Notes: generated by a model not told the origin, from the sequence alone. Positions 1-64,000 are shown, counted from the stretch's first letter. The stretch: 64,000 nt of DNA from Candidatus Bathyarchaeota archaeon (GCA_963775685.1 CAVZJV010000005.1:1-64000), one strand, 5' to 3'. Numbers and translations are program-made.

Positions 1-110
1 GCTAGTGAAGAAGCACTTCAATTAGATGTTTAATTATGGTAAAGATTCAAACATGTTCATAACACCGTTATACTTATTAAGGGAGACCGTAGAAAATATA
101 ATGTGTACAG

Positions 111-481
111 GTGATTTTTTTGAAAGATGAAAAATTTGTTTTGTATGTGCAAACAAGTGATAATCCTGAAAGACAATACTCTCCGCTAGTTTTGGCACAA
201 ACAGCGAAAGCTATGGGTCTAAACCCAAGAGTTTATTTTCTAGGGCAAGGTCTTAGGATCCTTCTTCCGGGCGCAGCCGAAAAAATAAAGCTTGGTACCT
301 TCCCCAGTGTTGCGGAAATGTTGCAAAAAACCATGCAATGGGAATCGAAATTGATGTCTGTGAAGCTTCCAAACAAATGCTCGGATGGGATAAAGTAACC
401 TTAATACCAGGAGTCAAAATCGTAGGCACGGCAACTTTAAATGACTTAGCCCTAACTGCAAATGCCACAATGTGGTTCTAA
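111..481 (+). CDS. DsrE/DsrF-like sulfur-relay protein, one apparent frameshift near 340
   Basis: The N-part VLYVQTSDNPERQYSPLVLAQTAKAMG..VYFLGQG continues in another frame as GIEIDVCEASKQMLG...VGTATLNDLALTANATMWF, ending TAA at 479-481. This is typical DsrE architecture, next to tusA. Confidence 0.8.
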
Positions 482-525
482 ACTACCACAACATCTTAAA
501 ATAGAAATGATTCGGAGAGGAAGTT

Positions 526-762
526 GTGGCTGCTAAGATCTATAAAAAACTCGATACCTTGGGATTATATTGTCCCGAACCAGTCTTCAGAACTAGATTA
601 GCACTTGATGAAATGGAGATAGGTCAGATTTTGGAGGTTGTTGCTGATGATCCTGCTGCAGAAGCAGACATCAATAGCCTTGTAAAGTACACAGGACAAG
701 AGTTGGTTTCTATTTCTAAAGAGGGCAATATCCTTCGGATTTTGATTAAAAAAATAAGTTAA
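526..762 (+). CDS. tusA: Sulfurtransferase TusA family protein
   Basis: LDTLGLYCPEP motif, EVVADDPAAEADI, 78 aa. Confidence 0.9.
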   Translation: MAAKIYKKLDTLGLYCPEPVFRTRLALDEMEIGQILEVVADDPAAEADINSLVKYTGQELVSISKEGNILRILIKKIS

Positions 763-860
763 AATGTCCCTAATGCACCCCCGGACTAAGTTTTTGCATA
801 AAATAACTTACTTTTGGTCTCTGCTATTTTTGAGGTTAATTTCCTTTTGGTAATTGCATG

Positions 861-918
861 TGCTGTGCAATGACAGGGTCTTTAGATGTGAGGAGGGTGC
901 CCTTTAAGGAGGTGTACT
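861..918 (+). repeat. Dispersed non-coding 58-bp repeat, copy 1
   Basis: Manual alignment to the reverse complement of 9169-9225 gives 49/58 identities with one gap. Confidence 0.8.
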
Positions 919-1419
919 AACGAGTGATTGTTTTTTCCATTTTAACAAGCCTCTATGTCTTGCAGAACAGCTTCTACATCTTTTCTGGTCTGCTGGAATT
1001 TTTCTCCACTCAGGCGTCTTTGCGCGAGCTTTTAACTTTTTCTTGCAATCACAACAGTAATATTTCGTTGGCTTTTCCCTAATTCAAAGACTTGCAAGTT
1101 TTATTTCACACCAATCTATTTTTTATTTATGTCCTAGGTCTCTTTTTTATATTTTTATCGGCAAAGATACTGTTGCATTTCTTGATGATAAGAAAATGCC
1201 TTTTACAACGCTGGATCCTCAAGTTGAAGAGAGTTTCGTTAGGGATATATTCGCTATTAAGTCTTCTTGTTTGGTTTTAGCAAGCTTCAAGCAATCGAAG
1301 CGTCTTGAGATACCGCTATCATAGAGTTGTAGTGGACGCATTCAATGAAAAATCAATTTACACCTATTGTAAACACGACATAATAAAAAAAGATATGACC
1401 AACCTCAAGGCTGTTAAAT

Positions 1420-2143
1420 TAATAATTATGAATCTATTTTGAATCGCAGAGTGATCTTGTCTGCTCCAGCCTTTGCCTTGAGTTCGGCGGGTGTCCCTTC
1501 GGCTACGATTTTTCCTTGATCTACATGCATAATCTGTTGGCTAAGCGATCTGCTTCTTCCATGTATTGTGTGGTTAGAAATATTGTCGTGCCTTAACGGT
1601 TGAGTTTGATTATGTATCCCAGATGTCTTGCCTGCTCTGAGGATCTAGCCCCGTTGTGGGCTCATCCAGAACAGAATTTTTGGATCTGAAAATAGCGATG
1701 AGCTACGTCTAGTGTTTTCTCATTCCTCCCGAAAATGTTTTCAATCGTCTATCGGCGGCCTCAGAGAGGCGAATAGTTTGGAGGAGCTCGTTTACATTGG
1801 TTTTTGCTTTTTCCTTTGGAATATGGTGAAATCTGCATTGGAGCATAAGGTTCTCGCGGGCGGTGAGGTCTTCATCTACGCCTACTTTCTGTGAGGAGTA
1901 GCCGATTATTCGTTTCACTTTTGCTTGGTCAGCATCGATGTTTAGTTTATCGATTGTGGCGTTTTTCAGAGGTTTTTTCCAGCAATGTTGTGAGAATTTT
2001 TATTGTTGTGCTTTTGCCCGCCCCGTTTGGGCCCAAGAAACCGAAGATCTCTCCTTTCTTAACTGTAAATGATATGCCATCTACAGCAATTACGTTTTTT
2101 TATAAGTTTTATGCAGATTATCGATAACTACGATGTCTTCCAC
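1420..2143 (-). pseudogene. ABC transporter ATP-binding subunit (DrrA/ABC-2 type), decayed
   Basis: [17 protein letters not shown] Walker A, FSGGMRK signature and LDEPTTGLDP are spread over several frames with stops. No permease gene is adjacent. The 3' end is approximate. Confidence 0.8.
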
Positions 2144-2201
2144 TCAAATAGTCATCATTAAACAAAATAATAAGAAAAAAAGAAGGTATTTTTGTTTTGC
2201 T

Positions 2202-2618
2202 CTACTTTGGAATGAGCACTTTGTCGATTATGTGAATTACGCCATTATCTGCTTTAACATCAGCTGTAATTATGTTTGCATCATTAATTTTGACAGACTT
2301 ATGAAGATGCCATTTTGCTGCATCAACTTTGAGGTCTTGTCCTTGAAGAGTTGTTAAATTCTTATGTTGAACCACATCAGATGCTGGTACAGCTGCATCA
2401 ATCACGTGGTATGTTAGAATTGCCGTCAGTTTTGGGATGTCTTTTAGAAGACCTTCTACAGTTCCCGGTGGTAGTTTCGCAAATGCAGCGTCAGTAGGAG
2501 CAAAAACAGTGTACGGACCTTTAGTGTTTAAGGTTTCGACTAGTCCAGCGGCTTGAGTAGCTGCTACTAGCGTCTTGAAATTGCCAGCAGCAACTGCAGT
2601 ATCACAAATTCCACCCAT
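2202..2618 (-). CDS. Fasciclin (FAS1) domain protein
   Basis: YTVFAPTDAAF, ILTYHV and NGVIHIIDKVL FAS1 motifs. Confidence 0.92.
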   Translation of the reverse strand: MGGICDTAVAAGNFKTLVAATQAAGLVETLNTKGPYTVFAPTDAAFAKLPPGTVEGLLKDIPKLTAILTYHVIDAAVPASDVVQHKNLTTLQGQDLKVDAAKWHLHKSVKINDANIITADVKADNGVIHIIDKVLIPK

Positions 2619-2736
2619 TATCTTTCACCTCCTAAGAAAAATAGTACTCTATCACTATACTAGTTTGCATTAAGACAAGTATAAGCTTGTCGTGTTTGAA
2701 AGTCATAATTAATACGTCATTTTTAGATTCCTGCAA

Positions 2737-2890
2737 TTAAAATTCGTAATCTATTGCCATGTTTTCTGCTGCCGCTCGGTTAAGAGCCAAGCACAGAATG
2801 CTGAAGAGTGCATACGAAGCTACGTCGCGTAAGCCTCTAACCTTATAGAGGGGCTAGACCGTAATGTGTCTTAAGGAATCTGTAGATTGC
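2737..2890 (-). pseudogene. C-terminal fragment of a DDE-type IS transposase
   Basis: The minus strand reads IYRFLKTHYGLA..(shift)..KVRGLRDVASYALFSILCLALNRAAAEN, resembling the LK...RGL-helix C-terminus of IS4/IS5-superfamily transposases. Confidence 0.5.
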
Positions 2891-2958
2891 CAAGATATGA
2901 GGTTCTTATAATACTGGCACGCGCTACTTTGGCGGCATCATGCTACTTAACAATTCGG

Positions 2959-3309
2959 TCAGAGGCGTATGCTTATCAGTTCATCTTCCACGATCTTTTC
3001 GTTGGCGAGACGGTAATAGGTGATTACTCGGGCAGAGACCTTTTTTCCGTTGGCGAGGGTGACGTTCATGTTGCCCCGAAAAACGACTGAATCGCCTTCG
3101 GCTACCAGGTCTGAGATTTCAAAATCGCGTGCCGGCAAAGAAACCTTCAGGCCAGAAACCACAGCTTTGAAGCCAATGCGGTTGGTTACGCCCATACTCG
3201 GATTCACATAGTCCGGTGCAAGCAATTCGTCGATAAGGTCAATATTGCCTTTGCCTAACACTTCTTTGATGAATTTGCGTGCGATGACTTTGTTATTATC
3301 AGTGGTCAT
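2959..3309 (-). CDS. SnoaL-like/NTF2 ester cyclase family protein
   Basis: NKVIARKFIKEVLGKGNIDLIDELLAPDYV..ISDLVAEGDSVV..YRLANEKIVE pattern. Confidence 0.85.
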   Translation of the reverse strand: MTTDNNKVIARKFIKEVLGKGNIDLIDELLAPDYVNPSMGVTNRIGFKAVVSGLKVSLPARDFEISDLVAEGDSVVFRGNMNVTLANGKKVSARVITYYRLANEKIVEDELISIRL

Positions 3310-3745
3310 TCCAGATTCTCCTTTGTTTCAAAAGCCTGCGCTGCTTAATGAAAATATGTTGGTGCGACTTTGAAGTCACAGCCATTGAACGTGAGCTTAA
3401 TTTAGGGGACAAACCAGCGCGCCATACTGCTCGCATGCATCAATGAAGCGTTTATCCTGCATTAATTGGATGCATACAAACTCAGATGTGGTACAAGCTG
3501 TGCAAGTATAATCGCTGCTTTTTGTCGAGTATTTTCTTTTTTTTTAGGATATACGCCTAATTTACCTTGATTTTACTATAGTTAATGCCTTGAATATCCT
3601 TCAATTGAAATGGATATAGTCAGTTAATGCTGAAGGTGATATGGTGGCCAAGGAGGAGGGAATTAAATTAAAAATTAGCCGTTAAGGTTGCGGTATTTCG
3701 AAACTTAGTTCAAATTCAGAAACCATAAAAGGATATGACAACAAA

Positions 3746-5023
3746 ATGAGTTTGAACTACGAAATGAAAAGCAATCTAAACGATAAGGCTGTTGATGAAT
3801 TCTTAAACAGCCAAACGAAAGAAGGAACTTTCAAGAGTTACAAAACTGTAATGAAACAATACCTGCAATATACCCAGAAGACGGGGCAAGAACTTTTAGA
3901 CATAAAGAAAGCCGACACGACTTTTCAAGTTGAAAATTCTATGCTTAACTATCGCAAACACATACTAAGCAAAGGAAAATCAGAGAATTATGCCGTTGGT
4001 TCAATCATGACAATTAGGGGATTCTATGCTTACTATCGTATGCCGTTAATGTTTAGAAAGCAAGAATCACGTAAACTTGGTGAGAAAAACCGCACCACAA
4101 CAGATTATCTATTCGACAAAGAAGACCTTGCAAAAATGGCTCTTGCTGGAAACCTAAAAGAACGCTATGTTTTGCTTGTTGGGAAATCCATCGGATTAAG
4201 AGCAAGTGATTTCTTGAGCCTTACATACGGGCAGCTTAGAAGCCTAAAACTTGAAAATGAAGCTCCTATCGCTCTCGGTGAAATAGCTACAAAGAAGGAG
4301 AGGATAAGGGCATTTCCGTTTTTAGACAGCGATGCAATACCGATTGTTAAGGCGTGGTTAGATAGCCATAAAGAACCAAAAGATAGCGACAAAATTCTCG
4401 ATGATACAGAGGATAATCTTAGCGTTATACTGCAAACTTTGGCGAAAAAGTCTGGAATGGAGATTGAGAACGGAGCAGTTCACGGCAAAAGGGTTAGATT
4501 TCATTGTATGCGTAAATTCCTTATTGACCGTTTAAGTGCTTATGCTGGTGAATCGCAATGGAAGCAAATCGTAGGCAAAAGTATTGATGAAGGCGCATAT
4601 GTTAGCCAAGATCAATTAAGAGGTATATTTCTTAGAGCAATGCCTACGCTTTTGATTGACGGAAATGGATTTAAAGCCAAAAAGCTGGAAGAGTTAGAAA
4701 ATGCGTTAAGAGCCGTTGAAAGCGAAAATGGTATATCTAAAACACGCATTGACATGATGCAGAAAACGGTTGATGAACAAAACATAAAGTTTGACCGATT
4801 ACTTGGAAATTGGGAAAGCTTGTTCAAAGGAACAAAAGATATAATCCAAGACCAAAAGAGAACAATTACTGAACTCCTAACAGAAGACTACCCAATAACC
4901 ATTAGCGTAATTGACTCTGAAACAGGAAAACGAACGATAGAAACCATTAACACCCCTGAAGAGTTGAAAAGATTCAGGGAGGACTTAAGAAAACGGCAAG
5001 AAAGTGAGATACATGCGCACTGA
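3746..5023 (+). CDS. Tyrosine recombinase/integrase with C-terminal coiled coil
   Basis: Catalytic-type motifs GLRASD (R), TKKE (K), RFHCMRK (HxxR), IVGK in place of the usual GH, and EGAYV (Y). The N-terminal region is helical and the tail is heptad-rich. Confidence 0.88.
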   Translation: MSLNYEMKSNLNDKAVDEFLNSQTKEGTFKSYKTVMKQYLQYTQKTGQELLDIKKADTTFQVENSMLNYRKHILSKGKSENYAVGSIMTIRGFYAYYRMPLMFRKQESRKLGEKNRTTTDYLFDKEDLAKMALAGNLKERYVLLVGKSIGLRASDFLSLTYGQLRSLKLENEAPIALGEIATKKERIRAFPFLDSDAIPIVKAWLDSHKEPKDSDKILDDTEDNLSVILQTLAKKSGMEIENGAVHGKRVRFHCMRKFLIDRLSAYAGESQWKQIVGKSIDEGAYVSQDQLRGIFLRAMPTLLIDGNGFKAKKLEELENALRAVESENGISKTRIDMMQKTVDEQNIKFDRLLGNWESLFKGTKDIIQDQKRTITELLTEDYPITISVIDSETGKRTIETINTPEELKRFREDLRKRQESEIHAH

Positions 5024-5234
5024 AGAACGCAATGACCTATATTACGAGCAATCTTAGAAGAATTAAAAACCGATGATTACACGATAAAAGTTACCTGATA
5101 CTCAATCGTTACACCCCTAAATTTTCCCGTTTTCTTCCCTTTCCTCTATTTTTCCTTTAAATGATACATGTCATTTGATTTTTTGAAGAGCATCGTTGGT
5201 TGTTTAAAAAGAGATACGAGTATGGGTTTTTGAG

Positions 5235-6287
5235 ATGAATGAAATGACAAAAAACGTAGTTCAAAATTGTGAAATATTCCCTAATGTGATTGTGCATATC
5301 CAGCTCAACGAATCCATAGCTCTGTTTGATTTGAATACGCAATTCCTTGATGCCTTAGTTTATCCCGATTCTGAGGTTGAAGAAGGAATTATTGAGCCAT
5401 ATGGGTTATTGTGTTTTGGAATAGAACGCGATAAAGAGTTAATCGTTAAAGCTTTAGAGTCGGCAGTTCTGCAATATCCTGACCTCAAGCGGATTGTATT
5501 ATATTGTTTGCCTTCTCTTTGCAAAGAAGCAGAATGTATAAAGCAATGCTTACAATCGGCTCGTATTGAGGTAGATGTTCGTTTCTTGCCGAAATTATGG
5601 TCTGCGCCTAATATGTTTTCCATAATATTGACGGAAGGCTCGATTGATGCCAAAAAGTCGGTTGCTTCTATTTTGAGCGAAATTCGTTCGGCTCTAAACG
5701 GGCAAGCGTATGACTTAGTCGGGTTTCAGTTCGATAGGGCAAATAGCAGAGTCGGCAATATTATAATGAAGGCGCTTAGGTTTAGCGGTTATGAAATTAG
5801 ATTTTTAGGATTCGGTCGAGAAGACAGCGAAGCTTATGAAATCTCAAATAAGAAACGTGTTTTGGCAAACTTCACAGCTACCACTTTGGCGAGCAAGGGG
5901 CGGGTGTCTTTGGATAGGGGGCTTGAAGTGCAAAATCAAGTTACGATGGAATATAGAAAAGTAAATTCGCGAATTATAATATCCACTCAACGAACTAAAC
6001 CAGACATCGTTGCTTATGACCCCCATGGAACGGTTATTGAAGTTGTAGCGGTAAAGTCCTATTCTCTTGAGGTCACAAATGGTCGCGGATGCAGAAATTG
6101 TAAGGGGCACAAATACGTGGCAAGCTTTAAAGCGTGTAGAGATGCAAAAGCTGAATGCGTAGCGGCAAAAAAGCACGGCTTAAGTCAATTGCGGTTAATA
6201 GTGATTAACCTCAAAACGAATAGAAGGATATTTGATGATAAAGTCGGATTCACTGATAAAGTGACGCTTCGAGAGAGCGATGGCTGA
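5235..6287 (+). CDS. Hypothetical protein with possible C-terminal PD-(D/E)xK nuclease-like domain
   Basis: 350-aa ORF. GLEVQNQV...KPDIVAYDPHGTVIEVVAVKS resembles Hjc-like nucleases. It also has a CRNC motif. Confidence 0.5.
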   Translation: MNEMTKNVVQNCEIFPNVIVHIQLNESIALFDLNTQFLDALVYPDSEVEEGIIEPYGLLCFGIERDKELIVKALESAVLQYPDLKRIVLYCLPSLCKEAECIKQCLQSARIEVDVRFLPKLWSAPNMFSIILTEGSIDAKKSVASILSEIRSALNGQAYDLVGFQFDRANSRVGNIIMKALRFSGYEIRFLGFGREDSEAYEISNKKRVLANFTATTLASKGRVSLDRGLEVQNQVTMEYRKVNSRIIISTQRTKPDIVAYDPHGTVIEVVAVKSYSLEVTNGRGCRNCKGHKYVASFKACRDAKAECVAAKKHGLSQLRLIVINLKTNRRIFDDKVGFTDKVTLRESDG

Positions 6288-6462
6288 CATTTTATTCCAG
6301 CATTTCCCTTTTTTCCCTTTTTTTGGTTCATTGCTCAACATACAGATTAGCAATTTAGTATCTTTTCGAAGGCAGAAGTATAAGGGGTGTAACTTGTAAC
6401 AAGTAACGGCAAGAGCGGGAAAATTTGTAATGCCTCTGATAAAATCCATTGGAGAAATAAAA

Positions 6463-6609
6463 ATGGAAATCATCAACGGTGCGTTATCAGACTTAAAAAT
6501 CCTTACAAGAAGGCAGTGCTCTACTCATTACAACAAACCAATTTTATTTATGCTAATTACCGAAGAAGAATACAGCGAAATGAAGATCCATAATCCGACC
6601 ATAAAATAA
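6463..6609 (+). CDS. Small hypothetical protein (48 aa), not in the ORF track
   Basis: GGAG RBS upstream of ATG 6463. Reads MEIINGALSDLKILTRRQCSTHYNKPILFMLITEEEYSEMKIHNPTIK. Confidence 0.4.
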   Translation: MEIINGALSDLKILTRRQCSTHYNKPILFMLITEEEYSEMKIHNPTIK

Positions 6610-6680
6610 GCATTCAAAACCGAATGAAAGCAGAATTTTTTACCTAGTAGAATGAAAAACTCTGAAACTTCATATATTGG

Positions 6681-6706
6681 AATTAGTCAAGAAAGTTTGA
6701 CTAATT
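6681..6706. promoter_or_regulatory. Perfect 10-6-10 palindrome (operator or recombinase core-type site)
   Basis: AATTAGTCAA-GAAAGT-TTGACTAATT. Confidence 0.55.
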
Positions 6707-6764
6707 TCAGTCAAGGAACTTTTACGAATAGCTTTTTATCACCTTTGATTGGTTAATACTAAGC

Positions 6765-7658
6765 ATGGGTAATATCGGCAAGAGTTTGGCATTGGTTCTA
6801 ATTATAATCATGGCTATCTCAAGTCTAACTCTAATGTTGGTTAAACCTGCAAGTGCTCAAACAATACCCTCTCCAGCTGTGCCTGAATTTACGTTAAAAC
6901 TCGTCCAGCATATCCTAAATTTTCCTCCAACATCATCCATTGACCCTTTTACAGGAAAACAAACAGTTAACGCAGGCTCCCAATTGGAATGGACAACGAT
7001 AGACATTACAATTATAAACCAAAATTTCAATGGCAAAACAGAATTTGGTGACAACACTTACACTGGCATGATGTATGATGTTGAGTTTAAGGGACACTTC
7101 GTCAATGATTGGACACAACTGGGCCCAATCAACGGTGAAGGAGCGGCTGGACCTTATTTTATTCAAAAATCAGGTTCAGCAACGGTAGTGTCGTTAGCCC
7201 TCAATGAGGCAGATATTAATACAATAACTATTTACGCGCTTGACAGTAGACCTGATAGTATAGTAACAGTTCCAGAGGGGGGTCAAGCCGATATTCGCAT
7301 TCAAGCTATGGCGGGCAATGCTTATACAAGCCGCGTTATTCCTTTCGACTCTTGGCATTTTAACGGCACTGAAAGCGAATGGAGCAATGTCCAAACCATA
7401 ACCTTCAACGAAGCAGACGCTACAACTGTAATTGTCAAACCATCAGAACAAACGCCTACCCCTACATTAACTGCTACGACTTCGCCAACGCCAACCCCAA
7501 CTCCAACCGTTCCAGAGTTTCCAACTTTGATAATCCTGCCACTTTTTGCAGTAGCAACACTTCTATCATTTGTATTTATCAGAAAGAGAATAGCCAAAAA
7601 TGCAACCAAATATTTAAGCAACTATGTAATTATGTTTACTTTAGATTTTGAACTATAA
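6765..7658 (+). CDS. Secreted surface protein with PT-rich linker and PEF-CTERM sorting signal
   Basis: Signal peptide (..VKPASA), PTPTPT linker, then VPEFP + hydrophobic helix + RKR. Confidence 0.85.
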   Translation: MGNIGKSLALVLIIIMAISSLTLMLVKPASAQTIPSPAVPEFTLKLVQHILNFPPTSSIDPFTGKQTVNAGSQLEWTTIDITIINQNFNGKTEFGDNTYTGMMYDVEFKGHFVNDWTQLGPINGEGAAGPYFIQKSGSATVVSLALNEADINTITIYALDSRPDSIVTVPEGGQADIRIQAMAGNAYTSRVIPFDSWHFNGTESEWSNVQTITFNEADATTVIVKPSEQTPTPTLTATTSPTPTPTPTVPEFPTLIILPLFAVATLLSFVFIRKRIAKNATKYLSNYVIMFTLDFEL

Positions 7659-7748
7659 CTCGGAAACCCACAATTTAAACGGCGAAATTAAAATTTAATC
7701 CAAAGAACAAATAACAAAAAGATGAACTCGAACAACTATACACCTTAA

Positions 7749-8252
7749 TCAAAAGCGTAATAATAGTTTCCTTGTTAATGAAGAAACTTTCTTATTTGTA
7801 ACCGGAAGCCCTGTTTTCTTCGCGACTATTTCTAAAGATTCTTTTACGATGGTTTGGGCAGCTTTTCCAATTGCTTCTGGAAAAATCAATTCTCCGGTGC
7901 AAACACCTTTGCAGTTTATGACTGCAAGGGGGTTTAAGTCAACAAAAATCCTATTTGTTTTATCATCGTAATCTGTGATAATAAATGGCTCCAAAACGCA
8001 TATTGACGGTTTAACATCTTGAACCTTACAAATTCCTTCTTCAGTTAAGAAGAAACAGCTTCCGTCTTTCTTTCTGCGAATGTTCCTGTTAGAAGGGTCA
8101 TTAGGGTCTTCCAAAAAATTCACGAATCCTTTAGCTTCAATCCATTGTTGTTCTTTCAAATTAATATCTGGCGGCTCGTCTCTGCAACAAACTCCACAAT
8201 TCGTACATTGAAAGCCTACTGAATCGGGAAAAATGACATTTTCAAATTGCAT
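7749..8252 (-). CDS. YkgJ-family CxxCxxCC cysteine-cluster protein
   Basis: FQCTNCGVCC..CFFL..C..KPSICVLEPF..CKG. Confidence 0.88.
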   Translation of the reverse strand: MQFENVIFPDSVGFQCTNCGVCCRDEPPDINLKEQQWIEAKGFVNFLEDPNDPSNRNIRRKKDGSCFFLTEEGICKVQDVKPSICVLEPFIITDYDDKTNRIFVDLNPLAVINCKGVCTGELIFPEAIGKAAQTIVKESLEIVAKKTGLPVTNKKVSSLTRKLLLRF

Positions 8253-8735
8253 GGTAACCCATACCTATTAAAAGCTAAATGGGCAAAAACACAGTTAAGC
8301 TTTTCAATTCGTCTTCTGAAATATACGTCTTAGTTTTTTAGACATTCATTATTTATTATTTATTTACTTTCTACTGCCTATCCAGAATAAATTATCTTTT
8401 AATCTGGTTAAAACAGCAAAACCCACTAGTAATCGTTAAAGTGTGTGGGATTAAAATTTAATTTTTTTCCCCCTCAACTTCTAACTAACTACTACTGACT
8501 ACTTCTCTCATCTAACCACTCTCACTACTACTCTCTCTCCTTTAGCACACACAAGACAAACAAACAGACAAACAAAAAATGCGTGCCTAACGAGGTAAAT
8601 GAATTACTCCTGTCTGCACAAGAGTAATCAGAAAGCCGTTTATTTTTGGCACCCCAAGACCTAAAAAAACACTATAATCGTTTCGTCAGATTAAAACCAG
8701 AATAACCGCATGAACCAAAGCTAATCCACCAACAA

Positions 8736-9083
8736 TCAATAAAACTTGCTTAGACTCCCTCCATTCTCAATTAGCTTTTTTCTATCTTCCCAATCTTCCT
8801 TACTAAAGCTACCATAATTCTTTCTATACATGCCATAACTAACATTTTCAGAGGAACCTAATGACCATAGAGAGCCTAAAGCGACAAGAATCCCACCCTC
8901 AATGAAGAAGAGAACTCCTAGATTAGTCAGTAAGTTACTTCCAAAGAAATAGCTATAATGTTGCAAAATTTGAAAGCCAAAAAGTTCTACAGCAAGAATA
9001 TTTGAAATAATTAAAACTCCAAAAAAGGGTAATGACCAAACGAAAATGCTTAACCATTTAGGGCGCTTTGCATCATTCAACAA
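8736..9083 (-). CDS. Small membrane protein; the C-terminus probably extends by frameshift to ~8686
   Basis: Two hydrophobic helices, with a third (LLIVGGLALVHAVILVLI) in another frame. Confidence 0.55.
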   Translation of the reverse strand: MLNDAKRPKWLSIFVWSLPFFGVLIISNILAVELFGFQILQHYSYFFGSNLLTNLGVLFFIEGGILVALGSLWSLGSSENVSYGMYRKNYGSFSKEDWEDRKKLIENGGSLSKFY

Positions 9084-9168
9084 AGAGTAAAACCCAAAAT
9101 CTAATAGAGTATAATCCTGCTTTTAACACCTTGCCTTCCTAATCTAAGCAAAAACACCTCGGGTAGCG

Positions 9169-9225
9169 AGTACACCTCCTAAAGGGCACCCCCCTCGCAC
9201 CTAAGGACTCTGTTTTTGCACAACA
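9169..9225 (-). repeat. Dispersed non-coding 58-bp repeat, copy 2 (inverted)
   Basis: The reverse complement TGTTGTGCAAAAACAGAGTCCTTAGGTGCGAGGGGGGTGCCCTTTAGGAGGTGTACT matches 861-918. Confidence 0.8.
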
Positions 9226-9258
9226 AGCCAGCAAACAAAAGAGAAAGTAAAACTATCA

Positions 9259-9764
9259 TTAAGAATTATTTTGTTCACTTCTGCGCTGGTCAAGAATAAC
9301 GTTATCCAAAGTAACAAAAGCAATAATGGCCGTGTCGTTTGAGCTTATGTATTGGTATGCTTCATCACCCACGATCGACATAATTGTTCCCCTGAACGCC
9401 CTAACCTCGCCAGCTTTAAGCGGTACCGTAATAGTACCATTTTCATAGGTACCATCAAAATAATTTCCAACTTGGAGATCGCTATTGTTATGGAACATTT
9501 TAACGTCCAATACTAAATCACTCATGTTATCTACACCTTTATTTTCTATTGTAAGGTTAAAGCTAGAACCATTACCAAACCACCTACGTAACTCTACCCT
9601 CTGTTTATTGAAAAATCAGTTATCTTTATGGTTGGTTGATTTTGTTTAGAATTATTTGGAGCATTTATTTGGTTGAAATAGGAGTGTAAAAATCGCCAAC
9701 GAAACTATTAGTATTAGACTAATTGAAATTATGGTATAAACGACCTTTTTATTCGTTTTGACAT
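9259..9764 (-). CDS. N-terminally anchored extracellular protein, frameshifted
   Basis: A KKVVYTIISISLILIVSLAIFTLLF anchor lies upstream of the 9259-9525 ORF in another frame. Confidence 0.5.
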
Positions 9765-10071
9765 TTTTTGAATAGGATGTTTGCGTCAAGTAGTTTTCAA
9801 CTTATGTGTATTCTATCTATAATACAAACTCGGCTAATATCGCTAAAGAGTTTTTTCGTTATATTCGTTTACTAAATCATAGTCATTATCTAAAGGTCTT
9901 TGCACAAGCAAAATACCAAACACCCAATCCCCAAAAAAGCTTATAACTAGACTGCAACAAGAGTGAAGATAGGGAATAACAAGTAATCCCAGCTAAAAAA
10001 TTACTTTGCCCTAAGGCTGGGGCGGCGACATCATCCCCAGCGAATTAGCACCGTCTCGCAATGATAAAGCT

Positions 10072-10390
10072 TCAGGGTTTCTTTACAAAACGCCCTGTCT
10101 TAGTATCTCTGTATCGGTGTTGTATTCTGCCTCTAATGCTTACTGTCTCGTGCCTCCAAGAAATATTTGGAGAGCAAGGAAAATAGATTGTATTTCTTCT
10201 TCTGAATCCGTCTCGTAAGTCTCCTATTCTTCTAGCTTCATATCTTAAAGCATCCAACTGCTATAAGTCGGAATCCACTTTTGACCAGCCCAGCGTCCAA
10301 AAGCTAGCTCTAACTGCCTAAAAGACTCAAATCTGCTTACATCGACATCTTCTTCGAATCGCGGAATGCTTCAGGAAACCTATCAGTCAT
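10072..10390 (-). CDS. Basic virus-like small protein, frameshifted
   Basis: Reconstructed across two shifts as MTDRFPEAF..FEEDVDVSRFESFRQLELAFGRWAGQKW..QLDALRYEARR..RYRDTKTGRFVKKP. Confidence 0.5.
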
Positions 10391-10407
10391 AGATAATTTT
10401 TCCCCCT

Positions 10408-10905
10408 TCACCCAGAAAAACAGTTAAGCCTAAGCTTTTGGATGTCTGTGTCATAGAGTACTCTTTCGCAAGTTTTTGGAAATGGAACACTGTAAGACGG
10501 CAAGAAGGCAACAACTTTTTGCAGCGGTCTACCTTGTTTACTGTTGGTTCTAAGTGTTGATTTGCCTTGTTTAACTGTCCACCAAAAGAAGTTGTAATCC
10601 AGCAGTTTCTTATCAAGTAACATTAATTGCATTCTAATATAATCAGAAAAACTAACATGGCAAAAACACCAAACTCGAAAACTTCTATCTTTATATGAAG
10701 TAACAAAAATATCCGACAAATTGTAACTTGCCTGTAACTCTTCAAGTGCAGAAACACATTCATCTAAACTGCAAATTTCAGCATCAAAAAATGGAGTATG
10801 CAGACTATCCTCTTGAAGTGAAGTAGTACCTTCTAAACTTTGAGTATGCGATACCATAACAAAAAGTGTAGCATTAAATATTTTAATTCTAAAATTAGCT
10901 CTCAT
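10408..10905 (-). CDS. Hypothetical protein with weak archaeo-eukaryotic primase (AEP)-like motifs
   Basis: HTPFFDAE and DIFVTSYKDRSFRVW loosely recall AEP motifs I/II. Its start overlaps the upstream ORF. Confidence 0.4.
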   Translation of the reverse strand: MRANFRIKIFNATLFVMVSHTQSLEGTTSLQEDSLHTPFFDAEICSLDECVSALEELQASYNLSDIFVTSYKDRSFRVWCFCHVSFSDYIRMQLMLLDKKLLDYNFFWWTVKQGKSTLRTNSKQGRPLQKVVAFLPSYSVPFPKTCERVLYDTDIQKLRLNCFSG

Positions 10906-11098
10906 TTGCTTGCTTCTCCCTGTATTTTTCTGTGCAGTCTTTACCGCAAAAAGTCAGAGTTTCAAGTATCGGCTTATCACAATTTTTACAAGTATTCTTG
11001 TGTGGATGCTTCTTTGCATATTCAGCTAAAGTTTCTGGTTTATCATCAGTTGTATTTTGTTTTTCTGTTTTTGATAAGTTGTAATTTGCCGTTTCCAC
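10895..11098 (-). CDS. Small Zn-ribbon protein
   Basis: CKNC...FCGKDC. Confidence 0.55.
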   Translation of the reverse strand: METANYNLSKTEKQNTTDDKPETLAEYAKKHPHKNTCKNCDKPILETLTFCGKDCTEKYREKQANES

Positions 11099-11181
11099 AA
11101 GGGACTATGTAACCTATTTGCTTAGTTCAGAATTCAATTTAAATATAGGGTAGGTAGTCGGAAACGAACATATGACTTGGC

Positions 11182-11439
11182 TCATTTTTGTTCACCAAAC
11201 CATTTAATAAACCATTTTTCTCTTGCCAGTGTTCTTTCGTTCATAGCTTCACAGGTTGCTTTCCAATCCGGGTTTTCGTATTCAGTATTAACCCATTTTT
11301 CGGTGAAAAGCGGCATTTCTTTTTTAACTTCATCCAAAATTTGTTTTATTTTAGCATTTGCAAGTTCAGAAGTATTATACCCTTTATATGATAATTGTTC
11401 AATCGGAATTAATTCTTCGTAAAGTCTGCCTTTAATCAT
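11182..11439 (-). CDS. Small hypothetical (virus-like) protein
   Basis: 85-aa charged helical ORF ending KWFIKWFGEQK, co-oriented with the cluster. Confidence 0.5.
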   Translation of the reverse strand: MIKGRLYEELIPIEQLSYKGYNTSELANAKIKQILDEVKKEMPLFTEKWVNTEYENPDWKATCEAMNERTLAREKWFIKWFGEQK

Positions 11440-11915
11440 GTTTTGCGCCTATCTTCCTTATTTGCTTAAAAAGATTTTAAGCATTTGCATTTATTCGTGT
11501 TATAGCAATTTGGCTTCAGTTGTTGACTATTTAGAGCATGAAATAAAGAAAATTAGTTATGGCGATTTTGTCCTTGGCATTAAAATTTACCCCAACCAAC
11601 CAAAAATCTATAAAACAGTAACAGCTACTTCAACTTTTTACTGCAACTACCATTTGTAGCCTCAGCCTCACAGTCACACACACTTAAACCAACCGCTTGA
11701 ATAGAACAAGAACGTAGCTGAATAGTGCTTGGCGTAAAGAAGGGCGGAGCACGAAACATGCTAACCGTTTCAACTTTAGAGAATTGAACTAACATGTGGA
11801 CTATCAACGGATTGCAATTAAAAGTTTCAAATGACAACCTGCACATGTACCTAAGGCCATAGTCAAAACTTAGGCTTGGACATTTTTTAGCGTATTTTAG
11901 GAGGTGTAACAAATT

Positions 11916-12125
11916 ATGTCAGAACAAAAAATAGACGTCAAGGAACAGATACAGAAGATGAGCGAGAAATGGAGTGAATTCCAGAAAACTTGGGTTTCGC
12001 ACTTCAAAGACATGGAAGTGGATGTATTAGAATGGAACTTTGGTGTTGGAAAAACCGGCGAAGACACTATCTTTGAAATGAAAGCTAAGGTCGCGGTAAG
12101 ACAAAAGAAGCAGAGTGCTTCTTAA
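11916..12125 (+). CDS. Small hypothetical protein
   Basis: Strong GGAGGTG RBS and natural composition. Confidence 0.7.
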   Translation: MSEQKIDVKEQIQKMSEKWSEFQKTWVSHFKDMEVDVLEWNFGVGKTGEDTIFEMKAKVAVRQKKQSAS

Positions 12126-12258
12126 CGCACTTAGACTGAGTTAACACCTGTTTCTTTAAGACCAGGACTCATTTTTTTTTACAGTTGATGGCTAAGCCCT
12201 TCTTTTGTTTGTTCATTTTATTAATCTTAATCACTAAAATCTCAGTGTCGGGTGTACA

Positions 12259-12759
12259 TTGTTAACTAAAGATATGAAAACAAAAAAAGCAAATGACGAA
12301 ATAGACAAAATAGCACAAAGGATTTTGCTAGAGCTTGAATCCGCAAGTTCCACAGATTTATCTGACGCCCGTTATGCAAAAATGATGTTACGTTTGTCAG
12401 ATGCCCATTACGCAAAAGGAGTGTTGCAAGACATGTGTGATAAATCTGGAGCGGAAAATGAGTTAGAGAAAAGAGCAGTGATCAAAGTTCTGCTATTTTC
12501 TACTTGGTTGCAGCGACTTTATTTTATAATAAGATCTTTTCTAATGGGGCTCATAAGTGCTGCGGCAACATATCTTATTGTATGGTATCTTGGTTCAATA
12601 AATGTCATTGAAAGCATAATAATCGGCACGTTTGTGTTTGTATTTTCCCTGGCTATGACAAGATTATTTGATACCCAAATAACGCAAGCTACAAAAAAGA
12701 TAGTTGAACTAATGACTAGCCATAGAAACATTAGGGATTTTATCATGAAACACTTCTAA
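12259..12759 (+). CDS. Membrane protein
   Basis: Helical N-domain followed by two transmembrane segments. Confidence 0.7.
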   Translation: MLTKDMKTKKANDEIDKIAQRILLELESASSTDLSDARYAKMMLRLSDAHYAKGVLQDMCDKSGAENELEKRAVIKVLLFSTWLQRLYFIIRSFLMGLISAAATYLIVWYLGSINVIESIIIGTFVFVFSLAMTRLFDTQITQATKKIVELMTSHRNIRDFIMKHF

Positions 12760-13066
12760 TTCTAAAAATTCTGCATGACATTCTACATATTAATTTGAAG
12801 TTAAATGCTACACAGTATCTTGTATAGGTTTTCAGAAATGAAGAATCTATTTCGCGCATGAGGATAGATTGTGTATGTGAGTATTTGACAAATATTTGAG
12901 CGGTTAGTGTAGTTAAAAGATAGATATTTTTTGCCTTTGTCTTTTTTGGAGAACTACGTTTTTGGTTGGGTTCCCGCGGATAATACATCCATGAAATAAT
13001 CTCAAACTTCCCTTTACACATCGATTTCATGTTTTGCTATCGAAAGGATTTGTTTGATTACGATAA

Positions 13067-13238
13067 TTAGGAACCAATGACAAAACCAACAACGAGTCCT
13101 AAGTCTATAGGCAGCATGCCTACGAGAAGTACCCTATCTCGCACTGCTATAGGACCATATGTATCTGCAATACCCTTCAAAAGGTGCCAAAGAGCTAAAA
13201 GGGTACCCGTTTTTTTACTTTTTTATTTAGGCTAACAT
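13067..13238 (-). CDS. Tail-anchored microprotein A (ADTYGPIA motif), 5' end frameshifted
   Basis: Reads TLLALWHLLKGIADTYGPIAVRDRVLLVGMLPIDLGLVVGFVIGS*. Paralog of 14954-15129. Confidence 0.6.
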
Positions 13239-13307
13239 GCTCCCAAACTTAATAATAAAAAAATGAAAAGATAGCCAAACCAAAATTCCTATCTACCCAC
13301 CTACACG

Positions 13308-13604
13308 CTACGTAGGTCTTAGGTAGACCGCTAACTGATCTTTTGTTACCTTAAGGTTTATTCCTTTTTCGCTACAGCATAAAACCCCTTTTTGCAACGC
13401 AGAAATCGCCAAGGTATTTCTTGGCAGATCAAACAACGCAGGCTTTACCCCAAGAATTTGTTCAGTAGCTTCCTTAGTTAATTCGATTTCAAGATGAGTT
13501 ATTTTCCACTCTTCAGTATCCATAACGACGTCTTTAACTTTACCTATAACAAAACCATTTGCGCCAGTCACAGTTTGGTTAACTAATTCATTAAATTTCA
13601 TCAA
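13308..13604 (-). CDS. PRC-barrel domain protein
   Basis: ELVNQTVTGANGFVIGKVKDVVMDTEEWKITHLEI. Confidence 0.85.
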   Translation of the reverse strand: MMKFNELVNQTVTGANGFVIGKVKDVVMDTEEWKITHLEIELTKEATEQILGVKPALFDLPRNTLAISALQKGVLCCSEKGINLKVTKDQLAVYLRPT

Positions 13605-13824
13605 AATCTACTCCAATCAAAACATAACGAATTTTTCCCTATAAAGTTTGCCGTTGCTAATCGGATGCAAGCATTTGTTAACCATCCTATCCACCATACT
13701 TTTTAAGAAATACAGCAAATCCTGTTTCAAAGGTTTATTCCCCATTCAATTCCACATTTTTCCAATAAAAAAACTGGAACTCACCCGTCCAAATTTTTGT
13801 TTCACAATGGTTACGTTAAGTCTA

Positions 13825-14847
13825 TTATGGATGAGCCCAATTCAGAAAGGACCCAAAATCATACGAAAGTACCAAAGAGGGTTCTACATAGCAGTGAAGA
13901 GTACATTCCTGACAGTTTTGTGTGTCTTTCCAGTCAAAACATGATATGGCCTTTTTAATACTGGTATCAAAAACAGAAATGGTTTTAGCATATTCATTCC
14001 GAACATAACAAGGTAAAACCAAATACCCTTCAGGACTTACATTAATCGTGGACCAAGGTTTGCAGGTCCATTTCTTCTCTTTTGCAATCACTCCAAAATA
14101 GCCAATTGAATTTATCAATGGAAAACCTTTATTCTTTAATTCAACAAGCTTTCCGGTTATCTCTCTGATTTTAAGTCTAGCGGGAGTTGACGCGTCTGTT
14201 TCATAGTATTCATGAGCTATTGCCACAGATATTTTTACATTCAATCCTTTTGCCAACTTTACCAGATCTTCAATCTCATGGATATTCTCGTTCATTATTG
14301 TCGTGTTAATAATCACAGGAACCTTTTTTGAAGCTGCAATGATACCTTGAAGTGTTTTTTTGAAACAGCCATGTACACCCCTGATAGCATCATGAGTTTT
14401 CTCTAATCCATCCAAGGAAACGTAAATTGCGCCATTGATGTATTGTGATATATCATCTATTTTAGATTCAAGAAGAGTGCCATTGGTAACTATGCTTGTT
14501 TGCAAAGGCAGAGATCTTGAAAATGCCAGAATTTTGTTTAAGTCCTTTCTTAGTAGCGGTTCTCCGCCTTCAAACGCGATCGCGCAAACACCCGCATCAT
14601 AAATTTGTCTCAGGATTGCTTTTTCCTTATCAATACTTAAATCTCGATTAGTTCTTTTCCAGAAGGGGCACATTTTGCATCTGAGGTTACAATTATAAGT
14701 TAATTTATGTCCGCAAAACAGTGGAGCCCTTACGCCTAACACGTTTGAAAGCAACCCTCGACTTATTCTAAGACCTAACCTTAAAGTTTCCTGACAATGC
14801 ATAGTTCCGTTTTCATGAACTGTTTGAGGGCTCAATATTTGCTTCAT
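13825..14847 (-). CDS. Radical SAM protein, archaeal PTO1314-like family, with C-terminal Cys cluster
   Basis: GHKLTYNCNLRCKMCPFW (CxxxCxxC), FEGGEPLL, SLDG, and C-terminal C..PCY..CQECTLHC. 340 aa. Confidence 0.85.
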   Translation of the reverse strand: MKQILSPQTVHENGTMHCQETLRLGLRISRGLLSNVLGVRAPLFCGHKLTYNCNLRCKMCPFWKRTNRDLSIDKEKAILRQIYDAGVCAIAFEGGEPLLRKDLNKILAFSRSLPLQTSIVTNGTLLESKIDDISQYINGAIYVSLDGLEKTHDAIRGVHGCFKKTLQGIIAASKKVPVIINTTIMNENIHEIEDLVKLAKGLNVKISVAIAHEYYETDASTPARLKIREITGKLVELKNKGFPLINSIGYFGVIAKEKKWTCKPWSTINVSPEGYLVLPCYVRNEYAKTISVFDTSIKKAISCFDWKDTQNCQECTLHCYVEPSLVLSYDFGSFLNWAHP

Positions 14848-14953
14848 TTCTAATATCCTTTAAATTTAACTGAACGCGCAATCGGTAAATTTTAATCTAA
14901 AATTTATTCTTATCCTTGGACTTCGTTACATTCTCAGGGAAGCATTACAAAGC

Positions 14954-15129
14954 TTAAGAGAATATAAAGCCAACGATGAAGCCAACAATGAGTTCTATAC
15001 CTAGTGGAAGAATGCCCATCAGAAGGGGGTCCGTATTGAATTGCTATGGGACCGTATGTGTCTGCTAAAACACTTTAATGCTCTCCATCGTTTATGTATC
15101 TTAGTGTTAATATCCTCCCTTCTTCTCAC
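14954..15129 (-). CDS. Tail-anchored microprotein B (ADTYGPIA motif), two apparent indels
   Basis: Reconstructed as MRRREDINTKIHKRWRALKC/LADTYGPIAIQYGP/LLMGILPLGIELIVGFIVGFIFS*. Both shifts fall in short homopolymer runs. Confidence 0.6.
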
Positions 15130-15728
15130 GACAAATATCAAAAAACTCATTTTATTCCAAAGACCAGTTCACTAAAGTTCGAGTTCAGATAAGCAGATTT
15201 GGAGTTTTTGAATACCTAACGGCTCAAACTTGTTGTCGTATTTGTATTTGGTGGCTGAAAACGTGGAGTCTTCAACGATGAGCATACAGTGGGTGCACAT
15301 AATCATATCATCCCAAGCAAATCAAAAGCGAAACCCGCTCATCCCCAAACCATATATCCCTAAGAAAACTCGTAAATAAATCTCCCGGGCACCTCGATGT
15401 GTTTAGTTAAATCCTTATTTAGATGTCTGTTTTTTTGAAGACGTTTCGATTCATTTTGGGCTGCCCATAGTTTCCATCGAAGCCCTCACAGTCAAAGCCT
15501 GCCGTTAGTTAGACCTTGGCTTCAGAAGCAAGGATGCAAAAAGGAGATAAGCGTGCCTTGTTGAAGCAAGGCGTGGCACTTCTGGCAAAAGGTCACTTTT
15601 TTTTATCTCTGTTTCCACTCCTTTTTCCCTTTGTTTTTAGTTTGGTTAGTTTTCTTTTCGTTTTCCGGTTTGTTTTTTGTTTTGCTTTTTATTCTGTTTT
15701 CCCTCCTTAGCTATCATGCTACACTGCA

Positions 15729-15778
15729 CACTTATTCGGTTTGCCTTCAGTATCCTCGATTCGCTCACCGAATAAGTG
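15729..15778. repeat. Perfect 12-bp inverted repeat with 26-nt spacer
   Basis: CACTTATTCGGT (15729-15740) and ACCGAATAAGTG (15767-15778). Confidence 0.75.
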
Positions 15779-15859
15779 AGAACAACACGATAATATTTAT
15801 TGAGAAATTTCAAAGAGCAACTCACTAAATTTTTATGTTAAAGAAGTAATATACTATTT

Positions 15860-16510
15860 GTGCCTAATTACTCCAAGAGCCCAGTCCTAACAGCTAACGA
15901 TGAAGAATATACAATGCTAATCGAGGTTAGTGAGGAATTTGAGAAACAAAAAATCGACAAAACCGCTCGCGAGAAATCTGGAAGCCCAACAGAAATCGTT
16001 TTACGCAATCACCTCTTGAGAAGAAATCTGAACCTTTCAATGAATCCAAATGTCACAATCCAAGAATCTAAAATCAAGAATAACATGCTTCTTTTGAAAA
16101 ACGGTGTAGACCCAAACCAAACAAACTACCCGCCTATCCAGGTAAAGATGGTAATAGAGGTTAAGAACAACGCTGTCGGTGGCAAAACACTGAAGGACGG
16201 AAAGCAGGAAGACCCAAACAAGGTGCTACGCACTAAATTCAACGAGCTTGAAGCAACTACCAATGTAAAAAATTTTGCTGTTATCGTTTTTTCTGAAATG
16301 CTGCTTCCACCCAGAACGCCCTACAAATGGCGATTTAAAGAAGAAGTGATTGCAAAAGAGAACTGTAAAGTCTTTACCTTAGCTGCCCGTCAGCTGTATC
16401 CTCCTGGCGGACTCTACATCAAATCCAGCATAGAGAAAATGCTGCAGAAAGGTCAGATGAAAAAAACCGGAGAATTTCAGAAGCTGATCAATTACCTCAA
16501 ATGCTTGTAG
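15860..16510 (+). CDS. Hypothetical protein, possibly restriction-endonuclease-like
   Basis: PTEIVLRNHL helix and VKMVIEVKN (ExK) motif. Confidence 0.5.
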   Translation: MPNYSKSPVLTANDEEYTMLIEVSEEFEKQKIDKTAREKSGSPTEIVLRNHLLRRNLNLSMNPNVTIQESKIKNNMLLLKNGVDPNQTNYPPIQVKMVIEVKNNAVGGKTLKDGKQEDPNKVLRTKFNELEATTNVKNFAVIVFSEMLLPPRTPYKWRFKEEVIAKENCKVFTLAARQLYPPGGLYIKSSIEKMLQKGQMKKTGEFQKLINYLKCL

Positions 16511-16648
16511 CGATAAAGGCACGTCTCATCGAATAGGTTAAGTTTATTTGAACTAATTTTTGTGATCTAACGGAAAGTCTTCCTAAACATGATAAGAGAG
16601 GCGCCACATTCACAAGAATTTTTCCATGTTAATAAGGTGCGGTGTTAG

Positions 16649-17042
16649 ATGCTCTCGATTTTAGCAAATCCCCAACCGAAACATTTCCCGCAGGGCATTC
16701 TTAAAACGGGCAACAAAAAACCCTGAGAAAGTACTTGCTGAATTCGCCCATTCGGCGTCCAAATCCAAAAAACCGAACCATCTTCGGTTTGGAAAAAGAT
16801 CTGAACAACTAAACCCTGAAGAACCGATTAAGGAAAGGTGTGCGTCTCCAAAAACAGAACAAGCAAAGTCAGTGCAAAATACCAGTATCAACGGAAAACC
16901 CCGCACACCAGTGATCATAGCTAACTGGGACAAAGGAAAGATCGTCTACTTTGACTTCCAAGCAAAAAAGTCCCTACCACAATTTGATACTCTTCTTAAA
17001 AACACCAACGAATGGCTTCTAGAAACGACTAAATCGCCTTAA
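16649..17042 (+). CDS. Hypothetical protein, frameshifted in the CCCC run near 16670
   Basis: ATG 16649 gives MLSILANP, then a long open frame NRNISRRAFLKRATK...WLLETTKSP*. Confidence 0.5.
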
Positions 17043-17127
17043 AACAATGACCGCTAAGAAACAGGTTATTGCTGATTACGAATTCATAAAGCATAAGGCC
17101 CTAAGAACACAATAAATCAGAAACGCA

Positions 17128-17394
17128 ATGACGACGCCCAAATCAAACCTTAACCGCAAAGGCCACTTTATCTTCCACTTTTTAGGCTTAAGCTGCATAG
17201 GCGGCGCAATAATCCTTCAAGTTGTGATGTTTTCCAGCATTCTTCTCCAGGGATACTTTCGGGGAGTGGAGAGCAATCCAACGATCCTTTCATTTGAAAT
17301 TGTGCTTACAGCCTACGGGTTATTCTATTTTTTCTACATGTATCATCGGTTGATCCTCTCGTTCAAACTAACGCTAACTAACAGAAAAAAATAA
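17128..17394 (+). CDS. Small two-helix membrane protein
   Basis: Two hydrophobic segments. Confidence 0.65.
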   Translation: MTTPKSNLNRKGHFIFHFLGLSCIGGAIILQVVMFSSILLQGYFRGVESNPTILSFEIVLTAYGLFYFFYMYHRLILSFKLTLTNRKK

Positions 17395-17638
17395 CAGCAC
17401 CTCTATTGCCCAAACCTTATTTTCCTGTAAGGTTTTTGGATTAGAGCTAATCAAACCAAAAACTGAACAAAGCAGAAATCCTGGTGTATGGACTTCAAAA
17501 CCAATAACAAATTAGACCATATTGTCCGTGGATTTTTATGGAAAGGCATGTATTAGTAATTACAAGTCAATATAACGAAAGAGCATATAACAGATCGAGA
17601 ATATTGCATTAATTAATAGATTACAAACTGAGTGGAAG

Positions 17639-17851
17639 GTGTCAAAAATGAGTTTCCTGAAGAAGTCCCTACGACGAATGCGACATGGAGTTCCAAAAAT
17701 GGATTTCTTGAAGAATAACCATGAGGACTGCGCTAACTTTGATAATGGAACTTGCAAGTTTTTCCATTTTACTAATGTGGATCCTAAAGGGGCGGCTTGT
17801 CCACATTTCAAAGTCAAAAAGAAAACAGAAAGCACTAAAGAAACTGAATGA
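17639..17851 (+). CDS. Small Cys/His-rich putative metal-binding protein
   Basis: HEDCANFDNGTC...ACPHF. Confidence 0.6.
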   Translation: MSKMSFLKKSLRRMRHGVPKMDFLKNNHEDCANFDNGTCKFFHFTNVDPKGAACPHFKVKKKTESTKETE

Positions 17852-17993
17852 TCGATCAGACACTTTAACGTAGGTTAAAAGAACCTACAGAAACAACCTA
17901 CAAAGCACGCAGTTCAATCATAGCCGATTCGAGGAAAACAAAAAACTCAAATCGTATCTATACTCAACTGTAAGGAGGATATGTGTTTAACAA

Positions 17994-18780
17994 ATGATGC
18001 CAGTATTATTTATCGGCCATGGTTCCCCTATGAACATAATTCTCGATAACGATTACACCCGAAGCCTGGCCAAGGCAGCCCGAGGACTCCCTAAACCTAG
18101 AGCAATACCTAGTAATATCTGCACATTGGTTAACCAGCGGCACATACGTAACTTGTGTCAGTCAGCCTAAAACCATCTATGACTTCTACGGTTTCCCTGA
18201 AGAACTATACAAATTAAGCTATCCAAGTCCAGGAGCACCCCAAGACGCTCGATTGACAATAAATACAGTCAAGTCGGCAGAAGTAAAATGCGGCGACTGG
18301 GGACTAGACCATGCAGCATGGGCAGTTCTAAAACATATGTATCCAAAAGCAGACATCCCCATCTTTGAAATGAGTTTGGACTATTCACCCTACAACGATT
18401 GGAAACCAAAACCCATCCAATACCATTACCGCTTGGCATCTGAACTTGCTACACTCAGAGAAAAAGGCATACTAATCATCGGCAGTGGCAACATCGTCCA
18501 CAACTTAGGTCTAATAGACTACGACATTGATGCTAAAACGCTCGATTGGGCAGCTATATTTGATGATACAGTAAAACAAGCCTTACTTTCTCACAACCAT
18601 GAAAAACTGATTAATTACCGCAACTTGGGAAAAGAAGCCCTCAACGCTGTGCCAACCCAGGATCATTATCTTCCAATGATCTACACTATAGGGTTGCAAC
18701 AAAAAAATGAGCCCCTACGATTTATTCATGAAGGCTTCCAGCATGGTTCTGTTTCGATGAGAGCATTCCAAATTGGATGA
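17994..18780 (+). CDS. ygiD: 4,5-DOPA extradiol dioxygenase (LigB family), frameshift near 18108
   Basis: MPVLFIGHGSPMN, ISAHW, GLDHAAW, GSGNIVHNL and DHYLP motifs. Confidence 0.88.
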
Positions 18781-19076
18781 TAGCTATGCAGACTTTGACG
18801 ATTGAAGAAGTAGAGGAAACGAGAAAAATCAATACCAAATAGGTTTGTGCTGCTAAACAAGAAAACTAGGCGATGAGCCCAGATTAGACCAATTAGAGTG
18901 TCACTTTACCTATTTCATATATAATCAGATGTGAGTATCTTAGTAAGAATTTGTTAATCTAGAGTTTTCTTTTTCCAAATCAACGCCTGGGTCTCGCTCG
19001 TAGATCTAAGAACTATAACAGTAACGTTTCTTGTTGTTTAGCCTCTGCATTCTGAGCGCTTAAATTAAAGAAGATC

Positions 19077-19505
19077 TCAAACTTTACCTTTTTTCAATCT
19101 TTCATTCAAAGCTTCACGGATTGCAGCATTCAAAGCTTGGTTGACCGACTTAACAACCATGTCATCGATGTTCTTTAACGGTGTTGGGCAATCGTTACCA
19201 CATGAACTACACAACGGTGTTGGGCAATCCTCAGCTACGACTCTTTTGCCCAAAGAAGAATTTACCCACTGACTATATTCGGGAACAGCTTTTTCCACAG
19301 CTTCGTGTATTGTTGATTTTAGCTTCGCATACATTTCGGGGTCTATTTTTTCAATAGGAGGCAATTTTGCTAAAAGTGCTTTTACACGTATACTTTGCGC
19401 TCGGGTAAGTTTATTCCCCGAAACAACGACGGCTGATTTCTTTTTGGAAACTGTTTTAGAGGGTTTTCTAGCTCGGGCTTTTGTCCCTGATTTGTTTTTT
19501 GACAA
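19077..19505 (-). CDS. Basic 142-aa protein with duplicated DCPTPL Cys motif; candidate rSAM substrate
   Basis: Contains EDCPTPLCSSCGNDCPTPLK. An identical 17-bp repeat occurs at 19177-19193 and 19213-19229. Confidence 0.65.
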   Translation of the reverse strand: MSKNKSGTKARARKPSKTVSKKKSAVVVSGNKLTRAQSIRVKALLAKLPPIEKIDPEMYAKLKSTIHEAVEKAVPEYSQWVNSSLGKRVVAEDCPTPLCSSCGNDCPTPLKNIDDMVVKSVNQALNAAIREALNERLKKGKV

Positions 19506-19660
19506 AAAATCATTACATTATTTTTATGAATTACCACTTATTTATGTTTATTGTAAAGATGCTTAGTTAAGGTTAATTTTCAACTGCGTCTGAGTCGATC
19601 CTAGACCTACTTCTTTCAGAGATTAGCTTATTGTTATTAGAGTTTTCTCGGTTACGAAAT

Positions 19661-20740
19661 TTAAGAAAGCTTCTCTGTCTCTAAAAGAACCCTCCTTTTC
19701 GACTTTCTTGTATTCAGGTTTGTTTTTGGTTTTATCAAGAAATTACAAAATAACAGAAGCTTGAGCGTTTCATTTAGAAAAGTGCAGAAATAGTTTTCTT
19801 TTATGCCAATTTTACCAGTCTTAATGTAGACATCATAAGCGCACGCTCCGCCGCACATCCCAAGAGCGGGACAAAGCATACATTCTTTATTTTTTAATGT
19901 GCCAAGCTCTAACCATTCTTAAAAAATGGGTCTTCTTGAACATTCAAGTAATTGCTTATGGGAATTTGATGTTTTCCTGAAGGATAAAAAGCTTAACAGG
20001 TCCCAAGGGTTCCAGCAGGCGAAAAGAAAACTTGCTGCCCAAACGCAGGATAATCATATACATGAAAAACTTCATTGAAAAAATAACTTGCTCTCTGAAT
20101 ATCTATGCGATCTTCAAACAGCCGCAATTACTTTGCTGTTAAATGTGCTCTAAAAGATGATGGCGCGTTGTTTTGGGTCAGGCACTTCGTAGTCACTGCT
20201 TCCTTGAGTCTGGTTAACCAATTAAAACTTAAGCTTCTTATTCCCAACTTGTACACGAATTCAACTATTTTCTAGGCATATTCATAGTTCTGCTTTGTAA
20301 TTGTGATGAAAGTCCAACATTTACTCCAAATTCTTTTAGAAGAGCCACGCTTTAAGGGCAGAATAAAATGTTTCCTTTCCGTCAGCAAAAACACGGTTTT
20401 TGCTCAATTTAGCACAGAAAAAGAACCACTCTGAATGCACTAAACTGATAAAATAAAGTTTTCCTAAACTCTAATAGAGTTTTCCCTTAACACCAAGCGG
20501 AACACGTTTTCGGGGTTAAATATTAAATTTTGAAGACAACTCCATGCTTCATCCAATTGCTCCTAAGTAGAATAACAATGAAAGCAGTTACTCGTTATAA
20601 ATTCGCTTCTATGGTAGAATACCTCCTTATCGGCCAAAAACTCTAATCCAGAAAGTTTTCTCATCTGTAGTCAATGACATTTGCTGGTTGGTTTAGAAAT
20701 TGTTCTCCTCATCCAAGCAGCGTTTCGGTAGCTGAATAAG
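19661..20740 (-). pseudogene. Decayed radical SAM/SPASM maturase-type gene
   Basis: Fragments in changing frames with several stops: QMSLTT, NRVFADGKETF, GVNVGLS, TITKQN, LSFNWL, FEDRI, QVFFSPAGTLGTC, ECMLCPALGMCGGAC..FC. The CxxxCxxC motif is eroded and the 5' end is approximate. Confidence 0.75.
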
Positions 20741-20960
20741 CTTTTTATTAATTTCGCTATTTTGCCAACTACTCCTTGCACTCTTTATCGTCCCTATGCA
20801 GAAGTCACACCAAAGAAACCGTTGCCGTAACGGCTCAGCAATAAGTGACGAAGCGAATTTTGTTGTTTGATACTGGTAGATAACTATTGTTGATGTAAGG
20901 TTGGCTGGTTAGAATAAAAATCAATGAGCCAAAACATCGAAGCAAAAAAGAACGATAAAA

Positions 20961-21503
20961 TTATTCCTTTTTCATTTTTCGGAATTGGGGTTCCATAAAA
21001 GCGTAAAGGGCTTGATCAACAAGTTTGTCAATGAAACTTGGTTTATAGATAATCAAAGCTTTAACTGCTCGATCATCTTTAATCCGATATTCAGTTTCGG
21101 AACCAATTTGGTCTCTAGTAATTATTTCATTATCCATAAGACGTTTGAGATAATAGGAAAGCGTGGAAGAAGGCAAACCTAGAATGTCTTTCAACTCTTG
21201 AAATTTTACCCCGTCTTTTCCCAAAATTATGAGAACGATTTCTCGTGGTCTCCTCTGTCTTAAAACCGAAATTAATTCCTTATCTTCATCATCGAATATT
21301 TTTGTATAGAATCTGTTGAAGCGACCATCCTTTTCTTTATAGATAACTTTCCTCCGAGCCATATACTCCAAATGATAATCAAGGGTTGTTAGAGGCACCT
21401 CTAAACGTCTCTGAAGCTCTCTTAAATGTAAACCAGGATTTGCTTCTAAAAAACGAAAAATTTTTCTACGAATTTCATTCTTGAGGAGCTCTTTCTTTAA
21501 CAT
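20961..21503 (-). CDS. Double winged-helix transcriptional regulator (ArsR/MarR-like)
   Basis: NPGLHLRELQRRL..TLDYHL plus a second HTH ELKDILGLPSSTLSYYL. Confidence 0.85.
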   Translation of the reverse strand: MLKKELLKNEIRRKIFRFLEANPGLHLRELQRRLEVPLTTLDYHLEYMARRKVIYKEKDGRFNRFYTKIFDDEDKELISVLRQRRPREIVLIILGKDGVKFQELKDILGLPSSTLSYYLKRLMDNEIITRDQIGSETEYRIKDDRAVKALIIYKPSFIDKLVDQALYAFMEPQFRKMKKE

Positions 21504-21509
21504 TACAAC

Positions 21510-21809
21510 TTAATCCTTCAGTAGCCCAATCGCTATCAAAAGCAAGCCTAAAAGATCAATTAAGAGAAAGACGTTCTCAGAAAACATGAGGCTATAATCG
21601 TTACTTATAAGCTCGGGAATATGAAGAAGAGCGTTGACAAAGAAAGTTCCGAATCCTAAGGAAATAAACAGCATTTTTCGATTTTTCATCCTTAAATATG
21701 CGAGAAAGACAACGCCAAACAGGAAAGCCGTGGCAGCGATCAATCCGATGCGAATCAGAGTGTCAATCATTATTTCTAATACCATAAGCATCAGTAGGAT
21801 TTCACTCAT
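21510..21809 (-). CDS. Three-helix membrane protein, probably co-transcribed with the regulator
   Basis: AYLRMKNRKMLFISLGF pattern; ends 6 bp before the HTH gene starts. Confidence 0.7.
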   Translation of the reverse strand: MSEILLMLMVLEIMIDTLIRIGLIAATAFLFGVVFLAYLRMKNRKMLFISLGFGTFFVNALLHIPELISNDYSLMFSENVFLLIDLLGLLLIAIGLLKD

Positions 21810-21917
21810 TCTTCTTAAATAAACTATTCATCTGATCCAAAGTTTGTGTTATATAATTTATTAAGACCCCAAAGAATCCACGGTTAGGAGTCATTGAAGT
21901 TTTTTGGAGGTGAAATA

Positions 21918-23006
21918 ATGCAAAGAAAAATTCTAGCTATTTTGAGTATAGTGGTTGTTGGTTTAGCAGGGATTGCGTTTACAACGGTTGCTTATGCCGG
22001 TTGGGGAAATGCAGGAACTATTTACACGATTGATAACTCCGCTTCAGGAAACAACGTTTTGTACTATAGTAGAACGGCGGGAGGATCAATTACTTTCCAA
22101 GGGTCTGTCGCAGCTAATGGCTTGGGAACAGGAAACGGACTTGGAAGCCAAGGTGCTGTAGTTATTACAGATAATGGTCGGTTCTTGCTTGTAGTTAATG
22201 CTGGAAGCAACGAAATCTCAGTGTTTGCAGTACAAAACAACGGACCAAACTATCTGAGCAAAACAAGCTCCCACGGAGACATGCCAATAAGCTTAACATC
22301 ATACAACAACTTGGTCTACGTGCTGAACGCAGGAACAGCTCCAAACATCGCTGGGTTCACTTTAAGCAAATCAGGGATATTGACATTCATAAGTGGATCA
22401 GATCAGCCTCTTAGCGGCCTAACTGATCCATCTCCAGAGCAGATAGGATTCAGCCCTGATGGAAAAGTCATAGTTGTCACCGAAAAAAACACAAACACCA
22501 TAGATACTTACACAATTAATAAAAATGGAGTTGCAAGTGCTCCGACAAATCATCCATCCAACGGTGATGCACCCTACGGGTTTGCCTTCACAGACAAAGA
22601 CAAATTGGTCCTAAGCGAAGCAGCATCAAACACGATGTCTTCTTATGTCGTTTCTAATCAAGGAGATTTAAGAACCACTAGCGGCGCCATGCCGACTTTT
22701 GGAGCAGCCCCATGCTGGGTGGCCATTGATAACCAAGGAGACTTCGCATACGAAACTAATGCTCATGTCGGCACAATATCTATTTTCTCAATCTCACGAA
22801 GCGGCGGGATAACATTACATAGCGCCATAGCAGCAAAAGTGGATATTCCCGCACTTGACTTGGCATTCAGCCTGAACAGTCAATTCCTCTATGTACTTAA
22901 TGGCAACAGCATAACAGGCTTCAAAGTATACAATGACGGAAGTCTATCACAGGTAACTTCAATCAATACTCTCCCAAGTTCGACCTCAGGGCTAGCAGCA
23001 ACATAG
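21918..23006 (+). CDS. Secreted lactonase-family beta-propeller protein
   Basis: GGAGGTGA RBS, signal peptide, and propeller repeats (VVNAGSNEISVF, FSPDGK). Confidence 0.85.
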   Translation: MQRKILAILSIVVVGLAGIAFTTVAYAGWGNAGTIYTIDNSASGNNVLYYSRTAGGSITFQGSVAANGLGTGNGLGSQGAVVITDNGRFLLVVNAGSNEISVFAVQNNGPNYLSKTSSHGDMPISLTSYNNLVYVLNAGTAPNIAGFTLSKSGILTFISGSDQPLSGLTDPSPEQIGFSPDGKVIVVTEKNTNTIDTYTINKNGVASAPTNHPSNGDAPYGFAFTDKDKLVLSEAASNTMSSYVVSNQGDLRTTSGAMPTFGAAPCWVAIDNQGDFAYETNAHVGTISIFSISRSGGITLHSAIAAKVDIPALDLAFSLNSQFLYVLNGNSITGFKVYNDGSLSQVTSINTLPSSTSGLAAT

Positions 23007-23894
23007 CGCAAAAAAAGAAGTCTCTCCCAATGTCCAATCTTTTTTTTTAAAAATTTAAACTCGATTCAACCATTTTTAGTGTTTTCATTTGTCAACGTGA
23101 AAACATTAGGGAATTACGTTTGGTTGACCTAAGAATTAATCCACACACATTTTTGACTGCAAAACCTTGCACTGGTTTTACTTTGTTGTGTTCAGGTTAG
23201 AGGGGCCTCATTAGTTAAAGGCAGGTCTTGAGCACAGTTAAATGATGTTACTGCCGATAGTGAATGCTTCATTCATGAGAATTACATTTCATTTGATTCA
23301 GGGATTAGAGTTTGCTAATGTTCAGTTCTTTCAGAGTATAACATTTCCAAATCTTATCAGCCATTGCTTCAGAATACCCAGAATTGGCAAGGCTCTTCTT
23401 AAATGAGCGCTCAGAAGGTCCACAGTGTTTTTTATCAGTCTGCTGTTGCGACATACAAACTTTCTTCGTTAAGTTGATAATAAAGATTATGAACGCTCCC
23501 CTGAATAGTAGAGTTGTTCGACAAAAATACTCATACGTAACTATCTGTGTGGAAGAAAAGCTCTCCATTTCAATATTTAGAAGTAGACAAGACAGTTAGT
23601 TTTGCATAACACTGCTGAAACGAAATTTAGGTTCACAACTATGAGCACATTTAATGAACTATTTCGTAAATATGCTATGCATTGTGTACTCCTTCGCTTG
23701 TTCTATTTCTATTTGAATGAAACATCTTCTCTCCTTGCCTTATTCTTAATCTTGTTTGGTGTTAAGTGGGAGGAGGGAAAGCGTGGGACAAATGTACAAT
23801 GGATATTTGAAGAATACTAGACACCAGAGCAAATCAAGTGTTCCGAATCTTTTCTCTAATTCGAGATATTAAAAAAAGAAGGTAGTTTTGGGGT

Positions 23895-24506
23895 TTATTC
23901 ATGTACAAATAGTGAGTCGTCAAGTGCTGGATTTACTGCTATGTCATATATTCTGACTGTGCTGCCGTTGCTTGTGTAGGAGTAGTCTCCCAGTCCAGTC
24001 CACGCTGCCAAGTTTGTGCTATATCCTTGCCAAAGACTATTCCACGTTTGGAACTGCAGATCATAATAAGCGGAAATGTCTACCCATTCATCTCCCGAAT
24101 ATGTCCATGCTTTGTGTTGAGCTCCATTGAAGATGAAGATTGTAGCTCCATCGTTATCAGTGTAGTCTATTCGCATCATGAAATTGTCTGTTCCGGAATT
24201 CTTGCCCTGGAAGGTGTAGGTTCCCTGCAATACGCCGTTCTCAGTGAGGCTTACAGTGTATTTCAGGCTGTTTGCTCCAGCGATACCTGTTGATGAAGAT
24301 GTAGGTGTACTTGTCGGTGTTGGAGAAGACGAGGTTGAAGATGGTGAAGTAGTTTCTGACGGAGTCGCTGTTGGCGTTGTTGAATCCGATGGATTATTTG
24401 CGTTTTGACTAAAAACGAATCCTGCTATGCCTGCTACTACAATTACGATGACAATTGCTGCAACTATTAAGAGCAGTTTCTTGTTATTTTTTTGTTTTGT
24501 TGTCAC
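23895..24506 (-). CDS. Membrane-anchored extracellular protein with S/T/P linker
   Basis: KKLLLIVAAIVIVIVVAG anchor, low-complexity stalk, globular domain ending LDDSLF. Confidence 0.8.
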   Translation of the reverse strand: MTTKQKNNKKLLLIVAAIVIVIVVAGIAGFVFSQNANNPSDSTTPTATPSETTSPSSTSSSPTPTSTPTSSSTGIAGANSLKYTVSLTENGVLQGTYTFQGKNSGTDNFMMRIDYTDNDGATIFIFNGAQHKAWTYSGDEWVDISAYYDLQFQTWNSLWQGYSTNLAAWTGLGDYSYTSNGSTVRIYDIAVNPALDDSLFVHE

Positions 24507-25226
24507 TCTGCTTTCTCCTAATCCATTATATTCCAGTAATTACATTAAAAACCTTGCGTGTAAACGCTATCTCGCTTAACACTCCTACAAGAACAACACA
24601 ATATACGAAGTGCTGCAAGCCGGAAACTATATTCCCACAGCTAGTTCAATGACACCATTAGTAGATACAAAGCTTCGGCTAATTGAATGAAAATAGGGTT
24701 GCTAAGGCTCCAAATCACTAAGGAGAGGATAAAATGCAAAAACCCATAATAGTAATTCTCAGAGCCTTGCAGCCTCAACCACCTGTCACTCAAATGGTTA
24801 TTAAACAATTTTTCAAAATTAACCCCAAAACTTGCCCTAATTCCCCCCCAAACGACGCTAAAAGGTTGCTTCAAAGGGCAATAATTTGTTAACTGAAAAA
24901 TAATTCTCAAGTTCTCTAATAGCTTTTTTCATCATCGTTTGTATCTTATTGAATCCGCTTACCAGCAAAGGCAGGGATAATTCTTTCCGACTACACGCCT
25001 ACTTCCATGCTCGTTTCCATAGGGAAAAACACACTCGGCCTCAGGATTTAGAGCAGTTTCTCTATCGCCAATTATTAGTGTATATTGACAATGCACGCAA
25101 ACTATGTAATCGTCGAATTCATGAATGTGGTTTAATGAGACTCTATCTGCATAGCAGGTTCAAAACGCCCGACTGAAGTTAAAATGAAAGAATTTTTTGG
25201 ACGGGATTAGATTCTCATTCACAAAA

Positions 25227-25454
25227 CTACGCGTGGATTGCGGTTTCCGTTACAGTTATACCACTGATTTGCTCTACAGCCACCCGGATGAGTCTTACTT
25301 CTTCGAGGTCTTTTCCTTCCGCAAACAGAATAACATTATAATTGCCCATCACAGAATGCGCAATTTTTACTCCTTCGATCTTGAGTGCGGCATGGACGAT
25401 GTTTCTAGATTCCCCGATCCTGGTCCTCAGCATCATATAGAAAGGGACTACCAT
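25227..25454 (-). CDS. Stand-alone Lrp/AsnC ligand-binding (RAM) domain protein
   Basis: IEGVKIAHSVMGNYNVI..ISGITVTETAI. Confidence 0.85.
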   Translation of the reverse strand: MVVPFYMMLRTRIGESRNIVHAALKIEGVKIAHSVMGNYNVILFAEGKDLEEVRLIRVAVEQISGITVTETAIHA

Positions 25455-25769
25455 TTGATTTCATCTACCTAAATTAAGTTAAGAGGACCCACTAATGTAA
25501 AGTTTGCCATAACCTAAATCTCGCCTTTGCAGCCAAATTTTAATTAAAAAATTTTAACGAAGACTTATTATGTTTAAGAAATGTGGATTAAAAAAACAGC
25601 ACTCACAATTTGTGACAAGACAGAGATCTACGTTAGGTTCGATTGATTACCAACTTTAGAGTCCAAAGAAATCACCAAGACCATAAAGACGAATCTATAA
25701 TCAAACCATAAGACTAAAAGAACCTGTTACGGCAAGACCTATTGAGCAAACTCTTCTGTCATTACTGAT

Positions 25770-26471
25770 ATGGAGGAAAGCAGAGTAAATCTAAACAAAG
25801 TAGTTTCGAAGTTCCTAAAGGCTATTCCTTTTCCTTCTGAATCTCTTGATAATCTTGCAGAGGCCATGCAGGTAACCAAAATTTTGAAAAAAGGAAAAAT
25901 GGAGCGTTATTATAATGTTCGTTTTTTGCAGGTTGGTGGTATGGCTTTCTTAGACAGTATATTCTTTGATAGTAAATATCTGGAGGTTCTTCTTGCCGAT
26001 GAATTGCTCTCCGTAGGAGCACATGAGTTCACTCACCTAAAGAGGAGACATGGAACAAAGAAGTTCTTTCGATTAACAGTTCCCGCGGCAACAGTCGGAA
26101 CCCTAATGGGGGTGCTGGTGTTTTATAACTTTGCATTCTTGGAACCAATTTCCCAGATCTTGTCCGGTTTGCTCGTCGCGGTTTTCTCCGGTTTTTTTGC
26201 TCTGGTTGCAGCTCTTCACATCAACGCTAAATGGCTTCGCCAACAAGAAACAGAATGCGACTTAAGCTCGGTTAAGTACCTAAATGGCGAACCGATGATA
26301 TCAGCTCTGATTAAATTGAACAATCTTCGACCGAGAAGAATGATGCTTCTGGAACGGTTACTACCCAAGATCTACCCGACACTTGAACAAAGAATAAACG
26401 ATATCAGAGTTGCAGCTGGGAAAAAAAGAAACAAAGGTCACCAGATCAATAAAAGTCCTTATTGGATTTGA
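25770..26471 (+). CDS. M48/HtpX-like zinc metalloprotease
   Basis: AHEFTH (HExxH), two TM helices, QETECD, and YPTLEQRI. Confidence 0.82.
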   Translation: MEESRVNLNKVVSKFLKAIPFPSESLDNLAEAMQVTKILKKGKMERYYNVRFLQVGGMAFLDSIFFDSKYLEVLLADELLSVGAHEFTHLKRRHGTKKFFRLTVPAATVGTLMGVLVFYNFAFLEPISQILSGLLVAVFSGFFALVAALHINAKWLRQQETECDLSSVKYLNGEPMISALIKLNNLRPRRMMLLERLLPKIYPTLEQRINDIRVAAGKKRNKGHQINKSPYWI

Positions 26472-26575
26472 ACCTAAGGCGAAATAGTAGTCAATATGAA
26501 TTTACGAGCACTATCTATGTCTACGTATCTTGATTAATGTTTAATAAACGATGAAACTTCAATTGTATTTTTATT

Positions 26576-26803
26576 TTAAGAAATTTGGAGAACTTCATAG
26601 CGTTCCATGTTAGCAACTAGAAGCTCTATGTCTGTTTTCATCTGACATTTTTGTAAGGCTCTCAATCTATTTTCAAAAGCTGTAATGAGGTCATCTAATA
26701 CAATATTACGCATTTCACTTGGAAGTATTTGCATTTCATCGTTAAAGACTTGGGCCATCTTTATTCGTAATTCTTTTCTGCGTTGAATTTTAAGATTTTT
26801 CAT
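26576..26803 (-). CDS. Small hypothetical protein
   Basis: Helical 75-aa ORF divergent from the PadR gene. Confidence 0.65.
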   Translation of the reverse strand: MKNLKIQRRKELRIKMAQVFNDEMQILPSEMRNIVLDDLITAFENRLRALQKCQMKTDIELLVANMERYEVLQIS

Positions 26804-27151
26804 ATTTTCTCTCAGAGTGACTATAATTTTGGAATATAATTAATTTGTGAACCCAAAATTCAGGTTAAAGTAACTGCTATCGCCACATTAGAATTTATCT
26901 TGAATAAATATTTTCAACTTTAATTTTTAATTTAAAACGTTTTTGATTTCGGCTTTCTTTAAGTTGTGCTTGGTTTTTTTGTAGTTTTGTTGTACAGCTT
27001 CTTTGAAGCCTTAAAATAAGATTTTATAGGCTGTATTTTACGTATTGAAGTGTTCTTGTGTCGGACGGTTAAACCGTGTTGGGCTGTTTTATATGCCTGC
27101 GGTATGTGGGAGGGTTTATCTTGCTGTTTATTCACTAATAAGACATAAGAA

Positions 27152-27577
27152 ATGTATCTTGAAAAGACACATTGTTTACCTGTAAAACAAACATACAGGA
27201 GAAAAACAGAAATGATGAAGAACTATCAAAAAGAAACTCAAACAAAACTCACCAAAGGCTTACTAGACATGATAATCCTTCAGTTCCTACACCAAGAACC
27301 AATGCATGGATACCAGCTAATCATCAAAATCCGCAAAAGCTTCGGCATCTACTTTGGACCAAGCACAATCTATCCGCTACTTGGAACTCTAGAAAAGAAA
27401 GGCTACGTAACAAGCATTTGGAATATGGATTCGGAGAGACCAAGAAAAGTGTACCAGTTAAGCAAAGATGGTAAAGATGCTTTAAGTTTTACCGAGACCT
27501 CACTCAATGCTATATGCCGAACAATTACAACAAACAATAAAAATCAAATACAAATGGCCCCAATAATCCATGCGTAA
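27152..27577 (+). CDS. PadR family transcriptional regulator (true start probably ~27212)
   Basis: LLDMIIL..PMHGYQL..GPSTIYPLL..LEKKG..RPRKVY. Confidence 0.9.
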   Translation: MYLEKTHCLPVKQTYRRKTEMMKNYQKETQTKLTKGLLDMIILQFLHQEPMHGYQLIIKIRKSFGIYFGPSTIYPLLGTLEKKGYVTSIWNMDSERPRKVYQLSKDGKDALSFTETSLNAICRTITTNNKNQIQMAPIIHA

Positions 27578-27608
27578 ACAAGATGCATTGCTAGGCTTTT
27601 CAACAGAT

Positions 27609-27824
27609 TTATTCTAAATCACGTTTTGCAATAATTAAGCCTAAAATTATGAAAGCAAAAGCAACTATATAGAGAAGCCCCATCACGATGGCCCTCACAG
27701 CGATGTTGAACCACGATGTATCTGGAATAAAGGTCGGGAACCCCATTGAAACTATTGTTAAGACTATAGCGGGCACTAAAGGAACCAACCCAATAATAAT
27801 TAAAGCCATTGATACTTTACCCAT
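27609..27824 (-). CDS. Small two-helix membrane protein
   Basis: Two hydrophobic helices. Confidence 0.6.
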   Translation of the reverse strand: MGKVSMALIIIGLVPLVPAIVLTIVSMGFPTFIPDTSWFNIAVRAIVMGLLYIVAFAFIILGLIIAKRDLE

Positions 27825-28562
27825 AGAAACTTGGGATATTTGAAGATCATTTAAACATTTGTATTTACCTAAGAAAATACGACTTGCGTTTAAAGCGTTG
27901 AGCGGACTGTGAGGTTTGAGAGTTTATAAGGTAAAGGAAAAAACTTTCACCTTCTTTTGCCCCAAATGATAAAAAAACGAAAATTACCTAATACAAAATT
28001 AGTAGCTTAGAATCTAACAATACGTGGAATAACGATGTGTTCAAAGACACTTGGGTTCACCGTTAAAGAAAAAGAAGTGGAAGGTTGGCTGGTTTGAAAG
28101 TTTTTCTTGGAAGGTATGGAAGATTTTGGGATTCCGATAATTACGCGATTAATTTAGCAGGAACTTTGAAAAATAAGTGCTAGTTGTTGTTGGACAAAGC
28201 CAAACAAACCGTAGCAGTTTCATTCGAAAAGAAGTAACCTTCGGTATATGCTGGGCTTTGAGATCGTAGGGAACCCTTCAGAACCCAAAATGCAGATGCA
28301 TGTTGCCAGGAATTAATATTCCAGATAGAAAAGAGGGCCCAAAGAATCGGCAACATAGCGTACTCAATGAAGACCTGACTAAGAAGATACACTCGCTGCC
28401 ACAATTTAAACAGCAATGACTCTTCTTAACCTAAAACCCTCAACCAACGATATAGATTTAACAATTTCAAGCTGCGATAGAGTAGAATTCGAACAAGGTC
28501 TAACTTTTCTCAAAGGACTAAAATAAAAAAGAAAGAGGAAAGTTATTTTGTTTAGTCTGTTC

Positions 28563-31151
28563 TTATGGTCGTTTCTTTAGGACAATTATTGTGACTGCAA
28601 AACAGACGACGATGGCTATTATTATGCCTGCGATAGCTGGGACGAAGTATTGGTCAACCATTGATTGAGCTGGTGCTGCTGTCGGTGTTGGGGTTGGCGC
28701 TGTTGGGTCTACTGCGAACGATGTAACTGCGTGAGAGGGCCAATATGATTCGCTACCTTCGAATGAAGCGTAGACTGTGTATTTTCCTGTGATGTCCGGG
28801 TTCCAGTTGAGTGCGAAGAATCCGTCTGAGTCGCTTGTGACTGTACCTATGTTTCGATAGTTGCCGTTAGAATCGACGACACTTATTACAACTGGAACAC
28901 CTGTTGTATTTGATGGTCTTGGCTGGTTCATGTAGACGTATGGCATCCATTGATTCATGCTTGCGTCAGAAACTGCTGGAACGCCGTCGGGGAAACGTGC
29001 TGCCTGCTCATCTTGTGTTGTGCCTGCAGATATGTCGATGATTTTGCCTTCCACTATTACGCTGTTTCCGAACGCTGAAACCTTTGGTGATGCTGAAACT
29101 GTAGTTTCGCTTGGACCTTTGCCTACGCTGTATATTTGGTTATCATAGTAGTTGTAGTACGCCAAGAAGCCGTCTGCCAGGATGCTAGTAGAGCTACCTG
29201 GACCTCCGCTTTGTCCCGCCCAGCTCAACATCTTGTAGATTTCTTCGCCTGTTGTTGCGTTTAAGCAGTAAATTGATTCGCCCTTGTATAGTGGTGAGTT
29301 TGGAGAGTGCTCGTTATTGAAAGCATAGACTTTGCCGTCAGCGAGTGCAGCTAAGAAAATAGGCGTCAGCCCCCATGTGTTATCGATTCCGGCGTATGTG
29401 TTATTGTATTTCCATAGCAATGATCCGTCTTTCGTGTTATAGCAGAAGAGTTCTCCGCCAAAGCCCTGCACATAGATGTTGCCGTAGGCAGTGACTGCTC
29501 TTTGACCTGCTCCGTAGCCGCTGGCAAAGAATTGAATCGAACGCGTTTGGGTGTTTGTTGGACCCCACAGCAGGCTTCCATCTTCTAAGCTGTATCCTAG
29601 CCATTGCGTTGATTCAGCATCAGTCATAGTCCAGACACGATTTATTGGGTCTAATGGTCCAAGTGATCGAGATGCATTGCCTGATGGTGCTTGGTAGGAT
29701 TTCTTCCATAAGATTTGTCCTTGATGTCCATCTTTTAAGCTCATAGTCCAAACAGTATAGGGATCTGGGGTTCCTCGTGTGCTGAAAACGCCTGCAGTTA
29801 TTGCGCTGCTTCTTCCAAGTATTATGTCGCCTGGTAAAACGTAGGTGATAGAAGGAGCTTGGTTTCCAATGAGATCGCCGGATATAGAGACGTTCCATGA
29901 ATATGCTGTACTGCAGTTGATGTTCTTTCCTATTGGTCTGAATTGCAATGCGTTAGTTCCAGATCCTGGTAATCCTAAAGCTGCGGTTGGTGCACTGGTC
30001 CAGTTCCAAAGGGCTAACCAGCCAGTTTGTGTGTTTGTGTTGTAGTTGAGTATGTATTTTACAATTTCGCCGTTTTCGGTATATGCGATGGTTCCTGTTG
30101 ATGGGACATCGGTTAAGTTAAACAGCCAGTTGCCCGTCAATGGGTCGTATGCTATCCAAGTCTGCAATCCAGGGCCTTGGGTTACTGTTTGCCATAAATA
30201 GCCGTTAGGTACTACACCATGTTGGTTTGGTGATTCGTAGGAGTAGAGTTCGCCAAATGTCGGGTTGATTGCCGCGTTTCTCCATAATACTTTGCCAGTG
30301 CGCAAGTCCATAGCAATGTAGTCTCCGCCGTTTTGACTGTTGCTTAGTGGTGTTTTGAAGCATAGTTTTCCATCTATTATAATGGCGCTGCCAAATCGAC
30401 CTTCGTAAGAACCGCCTGAATAGAAGCTAGAGTCTTGGATACCTGTTTGGCTTCCGCCAACTACTCCTCCGGATTCAATTGGATAGGTCCACATAATATG
30501 TGAGCTACCTGGTCCAATACCGTCTTGCTGCCAGAGGTTATAGCTCGCCATTTGGAAAACGCCGAATTGAGATCCGCCTAGCCAATGTGACCCTAGTGTA
30601 GCCCAATCATGGTTTTGCGCATACACGGGGCGAGTCCAATATTCAGTCGGTAGAGGAATTGCGGGTGAAGCGGCAATTGGGTCCTGTTGTACAGTCAGTG
30701 TTGTGGTTGCAGATGATGCTAGGAATTTAGTGCCGTTCCAGGTGGGATTAATGTCGTACCAGTTGTATATTTGACCTGGATAATCAAATTGGAGGGTGTA
30801 GGTTCCAAGCTGGGTAGGTGTGAAAGAAGCCGACTCTACGCCGGTGGTATCTCTAATCACAGCCCAAGTCTGAGTTTGAACTGTACCGTCGGGTGCAGTA
30901 ATAGTCAGTTTGTAGTCGTGCCGCCTAACGTCATTGGCTTCTGACGCCGAGGGCATAGGGACATCAACCCAGATTGAGAAATAGGTAGCTTGACCTACCC
31001 CAACTGGGTCTGGCGCAACGTTAATGTAGGCATATGTTGCAAATTCTCCAGAGGCCTGTGCATTTGTTATTGGCAACGGAAGGAAGGAAACTGCCATCAA
31101 GGTTGTTAGAATTATAGCCATCATTAGGGTTATATTTTTATTTTTTTGCAT
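28563..31151 (-). CDS. Large surface protein with PQQ-like beta-propeller repeats and C-terminal anchor
   Basis: Signal peptide, D-x-x-T-G-x-x-x-W type repeats, C-terminal TM + KKRP. Paralog of 31809-34463. Confidence 0.88.
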   Translation of the reverse strand: MQKNKNITLMMAIILTTLMAVSFLPLPITNAQASGEFATYAYINVAPDPVGVGQATYFSIWVDVPMPSASEANDVRRHDYKLTITAPDGTVQTQTWAVIRDTTGVESASFTPTQLGTYTLQFDYPGQIYNWYDINPTWNGTKFLASSATTTLTVQQDPIAASPAIPLPTEYWTRPVYAQNHDWATLGSHWLGGSQFGVFQMASYNLWQQDGIGPGSSHIMWTYPIESGGVVGGSQTGIQDSSFYSGGSYEGRFGSAIIIDGKLCFKTPLSNSQNGGDYIAMDLRTGKVLWRNAAINPTFGELYSYESPNQHGVVPNGYLWQTVTQGPGLQTWIAYDPLTGNWLFNLTDVPSTGTIAYTENGEIVKYILNYNTNTQTGWLALWNWTSAPTAALGLPGSGTNALQFRPIGKNINCSTAYSWNVSISGDLIGNQAPSITYVLPGDIILGRSSAITAGVFSTRGTPDPYTVWTMSLKDGHQGQILWKKSYQAPSGNASRSLGPLDPINRVWTMTDAESTQWLGYSLEDGSLLWGPTNTQTRSIQFFASGYGAGQRAVTAYGNIYVQGFGGELFCYNTKDGSLLWKYNNTYAGIDNTWGLTPIFLAALADGKVYAFNNEHSPNSPLYKGESIYCLNATTGEEIYKMLSWAGQSGGPGSSTSILADGFLAYYNYYDNQIYSVGKGPSETTVSASPKVSAFGNSVIVEGKIIDISAGTTQDEQAARFPDGVPAVSDASMNQWMPYVYMNQPRPSNTTGVPVVISVVDSNGNYRNIGTVTSDSDGFFALNWNPDITGKYTVYASFEGSESYWPSHAVTSFAVDPTAPTPTPTAAPAQSMVDQYFVPAIAGIIIAIVVCFAVTIIVLKKRP

Positions 31152-31808
31152 TTTTCTTTCTCCTAATTTTTTAGTGCCACATATTAATGCATATTCGCTT
31201 TATAATGCTTGCTGAGCTATCAAGTACTAAATCTGATTAAATGGGCTATTAATCGAAAAAACCAGTTATCAAAAAGAACAGGTTTACTAAAACAGCCGCC
31301 AGCTCTATTCATTCTGAATCGCTTCTAGCCACAAACTAAAAAGATGCAAAGCCCACACAAAAAAAGCAACCGAAAACAAGAAAGCAGCCAAAAGCATATT
31401 GCAGCGTCTTTGTAAATCCGTATAGCTCCGGCTTAGGGCGTAGCTATTCCTATTTGTTTTTCCCTGTTAGATATTCTCAATACTTTTTTATCAATCATTT
31501 GTAAGATATCTGCCCATTTTTTCTTTGCATTAGAAGCCCAGTTTCTTTTTAATCAAATTGCTTTCGCGCTCATATAATAGGAATTTGTCTCTATTTTATT
31601 CCCAGCTAACTTTGCGCTGTCGCACGCTCTTAGGCTTTGTCCAGCCTTGAACAAATCGCCCTGTTCTTTAATCTAGACACGATAAAAAGTTGTCGTCGGT
31701 GGGTACTTGCAATAGGTTTATATATAAATCGTAATAGACTCGAAGTGTGGCAAGAACATTTTAGATAAGGGTTCTTGTCGCAATAAAACAAAAGGTAGAA
31801 GGAATAAA

Positions 31809-34463
31809 ATGCAAAAACTGAAAAATAAATCATTAGCTATTTTATTTGCAGCAATCTTGACAATTTCGATTGGAGCATCAATTACACTAATACCAACGGT
31901 TAACGCGCACACTCCGCCGTGGATTATTCAGACGTTTGCATACGTTAATGTTGCACCCAATCCGGCAGGTCTTGGCCAAACGGTTAACATTGGAATGTGG
32001 ATCAATAATCCTCCACCAGATGCAAGCCGGAGTTATGGCGATAGATGGGAAAATTTTAAGATAACAGTTACAAATCCAGATGGAACTACTGAAACTTTGG
32101 GTCCATTTACATCTGACGATACAGGAGGCACACATTCTGATTTCGTTCCCGCTCAACTTGGCAACTACAGCTTCTTCTTCAGTTTTCCAGGACAAACCTT
32201 AGCGGGCAACAACCTTGATCCGACATCAGGCGGCACGGCAGCTTACCCCAACATCGGTGACTATTATCTACCAAGCAACGCTTCTACAACACTTACAGTC
32301 CAAGAGACAGCCACTCCAGCTATTCCTCAGAATCCTATTCCGACAAGCTACTGGACTCGTCCAATAGAATCCGTTAACCAATATTGGTATAGCGTTAGCG
32401 GAAACTGGCTAGGACTGGCCGCTTCGACTTTTTCCACCACCGGACAGTATAACGCTTCTGGAAACTATAACCCCTACACTACGGCACCAACAACAGCTCA
32501 TTTGCTATGGACAAGACCCGCAGCACCCGGTGGCTTGATTGGAGGCGAATTTGGTGCAACCCAAACAAGCAATTTCAACGCACCTCAACAGTACCAACCA
32601 AAATTTGCGCCAGTAATTATGAACGGCATATTATACTATGAGCAATATCCCAATGCTCAATCCACTCCAGAAGGATGGGTTGCAGTAAACTTACATACGG
32701 GACAAACGCTTTGGACTATAAATCCCAACGCAGATCTATTATGTGGTCAGCTGCTTGATTATGTAACGCCCAACCAATACGGAGCCCTGACGTACCTGTG
32801 GGGTATTTCTCCCACGACAGCTCATGGAGCAGTAGGAAGCGTAGTGCACCCAAACACCGCACCGAACACAGGCACTACATACACTCTATATGACGCGACC
32901 ACAGGAAACTACGTTCTCAGTATTGTCAACGGCACTGGCATGACGGTTACAGAAGATGAAAATGGAAATCTGATAGGTTACTACGTAAACTCTGTAGCTG
33001 GAAAACGGATGTTGAACATGTGGAACTCAACACAATGCATTGACAAACTTAACCCTGCCACTCCAGGATACTCATATGCTAAACAATCTGAATGGTACTG
33101 GGAACCAATTCAAGATGACGTCATTCCATTTAGTTATGGCTTACAATGGTCAGTACCAGTGGCTATGGATATATCAGGCGTTGCATTGCCGGGGAATCTA
33201 GGTTTAAGCAGTTCCTCTATTGGTGAGAGCGGTGTTATATTGATGACTGCAGCAGCAACTGGCGGAACAGGAAGTTTCCAAATCGGCTATCAAATCGAAG
33301 CAGGCTACGACCTAACTACAGGTGCACAGCTTTGGATAACTAACCGAACCGAAACACCTAACACAAGATTATATACTCTCCCAGCTACAGCAGGAAATTA
33401 TGCTGAAGTCAACTACAATACTGCAGCAGTCAACGGTTATAGCATGAAGACAGGACAACAAGTGTGGGGTCCAATTACATTGCCAAATTCGAATCCATAC
33501 GACAGCCTAGGCGGGTATCAAGCAGTTTCAGCTAACGGCACCTGTTACATGTGGGGCTTTGGAGGAACCATATATGCTATCGACATGGCAACAGGAGACA
33601 TAGCCTGGCACACAACGACAGAGCAAATAAGTGGTCCCTCAGGGTCGGACACTCCTTATGGTACGTGGCCGCTTTGGACCTTTACCGTCGGTTCAGTAGC
33701 TGGAGGAATGCTATTTGTTCCAGAAGGCCATCAGTACAGTCCGCCGATGTTCCGAGGAGCCAGCCAACTAGCTATAAACTTAACTAATGGAGAACTAGTG
33801 TGGAGTATGCTGGGATTTGACGTTACTAGTGGACCAGCAATTGCCGATGGCGTAATGACGGCATTCAATTCTTATGACAACCAAATATATGCATATGGCA
33901 TGGGACCAACCCAAACAACTGTTACTGCACCTAACGTGGGAGTAACAACTGCTACACCTATAACGATAAGCGGCACTGTTATGGACATCTCCGCAGGCGC
34001 AAAGCAAGAAGCAGTAGCTGCAAACTTCCCCAATGGCCTTCCCTGTGTTTCTGACGCAAGCATGACTGACTGGATGGAATATGTCTATATGCAGCAGCAG
34101 TGTCCAGCCAACGTCACAGGTGCACAGGTTACTTTGAATGTCTATGATGCTAATGGCAACTATCGACAAATCGGCACGGCTACAAGTGATTCTTCAGGAA
34201 TGTTCGCTTTGACTTGGACTCCAGATATTTCCGGCGATTATACAGTATATGCTTCATTTGCAGGTTCGCAGTCCTACTACAGTTCTTCTGCTGAAGCAGC
34301 ATTCCACGCCTCCGAACCAGCTCCAACAATAGCACCAACTACAACATCATCATCAAATGCAGCAACTACCGCTGATATATTGATGTATACAATGGGTGCA
34401 GCAGTCGCTATTATCATAGCAATGGCAATAGCAACTGTGTTTATCATAAAGAAACGGCCGTAA
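31809..34463 (+). CDS. Large surface protein with PQQ-like beta-propeller repeats and C-terminal anchor
   Basis: Same architecture. Shares YWTRP, YDNQIY..G.GP and VSDASM motifs with the divergent paralog. Confidence 0.88.
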   Translation: MQKLKNKSLAILFAAILTISIGASITLIPTVNAHTPPWIIQTFAYVNVAPNPAGLGQTVNIGMWINNPPPDASRSYGDRWENFKITVTNPDGTTETLGPFTSDDTGGTHSDFVPAQLGNYSFFFSFPGQTLAGNNLDPTSGGTAAYPNIGDYYLPSNASTTLTVQETATPAIPQNPIPTSYWTRPIESVNQYWYSVSGNWLGLAASTFSTTGQYNASGNYNPYTTAPTTAHLLWTRPAAPGGLIGGEFGATQTSNFNAPQQYQPKFAPVIMNGILYYEQYPNAQSTPEGWVAVNLHTGQTLWTINPNADLLCGQLLDYVTPNQYGALTYLWGISPTTAHGAVGSVVHPNTAPNTGTTYTLYDATTGNYVLSIVNGTGMTVTEDENGNLIGYYVNSVAGKRMLNMWNSTQCIDKLNPATPGYSYAKQSEWYWEPIQDDVIPFSYGLQWSVPVAMDISGVALPGNLGLSSSSIGESGVILMTAAATGGTGSFQIGYQIEAGYDLTTGAQLWITNRTETPNTRLYTLPATAGNYAEVNYNTAAVNGYSMKTGQQVWGPITLPNSNPYDSLGGYQAVSANGTCYMWGFGGTIYAIDMATGDIAWHTTTEQISGPSGSDTPYGTWPLWTFTVGSVAGGMLFVPEGHQYSPPMFRGASQLAINLTNGELVWSMLGFDVTSGPAIADGVMTAFNSYDNQIYAYGMGPTQTTVTAPNVGVTTATPITISGTVMDISAGAKQEAVAANFPNGLPCVSDASMTDWMEYVYMQQQCPANVTGAQVTLNVYDANGNYRQIGTATSDSSGMFALTWTPDISGDYTVYASFAGSQSYYSSSAEAAFHASEPAPTIAPTTTSSSNAATTADILMYTMGAAVAIIIAMAIATVFIIKKRP

Positions 34464-34698
34464 AAAAATCCCAAAAATCCTTTCCCTTTTTTTATTTTTT
34501 GAAGCTATAAGCCGAGGAAGTGTTGAGTTTTGGGAAATTATTTGATTTCCTGGTTAATTTCGGTGGATCTTGTAGGGGAAAGTTTTCTGATTATCAGTTT
34601 TTATGAAAACGCCTGAGCACAATCCTCAAGCAAGTTACTAAATTAAGTAATCACAAAAGCTGGTAATCTTAAAAAAAGGTTGGAAGATTGTTGGTCTT

Positions 34699-35022
34699 TT
34701 ACCATCCCATACAAGGACCGTACCCATATCCATAACCATTGCCATAGTAGCTGCCTTGGTATGGTTGGTAGGGTGCTGGAGCTGGACTATTTGTTGCCGC
34801 TGGTGGGGCAACGTATTGGTTGGTATATGGTTGGTTGGCTCTGAAGCCAAAGCAACTACCTAACCAGCCCCAGAAGCCAGGGTTTGGTGCCGCAGTGTTT
34901 GGGTCTGTGGTCGTGGTAGGGTAGGGTTGGTTTTGGGCTATTTGGGCTGCTGCCAATCCAATTATGGATAGGGTTAATGCCGAGATAGCAAATAGGGCAA
35001 TTATGATTTTTGTTTTTTGCAT
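34699..35022 (-). CDS. Secreted Gly/Tyr/Pro-rich low-complexity protein
   Basis: Signal peptide; GYGYGYGPCMGW tail; GGTGA RBS. Confidence 0.7.
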   Translation of the reverse strand: MQKTKIIIALFAISALTLSIIGLAAAQIAQNQPYPTTTTDPNTAAPNPGFWGWLGSCFGFRANQPYTNQYVAPPAATNSPAPAPYQPYQGSYYGNGYGYGYGPCMGW

Positions 35023-35428
35023 TTGTTTATCACCATATTACAATATGTGCATGGAGGCTTATGGGGGTTGCCTGAAACAAAACTGAAACAGTTAATGAAA
35101 CAGTTTTTTCCATAACATAATTATCAATTTTCCTTCAAAACTACCTATTACCAAAAAATTTTTTCCCACACCATTAATTCTTTTACAATCCCGCATTCTT
35201 ATAGAAGCATCAATTGGCAAATTCCTTTCATTTAAAACATGTTATAGAGAGCTCATAGGAAATGCGTTATGATTTTTTACCATAATGTTTTTAGGTTTTA
35301 GATGTCGAGTATGACTTTAAGTAGGTTAAATCAGTTGAAATCAATTCGAATTGCAATTCTAAATCTTGATAAGATTTCGAAGGATTTGGTGTTGCGTTAA
35401 GATAGTTTGGTTGTTGGGACGGATTTTC

Positions 35429-36357
35429 GTGAGTAAAAATTTGAATGTTTTGGTTACTGGTGGTGCCGGTTTTATAGGTAGTCATTTTATTGACAAGTTA
35501 ATTTATGAAGGTTATGATGTTAGTGTGCTTGATAATTTGTCGATGGGTAAGCTTGAAAATATAGCAGGATCATTTAAAGTCGGGAAAAGTCGAGTTTATG
35601 CGAAGGAGACATACGTGACATTGCGGTCGTAACCGATTGTTTAGACGATGTCGACATAGTTGTTCATTTTGCTGCTCAGACTAGTGTTACTTTTTCAGTT
35701 AACAATCCCGACCTAACTTTTGACATTAATGCGCTCGGTACTCAAAATTTATTGAAGACCTGCGTGAAAAAAAATGTTGGTAAGTTTATTTTTGCTTCTA
35801 CGTGCGCCGTTTATGGTGATCCTGAGTCTTTACCCGTTGATGAGTCTTGCAGAACTAATCCGATTTCGCCTTATGCCGAATCGAAATTGATGGGGGAGCG
35901 CTATTGTTTAGATTTTCACGAGCAAAAACTGTTGCAGTCAGTCGTTTTACGTTTCTTTAATGTTTATGGGTCTAGGCAGGGCTTAAATGACTATAGTGGA
36001 GTTATAACACGATTTATTGACCGTGCAAAAAGAAACGAGCCTCTGATTGTCTATGGCGATGGTCTGCAGACTAGAGATTTTGTTAATGTGGCTGACATTG
36101 TTGACGCCGTATTTGCGTCTATGAATAGTTCCAAGGCTGCTGGTGAAATTGTTCAAATTGGGTCTGGAAAAGCGACTTCGATCAGTGAATTGGCGAAAAC
36201 CGTTTTAGAGTTAGTTGGAGTAGACTCAGGGATTTCTTATTTACCATCTCGGGCTGGTGACATTAAAGAAAGTTATGCGGATATTTCTAAGGCAAAGAGA
36301 GTTTTGGGTTATGAGCCCAAAGTTTCGTTGAGAGAGGGCTTGAAAGATCTGCTTTAA
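35429..36357 (+). CDS. NAD-dependent epimerase/dehydratase (GalE-like SDR), frameshift near 35570-35610
   Basis: VLVTGGAGFIGSH, SPYAESK (YxxxK), LRFFNVYG, QTRDF. Confidence 0.9.
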
Positions 36358-36446
36358 CTTCTGGGTTCTATGCACATAATTAATATGTTGGAAGCAGCCA
36401 TTAACCGTTAATTTAGATATAACGAAAAATTAATCAGGTTAATAGT

Positions 36447-38375
36447 ATGCCGCTGATAGAGCGTCTAGACAAGAAAAAGATGGTTATTTGGGCAGTTGAA
36501 TTCACGCTTGTCATTTGCGTAACTTATTCCTTATTCTACATGGCAAGTTTTTTTGGTTTGTCCTTTTTTGTTTTGACCAACAGAAGCATGGCTGAACACG
36601 TTGTAGGCGGCGGCATCATTTCAGGCTTCTTGGGACACTGCTGTTTGGGCTGGCAGCATTTTCGTTATTTTGGCTTGGCTTTTCTACAATGTTATTTCAA
36701 AAGAAATTGGACCCCACTGGCGGTTGTTTTGGATTGGGGGGTTTTTGGTGTTTATGTGTGGTTTGGTTGTTTGGGTGTGCTTTACTGTTTTAGGTGTGAT
36801 AGCCTTGGCATCTTTAGTTTTAGTTAGTTCGTTACTTTTGAGTCTCTGTTTATTGTTTTCTTTAGACTTTTTCGGAGTTAATCGGAAGAGCCTGACTTTA
36901 AACGCGATGCTTTTTGGGGTGTTAGTCATTTTATTATTCGAGATGGCGAGTTTTGTCTTGTTTAGTGTTCCTGTTTCTTTGGGTTTGGCCGCTGGGGGTT
37001 TAGGTTTTCATTGGAGCGGAGTAGAGTTGGCTTTTGCGAATTTGGGGTATCCCTTTTTGCCCTATGTTTATTTTTTATTTGTTCTATTGGGCTTTGTCGG
37101 TTTGATTTTTCGACTGTTGCCTCGGGCCTGGTTGTGGTTGGATCGTAGAATTAGGGGTCGAGGGTTTGGTCGTTTTAGCGATATGTTTGAATTAGATGAT
37201 GGCGATTTTGGATTTTTAAACGGACGGTTGGTTGTTGTTTTGGCTGTTGTAGGTTCAGCGGTTATTTCTTGTTTATTTGTTTTGTTCACGGTCTTATCCA
37301 GAAACAATCCTACCGGTATGTTGGTTAGTGTGGATTCCCCAATCTATTATAGCTGGATTACTCATATGCAGAGTGTTGATGTTAATTCTGCTTTGTCTTT
37401 TGCTTTCAGGTAACGATAGAGCGCTTTTTTTGGTTCTATGTTATGCCCTATCAGCTTTCATTCCGACAATTACTGTAATTCAGTTTGTCGCAGCATTGCT
37501 AATTGTATTGTTTGGGTTTGTTTCTTTGTTAGTTTTGCGCTTGTTTAGTAAAGATAGAGTGGTTTGGGTTTTTGGTGTTTTGTTGGTTCCTTTTTCATTT
37601 CAAAGCTTAGGCTTGATTTATTCTGGCTATTTTGCAAATATGCTTGCCCTTATTTTGATTTGCGTATATGTGGTATTATTCTTTAGAGTTCTTAGTTGCC
37701 TGGTCAAGTTTAGGCTTCTTTTCTTTGCTAGTTGCATCTGTGCTTGTTTTATTTTCTCATTCTTGGACCTGGTTTATTTTTGCATTTACACTGGGCGTTT
37801 TCTTGTTACTCCAATGGCGACTAGCTGCTCGTGACAGAGGCTTGTGGAGCCGATTTAAAATTCAGGCAATTTTAATCTCTTCATCGATAGGGGTGGGCTT
37901 GCTTAGTGATTTAATGCGTAAATTGATATCTCCTATTTCTTCAGTTACTTCTGTCATTGGAACTGCACAGTCAAGCTTTGGGTTTCCAAATGCCGCCTTC
38001 ATCCTAAGCGGGTTGCGACAGGCGGTTGATTTTACTTTAGGCGGGGTTTTTTCTAATCAACTTTTCGTTTTTCTGTCGATTGTCGGGTTCTTGGTATTGT
38101 TAAAGTTTAAATCTGAGGTCTCTAACTTTTTTGTTGCTTGGATTTTTGTGGTTTGCGTCTCTATTTTATTTGCAGGAGGAGATTTTATTTTTGATAGATT
38201 TTTGTTTTTATTTCCTTGGATAGCTTTGTCTAGTTTGGGGTTGTTTTTTGTTGTTCGTCTTGTTGGAGCTCATTTTGGAGGATGGAGGGGTTGGCAGGTT
38301 TTGGTTTTGACATTGGTTTTCTTGGTTCTTTTGAATGGGAGCCTGAGGTTTATTTTTAACATTAATGTTTGGTAG
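36447..38375 (+). CDS. Polytopic membrane protein, possibly a GT-C-type glycosyltransferase, split over four ORFs
   Basis: Overlapping hydrophobic ORFs at 36447, 36670, 37277 and 37668; VSVDSPIYY loop; lies in the glycosylation locus. Confidence 0.6.
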
Positions 38376-38471
38376 CGTTTTCTTGTTGAACAGTTTGAAA
38401 TATTTATTTTAGATTCATAAACCTTTTAAATTGAATATTATGATATAAGTCGCATTATTGGGGAAGAAATA

Positions 38472-39092
38472 ATGTTAAGTAAATCAAAATTAGGTGTCAT
38501 TTCAATAATTGCTGTACTTATGCTTTCACTATCCGCAAGCTTAGCAACAGCACAATACACAACGCAAAAAACCAGCAATATCGCCCTTTCTTCTGACGGA
38601 ACATGTACAATATGTGAAGCTGATCTGGGTATAACATACGTGGTACAGGGCACAGCAGGAGCTACAGGAACTGTAACTGCTGCAGTCTATAATGGCAATC
38701 CTCAACCTACTGCTGAAGTCCCAAATGGGATCGCATTGACCCATTTCGTTGTTGTCACTTTCGATATGGCTGCAACTGATTTCTCTCAGGCAACAATAAC
38801 TCTAACCTACACTGATTCTGACGTAGCAAACTTAAAAGCGCCTTACTCAGTTTTCAAGTACGTTCCAGAGACACAAAGTTATGTCGAACTGCCATCAACA
38901 GTGGATACTGCTGCTAAGACCATAACCGTTACCCTGACCAGCGTCAATGATCCTTTGTTAGCCATAGGTGGATCCAGTAGTGCAAGTACATCGGAACCCA
39001 TTACGATGTGGACTTGGATAGCTGTGACAGGTGCTGTTGTCATCGCAATCATGATTGTTGCATTCGGAATCACAAGATATCGCCGCAAATAA
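38472..39092 (+). CDS. Secreted, C-terminally anchored surface protein
   Basis: Signal peptide, beta-rich domain, TM + RYRRK. Confidence 0.8.
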   Translation: MLSKSKLGVISIIAVLMLSLSASLATAQYTTQKTSNIALSSDGTCTICEADLGITYVVQGTAGATGTVTAAVYNGNPQPTAEVPNGIALTHFVVVTFDMAATDFSQATITLTYTDSDVANLKAPYSVFKYVPETQSYVELPSTVDTAAKTITVTLTSVNDPLLAIGGSSSASTSEPITMWTWIAVTGAVVIAIMIVAFGITRYRRK

Positions 39093-39120
39093 AGAAATAA
39101 TTCCGCTATCCTTTCAATCT

Positions 39121-39153
39121 GTTCGGACCCCCTCCGAACTGAACCCCCTTTTT
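39121..39153 (+). terminator. Hairpin plus T-tract after the 38472-39092 gene
   Basis: GTTCGGA-CCCCC-TCCGAAC followed by CCCCCTTTTT. Confidence 0.4.
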
Positions 39154-39946
39154 GTTCTTAAAATCTTGCTTTATGTTTTGTTGTTGTAATTTGCACGTAG
39201 CGCCATATTCTTAATTGTCTATTTTGCTTTTTTTAATTTGGGTGAATTAGCTTGTGTTTTCAATTATGAAAATTTTGGAAAAAAAGAGTTTTGGCTGATA
39301 GAGTTGACTAATGTGAGAATTTAGACGGTTTATCGTATTCGGAGTGAACTTCTCAAATACTTTAGCTATAACGCATATCTGTAATACTTAGTGTCAATGT
39401 TTGCCCGAAATCATCAAATCGTTATTTAATTGAATTTAACCAGTTCATATAACACCAAAAGCTTTCTTTTCGATTTCAATCATAACCTTAACATTGTTAT
39501 ATGAAGCTTGGGATTTCTTGAGGCACAGGATTAACATCACTTAAAAGAAAGTATTAATTTAGGTTTTAGTTCTTTGATTCAGGTATTCTGTCATTCTGTG
39601 TTTTTGTTCACTTTTGTGATTTGATTAATGGCGATAGATTAGAGCAAATTTGAATTTGTGATTGTTTAGTTTTGTAATCCTTTATAGGTGAATTATTTGT
39701 TCTTGATCACTTGAAAGCTTTTGAATAATCGTTGGTTTTGTTGTTTTCATTTGTTTTTTGGTTTATTCTTGTTGTTCAGGTTCTGGTGTTTTTAAGCTCG
39801 CCTTAAATTAAAATAAAATTTTATAAACTTCCGTATTCTTTCATTCATAATCAATTAATTTTTGGATATTCCAACAAAATACATCAAAGTTGATGATTCC
39901 TTTTTGTTTATTGTTAAATCATAATGCTTTTAAGTATTTTACGTAA

Positions 39947-40345
39947 ATGTGGTGTCTCATGAGAGAGGACGGAGGGTTAACGATGAAGAGAGGCATCAAC
40001 AGTTTAGTTTCAATAACTAACATTGCTGCAGCCAAGAAAAAAGCCCTCAGACACGGCCTATGGTTTAGAACTCTCAACCGATTAGAACGCGGCATCATGG
40101 ACCTCACCGTAAGATACGTCGACAGCATCAAAAGCAAAAAGTTGGTCAAAGTGTTAACGACCATAATGAAAAAGCTACAGTCTGCCAAGGACAGCGCAAT
40201 AGATAAGATGGTTGGGAATGTGGGCTTGCCCTTAGCCCGAAAAATCAGTAAAATAGCAGTCAATTGGGGGAACCTCGCAGCATCCGCATGGGCTGACGAT
40301 CAAAACTTTGCAATATTCTTATCAGTTAATTTTGCCAAAACATAG
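39947..40345 (+). CDS. Basic hypothetical protein heading the glycosyltransferase operon
   Basis: KKKALRHGLWFRTLNRLERGIMDL..WGN..A.AWA.D. A GGAGG RBS precedes an internal ATG that is the likelier start. Confidence 0.7.
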   Translation: MWCLMREDGGLTMKRGINSLVSITNIAAAKKKALRHGLWFRTLNRLERGIMDLTVRYVDSIKSKKLVKVLTTIMKKLQSAKDSAIDKMVGNVGLPLARKISKIAVNWGNLAASAWADDQNFAIFLSVNFAKT

Positions 40346-40368
40346 ACAGTGTATTAGAGGATTAAGGT

Positions 40369-41340
40369 TTGGTTTTAACCACTAGCCAACCCGATGTGGC
40401 GCTAATTAATTCCGATGTTACTGACTTGCAGGAAACATTAGTAGTTGTGGGAATTCCAGCTTACAACGAAGAAAAAACAATCGCACGAGTAGTTTTAGAA
40501 GCCAAAAAGTATGCCGATATCGTCGTAGTCTGCGATGACGGCTCAGCAGACATGACAAAACAAATTGCCGAACGCATGGGCGCTGACGTTGTTCGTCATG
40601 AACAAAATTCAGGTTATGGCGCTGCAATACAAACTTTGTTTAAGCGTGCAAAAGAACTAAGAGCAAACGTGCTAGTAACACTAGATGGGGATGGACAACA
40701 CGACCCTGAAGAAATCCAGCAATTAATCAAGCCGATCCTAACCGGCAATGCAGAAGTCGTTTTAGGTAGCCGATTCATGAATGAATGCGGCACTGCCGAC
40801 ATGCCATTCTACAGAAAAATAGGCATAAAAGTCGTGACAAAGCTGGCTAATGGCTCTGGAAAAAATAGAGTCACCGATTCTCAAAGCGGATTCCGAGCAT
40901 ATGGAAAGCAAGCCATAGAGAGTCTGTCTATGTCTGAGAATGGAATGAGCGCAAGCGTCGAAATTTTGCGTGCCATAGGAAAATCAGGTTTAAAGATATG
41001 TGAGGTCCCCATATCCTGTAAATACGCCGATAGTGTTGGAGTAGAAACTTCAACTGAAAACCCCGTTACACACGGAGTCGGCCTAATAATGTCTATTGTC
41101 AAACTTGTCGTCGAAGACAAACCCCTAATGCTTCTTGGATTACCTGGAATAGCATCTTTGATTATGGGTGCTTTGCTTGGGGTATGGTTAATGAACCTAT
41201 ACGTCGATTTAGGCAGAATAGTCACAAACGTTGCTTTAGCATCAATAGGTTTTCTAATACTAGGGTGCTTTATGCTATCAACTGCTATAACTTTGTATGG
41301 TCTAAAACGTTTAAGTCAGAGAATAGAAAAGAAGGCGTGA
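40369..41340 (+). CDS. GT2 glycosyltransferase (DPM1-like) with C-terminal TM helices
   Basis: IPAYNEE, DDGS, TLDGDGQH, GSRF, DSQSGFRA. Confidence 0.92.
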   Translation: MVLTTSQPDVALINSDVTDLQETLVVVGIPAYNEEKTIARVVLEAKKYADIVVVCDDGSADMTKQIAERMGADVVRHEQNSGYGAAIQTLFKRAKELRANVLVTLDGDGQHDPEEIQQLIKPILTGNAEVVLGSRFMNECGTADMPFYRKIGIKVVTKLANGSGKNRVTDSQSGFRAYGKQAIESLSMSENGMSASVEILRAIGKSGLKICEVPISCKYADSVGVETSTENPVTHGVGLIMSIVKLVVEDKPLMLLGLPGIASLIMGALLGVWLMNLYVDLGRIVTNVALASIGFLILGCFMLSTAITLYGLKRLSQRIEKKA

Positions 41341-41441
41341 AAAATAAAACTGCTGGCGATCAGTGATTCAATTCAAACCTTGTCAAGGGTAAGACTATTC
41401 AAAGTATATATGAACTAAAGATTGCGGTCTCGGTAGTCGTT

Positions 41442-42377
41442 GTGGTAAAAAACGGTGAGACTACAATAGAGCAATGTCTTAATTCAGTATTGCAACAAGA
41501 ACTAGATTACCCCTTCGAGGTGATTGTTGTTGACGGTGGTTCAACGGATAGCACAACCGACAAAGTCCAGCAATACTCTGTTCGTCTCATAAAAGATAAT
41601 AATGGAACCATTGCACACAGCAGAAATGTTGGTATATACTCAGCGATGGGTGAATACATTGCTTTTACTGACTCTGACTGTGTAGTTGAAAAAAATTGGT
41701 TAAAATCACTCATAAACGAGATACAAAGCAGCCCTAATATAGCAGCTGTCGGTGGCCCAAATTTAGTCGGTGATGCTGATCCACCATTCGGGAAAGTAGT
41801 CGGATATATGCAAGGGACATTTTTTGGTTCAGGCGGATCTCCTCAATCATATACAATGGGGAGTGCGCAATACGTTTATTCTCTGCCAAACTGCAATGCC
41901 ATGTACAAAAAAAGCGTTTTTATCGAAGAAACTTTTGATAGCAGTTTTAACGTTGGTGAGGACTGCGAACTAAATTTCAGGCTTAATCAAAGAGGGTATT
42001 CATTTTTGTATATACCCCATATTATTGTTTGGCATCATCGTTCCAAAAATATTAAAAAATTCTTCGAAAAAATGTACAGTTATGGCTATGCTATGGGTAA
42101 GGTTAGCAAAAAGCATAAAAAGCTAGTTCGTTGGTTTGCACCTCTCCCCTCAATTGCATTGATTGCTTTAATCCTTGGCCTGCTCTTGATAGGTACTTTT
42201 CCGATTATTGCTCTGCCCATATTAGCCTCTCTTTTTGTTTATATGGGCGTTCTTTTTTTTTCTACAGCCCAAGTATTTTCAAAATACAGACACAGTAAGT
42301 CATTGCTAGTAATGTTCCTTTTGCCATTACAGCACTTGGCTTATGCGACGGGTTTCCTAAAAAGTATCTTTGTATGA
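41442..42377 (+). CDS. GT2 glycosyltransferase
   Basis: VDGGSTD, FTDSDC, GEDCELN. Confidence 0.92.
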   Translation: MVKNGETTIEQCLNSVLQQELDYPFEVIVVDGGSTDSTTDKVQQYSVRLIKDNNGTIAHSRNVGIYSAMGEYIAFTDSDCVVEKNWLKSLINEIQSSPNIAAVGGPNLVGDADPPFGKVVGYMQGTFFGSGGSPQSYTMGSAQYVYSLPNCNAMYKKSVFIEETFDSSFNVGEDCELNFRLNQRGYSFLYIPHIIVWHHRSKNIKKFFEKMYSYGYAMGKVSKKHKKLVRWFAPLPSIALIALILGLLLIGTFPIIALPILASLFVYMGVLFFSTAQVFSKYRHSKSLLVMFLLPLQHLAYATGFLKSIFV

Positions 42378-42468
42378 TTTAATGATAAAAATATTGAGCG
42401 AAAAAGCATGAACCTTTCTTATAGTAACTGGGCCTATTTAGCTCTCTTAAAAATGTGAAATAGAAACA

Positions 42469-43560
42469 ATGCACCCTGGTAAAACAGTTGCTTACCCCTT
42501 TGTAAGCATAATAATCCTAAATTACAATGGGATTCGGTATCTGAAGAATCTTTTTGAATCTCTAGTTAAGACCGATTATCCAAAAGACCTCTTTGAGGTG
42601 ATAATGGGCGATAACGGCTCTACAGATGACTCAGTCAAGTTCACAGAAGAACACTTCGCTTTTGTAAGAGTGCTACGATTTGATAAAAACTACGGTTTCT
42701 GTAAAGGCAACAACTTATGTGCACAACAAGCGATTGGCAAATATGTTGTCTTTTTGAATACCGATATGATTGTAACCAAGGATTGGCTGAAAAGCCTTGT
42801 AGAGGCTGTTCTGAACGATACGACCGCTATCAGTGCAGGCGCAAAACTACTGAAACCTTATGAAATTAACGGAAAAAAGGTGATTGATTATGCCGGTGGA
42901 AAGCTAACGAGTGAAATAAATTTCTATGAGGGTCTGCTTGAATTTGATTGCCAAAGGTACTCTAACCAAAAAAGCACTGGTTTCGCTTGCGGCGCCGCGG
43001 TCTTGGTCGACAAGGAATTCTTCTTACTAGTTGGGGGATTTGATGAATACTACTTTGGCGGCGGCGAAGAAGTAGAGCTAGGTTTTCGTGTGTGGCAGTA
43101 TGGCCACAAAGTCCTTTATGTTCCCTCGTCTGTTATCTACCACCTGAGATATGGTACGTTTAAAGAATCCGACCCCTTCCCGACCTATAATTGGGCAAAG
43201 AGCATGTTTTATTTTATTTTCAAGAACTACGGGAAAAAATATGTTGCTATCTACAGTTTTGAGAGTCTTTTAATGACGCATCTTCCAAAGATCATGGTTT
43301 TCATCGTTAACAAAGACTTGTCCTTGGCGAAGAGTGTCTTAAAAGGAATAGCTGATTTCTTTATTGAATTAAAAACAAAAAAGATTCTAGAGGATATCTA
43401 TTTAAAAAGACAACCTATAAAGAAAAACGCCGTAATTTCCGATAATGACATGATAAAATTAAGTGTTACTGCATCTCTTTCAGAAAAAATGCAATATCGT
43501 ATTAGACAATTTAAGAATTGGAACTCTGTTAGGCCAGAGAATCAATTGGTACAGAAATGA
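42469..43560 (+). CDS. GT2 glycosyltransferase
   Basis: IILNYNG, DNGSTD, FLNTD, GGFDE. Confidence 0.92.
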   Translation: MHPGKTVAYPFVSIIILNYNGIRYLKNLFESLVKTDYPKDLFEVIMGDNGSTDDSVKFTEEHFAFVRVLRFDKNYGFCKGNNLCAQQAIGKYVVFLNTDMIVTKDWLKSLVEAVLNDTTAISAGAKLLKPYEINGKKVIDYAGGKLTSEINFYEGLLEFDCQRYSNQKSTGFACGAAVLVDKEFFLLVGGFDEYYFGGGEEVELGFRVWQYGHKVLYVPSSVIYHLRYGTFKESDPFPTYNWAKSMFYFIFKNYGKKYVAIYSFESLLMTHLPKIMVFIVNKDLSLAKSVLKGIADFFIELKTKKILEDIYLKRQPIKKNAVISDNDMIKLSVTASLSEKMQYRIRQFKNWNSVRPENQLVQK

Positions 43561-44774
43561 AAGGCAAACTTATTGATAACCGCTCAAAAGTGAAAGTGCT
43601 TTGGACAGAATGTATATTAATGGATGAATCCGCATCGTTTTCAAAGACCACTGAAATAGAAATACTTAATGGATTAGCAGAACTGAATCGAGATGTTCGG
43701 CTTCTTGCCTTGCGCTCAAAAGAAGCTAATGTAAAAAGTCCCTCAATACACCTGTCTATAGTGCCGCTTAGAGCTGTCAGTCTATTAACTCCGGTCATTT
43801 TCACGGCAATCGAAGCTATTACCATCCCATTATATATTGCCCGATCCAAAGCAGATGTAATAATAACAGAACCAGGTGGTAATTTCCTAGGCCTCATTAC
43901 GAGCCTAATAGTAAAAAAAATCAAGAAGGTTAAATTCATTCTTGATATTCGAAGTCCGCCCGTCGTGGCTTATGGTATATCCGGTTTCGTGGAAAAAAAA
44001 TGTTTTTTGCTGTCAGTTTCGTTTGCAAAAAAATTCTTTGATGGTATTACTATAATTACTCCTCGAATGCGGAATGAGATTTGCCAGCAGTATTCAATTA
44101 ACGCTGACAGAGTAGGTGTTTGGCCTAGTGGGGTTTCAATAGAAAAGTTTCGTCCCGAAAAGTTTAATCAAAAGAGTTTGAAGAAAAGGCTCGGTTTTTC
44201 GGGTAAATTCATAGTATTTTATCATGGGTACTTTGCTAAAGACCGTGGTCTTAAAGAAACGGTGGATGCAATGGAGATTTTGAAATCAACATACCCAAAT
44301 ATTGTTTTCTTTTTACTTGGTGGTGGTCTATTTGCTGACGACTTAAAGTCGATGGTCGCTGAAAGGGAGTTAACCAACGTAATAGTCCATGACCCTGTAC
44401 GTTACATGGATGTACCCAAATTCATCGCTATGAGCGATGTGGGTATTGTACCTCTCCCCGATTTGCCCCACTGGCGGTCGCAATCTCCACTAAAACTGTT
44501 AGAGTACCTTTCAATGAAAAAGCCCGTAATATTAACTGATATCCCTGCGCACAAAGATGTTGTTAGGGACGAGAAATTTGGCATTTATTTGCGATCAATA
44601 GACCCACAAGAGATTGCAGACCGTATTATTCAAGCGTACCAAAACAGAGAAGCCCTTTCAAAATGGGGGGTTAAAGGACGAGAGTTTGTCAAGGAAAATT
44701 ACTCTTGGAAAAAGGTCGCTAAAAAGCTGGATAATTACATTACTGCCGTCAGACTTGGTGCTGCCAGCAAATAG
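43557..44774 (+). CDS. GT4 glycosyltransferase
   Basis: YHG..KDRG, SPLKLLEYLSMKKPVILTD. Confidence 0.92.
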   Translation: MKGKLIDNRSKVKVLWTECILMDESASFSKTTEIEILNGLAELNRDVRLLALRSKEANVKSPSIHLSIVPLRAVSLLTPVIFTAIEAITIPLYIARSKADVIITEPGGNFLGLITSLIVKKIKKVKFILDIRSPPVVAYGISGFVEKKCFLLSVSFAKKFFDGITIITPRMRNEICQQYSINADRVGVWPSGVSIEKFRPEKFNQKSLKKRLGFSGKFIVFYHGYFAKDRGLKETVDAMEILKSTYPNIVFFLLGGGLFADDLKSMVAERELTNVIVHDPVRYMDVPKFIAMSDVGIVPLPDLPHWRSQSPLKLLEYLSMKKPVILTDIPAHKDVVRDEKFGIYLRSIDPQEIADRIIQAYQNREALSKWGVKGREFVKENYSWKKVAKKLDNYITAVRLGAASK

Positions 44775-44824
44775 CGCCTTCTACGTTTTTACGTGTCTTG
44801 GGTGTCAAACATAGAAAAGGTTGA

Positions 44825-46112
44825 ATGTCTCTGAGAGTTCTGGCTTTATTGGATTATCTGCCAAATACTTTAGGTGGAGCTGAAATAAGCGCCTATTTAG
44901 TTCTTAAAAGTCTTGTTAAACGAGGTCATGTCGTAAGCATTGTTTCAGAAAGAACCTCCATTACAAAGGGCTATTGTGATTCATTGAGAGCGAAAGATAA
45001 GTTTAAGAATGTTTTTTCAACCTCCGTTGTTTGTCCTCAGATTAGGCCTTCTTGGATATTTATGGACGTTGTATCCATGGGTCTTTCTTTTCTAGGCAAC
45101 CTTGCGATATATAAAAATTGTAAAACCAGATGTAATACTTACTCATAAGCGCGCTGGTTCCGGTGCTGTATTAGCCGCCAAGTTGATTGGCGTTCCAAGC
45201 GTTTATGTGGTTCGTGGATATCAGCATGCGTGTTTTAATGCAGAAAAAATGCGTCCAGACTATGGGAACGTCATTAGATGTAAACTGGCGAAATGCGATG
45301 TTGGGAATCTTTCTAGATGCGTAAGATTTGCGCCTAATGGCCATGAAAACTTCTTTTGTCGAACCTTAGAGGTGCTCTTTTCTCTATATGCCTATTTTGT
45401 CTTAAGGTTGCGCCAGTTTGGCATGTCAAAAGCTACTGTTCTAGTGGGTGTATCAGATGCTGTAGCTTCGTCTTTAAAAGTTATCTATCCTGCAGATAGC
45501 GTTGTTAGAATCTATAATCCTATGGAGATAGAATTATTCTCTGGAAAACAGAAAAAACATGATCCTGCAAAAAGGTGTTTTGTTTACGTTGGTCGTTTTT
45601 CGCGCTCCAAAGGAATTGATGTATTGTTAAAGGCCTTCAAACAATTGGTTTCTTCGTATCCTAATTGCCGTCTTGCTATGGTTGGAGACGGTCCAGAAAT
45701 GAATAATCTGAAACTTTTGGTCCGTGAGTGGGAGCTAGACCAATCTGTAACTTTTATGGGGTATCTGCCTTTTGATAAGGTTTTATCGTTCCTTGAGCAA
45801 AATGGCTTTGCAACAGTAGTTCCTTCTCTTTGGGAGGAAGCGTTTGGAAGAGTAGTGATTGAATCGATGGCTATGGGAATCCCAGTTATCGCTTCAGATA
45901 TAGGTGGAATGTCTGAACTAATATCCAATGGACGAAACGGCATCCTAGTTGAACCTGGAAATTTTTTAGCTCTCTCGGAAGAAATGAAAAAATTAGTCAA
46001 CAATAGTGAACTGTATGAAAAAATGTCTACTTACGATACTGAATTCGTGAATCAATTCGCTTCAGAACGCATCGCAGCAACATATGCCAAACTATTTCAA
46101 TCAATAATTTGA
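44825..46112 (+). CDS. GT4 glycosyltransferase, frameshift near 45100
   Basis: GGAE N-terminus; YVGRFSRSKG; EAFGRVVIESMA. Confidence 0.88.
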
Positions 46113-46125
46113 CAGGATTACTCAA

Positions 46126-49100
46126 TTGAAAATAAAACTAAATTTGGAGAATCTTTGCTGGATAATTCCTTCAATAGTCATTTCAATCATCGTTCTATGG
46201 ATAATTAACGGAATTCTTGGCTTCATTTTATCTGGAATTGCCGCGCTGCTCTTATTTTGTGCGTTTAAGTTATTAAATTCGCGGGATTCGTCCTTAATTG
46301 TATTATCGGTGGATCAAAAAAGCGCCAAAAGCCTAAAATCCCTGCTTTATGTTTTTGCATTTTTATCACTTTTAAGCGTTTTTCTGGTAAATCCGTTAAA
46401 TACTTCTTATGCGGATTGGTCAAGTATTTCATTGTTAAACTACTTGCGTGCAATTAGTGCTTTCTTAATCACGTCTTTTTTTGGTGGTTACTTCGTTTTA
46501 GATCTCCTTGGCTTTAACGAAAAAATTAGTCGAATAGAAAAAGTGCTCTACTCTTTTATTCTTTCGGTACTCATTACTGTCACCTCAACTTATTATTTCT
46601 CGGTTTATATTAAAGAATTTTCGATAATTCCTTTAATCTCGATTTCAAGCTGTTTACTATTATTAGCGATAATCAGATTTTTATGGAAGCAATCGCGATC
46701 TTGCGGAACCGATAATACAATAAAATCTAAGATCTCGCTTAGCTCTATAATTTTACTTCTCGTTATTTTGTTTGCCTTTTTCGGATTACTTTCTATTTTC
46801 TCAGAAAATAGCACGTTAATTTCTGGCGATATGTGGCGGCAAAATGGGTGGGGCGTAATGATTACGCGGGGGGTATTTCCTAAGGCTCTTGAAATTTTCG
46901 ATAATTACCTTGCGGCTAACTTAGCACTTTCTGGGATCCCCATCTTAAACATGCATACTCTACTAGTTTTTCCGTTTGCAGCGTTGTTAATTCTTTCTTT
47001 CTATTTAATGGTTAATAGTTTATTTAATAGTGCCAAGAAATCCGCATTATCCACTATCTTCTTTACAATTGGCGGTGGCTTTGGAGGTAGCTTATTCCTT
47101 TATAGCTACTTAACGGGTCCTTCTAACTCGCAAGCGCTCCTTGAAAACATTAGTGCTCAAACAATTCTTGATACGAGATATACTTATGGTTCACCATTCT
47201 GGTTTGCGGAGTCCATCTTTTCTTTTATTTCAGTATTCGTCCTTCTGCATTTTCTAAATACCGAAAAAAGCAAAAATAGACTATATTTACTTATTATTCC
47301 AGCGGCGATTTTTATCGGATACATAACTCGCCCTGAAATCGCCATATTTTTCCTTGCATTAATTATTTTTAGTCTTTTGTATAGAGAAAGAGGCAGCAGA
47401 GAACACATAAAGAGGATCTCAATAGCAAGTTTACTAGGTCTAGTCCTAACGCTTGCCTATTTTAACCCTTCTAATAACGGCTTTATTGCAATCCTTCTTC
47501 TCTTAACTTGCTCGTCTATAGCTATAATCACGCTTATAATTGTATCACTCAACTATAAGGTTAAAATCCAAGCGTCGATAAAGCGTCGATTACCAATTTT
47601 CCTTGGTTTAATCTATTTCATTGGGCTTTCGTTTTTGGTCTGGTTTGATATGCGACCGGATATACAGAACAATTTTGATAAAATATATGCTATCGGCGTA
47701 GTTCCCTGGTATGCATACTTCCTCTTGCTAGGTCTACCTGCGATAATAGCGATGATTGGTGTTATTTTTTATTTTGGTACTTTAAGGGAAGACCTGAAGA
47801 AACCGTTAAAACTTTTTTTAGTTCTGTCTTTACTGTTTATCCTTATCGGTAGATTTCTGTCCTTTATTAATACTCAAACTACTTTCTCCTTACCTTTTTG
47901 GGAAATAAGGACCGCGTTTTGGGCTCGTATTTTCATCGCAGTATGCGCTGCATGCCTGCTTATTCCAATATTTAATTCAACAAAGACACGTTACTATAAA
48001 CATGCACGTTTTTCATCATCGAGCAAAAAACTGGTTAAAATTCTGGTTATCGGCTGCATAATATCCGTTGTTGTAGTAGTTGGCGTTTCTTCAACAATTT
48101 TAAGAACTGAATATTGGACTAACTTTGCCCAATACGGCACAGCCGGCGAAGGCCAAACAACTGTTTCGCCTAGTGAGCTTGAAGCAATAGATTTTCTACG
48201 ACTTAATACCAAGCCATACTCTCAAACAATTACGTTAACCGCACTTTCCTGGGATAAAGTGAAGTATTTTGGAGGGATTCCAAACACATTTGATAGAACT
48301 TCGCTTTTTTTCGATGCCACCCAAAGTGCTTTTCTTCTTAGAACATTATCTACTCAAGATTTTATTTACGTTGATCAGGGCGATCAATTTTATTTGGATC
48401 AACCTTACAAAAACAGCTATCTTGTGACAAATTATTTGCCTTATTTACCTGTTCCTTTCAATTATTCGAATGTAGCTATTTATGAAATACCTGAAATTTC
48501 GCCGCCAAACAGTAATGCAAGTCTTGCCATAGTGACTCCCGGAACAGGTTTCACGTTTGCTGATGATAGACTGTCAACTTGGGATCTTCATGCCCAATCA
48601 AGAACTATTAAGAACATAACGACAACTTCTAGCAGTAGCATTTTTACTTTAAGCGGCTATCTGACCACCTCAAGTAGAGACTATTATTTGTTAAGTCAAC
48701 CGGTCATAAATATGAACACTAACGATTTTCCCACATTGTCTATAAAATGGAAAAGCACAGATTCTTGTGCTACTTTTAACGTTAAATATTCAGACGGCAC
48801 TTATTTAACAGAGTATACGGGTTCGAAACTAATCAGTCAATCAATGCCTGACTGGACTGTAACTACAACAAATCAACCCACAAATAAAACCGTAACCGAG
48901 ATAATAGTTGGAATTGATGACCGAACAGATATCCAAGTTGATGGTCTTCAGTCTGTTTCTATTGACTATATTGCTTTCCGCTCTAATGATCGTCCTCAAG
49001 TATCAGCCTTAACTAAGTTACTAGCCGCCTCAAATGTTGACTATGCGATTGTTTCTGATCAAGATCCTAATCTTTGCCAATATCCCCAGCTATTGCTGGC

Positions 49101-50794
49101 CTCAGACATTAATACTTACGATCTATCTGATGATTTTTCAAGTACCTCATCCCAATATGCTAGTCAAACGGGGGTATGGTTAATTGAAAATGGTGAATTA
49201 GAACAGACACAGAAGACGTCCTATGTAGATGCAACAATTACCGCTGGAAATCAACTTTGGACAGATTACACCGCTACAGTGCAAGCAAAAAGTATCGGAA
49301 AGTTATCTGATGATATAGCACTTCAATTTCGTTACCAAGACTCCAACAATTCTTACGATTTTAGGATGCAATCCGACCTCTTAAGGCTCGGAAAATTCGT
49401 TAACGGTTCGTACAGTCCAATCGTCAGCTCTACAAGCTACACAGTGGAAGGTAACACATGGTATAAGTTGAGTGTTACAGTCAAGGGTAATAATATCGTG
49501 TGCTACTTAAACGACCAACAGGTGTTCAATGTGGTCGACAACTCGTTCAGTAAGGGCCAGATTGCTCTGCGCACGGAAGGCATCACAGCTGCATTCGACA
49601 ACTTAACTGTCCAAACTAGCCGACCATCTGGCGCAACTTAACCGCTATGTCGACGCCATAAAAAGTGGATTACAATTGACTGTTCTAGGGGACCAAAATT
49701 TGGGTTACTTTGCATCGCTCATGAAGCTCTACTATGGAAACGAAACATCAGTCGACTCCATTAGATACAACAATCTCACCGTTGCCACAACAACTACAGC
49801 GGTCACAACATTAAACTCAGGGGTAAACACACAAACTATCGGTGCCTACTGGGAAGGCAACACTTCAAAAACGGCCTTTGCACTATCAACCAACTTTGGC
49901 GCCGGTAAACTAATTTACATAAACAGCGGCCCCAGCCAAACCATAATTAATGCATCGCCAAGCGATTTAAAGTGGCAGTTGTTATCAGAGATGGGTAAAT
50001 TGATTGGTTCAATCGCTGGAGCACAACCCACTGACTATAGTGCCATTTCTAAATGGAATTACGACATAGCACAAGATGCTACACTCACTGGAACGGTCAA
50101 CGTATCAACGACGCAGCTGCCTTTTGCAGTAACAACCATACAAACTGACAACATAACCCTCTCATCTAATAGTTCCAAATCCACACAAATAACAAACGTC
50201 ACTATAACCAGCATCAACGTGCAAGGAACAACCGGATCGACTATAACCGCAAACAGAACACAGTTTTCCTCGTTCAGCACGGGTTCCTACACGGCGCTCG
50301 ATTTTCCAGACGGATGCCAGTGGACCATAAAATTGGATGATGACTCTTCCGTTGCTATCAATTACAATAACGGCACAGGCATACATACGGTTACAGCCAA
50401 AGGCGGAACAATCAATCTCCATTCACCCTCCACGACTCTTCTAACAAACAAACCGCGGATAACTGTTCAAGGACAAACAAACTTCACTAAAGCATACATA
50501 GGTTGGATTGGCTCCACAGACAAAGTACCCAGTGAAGGAGACCAGTTTACAATAAAAGGCAACGCATCCTTCACTATCGACTGCATGGATCGTACAACCG
50601 CACTGCTATCCAACTTGGTATATACCGGATCTGCCAGTACCTCGAAAGCTGCATCTATTATTCCGTGGAATGAAATGGATATTCCTTGGTACACAATCTT
50701 AACATCGCCTTATCATCTTCTCCTAATAACCTCAATTATCGTTGCTATACTTGCATGGTTTGGTTTGAGTAAACTAAAAGCTTGCAAAAGATAA
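46126..50794 (+). CDS. Very large polytopic membrane protein (GT-C-like N-half, concanavalin/DUF1080-like domain, Thr-rich C-domain, terminal TM), probably one gene with a frameshift near 49640
   Basis: The 1171-aa ORF has many TM helices and WYKLSVTVKGNNIVCYLND..KGQIALR..FDNL. The 372-aa ORF follows with no signal peptide and a terminal TM. Confidence 0.65.
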
Positions 50795-50954
50795 TTTGAA
50801 TTGTACAATAAGGAAGCTTGGGTAGATAACGAACTTTGAAAACATACACGAGGGCTTATTAGTAACAATCACCCAAAAAATTAAATTCAGGCATCGGTGA
50901 CATGTTTCAACAATCAGGATTACATAATCAATTTAACATAGAGTATTCAAACGG

Positions 50955-52685
50955 ATGACTAAACAACCGAAAGCGCTTGCTGGTTCAGCCCTCGTTTTAA
51001 TGCTCTCAATACTAATTTCAGGCGTGAGCGCCGTTGATTACACTGCCTCCTTTGTCGGGGACTTCCAAAATAATAGTTATTTAGGATTTAGAACCGCAAT
51101 TAATCTGAGCGAAACCCCTCATCTAGGAGTATCCAATATCAGTGGCTTAGTGGGTTATTGGAATGCAAACGAAGGTTCTGGCAACATTACGCACGACTCA
51201 AGTGGTAATGGTAACAACGGAACACTTTATGGTCCTGTCTGGGTGAATTGTTCTTGTGGTTCTGCCCTTAGTTTCGATGGAGTAAATGACTATGTCCAAA
51301 TATCTAATCGAACATCTCTCATTCTTAGAGATCAGTTTACGCTTTCTTTCCAGTTTAGTCCCGCTACCCTTAAGAACCAAACCCAGGCGCTAATAGGAAA
51401 AAGCAACGCATACCCAAATTATGAATATTATGTATATTTAGAAACAGACGGTCGCTTACGTGCTGGAGTGCATACGAATTCGGATTCTGGGGATGTCTTC
51501 AGTAATTCGAATGCACGATTAGTAGCAGGTGGAAATTATAGTATTACAATCACTTGGATATATCCTGGACAAACAAAAATTTACATTAATGGGAACTTGC
51601 AAGGTTCGGCAGCAGCTCATAATGATCCTCTTACCAGTATCGGGGAGCTGGTTATTGGTGATTTACGTGTTGGCAGAGGATTGTACTCATCAGGTGTCTT
51701 CGACAATATTCGTGTTTACAATCGCACCCTAAGCGCCACTGAAGTCGTAGCTTTATACTTACAACCTGATCCCACTTATTCCGACGGATACTTTACCTTT
51801 CAGGATTCTACAACAAATAATACATTACTCATACACGTTGATAATGCTGACTTAAACAGCGGTAACTCGACATTGGTGACGTGCACTGATTTTTTTGCAG
51901 ACAACCGATTGACTTTTACCGCTAACAACAGTGCAACTCTCATTTTATGGTCTAACCTTGAGAGACCTGTGTATACAACTGGTACTTGGAACAGCAATAC
52001 CTATACTACTACTTTAACGCTTAATGACTCCTCAATCGGCGAATTAGACTGGAACCACGGCGTGCCTCCCTCTGCCTCACTCGCCTCCTCGAATTCAAGT
52101 TATGCAGGTAACGCTACCTTATTCTGCGCTTTATGGACTGATAATCGAAGTCTATCAGGGGGCGGGTACATTTTTAGCACAAATAATACTGGGCAGTGGG
52201 TTAATGCATCTTGGGTGGCTTTCTCGTCTACTCCATGTTGGGGCAATGCCACGTTGACCTTGAAAAGTAAGGTTGGGTCGGTTGTTGGCTTTCGTGAGTT
52301 TGCTAATAACTCTTTTGGTTTTTGGGGGGACTCTGGAATTTATGATTTTACAACTACTAATGGTACAGTTACACCTACATCAACTCCTAGTTCAACTCCA
52401 ATAATTGTTTCAGCAGTTACGCCCACTCCGAATTTAACTCCCGCTACAACTTCAACTGGGAACCAAACTGCAACATCTACATTGCAACATGAAACCAATT
52501 CCTTAGCAACTCAAACAATAATGTTCACAGGAGCAACCGGCTCTGTATTGATTGCCTTAACTGCTTTCGCTTTCAAAAAAGGATACATAAAAGTAGAGGT
52601 TATAGAAGAGGAGAGCAACACTGACGATGAGAATAAACAAATTAGAATAGGAAGCAGGAAAGAAAACGCAGACTACTCAATTTAG
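50955..52685 (+). CDS. LamG-like jellyroll surface protein
   Basis: LVGYWNANEGSG..DSSGNGNNG, ALSFDGVNDYV, DNIRVYNRTLS; S/T linker and TM. Confidence 0.88.
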   Translation: MTKQPKALAGSALVLMLSILISGVSAVDYTASFVGDFQNNSYLGFRTAINLSETPHLGVSNISGLVGYWNANEGSGNITHDSSGNGNNGTLYGPVWVNCSCGSALSFDGVNDYVQISNRTSLILRDQFTLSFQFSPATLKNQTQALIGKSNAYPNYEYYVYLETDGRLRAGVHTNSDSGDVFSNSNARLVAGGNYSITITWIYPGQTKIYINGNLQGSAAAHNDPLTSIGELVIGDLRVGRGLYSSGVFDNIRVYNRTLSATEVVALYLQPDPTYSDGYFTFQDSTTNNTLLIHVDNADLNSGNSTLVTCTDFFADNRLTFTANNSATLILWSNLERPVYTTGTWNSNTYTTTLTLNDSSIGELDWNHGVPPSASLASSNSSYAGNATLFCALWTDNRSLSGGGYIFSTNNTGQWVNASWVAFSSTPCWGNATLTLKSKVGSVVGFREFANNSFGFWGDSGIYDFTTTNGTVTPTSTPSSTPIIVSAVTPTPNLTPATTSTGNQTATSTLQHETNSLATQTIMFTGATGSVLIALTAFAFKKGYIKVEVIEEESNTDDENKQIRIGSRKENADYSI

Positions 52686-52818
52686 GACTTAGCAAACTGG
52701 AAAAGAATAAGGCTCGAATAAGCAGAATGCTCACTTGAAGCTAAATGCAACTTTCTTTTGTTGAAAAATAATCTTGGGAAAGAAATCGCAAAACTAGCTA
52801 TAACCCAGTTGGGTCTTT

Positions 52819-53031
52819 CTATTGTTTCTTTAGAAAGCTCCAACCTGCCAACATTGCGCTGGATATAACTATAAACGTTGAAAAAATCGCTTCTATCGTA
52901 ATTATGTACTCGTTTGGTTCAATCAAGGTTAGCGTATGTGAACTTCTAAAATACATCGACAATAGGATAAAAGCTATGAATAACGAATTCGCAAAATTTG
53001 CCGCAAACCAAAAAACCCATCTTAACTTCAT
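52819..53031 (-). CDS. Small two-helix membrane protein
   Basis: GAGGT RBS before ATG 53031; contains IEPNEYIITIE. Confidence 0.6.
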   Translation of the reverse strand: MKLRWVFWFAANFANSLFIAFILLSMYFRSSHTLTLIEPNEYIITIEAIFSTFIVISSAMLAGWSFLKKQ

Positions 53032-53566
53032 TTTAACTACCTCTGAAAATAGATTGTTGCAAAATTGAAGAGAAGCATAAGCTATTGAAGGCAGACCTTT
53101 GCTTCTGTGGTTCTGCATTTAAGGCATTTAATTGTTGTTGCTGTTTGTATTGAGATTCTGCCTTCATGTACCTTTCTCCTAATTTCTAAAGTGAGACCAT
53201 TAAGGCTTAAAAGAGATATTTCACTCAACGGAATATATCCAAAAGTCAAGTAATTTGATGGAATGAACTTTAATCAACAAGAATGTAACAGAAACCTCGT
53301 AGAAATTTTCTTCTTGCCGAGTCTACTCGCAGTTTTAGGGCAGTCATCAAAAAACTAATGTTCTATTTAATTAGACCAGTAGGACACTGCAGGACCAAGA
53401 AAGTTTCTATTCGACAAATCTGCAGAGTTCATTGCAGGAAGTTTTGTTTTGCTTTGGCTATAAAAAGTAGCCTTGGATACCGCGAACTGCTTCATGTGTT
53501 TTCTCAAAAGCACACCCAACAAAGCTGCGGCAAAGAATCAGGCAATCTAAACTCTAAAATGATAAA

Positions 53567-54130
53567 CTACCGCTGTTTAGACACGGAAACAACAAGTAGG
53601 ATATTTATCAAAACTAAATAGGCAGGGAAGGCCAGCTCCGAGAAACTCCACGCTGTAGCTACCAGAAAACTTGTAATGGGACTAAACACGCCTACTACAA
53701 AAGGCCAACGCGATTCCGTCTCGGGATTACGCCATGCCTTTCTCAGAGTTGGCGCCGCCGCGACAGCATCACTTAATATCGCAAACATTATTGCGTGATT
53801 CGCATTTGCTGTCACGAACCAAAAAACTAACGCCAGACCCGATAGTGCACCACAGAGATAGTCAAATGATGAAAGCTTCCAGTACGCTTTCTTTTTGAGA
53901 AATGAGGCTGATAATATCAAAAAAGGAGAAAACCCCGACATAAACACTGGTACAACTGCCCAACCCCCACCGTTGGATATAGCGGCGGCAGTGGCTATGA
54001 AAGGAGCAATAGACCACATAAGCCAGGTTACTCTGTTGGGCCTTACCTGACCCTTAAACATGCAACGTATGTAGACTAATGCAGCCAGTAGAGACGCAAA
54101 GGCCGCAACAAGCACAAGCAACTCAAACAT
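53567..54130 (-). CDS. Hypothetical membrane protein (PQ-loop-like duplication)
   Basis: RPNRVTWLMW and PTLRKAWRNPETE repeat halves. Confidence 0.75.
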   Translation of the reverse strand: MFELLVLVAAFASLLAALVYIRCMFKGQVRPNRVTWLMWSIAPFIATAAAISNGGGWAVVPVFMSGFSPFLILSASFLKKKAYWKLSSFDYLCGALSGLALVFWFVTANANHAIMFAILSDAVAAAPTLRKAWRNPETESRWPFVVGVFSPITSFLVATAWSFSELAFPAYLVLINILLVVSVSKQR

Positions 54131-54452
54131 ACCTTAACTAAAGGCATAAATCGAATATTTTAAGAGCATATCATAAGAGAGAAATAACCCATCGATTGAC
54201 ACAAAAGCCCCTGTCAAGTATATACCCGATTTCAAATAATTTTCTTAAAGGTCTTTTAGAAAATTGAGCGGTAAATTTGATATGAAAAAAATGTGGCAGC
54301 TCGTTTCTATTGCAGCCTTATTATCTCTGACTTTGATATTCGGGCTCTTGCAACTTTATCGTTATGGTGTTTTTCAGCGTGTAACTTGACGTGTTCAACT
54401 GCGTCTTCTGCTCCAAAGGGCGTCTTTAACTGAAAACCTATTCCTTTGCGTT

Positions 54453-55811
54453 TTAAAATTTTGTTAAGTGGCTTCTCGATTCATTTTTCACGTAAATCTT
54501 TCGCGATGCGATCGAGGTCGTTACTACTAATATTGTTATGGCTGCTACTATGAACAGCACCGGAGGATTCTCGGAGATGATTTGCGCGTTAGTGTCGATA
54601 CCTATTGATGGGTCATGTTCTAAGGTGTTTGACCCAAAGTATGGGTAGCAGATAAAAAGCTGCATATAGTTGTCGGCTGTGCGATAGGCAGCGGTAGTGT
54701 CTTCTAAATAAGCTTCCTGCGTTGTTTGGTTGATTATTGCTGCTTTGTTTGCGAAGTTAAAGAAGCCGGGAAGAGTCTTGTCACTTTGGGCAAACTGCAT
54801 CCTGTAACTCTGGATTGAACCAGTCGGTATACTGAGGGAAGTAGTATCGAATTGTTTAGTGTTTTGCATATGAATCTGGTGCCCTCCTGCAATAATATCA
54901 GTCATAGTCGAACTACCTTCCAACAATCCAGTTGGCGCAAGCGTGCTGTTCTCAGGCACAGTTGTTTGGCCTTCATTAGCATCGCTTAAGGCAATCCCTA
55001 AATCTTGCATGTTAATGGAGCCAAAATCGCACCAAAGAGCCAAACTGCCAGCTTGTGATGGAACCGTGACACCATAATTATTATGCATAGACATGAAAAG
55101 ACCTTCCATGTAGTTGGTGTTCCAACTCCAATCGTTTACGTTAAAACCCATTTCCATCTCTCCAGAACCAATCGTGTAGCTGTACAATCCATGAGGACTC
55201 TTTGTGCTTTGATTATCATAGAACCAGCAATTAAATCGGACATTATTTTGAGTAAATCCAAATTCTGAAGGTGCACCTCTTAGGGTAAAATTAAATGAAA
55301 CGTATCCTGCCCCATTGCTATCTGTGCCTTGACTGGGACCGGCTAAGTCCCAACTGCAGGCGCTAAACGGCAAAAAGGACGGGTGAAAATCAGATACCCA
55401 AGTTTGGTGAGCGTTTCCAATCATGCCCCGAATCCCATTCATGCCCATGCCGCCGCCCATGCCATACCGATTTATCATAAGTGACTGCATGGTCTGCGGG
55501 TTTGCTTCACATTCAGCAGTATAATAACCATTCAAGGGCAAGTACTCTATCAGACCACGGTACTTTACGCTGTAGACTTCGCTTGAATTATCGTTATAGT
55601 ACCAGAGAAACATGGGTTTTTTACCTTGAGCAGGAAAAAGCACAGTTATCGATGAGCTGTTAATCTGCCACCATTGTCCATTATTTGAGACCTGAGGCTG
55701 ACCAAAACTATCATCCGCGTTTTGTGCTGCAGTTTGATTAACAAAAAAAGGAACCATGGCAAAAACAAGCAAAGAAACAAACAATGCACTAAACAAGTTG
55801 GCAGTTCTCAT
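54453..55811 (-). CDS. Secreted, C-terminally anchored protein
   Basis: Signal peptide, GMGGGMGM insert, YP..LEHDPSIG, TM. Confidence 0.8.
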   Translation of the reverse strand: MRTANLFSALFVSLLVFAMVPFFVNQTAAQNADDSFGQPQVSNNGQWWQINSSSITVLFPAQGKKPMFLWYYNDNSSEVYSVKYRGLIEYLPLNGYYTAECEANPQTMQSLMINRYGMGGGMGMNGIRGMIGNAHQTWVSDFHPSFLPFSACSWDLAGPSQGTDSNGAGYVSFNFTLRGAPSEFGFTQNNVRFNCWFYDNQSTKSPHGLYSYTIGSGEMEMGFNVNDWSWNTNYMEGLFMSMHNNYGVTVPSQAGSLALWCDFGSINMQDLGIALSDANEGQTTVPENSTLAPTGLLEGSSTMTDIIAGGHQIHMQNTKQFDTTSLSIPTGSIQSYRMQFAQSDKTLPGFFNFANKAAIINQTTQEAYLEDTTAAYRTADNYMQLFICYPYFGSNTLEHDPSIGIDTNAQIISENPPVLFIVAAITILVVTTSIASRKIYVKNESRSHLTKF

Positions 55812-55954
55812 AAGAAATCTCTATAAGGATCATATTCCGCCCACTTTATTAAACAAATCGCAGCTGCATTGTCGGAGAAAAACAGTAAACAATTTTTTCA
55901 AATTGTTGATTTTCCTCTGACACTTCAGTTTCATGAGGAATAGCTTATTTCTAA

Positions 55955-56584
55955 ATGCTTATTTGCCAATGGCCCTTTCCTCTCACAACAATGATTCTGC
56001 AAAAATCGTTCTATAATCAGGACACAATTACCGTTTCTAAGGAACTTTTGGGAAAAATTTTAGTTCATGAATCCGGCGAAGGCATGACGGCGGGCAAAAT
56101 AGTTGAAACAGAAGCATATCGAGGACCTGAAGATCTAGCGGCCCACAGTTCTAAGGGCCGTCGGACAGCTAGGAACGAAGTTATGTTTGGGCAAAAGGGA
56201 CGCGCTTACGTTTATTTTATCTACGGGTTGTATTACTGCTTTAACGTAACTGCGGGTAATGTGCCGGGAAAACCAGAGGCGGTTCTTATTAGAGCACTTG
56301 AACCGGTAGCGGGTCAGGAAATTATGGCAAAACGTCGAGGACAACAAGTTAAGGTTGGTAACCTAACGAATGGTCCAAGCAAATTATGCATGGCAATGGG
56401 TATATCAAAGACTCAAAACAAAAATGACCTAACAACTCCGCCCCTGTACATTAAGGATACATCATTGGTTTCTCAAGATAATATAGCAGAGACAACACGT
56501 GTTGGAGTGGACTATTCTGGCGAGTGGAAAAATATGCCCTGGCGATTCTACATCAAAGATAACAAGTTTATCTCAGTTAAATGA
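55955..56584 (+). CDS. mpg: DNA-3-methyladenine glycosylase (MPG/AAG); start probably 55991
   Basis: GKIVETEAY, AYVYFIYG, AVLIRALEP, GPSKLC, PWRF. Confidence 0.93.
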   Translation: MLICQWPFPLTTMILQKSFYNQDTITVSKELLGKILVHESGEGMTAGKIVETEAYRGPEDLAAHSSKGRRTARNEVMFGQKGRAYVYFIYGLYYCFNVTAGNVPGKPEAVLIRALEPVAGQEIMAKRRGQQVKVGNLTNGPSKLCMAMGISKTQNKNDLTTPPLYIKDTSLVSQDNIAETTRVGVDYSGEWKNMPWRFYIKDNKFISVK

Positions 56585-56648
56585 GATGAAAACATCTGCT
56601 TTTGTTTATGCAGTTTGTTAACTAAACTCATCATGGCCAGTGTCTCTG

Positions 56649-57899
56649 CTACATTATGAAGGGCAGCACTGCAACCAACAAAACAAGAATTACACAAGCA
56701 AATGTTACCCCAACAGTAATTGTACGGATAGCTTTTTCACTTATCCGCTTGCCTATAGCTCTTTTCAAAGTGATATCGAAGATTCTGCCTCCATCCAAGG
56801 GGTATAATGGCAAAGCATTGAAGATTGCAAGGTTGAAGTTGACAAACCAGATCCAGAAAAGAGTGTTCGCAAGTATTTGCCATTGGGGTATCGGATTTGT
56901 GTAGAAAGGTGCTAAGAAATCTGAAAATGGCGTTAGACCAGAAGCTAAAGTTGGAGGAACCAAGTACATAGCGAGTCGATCTAAAGAGAAGGTTTGATAA
57001 TTTTCTAGTCGTTGCTCAGTAAATAAGTCATAGGTGGTTATTCCCATGATGGTGCGGTTTTCGGATGAAGTTAGGTTAATTGTTGTGGAAAATCTATACT
57101 GCCAACTCTCGCCCCTTGCCACTGTTACCTGAATTGTATCTCCAGCCGTCTTAGTATCTAATATAGCCCTTAACTCAGTGGTGTTAGTGATTGTTACATT
57201 GTCGATTGAAACAAAGACATCTTTTGGCAGTAATCCTGCAGTTTGAGCGGGCAATCCATTTGTGACGTCGTTGACGAATACGCCATCGATTACAGGTGTT
57301 AAGCTGCCAACAAGCAATAGAACACCTAGGAGGCACACAACTGCTACAACGATGTTTGCACCAACGCCTCCAGCCATAACTTTTAGGGCAGTGCGGGGTT
57401 TTGCTTTCTTTATTTGCTCTTCGTCAACATCCACAAAAGCACCAATGGGAACAAACAAGAAAAACAGTAAGCCACTTGACTTAACATTCAACCCAGCGTT
57501 TCTAGCAATAACTCCATGTGCGCCTTCATGAACCACAATAGCGAACACTATTGCAACCCATCCATAGACTATTGGAAGCACAGGGTTAATTCCAGGCAAC
57601 AACAGAATTGATCCTGGCCCCAAGTCTCGAACTACTTGACCCACCCCTGGATTAGCTAACAAACCGATGAGGCTGTTAACTACGAGGTAGAGAGCAACTC
57701 CTGCAACAAATGGTACAAGAACAAGGCTTATCCACGAAAAATATCGCGATGTCCGCAAAGCACCTAACTTGTCAAAGACGACGGCAAACCGTTTTGTCCT
57801 AACAATTAACATTGGAAAATTGAATTCAAGTCTTGGCTGCTTACTTTCTTGCTTCTCGTCTTCAGTATCGGATGCCAAATATACAATCGCTCGACTCAA
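56649..57899 (-). CDS. Site-2 protease (M50) with PDZ domain
   Basis: HEGAH, GAFV, NALPLYPLDGG; PDZ-like insert. Confidence 0.92.
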   Translation of the reverse strand: MSRAIVYLASDTEDEKQESKQPRLEFNFPMLIVRTKRFAVVFDKLGALRTSRYFSWISLVLVPFVAGVALYLVVNSLIGLLANPGVGQVVRDLGPGSILLLPGINPVLPIVYGWVAIVFAIVVHEGAHGVIARNAGLNVKSSGLLFFLFVPIGAFVDVDEEQIKKAKPRTALKVMAGGVGANIVVAVVCLLGVLLLVGSLTPVIDGVFVNDVTNGLPAQTAGLLPKDVFVSIDNVTITNTTELRAILDTKTAGDTIQVTVARGESWQYRFSTTINLTSSENRTIMGITTYDLFTEQRLENYQTFSLDRLAMYLVPPTLASGLTPFSDFLAPFYTNPIPQWQILANTLFWIWFVNFNLAIFNALPLYPLDGGRIFDITLKRAIGKRISEKAIRTITVGVTFACVILVLLVAVLPFIM

Positions 57900-58016
57900 A
57901 AAACGTGATATCTAAAAAATAAACGTTTAGCAAAAAAAATGAAAAGCACTCAAAGACCCCAATATTTAGTGACATATCTACCAAAAACCATATTTCTCAG
58001 AAACTACCAAACAGCA

Positions 58017-58445
58017 TTATAAAGCTCCTCTATTTCTACGACTTTTTAAGTCGTTGTAGGCAAAATAAATTATGATCAAACTCCAAATTAGGGTAGCCGC
58101 ATTTGGAGCAAGGATTAAGGGTTGCATCTGAATGTCGGCAAGGTTTGGAAAGAATGCGTAGTTGCTAAAGATTCGCTGATTTACAGTGATGGCTATTGCG
58201 AGAAAGGGCGCCCATCTCTTTCTTTTGATCAATAAAAGCATGGTTAGTGCAAACAAACACACCGCTATTGCAGCTTCGGTACCGATGATTGAGAACCCTA
58301 AGCGATAAATGCTCCATTGAGTGGCAGGGAAAGCGGCCCAAAGTGTTAATGCTAAACTATCTAAAACTATGTTTGCCGAAACTAAACGGATAAGAATTTT
58401 ATGCGAATTGTTGCGCAAATACTGTGACATTTCTATCCTTTTCAA
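58017..58445 (-). CDS. Membrane protein
   Basis: Four hydrophobic helices. Confidence 0.65.
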   Translation of the reverse strand: MKRIEMSQYLRNNSHKILIRLVSANIVLDSLALTLWAAFPATQWSIYRLGFSIIGTEAAIAVCLFALTMLLLIKRKRWAPFLAIAITVNQRIFSNYAFFPNLADIQMQPLILAPNAATLIWSLIIIYFAYNDLKSRRNRGAL

Positions 58446-58473
58446 CTACTGTTAGGTTGACTTTGTATAAACA

Positions 58474-59815
58474 TTATGCAACTGACTTAGGTATCGATTT
58501 GAATCGTGTACGTCTAAGAATAATAACAAAGCTCACTGTCACCGCTAAAGTTGCCAAAACAAACACCAAGACAGATGGAAGGTTTCGGTTCAAAAAACCG
58601 TCTATGGGTTGTTTTAAAAGAACCTCATTTGGAGTTGGAGAAACCAGAGCTGAGCTGTTTAGTTGAATGATCGCATTGTATTCTGGACTGCCCTCTGAGT
58701 CCAAGCGCATCTTCATAAACTATGTCTAACTTGGAGTCATAATGCTCCAGCAGGCTGCCTAGTTCCATGCTAATTGGAGTCGACCAAGAGTCTGCTTCCC
58801 ATAGACCCCAAATCTTGTCGTTTGGACCACGAAAACCATACGCGTAATCTTTTGGAAGAACAGAAGCGGTCCGGTCGATTACCTGGCTTGTTTTTCGAGG
58901 GTTTTCTTGAGAGTATTGCCAGAAGCGTTTCAAAGCGTCCAAATGGTCTTGAAGCAGAATACCGCCTGTATATTCTTTGTTTGAATTGAAAACTAAAATG
59001 TACTTTGCTCCATTGTCATAGGCTAAAACGAGATCGTTGTAGAGTTCTTCGCCTGATTCTATGTATGGCGGTTGCCTATAAGTCCAAGTTATTATGACAC
59101 CCCACTGTTTGTCTTGTATAGTCGCGGCGCCCCTGCAAAGTCCGACGTTCAATTGTCGGCTGTAGTTCCAGCCAAACTGGGCTAAAAGCACATCATAACC
59201 CGCCCGATAATCAAACTCATAAAGCGCATAATCCGACGTAAACAACGTAGCGTTCGCTCCGCCTGCGTATGAGTTTCTAAACCACTCGACAGATTCTTTT
59301 GTTTTCGCATTGAACTGGCTACTAGCGTTGGCGTAGCTGTCGGCTTTTTGAACCGTTGTCCAATGAGGATCAAGATCCAGCTGTCGCCCCCCAACCTCAT
59401 CAGCATAATAAAAACCCAAAAAATGACTCCCCCAACGAGCCTTAGCGATCTCAAACCAACCTGAAACAGCGGTATTAAACCAACTATACCCCAAGGGATA
59501 GTCTTGATAGACGATGAAGAACATGCCCTTATCGAATAGATATTGGCACGCTTCCTCCAGCTTGAGCCTGTCTTGAGTAACGCCTGTGCAACCCAAAACA
59601 AAAAGATTAGTATACGAACTGATTTCATCAACCAACTGCTTAATCTCAGCTATGCCACCATAGGCTATGTCAACACCCACAAAAACGTTAGAATCACTTT
59701 TGGAATTTGCACCAACGGAAGGAAAAACGCCTATTATAATTGAGCTTATCAGCGTAAGAACCAAAAAGAATCCGTACCATGGAGATAGAGTCTTCATCGA
59801 ACTTTCCAATGGCAT
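58474..59815 (-). CDS. Secreted, C-terminally anchored protein, possibly glycoside-hydrolase-like, frameshift near 58710
   Basis: Signal peptide, FLGFYYADEVGG. The TM anchor is in the overlapping ORF 58474-58716. Confidence 0.65.
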
Positions 59816-59966
59816 TAGCGTATTTTAAAGTTGCCTGAAATCGCAGCGCACTAAAATATGACATACATTTGTGATCAATGGTTGGGCCATAGCTAAAGGC
59901 TAAAGACCTTGTTTTGGCAAAACCTTTATTGTTAACATTTCTTTCAATTTATGTGAGGTTATTCTT

Positions 59967-60197
59967 ATAAAAGCCGATAAATCGCTAGATTGTTTAGGTT
60001 TGTTCTGTCCTGAACCCGTTTTCAACACTAGATTGCAATTGGATGAGATGAAGGTTGGAGAAACTCTTGAAGTCACTGCGGATGATCCGGCAGCCAAATC
60101 TGATATTGAGAATCTTGCCAAAAACTTAGGTCACGAAGTGCTGGAAAGCAAACAAGAAGATGGTGTGACTCGGATAATAATTAAGAAGGTGAAATAG
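59967..60197 (+). CDS. tusA: Sulfurtransferase TusA family protein (second copy)
   Basis: KADKSLDCLGLFCPEP..EVTADDPAAKSDI. Homology extends upstream of TTG 60000. Confidence 0.88.
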   Translation: MKADKSLDCLGLFCPEPVFNTRLQLDEMKVGETLEVTADDPAAKSDIENLAKNLGHEVLESKQEDGVTRIIIKKVK

Positions 60198-60218
60198 TCA
60201 AACAAGAGGGGACATAAT

Positions 60219-61406
60219 TTGGACGACATTGGTAAAAGAAGAATTTATATGGATTACTCAGCTGGAAAACCAGTTGATCCACGTGTAACCGATGCAATGG
60301 TGCCTTTCTTTAATTCACACTACGGAAATCCATCGTCAGTGCATACGTTGGGACAGGAAGCAAAGCAGGCATTGGAAAAAAGCAGAGAAATCGTCGCACA
60401 ATTAATAAACTCCGAGAAACCTGAAGCTATAGTTTTCACTTCAGGCGCGACAGAGAGCAACAATTTAGCAATTCGAGGTACAGCTGGCCGAAATAAAAGT
60501 CGCGGAAACAAAGTCATAACATCCAGCGTAGAGCATATGTCAGTTGTTAACCCTTGTAAATTAATGATCCGAAACGGATTCCAAGTAGCTTTCTTGCCTG
60601 TGGACAAATTTGGGGTTTTGGATTTAGAAAAGCTTGAAACAGAGTTGAATGATCAAACTACACTTGTTTCAATCGTTTACGCAAACCCTGAAATAGGAAC
60701 TATTGAGCCGATTAAAGAGATTAGCAAAATAGTGCATGCGAAAAAGGCTTTTCTACATGTTGATGCCACGGCAGCTTCAGGTCAAGTGCCCATTGATGTG
60801 CAAGATGAAAACATAGATCTCTTGACTTTATCAAGTAATGATATGTATGGACCAAAAGGCGTCGGAGCATTATACATTAAACCAGGCACCACGATAGAGC
60901 CCATAAATCAAGGTGGCGGTCAGGAACGTGGATTGCGGTCAGGAACAGAAAACATACCTGGTGTCGTGGGGTTTGCTAAAGCTGCAGAAATTGCCAAAAA
61001 CGAAATGACTAATGAAAGTAAAAGATTGATCTTGCTCCGCAACAAACTAATTGAAGGCCTTATCGAGCCTATACCAAATTCATATCTTAACGGTCATCCA
61101 ACCCAAAGGTTACCCGATAATGTGTCAGTTAGATATAGCTTCATAGAGGGCGAGTCAATACTTTTGAGTTTAGACATTATGGGCGTTTTTGCATCATCTG
61201 GCTCAGCATGTGCCGCAAAAACTTTGCAGCCCTCACATGTTTTGCTGGCTTTGGGCCTAGAACCTGAGGATGCACATGGTTCTTTGATGCTGACTTTGGG
61301 AAGGGAAAATACTCAAGAGGATGCGGATAAATTAAAAAGTATCATGCCGGGTATTGTTAAGAGACTAAGAGATATGTCTCCTCTAACTCCTAAGGAGTTG
61401 AAATAA
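60219..61406 (+). CDS. iscS: Cysteine desulfurase IscS/NifS
   Basis: YGNPSS, FTSGATESNN, GGGQERGLRSGTEN, SSGSAC. Confidence 0.92.
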   Translation: MDDIGKRRIYMDYSAGKPVDPRVTDAMVPFFNSHYGNPSSVHTLGQEAKQALEKSREIVAQLINSEKPEAIVFTSGATESNNLAIRGTAGRNKSRGNKVITSSVEHMSVVNPCKLMIRNGFQVAFLPVDKFGVLDLEKLETELNDQTTLVSIVYANPEIGTIEPIKEISKIVHAKKAFLHVDATAASGQVPIDVQDENIDLLTLSSNDMYGPKGVGALYIKPGTTIEPINQGGGQERGLRSGTENIPGVVGFAKAAEIAKNEMTNESKRLILLRNKLIEGLIEPIPNSYLNGHPTQRLPDNVSVRYSFIEGESILLSLDIMGVFASSGSACAAKTLQPSHVLLALGLEPEDAHGSLMLTLGRENTQEDADKLKSIMPGIVKRLRDMSPLTPKELK

Positions 61407-61408
61407 TT

Positions 61409-61798
61409 ATGTATTCTGAAAAAGTGATGGAACATTTTAAAAAACCTCAAAATATGGGTGAAATTCCAGATGCCGATGGTGTGGGTTCAGTTGGAAACCC
61501 CACTTGCGGAGACCTAATGACGATGTACATTAAAGTCAAAGAAGACCGAATTGAAGACGTTAAATTCAAAACATACGGTTGCGGAGCCGCCATTGCTACA
61601 AGCAGTATGACCACTGAACTCGCAAAAGGAAAAACTGTGGATGAGGCAATGAAAATAACTCGCGCGAGTGTAGCTGACTCACTTGGAGGTCTCCCAGCCG
61701 TAAAAATGCATTGCTCAAACTTGGCAGCTGATGCACTCCATGCCGCCATCGAGGACTATAAACAAAAGCAGAAAAGTAAAGAAGAGGTGGAAGAATGA
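61409..61798 (+). CDS. iscU: Fe-S scaffold IscU/NifU
   Basis: GNPTCGD, GCGAAIA, KMHCS. Confidence 0.95.
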   Translation: MYSEKVMEHFKKPQNMGEIPDADGVGSVGNPTCGDLMTMYIKVKEDRIEDVKFKTYGCGAAIATSSMTTELAKGKTVDEAMKITRASVADSLGGLPAVKMHCSNLAADALHAAIEDYKQKQKSKEEVEE

Positions 61799-61950
61799 AA
61801 AAAGAAACCGCCAAGTGCAAATGTTGCGATACCGAAATTTCGGGAGAACCTTGTGAGCTTGCAGCTTACACTACCGAAGTAGATGGAAAAACAGTCAGCT
61901 TTTGTTGTCAAAATTGTGCACCACAGGAAAAGAAGGTGATAAAAAAATGA
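61795..61950 (+). CDS. 51-aa Cys-rich TRASH/YHS-like microprotein, not in the ORF track
   Basis: MKKETAKCKCCDTEISGEPCELAAYTTEVDGKTVSFCCQNCAPQEKKVIKK. ATGA overlaps with both neighbours. Confidence 0.75.
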   Translation: MKKETAKCKCCDTEISGEPCELAAYTTEVDGKTVSFCCQNCAPQEKKVIKK

Positions 61951-62367
61951 GTGAAAAAAAGAAATTAGCTTTAGTTGTTCAAAGTGGAACAATCGATAAA
62001 CTATATTGCGCTTTCATTTTGGCATCCACATCTGTAGCCATGGGCTGGGAAGCGCACTTATACTTCACATTTTGGGGATTGCAAAGTCTAGGCAAAGGGG
62101 GCCATGGAAAAAGCAGTGTTACCCGGAGACTACAAACATCTGGAAGAGACTATGCGAAAGAATTTAGAACGTATGAAATACCCCTCGCCTTACGATATGC
62201 TCAAGCGCATCAAGCAATCTGGTCTATGCACGATTTACGCATGTACTCCAACCATGGAAATGTTTGGAATCAAAAGAGAAGATCTGATTCCTGAAGTTGA
62301 TAGCATGGTTGGCGCTGCAACCTTCCTCGACATCGCCGCTGGCGCAGACGTTTCAATGTTCATATGA
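61947..62367 (+). CDS. DsrE/DsrF/DrsH-like protein, frameshift near 62090
   Basis: LALVVQSGTIDK..LYFTFWGL..IYACTPTMEMFGIKREDL..VGAATFL. Confidence 0.88.
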
Positions 62368-62624
62368 TCAGCTAATCTTAAAGAACGGCCATTCATACAA
62401 ACAAACAACAGCTACAATATCAAAACACAACTTTTTATTCAGAAGTTGAGAGCAACGGCTATTTGATTGATCTAAACAGAATGCTATTCAAAACAAAAAA
62501 ATTATGCTAACTCAATTTAGCAGACAATCTTTTTTTATTTAATCAAAATATTTAACCAGCCCATTTTAACGTAAAAGTTAAATGTCAAGTAAGGATTTAG
62601 AAGTTTATTCTTGAAGGTAATTCT

Positions 62625-63854
62625 ATGGCAAACAATAAACCTCTACAAGTATCCAAAGACATCTTTTGGGTCGGAGTCAACGATTCCGAAACCCCCCTCT
62701 TTGAGGGACTTTGGAGCATACCTGAAGGCGTTTCATACAACTCATATCTAGTTAAAGGCTCAGAGAAAACTGCTCTAATCGATAGCGTTCACGAAAAAAA
62801 AACTCAAGAGCATCTCGAAAAAATAAGCCAAATAACAGACCTCTCCAAAATAGACTATTTAATCATCAATCACATGGAACCCGACCATACAAGTGCAATT
62901 CCAACGTTCCTGCAAAAAGCACCCAACGTCCAAATAGTCTATACCCCAGTCGCCCAAAGCATCTTCAAAAAATTCTACGGAATCACCCCCCAAGCAATCA
63001 TTGCTAAAGGCGACGATATGACAATTTCTTTGGGAAACAAGACGCTGCATTTTATTCAAACGCCGTGGCTTCATTGGCCCGAAACCATGAGCACCTACAT
63101 ACCAGAAGATAAAGTTCTATTTTGTTGCGATGCCTTCGGAGCGTTCAAAAAGCTACCGCAAGGAGCCATAATGGAATCAGATATTGACATGGACAAACAG
63201 AACGTTTGCGGATGCTCTCAGAAATATTTTGCTTCCGTCTTCAACGGACAAAAAGAATGGGTTCAAAAGGCCATCGAGAAATTTGAAAAAATGAATCTAC
63301 AGATTGATGTTTTAGCACCAAGTCATGGTCCAGTATATACCCAAACAGTAAAGGAAACATTAAGTCGATGGGCTGGCTGGAGTAAAGGCACCTACAAAAA
63401 AACAGTCATCATCGTTTACTGCTCTATGTATGGGATGACAGCCAAGTGCCTAAGCGCCTTAGCTGACGGTATCACAGAAGCAGGGGGTACGGTGAAAAGC
63501 TTTAATCTCTCAGAAGCCAAGCCAGTTGATGCCTTAACAGCTCTTGTTGAAGCTCCTGCAATGATTGTTGGAACACCCACCTATGAACACGAGATCTTCC
63601 CCAAAGTTGCAGATTTCATAAATTTGCTTAGGACAAAAAAATTTTCCAACAGGTGTGCCGCGGTTTTCGGGAGTTTTGGCTGGAGTGGAGAAGCAACAAG
63701 AAAAACAGTTTCTGAACTTTCTACTTTGGGATTTGAAATGGTGGGGGAACCGCTTCCAATATATGGAAGCCCAACAAATGATGATCTTCAGAAGGCACGA
63801 CAAATGGGCAAAGCAGTCGCAGAAAAAGCCTTTTCCATGAACAATGAAAAATAA
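62625..63854 (+). CDS. fprA: Flavodiiron protein FprA
   Basis: HMEPDH, LHWPE, CDAFG and PSHG diiron ligand motifs plus flavodoxin SMYGMT and GSFGWSGEA. Confidence 0.93.
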   Translation: MANNKPLQVSKDIFWVGVNDSETPLFEGLWSIPEGVSYNSYLVKGSEKTALIDSVHEKKTQEHLEKISQITDLSKIDYLIINHMEPDHTSAIPTFLQKAPNVQIVYTPVAQSIFKKFYGITPQAIIAKGDDMTISLGNKTLHFIQTPWLHWPETMSTYIPEDKVLFCCDAFGAFKKLPQGAIMESDIDMDKQNVCGCSQKYFASVFNGQKEWVQKAIEKFEKMNLQIDVLAPSHGPVYTQTVKETLSRWAGWSKGTYKKTVIIVYCSMYGMTAKCLSALADGITEAGGTVKSFNLSEAKPVDALTALVEAPAMIVGTPTYEHEIFPKVADFINLLRTKKFSNRCAAVFGSFGWSGEATRKTVSELSTLGFEMVGEPLPIYGSPTNDDLQKARQMGKAVAEKAFSMNNEK

Positions 63855-64000
63855 GCACACTACAAAAATCTGTTTTGTCAGCACAATTTTTTTTATAGAT
63901 CAAGATTCTTAGTGTGCAAATTTTTTAATTTTGATTGAAGAAAAAATGTTGAGAAAAATATTATAAAAAAGGTAAAAATATAAAGGTAAATATGGTAGAA

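Follow-up and report, generated by a model that had tools for sequence, protein, structure and literature searches.

The stretch of Candidatus Bathyarchaeota DNA analysed here (the window, 64,000 nucleotides) carries a tyrosine-recombinase gene and a few other genes between two imperfect inverted repeats, raising the question of whether this segment is a discrete mobile element and, if so, of what kind. Our answer is that positions 3674–7693 are probably a discrete element of 4,020 bp that integrates site-specifically and belongs to a Bathyarchaeia genome. Because it sits in a short palindrome that is scattered over the genome, we class it as an integrating element of a new variety and not as a transposon of a new kind. 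All of the data are metagenome-type assemblies.

Inverted arms at the borders

The sequence-only reading of this DNA had described an imperfect 56-bp inverted repeat, which is present as stated: in an ungapped alignment, 3662–3717 and the reverse complement of 7644–7699 agree at 40/56 positions. This is the highest 56-mer score obtained when the 451 nt upstream of the integrase are compared with the 700 nt around the right end. First-order Markov resamples (n = 300) gave a mean of 30.2 (SD 1.2), and their maximum of 34 was also that of 194 control pairs of real window pieces; a score of 40 was reached by none of either set (0/300 and 0/194). The inner, element-specific 44 nt of the repeat match at 30 positions, a value reached by 0 of 217 control pairs. 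In the 3.06-Mb genome the arm motif is observed solely at 3688 (plus strand) and 7673 (minus strand), and a profile built from 17 ends finds only the window's two arms at E < 0.01.

The two arms, delimited by nhmmer and alignment A3, differ in type. The L-type arm (3674–3729, plus strand; nhmmer match 3663–3729, E 1e-17 and 7.5e-18) carries the blocks GCCGT, TTGCGG and TAGTTCAAA, and continues into the sequence upstream of the integrase, where there is an AAGGA resembling a Shine-Dalgarno motif. The R-type arm (7633–7686, minus strand; nhmmer match 7698–7633, E 1.2e-13 and 5.6e-13) is inverted relative to the L arm and has its own conserved sequence, common to the right ends of the related elements L026, L045, L110, L141, and L157. 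As had been noted from the sequence, the integrase starts just inside the left end (3746, 29 nt past 3717) and the last cargo gene (6765–7658) terminates in the right arm. ARAGORN likewise found no tRNA in the window, and an Rfam search of 3300–8700 gave no match at E ≤ 1.

Convergent L-type and R-type arms bound six elements, the window's own included. The integrase is intact in three of them: the window element (4.0 kb), L026 (G026:C64, 7.65 kb), and L045 (6.9 kb). In the other three, L110 (G029, 1.78 kb), L141 (G003, 1.8 kb), and L157 (G143, 2.8 kb), the integrase is absent or only 47 codons of it are left, and both arms plus the core are kept around unrelated cargo. A search upstream of homologous integrases, proposed as a check on the left end, recovered the left arm at 8 of the 9 loci that have at least 70% integrase identity and enough upstream DNA; below that identity the profile found it at 2/16 loci (60–70%) and 0/31 (<60%). 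A right arm was detected at just 2 of the 8 related loci with at least 70% identity and at least 4 kb of downstream sequence, and none was present within 24 kb at G029:C11.

The integrase and its cargo

The integrase gene (3746–5023, plus strand) encodes a Xer/Cre-like two-domain tyrosine recombinase of 425 aa, with a C-terminal coiled coil at about residues 308–378. The AlphaFold2 model (25 homologues, pLDDT 82.7) comprises a core-binding helical domain and a catalytic domain, and begins directly at the core-binding helices, which leaves no space in front of them for an arm-binding domain. Foldseek returned 55 PDB matches to this model at E ≤ 0.001; among the matches listed, XerA (5hxy) is the best (E 2.6e-8), and lambda Int, IntI (2a3v, rank 10), XerH, Tn1549 Int (6en2, E 7e-5), Cre, and XerD are also found. 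Tyrosine recombinases have the catalytic pattern R...K...HxxR...[H/W]...Y. R152, K184, H253, R256, and Y285, whose roles were assigned by motif order, are invariant in the 25 homologues (alignment A1), and an invariant lysine (K278) takes the position that is usually His or Trp. Against sequence families the integrase scores 20.9 bits with Pfam PF00589, below the cut-off of 27.1 (E 3.2e-4), E 9.8e-6 with PHROG 216 “integrase,” and 19.4 bits with NCBIfam XerD (threshold 329.6), while a PDB sequence search gave no recombinase match. Of 61 related genomes, 13 have a homologue, and 16 further PF00589 genes score above cut-off in the host genome.

Downstream of the integrase, ORF2 (5235–6287, plus strand, 350 aa) has three predicted domains, restriction-endonuclease-like (10–124), Alba-like (126–207), and Hjc/Hje Holliday-junction-resolvase-like (225–348), in a model of pLDDT 81.7 with VIA-align Z values of 10.7, 8.7, and about 7–7.8; it has 23 relatives and no match in Pfam, NCBIfam, PHROGs, or PADLOC. 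The small ORF3 (6430–6609, plus strand, 59 aa) may be a remnant; by eye, it has a short stretch in common with a 91-aa ORF of L026 (7037–7312), which itself has a sub-threshold TFIIE-beta match only. ORF4 (6765–7658, plus strand, 297 aa), without a family match in Pfam or NCBIfam, is a putative surface-anchored protein, judged from its signal-peptide-like N-terminus, Thr/Pro linker, and C-terminal PEF, hydrophobic helix, and basic tail, which, read by eye, we take to be a sorting signal. Paralogous tails are found elsewhere in the genome.

The idea that such elements move surface-protein cargo survives in part: membrane and surface proteins are frequent, but the cargo is different in every element and includes nuclease-like, HEPN/Abi-like, and HTH genes and an IS. 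We agree with the sequence-only reading on a compact single-recombinase element with inverted ends, without recognisable replication, capsid, or conjugation genes (Pfam, NCBIfam, PHROGs, PADLOC), and we found no named family for it in these databases or in the literature searched.

Core, 13-mer, and target site

The earlier view that the locus has no direct-repeat att pair or target duplication has to be given up. A 9-bp direct repeat, AAATTAAAA, occurs at 3665–3673 and 7685–7693, and the 7-bp word ATTAAAA occurs within the repeat tips at 3667–3673 and 7687–7693. The left copy (plus strand, attL) is the putative crossover region; at attR, the right copy makes up the first 7 nt of a 13-mer, ATTAAAATTTAAT (7687–7699, plus strand), the rest of which is target-derived. 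This core is found at both junctions, in direct orientation, in all three complete intact elements (window, L026, L045); L026, L027, L029, and L045 all have it at their left junction.

The 13-mer is palindromic except for its central base. About 10 copies are present in this genome, flanked by G-rich and C-rich runs, and over 37 genomes of the genus there are 148 matches versus 18 for the reversed control, an approximately 8-fold enrichment; the corresponding figures for 24 genomes outside the genus are 7 and 9. Copies cluster 0.1–4 kb apart, and the 64-kb window has two of them plus the left junction, and no more. The recurrence at 8450–8462 (plus strand) had been suggested as a possible target site, and it does have the character of an unoccupied one, with a G-rich left flank and homology to contig C14 (666643–666772) that begins exactly at 8450. 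Adjoining it is a low-complexity, C/A/T-rich (G-poor) tract (8463–8580, plus strand) belonging to a repeat family that accompanies such sites. Between the two 13-mers lies a 776-bp one-gene module (7700–8449, minus strand) encoding a CxxCxxCC protein (7749–8252, Pfam PF03692), and in G012 the 92% homology of this module stops at both 13-mers.

The flanks place the borders at the core. The left flank (1–3673), which has fasciclin and SnoaL genes (Pfam) among others, has a 99.8% identical copy in C1, a contig of the same assembly: in blastn, window 1–3677 corresponds to C1 101120–97443, with identity through 3673 and divergence thereafter. From 7687 onward the window matches C2 at 93% and G012, G071, G001, G126, and G116 at about 90–92%, and homology starts at 7687 in 6 of 11 relatives' loci (L113–L116 and L118, from five genomes, plus C2 of G000). 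Breakpoints in relatives had been put forward as a check, and the homology breaks indeed lie inside the repeat tips, at the core. As the 13-mer already exists in sites without the element and homology ends at the core, the outer 12–13 bp of each supposed terminal inverted repeat are palindromic target.

For the window's own copy, no exact empty site was found among C1, C2, and the relatives compared. Its left flank continues differently in C1, and its right flank is preceded by other sequence in C2 and the relatives, a recurrence with different partners that calls for later rearrangement, strain mixture, or assembly chimerism. The related element L045 shows a polymorphism: 7,199 bp lie between two direct 13-mers where G003 has a single 13-mer linking L045's outer left flank to its right flank. 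The two genes flanking L045 are adjacent in eight further relatives, and the polymorphic insert takes in 260 nt outside the left arm. The only public runs in which the sequence turned up gave short, low-depth contigs (151–353 nt) with no joints, and neither a circle junction nor an excised site was observed.

We propose that the single Xer/Cre-like tyrosine recombinase would bind both inverted arms (3674–3729 and 7633–7686) and exchange strands within the 7-bp core, which is directly oriented at both junctions. A non-replicating circle would be released when attL recombines with attR. In it, the arms would face each other across one core as a roughly 100-bp imperfect palindrome (attP), and this circle could re-enter any copy of the near-palindromic 13-mer; the cargo would be variable and accessory. 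In this scheme we infer the circular intermediate, the exact cleavage positions, the binding of the arms by the integrase, and activity in the present day.

Alternative readings and relation to known systems

Tn916 and Tn1549 use a tyrosine recombinase and a circular intermediate, with ends that are imperfect and inverted and a target that is AT-rich, and the sequence-only reading had drawn the analogy with Tn916. A transposon of this type would make staggered cuts, leave non-identical coupling sequences, form a heteroduplex circle, and use loosely AT-rich targets with no att core. The element shares the imperfect inverted ends and the AT-rich target, and Tn1549 Int is among its integrase's fold matches, but an identical 7-bp word adjoins both arms in 3/3 complete intact elements and the full 13-mer pre-exists in empty sites, which contradicts the analogy. 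Furthermore, the element measures 4 kb, the integrase model has no place for an arm-binding domain, and no Xis-like or conjugation gene was recognised among the four ORFs (Pfam, NCBIfam, PHROGs, PADLOC), where a small divergent Xis could escape. We consider a Tn916/Tn1549-type transposon very improbable. Hardly credible is an invertible segment, a phase-variation switch whose recombinase flips the DNA between inverted repeats without excising it: the recombinase gene does lie between inverted repeats and the 13-mer is nearly palindromic, but the asymmetric core points the same way at the two ends, arms of the same types bound wholly different content at different loci, and the polymorphism seen is one of presence or absence, not inversion.

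It also seems very unlikely that the repeat is mainly regulatory, a promoter or operator for the integrase or a repressor, with the true borders elsewhere or the locus a fixed island remnant. The L arm does overlap the integrase upstream region, and core-less, arm-like third copies lie in direct orientation inside four elements, 1.1–1.4 kb beyond the integrase match in L026, L028, and L045 (about 0.9–1.3 kb past the stop) and about 1.9 kb beyond it in L047, so the arm motif may also be an operator; the L045 polymorphic block, too, reaches past the left arm. Against a regulatory role stand the R arm, which points inward, where it has no gene to drive, and runs over the 3′ end of ORF4; the three integrase-less elements with unrelated cargo, which retain exactly two arms and the core; and the homology breakpoints, which adjoin the arms. 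Borders that are artefacts of mixed-strain or chimeric assembly at short repeats would fit a window that begins at a contig end, whose first 3.68 kb duplicate C1, in an assembly where several small contigs overlap mutually. The architecture is nevertheless repeated in independent assemblies and metagenome contigs, and a 13-bp repeat is probably too short to mislead an assembler, making this explanation most doubtful.

Taken as a site-specific integrative element, the locus resembles integrons in its tyrosine recombinase and in palindromic sites that bound short gene modules. Integron attC sites, however, are 60–140-nt hairpins, whereas those here are 13-bp duplex palindromes with G/C-rich flanks, and the recombinase is part of the mobile unit and does not sit on a fixed platform carrying attI and Pc. 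An integron platform (intI, attI, Pc, attC array) was rejected, the integrase lying between its own two sites, the 64-kb window having no 13-mers beyond the two and the left junction, and IntI ranking only tenth among the fold matches. Integrons are reported in archaeal MAGs in at least one account (10.1101/2022.02.06.479319).

As in Xer/dif, Cre/loxP, and lambda attL/attR, inverted, putatively recombinase-binding arms flank a short overlap that is asymmetric and has the same sequence in both partners, and the best fold match is a Xer protein; archaeal dif is described as 11 + 6 + 11 nt (PMC8371274). Unlike in those systems, the arms have three conserved blocks and extend to about 50 bp, left and right types differ, the chromosomal partner is multi-copy, and the recombinase is on the mobile unit. 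Chromosome-dimer resolution by a host XerA/dif system was rejected given homologues in 13/61 genomes, 10 copies of the 13-mer, and 16 other PF00589 genes. The bacterial SE, GInt, RIT, and Tn554-related elements, as far as the cited description goes, likewise end in imperfect inverted motifs, which once joined lie opposite each other on either side of a short spacer, and are target-site specific, but use two to four dedicated proteins (IntA/Tfp/IntB/Srap, RitABC, TnpABC), whereas this archaeal element has a single recombinase (PMC10214605). A type with two or three adjacent recombinase genes was rejected, one recombinase ORF lying between the arms.

The cryptic integrated elements of Thaumarchaeota, in the account that we draw on (PMC6563490), likewise combine a tyrosine-recombinase gene with cargo that varies, and lack hallmark genes of viruses, plasmids, or conjugation. 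They have short direct-repeat att sites, some of the elements are intergenic, and arrays arise by re-use of a site. By comparison with that account, the present host belongs to Bathyarchaeia, the integrase, with its coiled coil at the C-terminus, falls below the Pfam cut-off, integration is into a dispersed 13-bp palindrome and not into a tRNA gene or unique site, and conserved inverted arms of about 50 bp are kept even by integrase-less derivatives.

A wider and more tentative reading, which we hold possible but doubtful, is that the 13-mer with its G-/C-rich flanks and G-poor tracts serves as the common recombination site of a modular system, integron-like and native to the genus. If so, the different partners of the window's flanks would be accounted for. 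The integrase-bearing elements would then be the autonomous members, moving integrase-less units in trans, namely the 1.8–2.8-kb arm-bounded elements, modules like 7700–8449, and the 260-nt piece of L045, and the system would give rise to arrays of modules 0.1–4 kb apart and to rearrangements between dispersed sites.

Borders of the element and its target word

The inverted repeat proposed from sequence alone, 3662–3717 against the reverse complement of 7644–7699 (40 of 56 positions, ungapped), was recovered, and it is the top-scoring 56-mer when the 451 nt preceding the integrase are compared with 700 nt spanning the right end. Two controls peaked at 34 and never came to 40: 300 Markov resamples (mean 30.2, SD 1.2) and 194 pairs of real window pieces. 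The gene layout held as well, with the integrase (3746–5023) followed by ORF2 (5235–6287), ORF3 (6430–6609) and ORF4 (6765–7658), all on the plus strand, the last with its stop codon within the right arm. The ends themselves had been placed at 3662 and 7699, while comparison with the rest of the assembly puts the exact borders a few bases further inward. This assembly (G000) comprises 3.06 Mb in 14 contigs, the window being the first 64 kb of contig C5, and the placement of the window in Bathyarchaeia agrees with the source names of homologous proteins and loci.

Positions 101120–97443 of contig C1 equal window 1–3677 at 99.8% identity; base by base, identity runs through 3673, after which C1 carries the remainder of the 13-mer ATTAAAATTTAAT and then unrelated DNA. 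On the right, C2 10460–9646 equals window 7687–8511 at 93%, the homology starting exactly at the 13-mer 7687–7699. The core ATTAAAA lies at 3667–3673 and 7687–7693 and, with two more bases, forms a 9-bp direct repeat AAATTAAAA (3665–3673 and 7685–7693); the core-to-core unit, one core counted, is 4,020 bp. Because flank homology ends at the core or 13-mer, the outer 12–13 nt of each “terminal inverted repeat” are not element DNA; each is one half of a palindromic target, hence the perfect match of the first 8 repeat positions. The inner, element-specific 44 nt match at 30 positions, a level that none of 217 control pairs attains. The junctions of the three complete intact elements all follow one rule: on the left, a G-rich flank, ATTAAAA and then ATTAGCCGT; on the right, CGGCGAA (or GGGCAA), ATTAAAATTTAAT and then a C-rich flank. 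ARAGORN found no tRNA in the window and Rfam gave no match at E ≤ 1 in 3300–8700; the idea that TAGTTCAAAT is a tRNA fragment was rejected, both searches being negative.

Counted on either strand, the 13-mer has 10 copies in the genome of the window. Across 37 genomes of the genus there are 148 matches versus 18 for a reversed-word control, and across 24 genomes outside the genus 7 versus 9. Its left flanks are stereotyped, with runs such as GGTTGGTTGG, GTGTGTGGG or GGTTTGGGG; its right flanks are the complements of these runs, often followed by 100–140 nt of G-poor low-complexity sequence, and the spacing of 13-mers is often 0.1–4 kb. Within the window there is no wider array (14 loose matches versus 8.3 expected, the close matches being the known sites only). 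The second copy at 8450–8462, suggested earlier as another end or a target site, proved to be a target-type site with stereotyped flanks. One gene, encoding a CxxCxxCC domain, occupies the 776 bp between the window's two 13-mers. In G012 both 13-mers mark the limits of homology to this piece (92%), in four further genomes (G071, G001, G126, G116) the left one does, and the gene is present without 13-mers in G019, G004, G110, G131 and G002; this pattern fits either a chromosomal gene with an integration hot spot on each side or a one-gene module that is mobile.

The G-poor, C/A/T-rich tracts of 100–140 nt begin directly at 13-mers and form a loose repeat family (window 8463–8580; G000:C14:666643–666772; C2:6521; the left flank of locus L027; L045 7751–7890); the tract in L045 is inserted DNA, not ancestral intergenic spacer. 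On G026:C139 (L136), two 13-mers 3.58 kb apart (1605–1639 and 5183–5217) have an identical 22-nt left flank, so that the direct repeat measures 35 nt or more; it may delimit an inserted unit of a different kind. The next 13-mer, the third, follows after 0.8 kb.

Arms across the family and units lacking the integrase

Database searching gave 230 integrase relatives at E ≤ 0.001, mostly unnamed or hypothetical; of 61 related genomes 13 encode the integrase, and none of its relatives is found in IMG/VR viral contigs. An arm profile built from seven ends was run against all loci retrieved, 17 of them on genome contigs and 47 on metagenome contigs. The check proposed in the sequence-only reading, a comparison of the DNA upstream of integrase homologues, succeeds for close relatives: the left arm (plus strand) lies directly upstream of the integrase in 8 of the 9 loci of at least 70% protein identity with at least 130 nt of upstream sequence. 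It is found in 2 of 16 loci at 60–70% and in 0 of 31 below 60%; weaker upstream matches in L078, L031, L064 and L057 (E 3e-7 to 1e-4) fall outside the distance rule and are uncounted.

The right arm, convergent on the minus strand downstream, is present in the window, in L026 (identical to contig G026:C64; element of 7.65 kb) and in L045 (element of 6.9 kb). The last two are 2 of the 8 related loci (at least 70% identity) with at least 4 kb downstream, which are at most 7 independent cases since L029 and L046 look like one element. Profile search found no right arm within 24 kb of the G029:C11 integrase (L028), and none was found within 10 kb for L027, L029/L046, L047 and L061 by profile search and a gapped local search, the latter over seven loci. 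That most related loci have no detectable right arm within reach counts against the model as a caveat.

In the window's genome the arm motif is restricted to the two ends of the element (regular expression, and a 17-end profile with the next best match at E 0.33). A sequence-only covariance model run on 120 genomes of the genus matched in 32, and convergent arm pairs on a single contig occur in G000, G026, G143, G003 and G029. The alignment of 17 ends shows left and right arms to be each of its own conserved type, not mere inverted copies of one another. Four elements also carry internal, core-less third arm copies, a hint at a second, regulatory role of the motif.

Three of the convergent units have both arm types and the core, while the integrase inside them is missing or cut down to its first 47 codons: L110 (G029:C11:929650–931428, 1.78 kb), L141 (G003:C1:986068–987885, 1.8 kb) and L157 (G143:C21:120359–123149, 2.8 kb). 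Their cargo is unrelated, comprising a zinc-ribbon protein, a NosD/beta-helix protein with a membrane anchor, and a DUF7347 protein with membrane proteins; about 90 nt at each end, and nothing more, is common to these units and the intact elements. Two conserved arm types with only the ends shared are as expected of attachment-site arms and non-autonomous derivatives, and on this sequence pattern we regard the three units as candidate non-autonomous elements.

A further convergent pair, on G131:C3, was dropped, as its two “ends” have identical flanks within a large inverted duplication of ABC-transporter genes; this duplication (L158, G131:C3:75000–86000), whose two inner borders carry identical arm-like sequences, is a genuine palindromic rearrangement or else an artefact of assembly. 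In L058 (7647–7722) an integrase 59% identical to that of the window has the 13-mer about 60 nt upstream and a different inner arm sequence, and on G012:C16, to the right of 83302–83314 (L113), an L058-like arm start follows the 13-mer, with no integrase found there. Several integrase subfamilies may share the same 13-mer target.

The recombinase and the cargo

The integrase scores 20.9 bits against Pfam Phage_integrase, below the cut-off of 27.1, and matches PHROG 216 “integrase” at E ~1e-5; its profile matched only coiled coils among PDB sequences. An AlphaFold2 model from 25 homologues (pLDDT 82.7) matches XerA (5hxy, E 2.6e-8; 4a8e), lambda Int, IntI, XerH, Tn1549 Int and Cre. In the model the helices begin at residue 14 with the core-binding domain, so that no separate arm-binding domain is apparent. 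R152, K184, H253, R256 and Y285 are invariant in the alignment, catalytic roles being given by motif order, and the usual His/Trp position is an invariant Lys. Every aligned homologue has a long helix (308–378) of variable sequence after the catalytic domain, which might, speculatively, serve synapsis. The genome is rich in other integrases: it has 19 PF00589 matches, 16 of them above cut-off, and at genome-level thresholds the window integrase is not among them. With these 16 other genes present, the window integrase is not the host Xer.

ORF2 has no family match in Pfam, NCBIfam, PHROGs or PADLOC and 23 relatives among 1.8 billion representatives. Its model (pLDDT 81.7) was divided by VIA-align into three domains at Z 7–10.7, which for this tool is a middling range except for the Alba-like match: an N-terminal restriction-endonuclease-like domain (Z ~7–7.8, a range common for the tool), the Alba-like middle domain (Z 10.7, rmsd 2.1 over 76 residues) and a C-terminal Hjc/Hje-like nuclease fold (Z 8.7 and 8.3). 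Foldseek gave weak methyltransferase-like matches only; D257 and K274 are invariant. A predicted junction-resolvase-like domain beside an enzyme that makes Holliday junctions is suggestive; as ORF2 is absent from other elements, it is cargo and not core machinery. By eye, ORF4 resembles a secreted protein anchored through a PEF-hydrophobic-basic segment at its C terminus, and NCBIfam gave no PEF-CTERM match. The cargo of other elements includes a DDE insertion sequence and a HEPN/Abi-like gene, besides HTH and membrane proteins. The first is a DDE_Tnp_1 transposase gene (L026 4592–5728) inside the 7.65-kb element of G026, and the second a gene (L045 6177–6956) with a Swt1-like HEPN match above cut-off and a sub-threshold Abi_2 match, possibly with an abortive-infection or toxin function.

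Occupied and empty sites, and the probable mode of movement

L045 is flanked by HAD hydrolase and phosphoglycerate kinase genes; in eight related genomes these are adjacent, separated by a short AT-rich spacer without the 13-mer. L045 1–551 equals G003 up to and including one 13-mer (92.7%), and the same G003 13-mer runs on into L045 7738–7776 (95%), the sequence after the L045 right arm. L045 thus has 7,199 bp between direct 13-mers (539–551 and 7738–7750), and G003 just one such word in their place, which is the mark of conservative recombination at this site. G003 shows an intermediate state between the adjacent-gene genomes and L045; the difference would have arisen by an insertion on one branch or an excision on the other. 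The L045 insert consists of the integrase element and a 260-nt piece on its left and, given this extra piece, is either a composite or an array formed in two steps.

For the window copy there is no exact empty site: in relatives the left flank (2100–3661) is conserved only over the SnoaL and fasciclin genes, and C1 alone conserves it up to 3661. The flanks of this copy recur with other partners (C1, C2), which requires rearrangement, strain mixture or misassembly. All sequences here come from metagenome-type assemblies. C2 overlaps C1 and C6 as well, and the small contigs of the genome resemble different layouts of a variable region. Elsewhere in the window, 12958–14771 holds other repeats common to C14 and C13 (13190–13647 equals C14 803050–803507 at 93%), and a radical-SAM-like ORF (13825–14847) has paralogues at 67–69% DNA identity. 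Public reads (three runs of one study) gave 12 short contig pieces (151–353 nt where matching well) with no joints and neither junction covered, and are uninformative on excision. Present-day movement of the window copy is putative.

The best reading of the window element is the ordinary cut-and-paste cycle of a site-specific integrative element. The attL and attR sites share an asymmetric core in direct repeat, the inverted arms would be recombinase-binding sites brought face to face in the circle, and the chromosomal partner would be the near-palindromic 13-mer; in this the element would work like lambda, Xer and Cre-type systems. The sequence-only reading had likened it to Tn916-type transposons, which also have inverted ends, but their defining test fails, since they require non-identical coupling sequences and the core is the same at both junctions in 3 of 3 elements. 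SE, GInt, RIT and Tn554 elements, as described in the available part of PMC10214605, differ in having multi-recombinase sets, which the window element lacks. It fits the archaeal “cryptic integrated element” category as outlined in the part of PMC6563490 available to us. No description of its family was found in the literature searched, of which coverage was incomplete, including the accessible part of a review of archaeal tyrosine recombinases (PMC8371274). Mobile DNA of Bathyarchaeia is known mainly from viruses, according to the accessible part of PMC10541130. Unusual in the element family are the divergence of its integrase, the length of the arms and their two conserved types, a palindromic target that is multi-copy and has low-complexity flanks, and the integrase-less derivatives.

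Bathyarchaeia are abundant in soils and sediments and have very few cultured members, and we know of no genetic tools for them. The element family is small and sharply bounded, and its single recombinase, its target of 13 bp and the natural derivatives that lack the integrase make its recombination directly testable in vitro and the family a candidate chassis for site-specific insertion in this group. Furthermore, sub-threshold integrases, mostly annotated as “hypothetical protein,” hide mobile-element families, and regions of these genomes that vary and are hard to assemble may owe part of this to the dispersed palindromic target.
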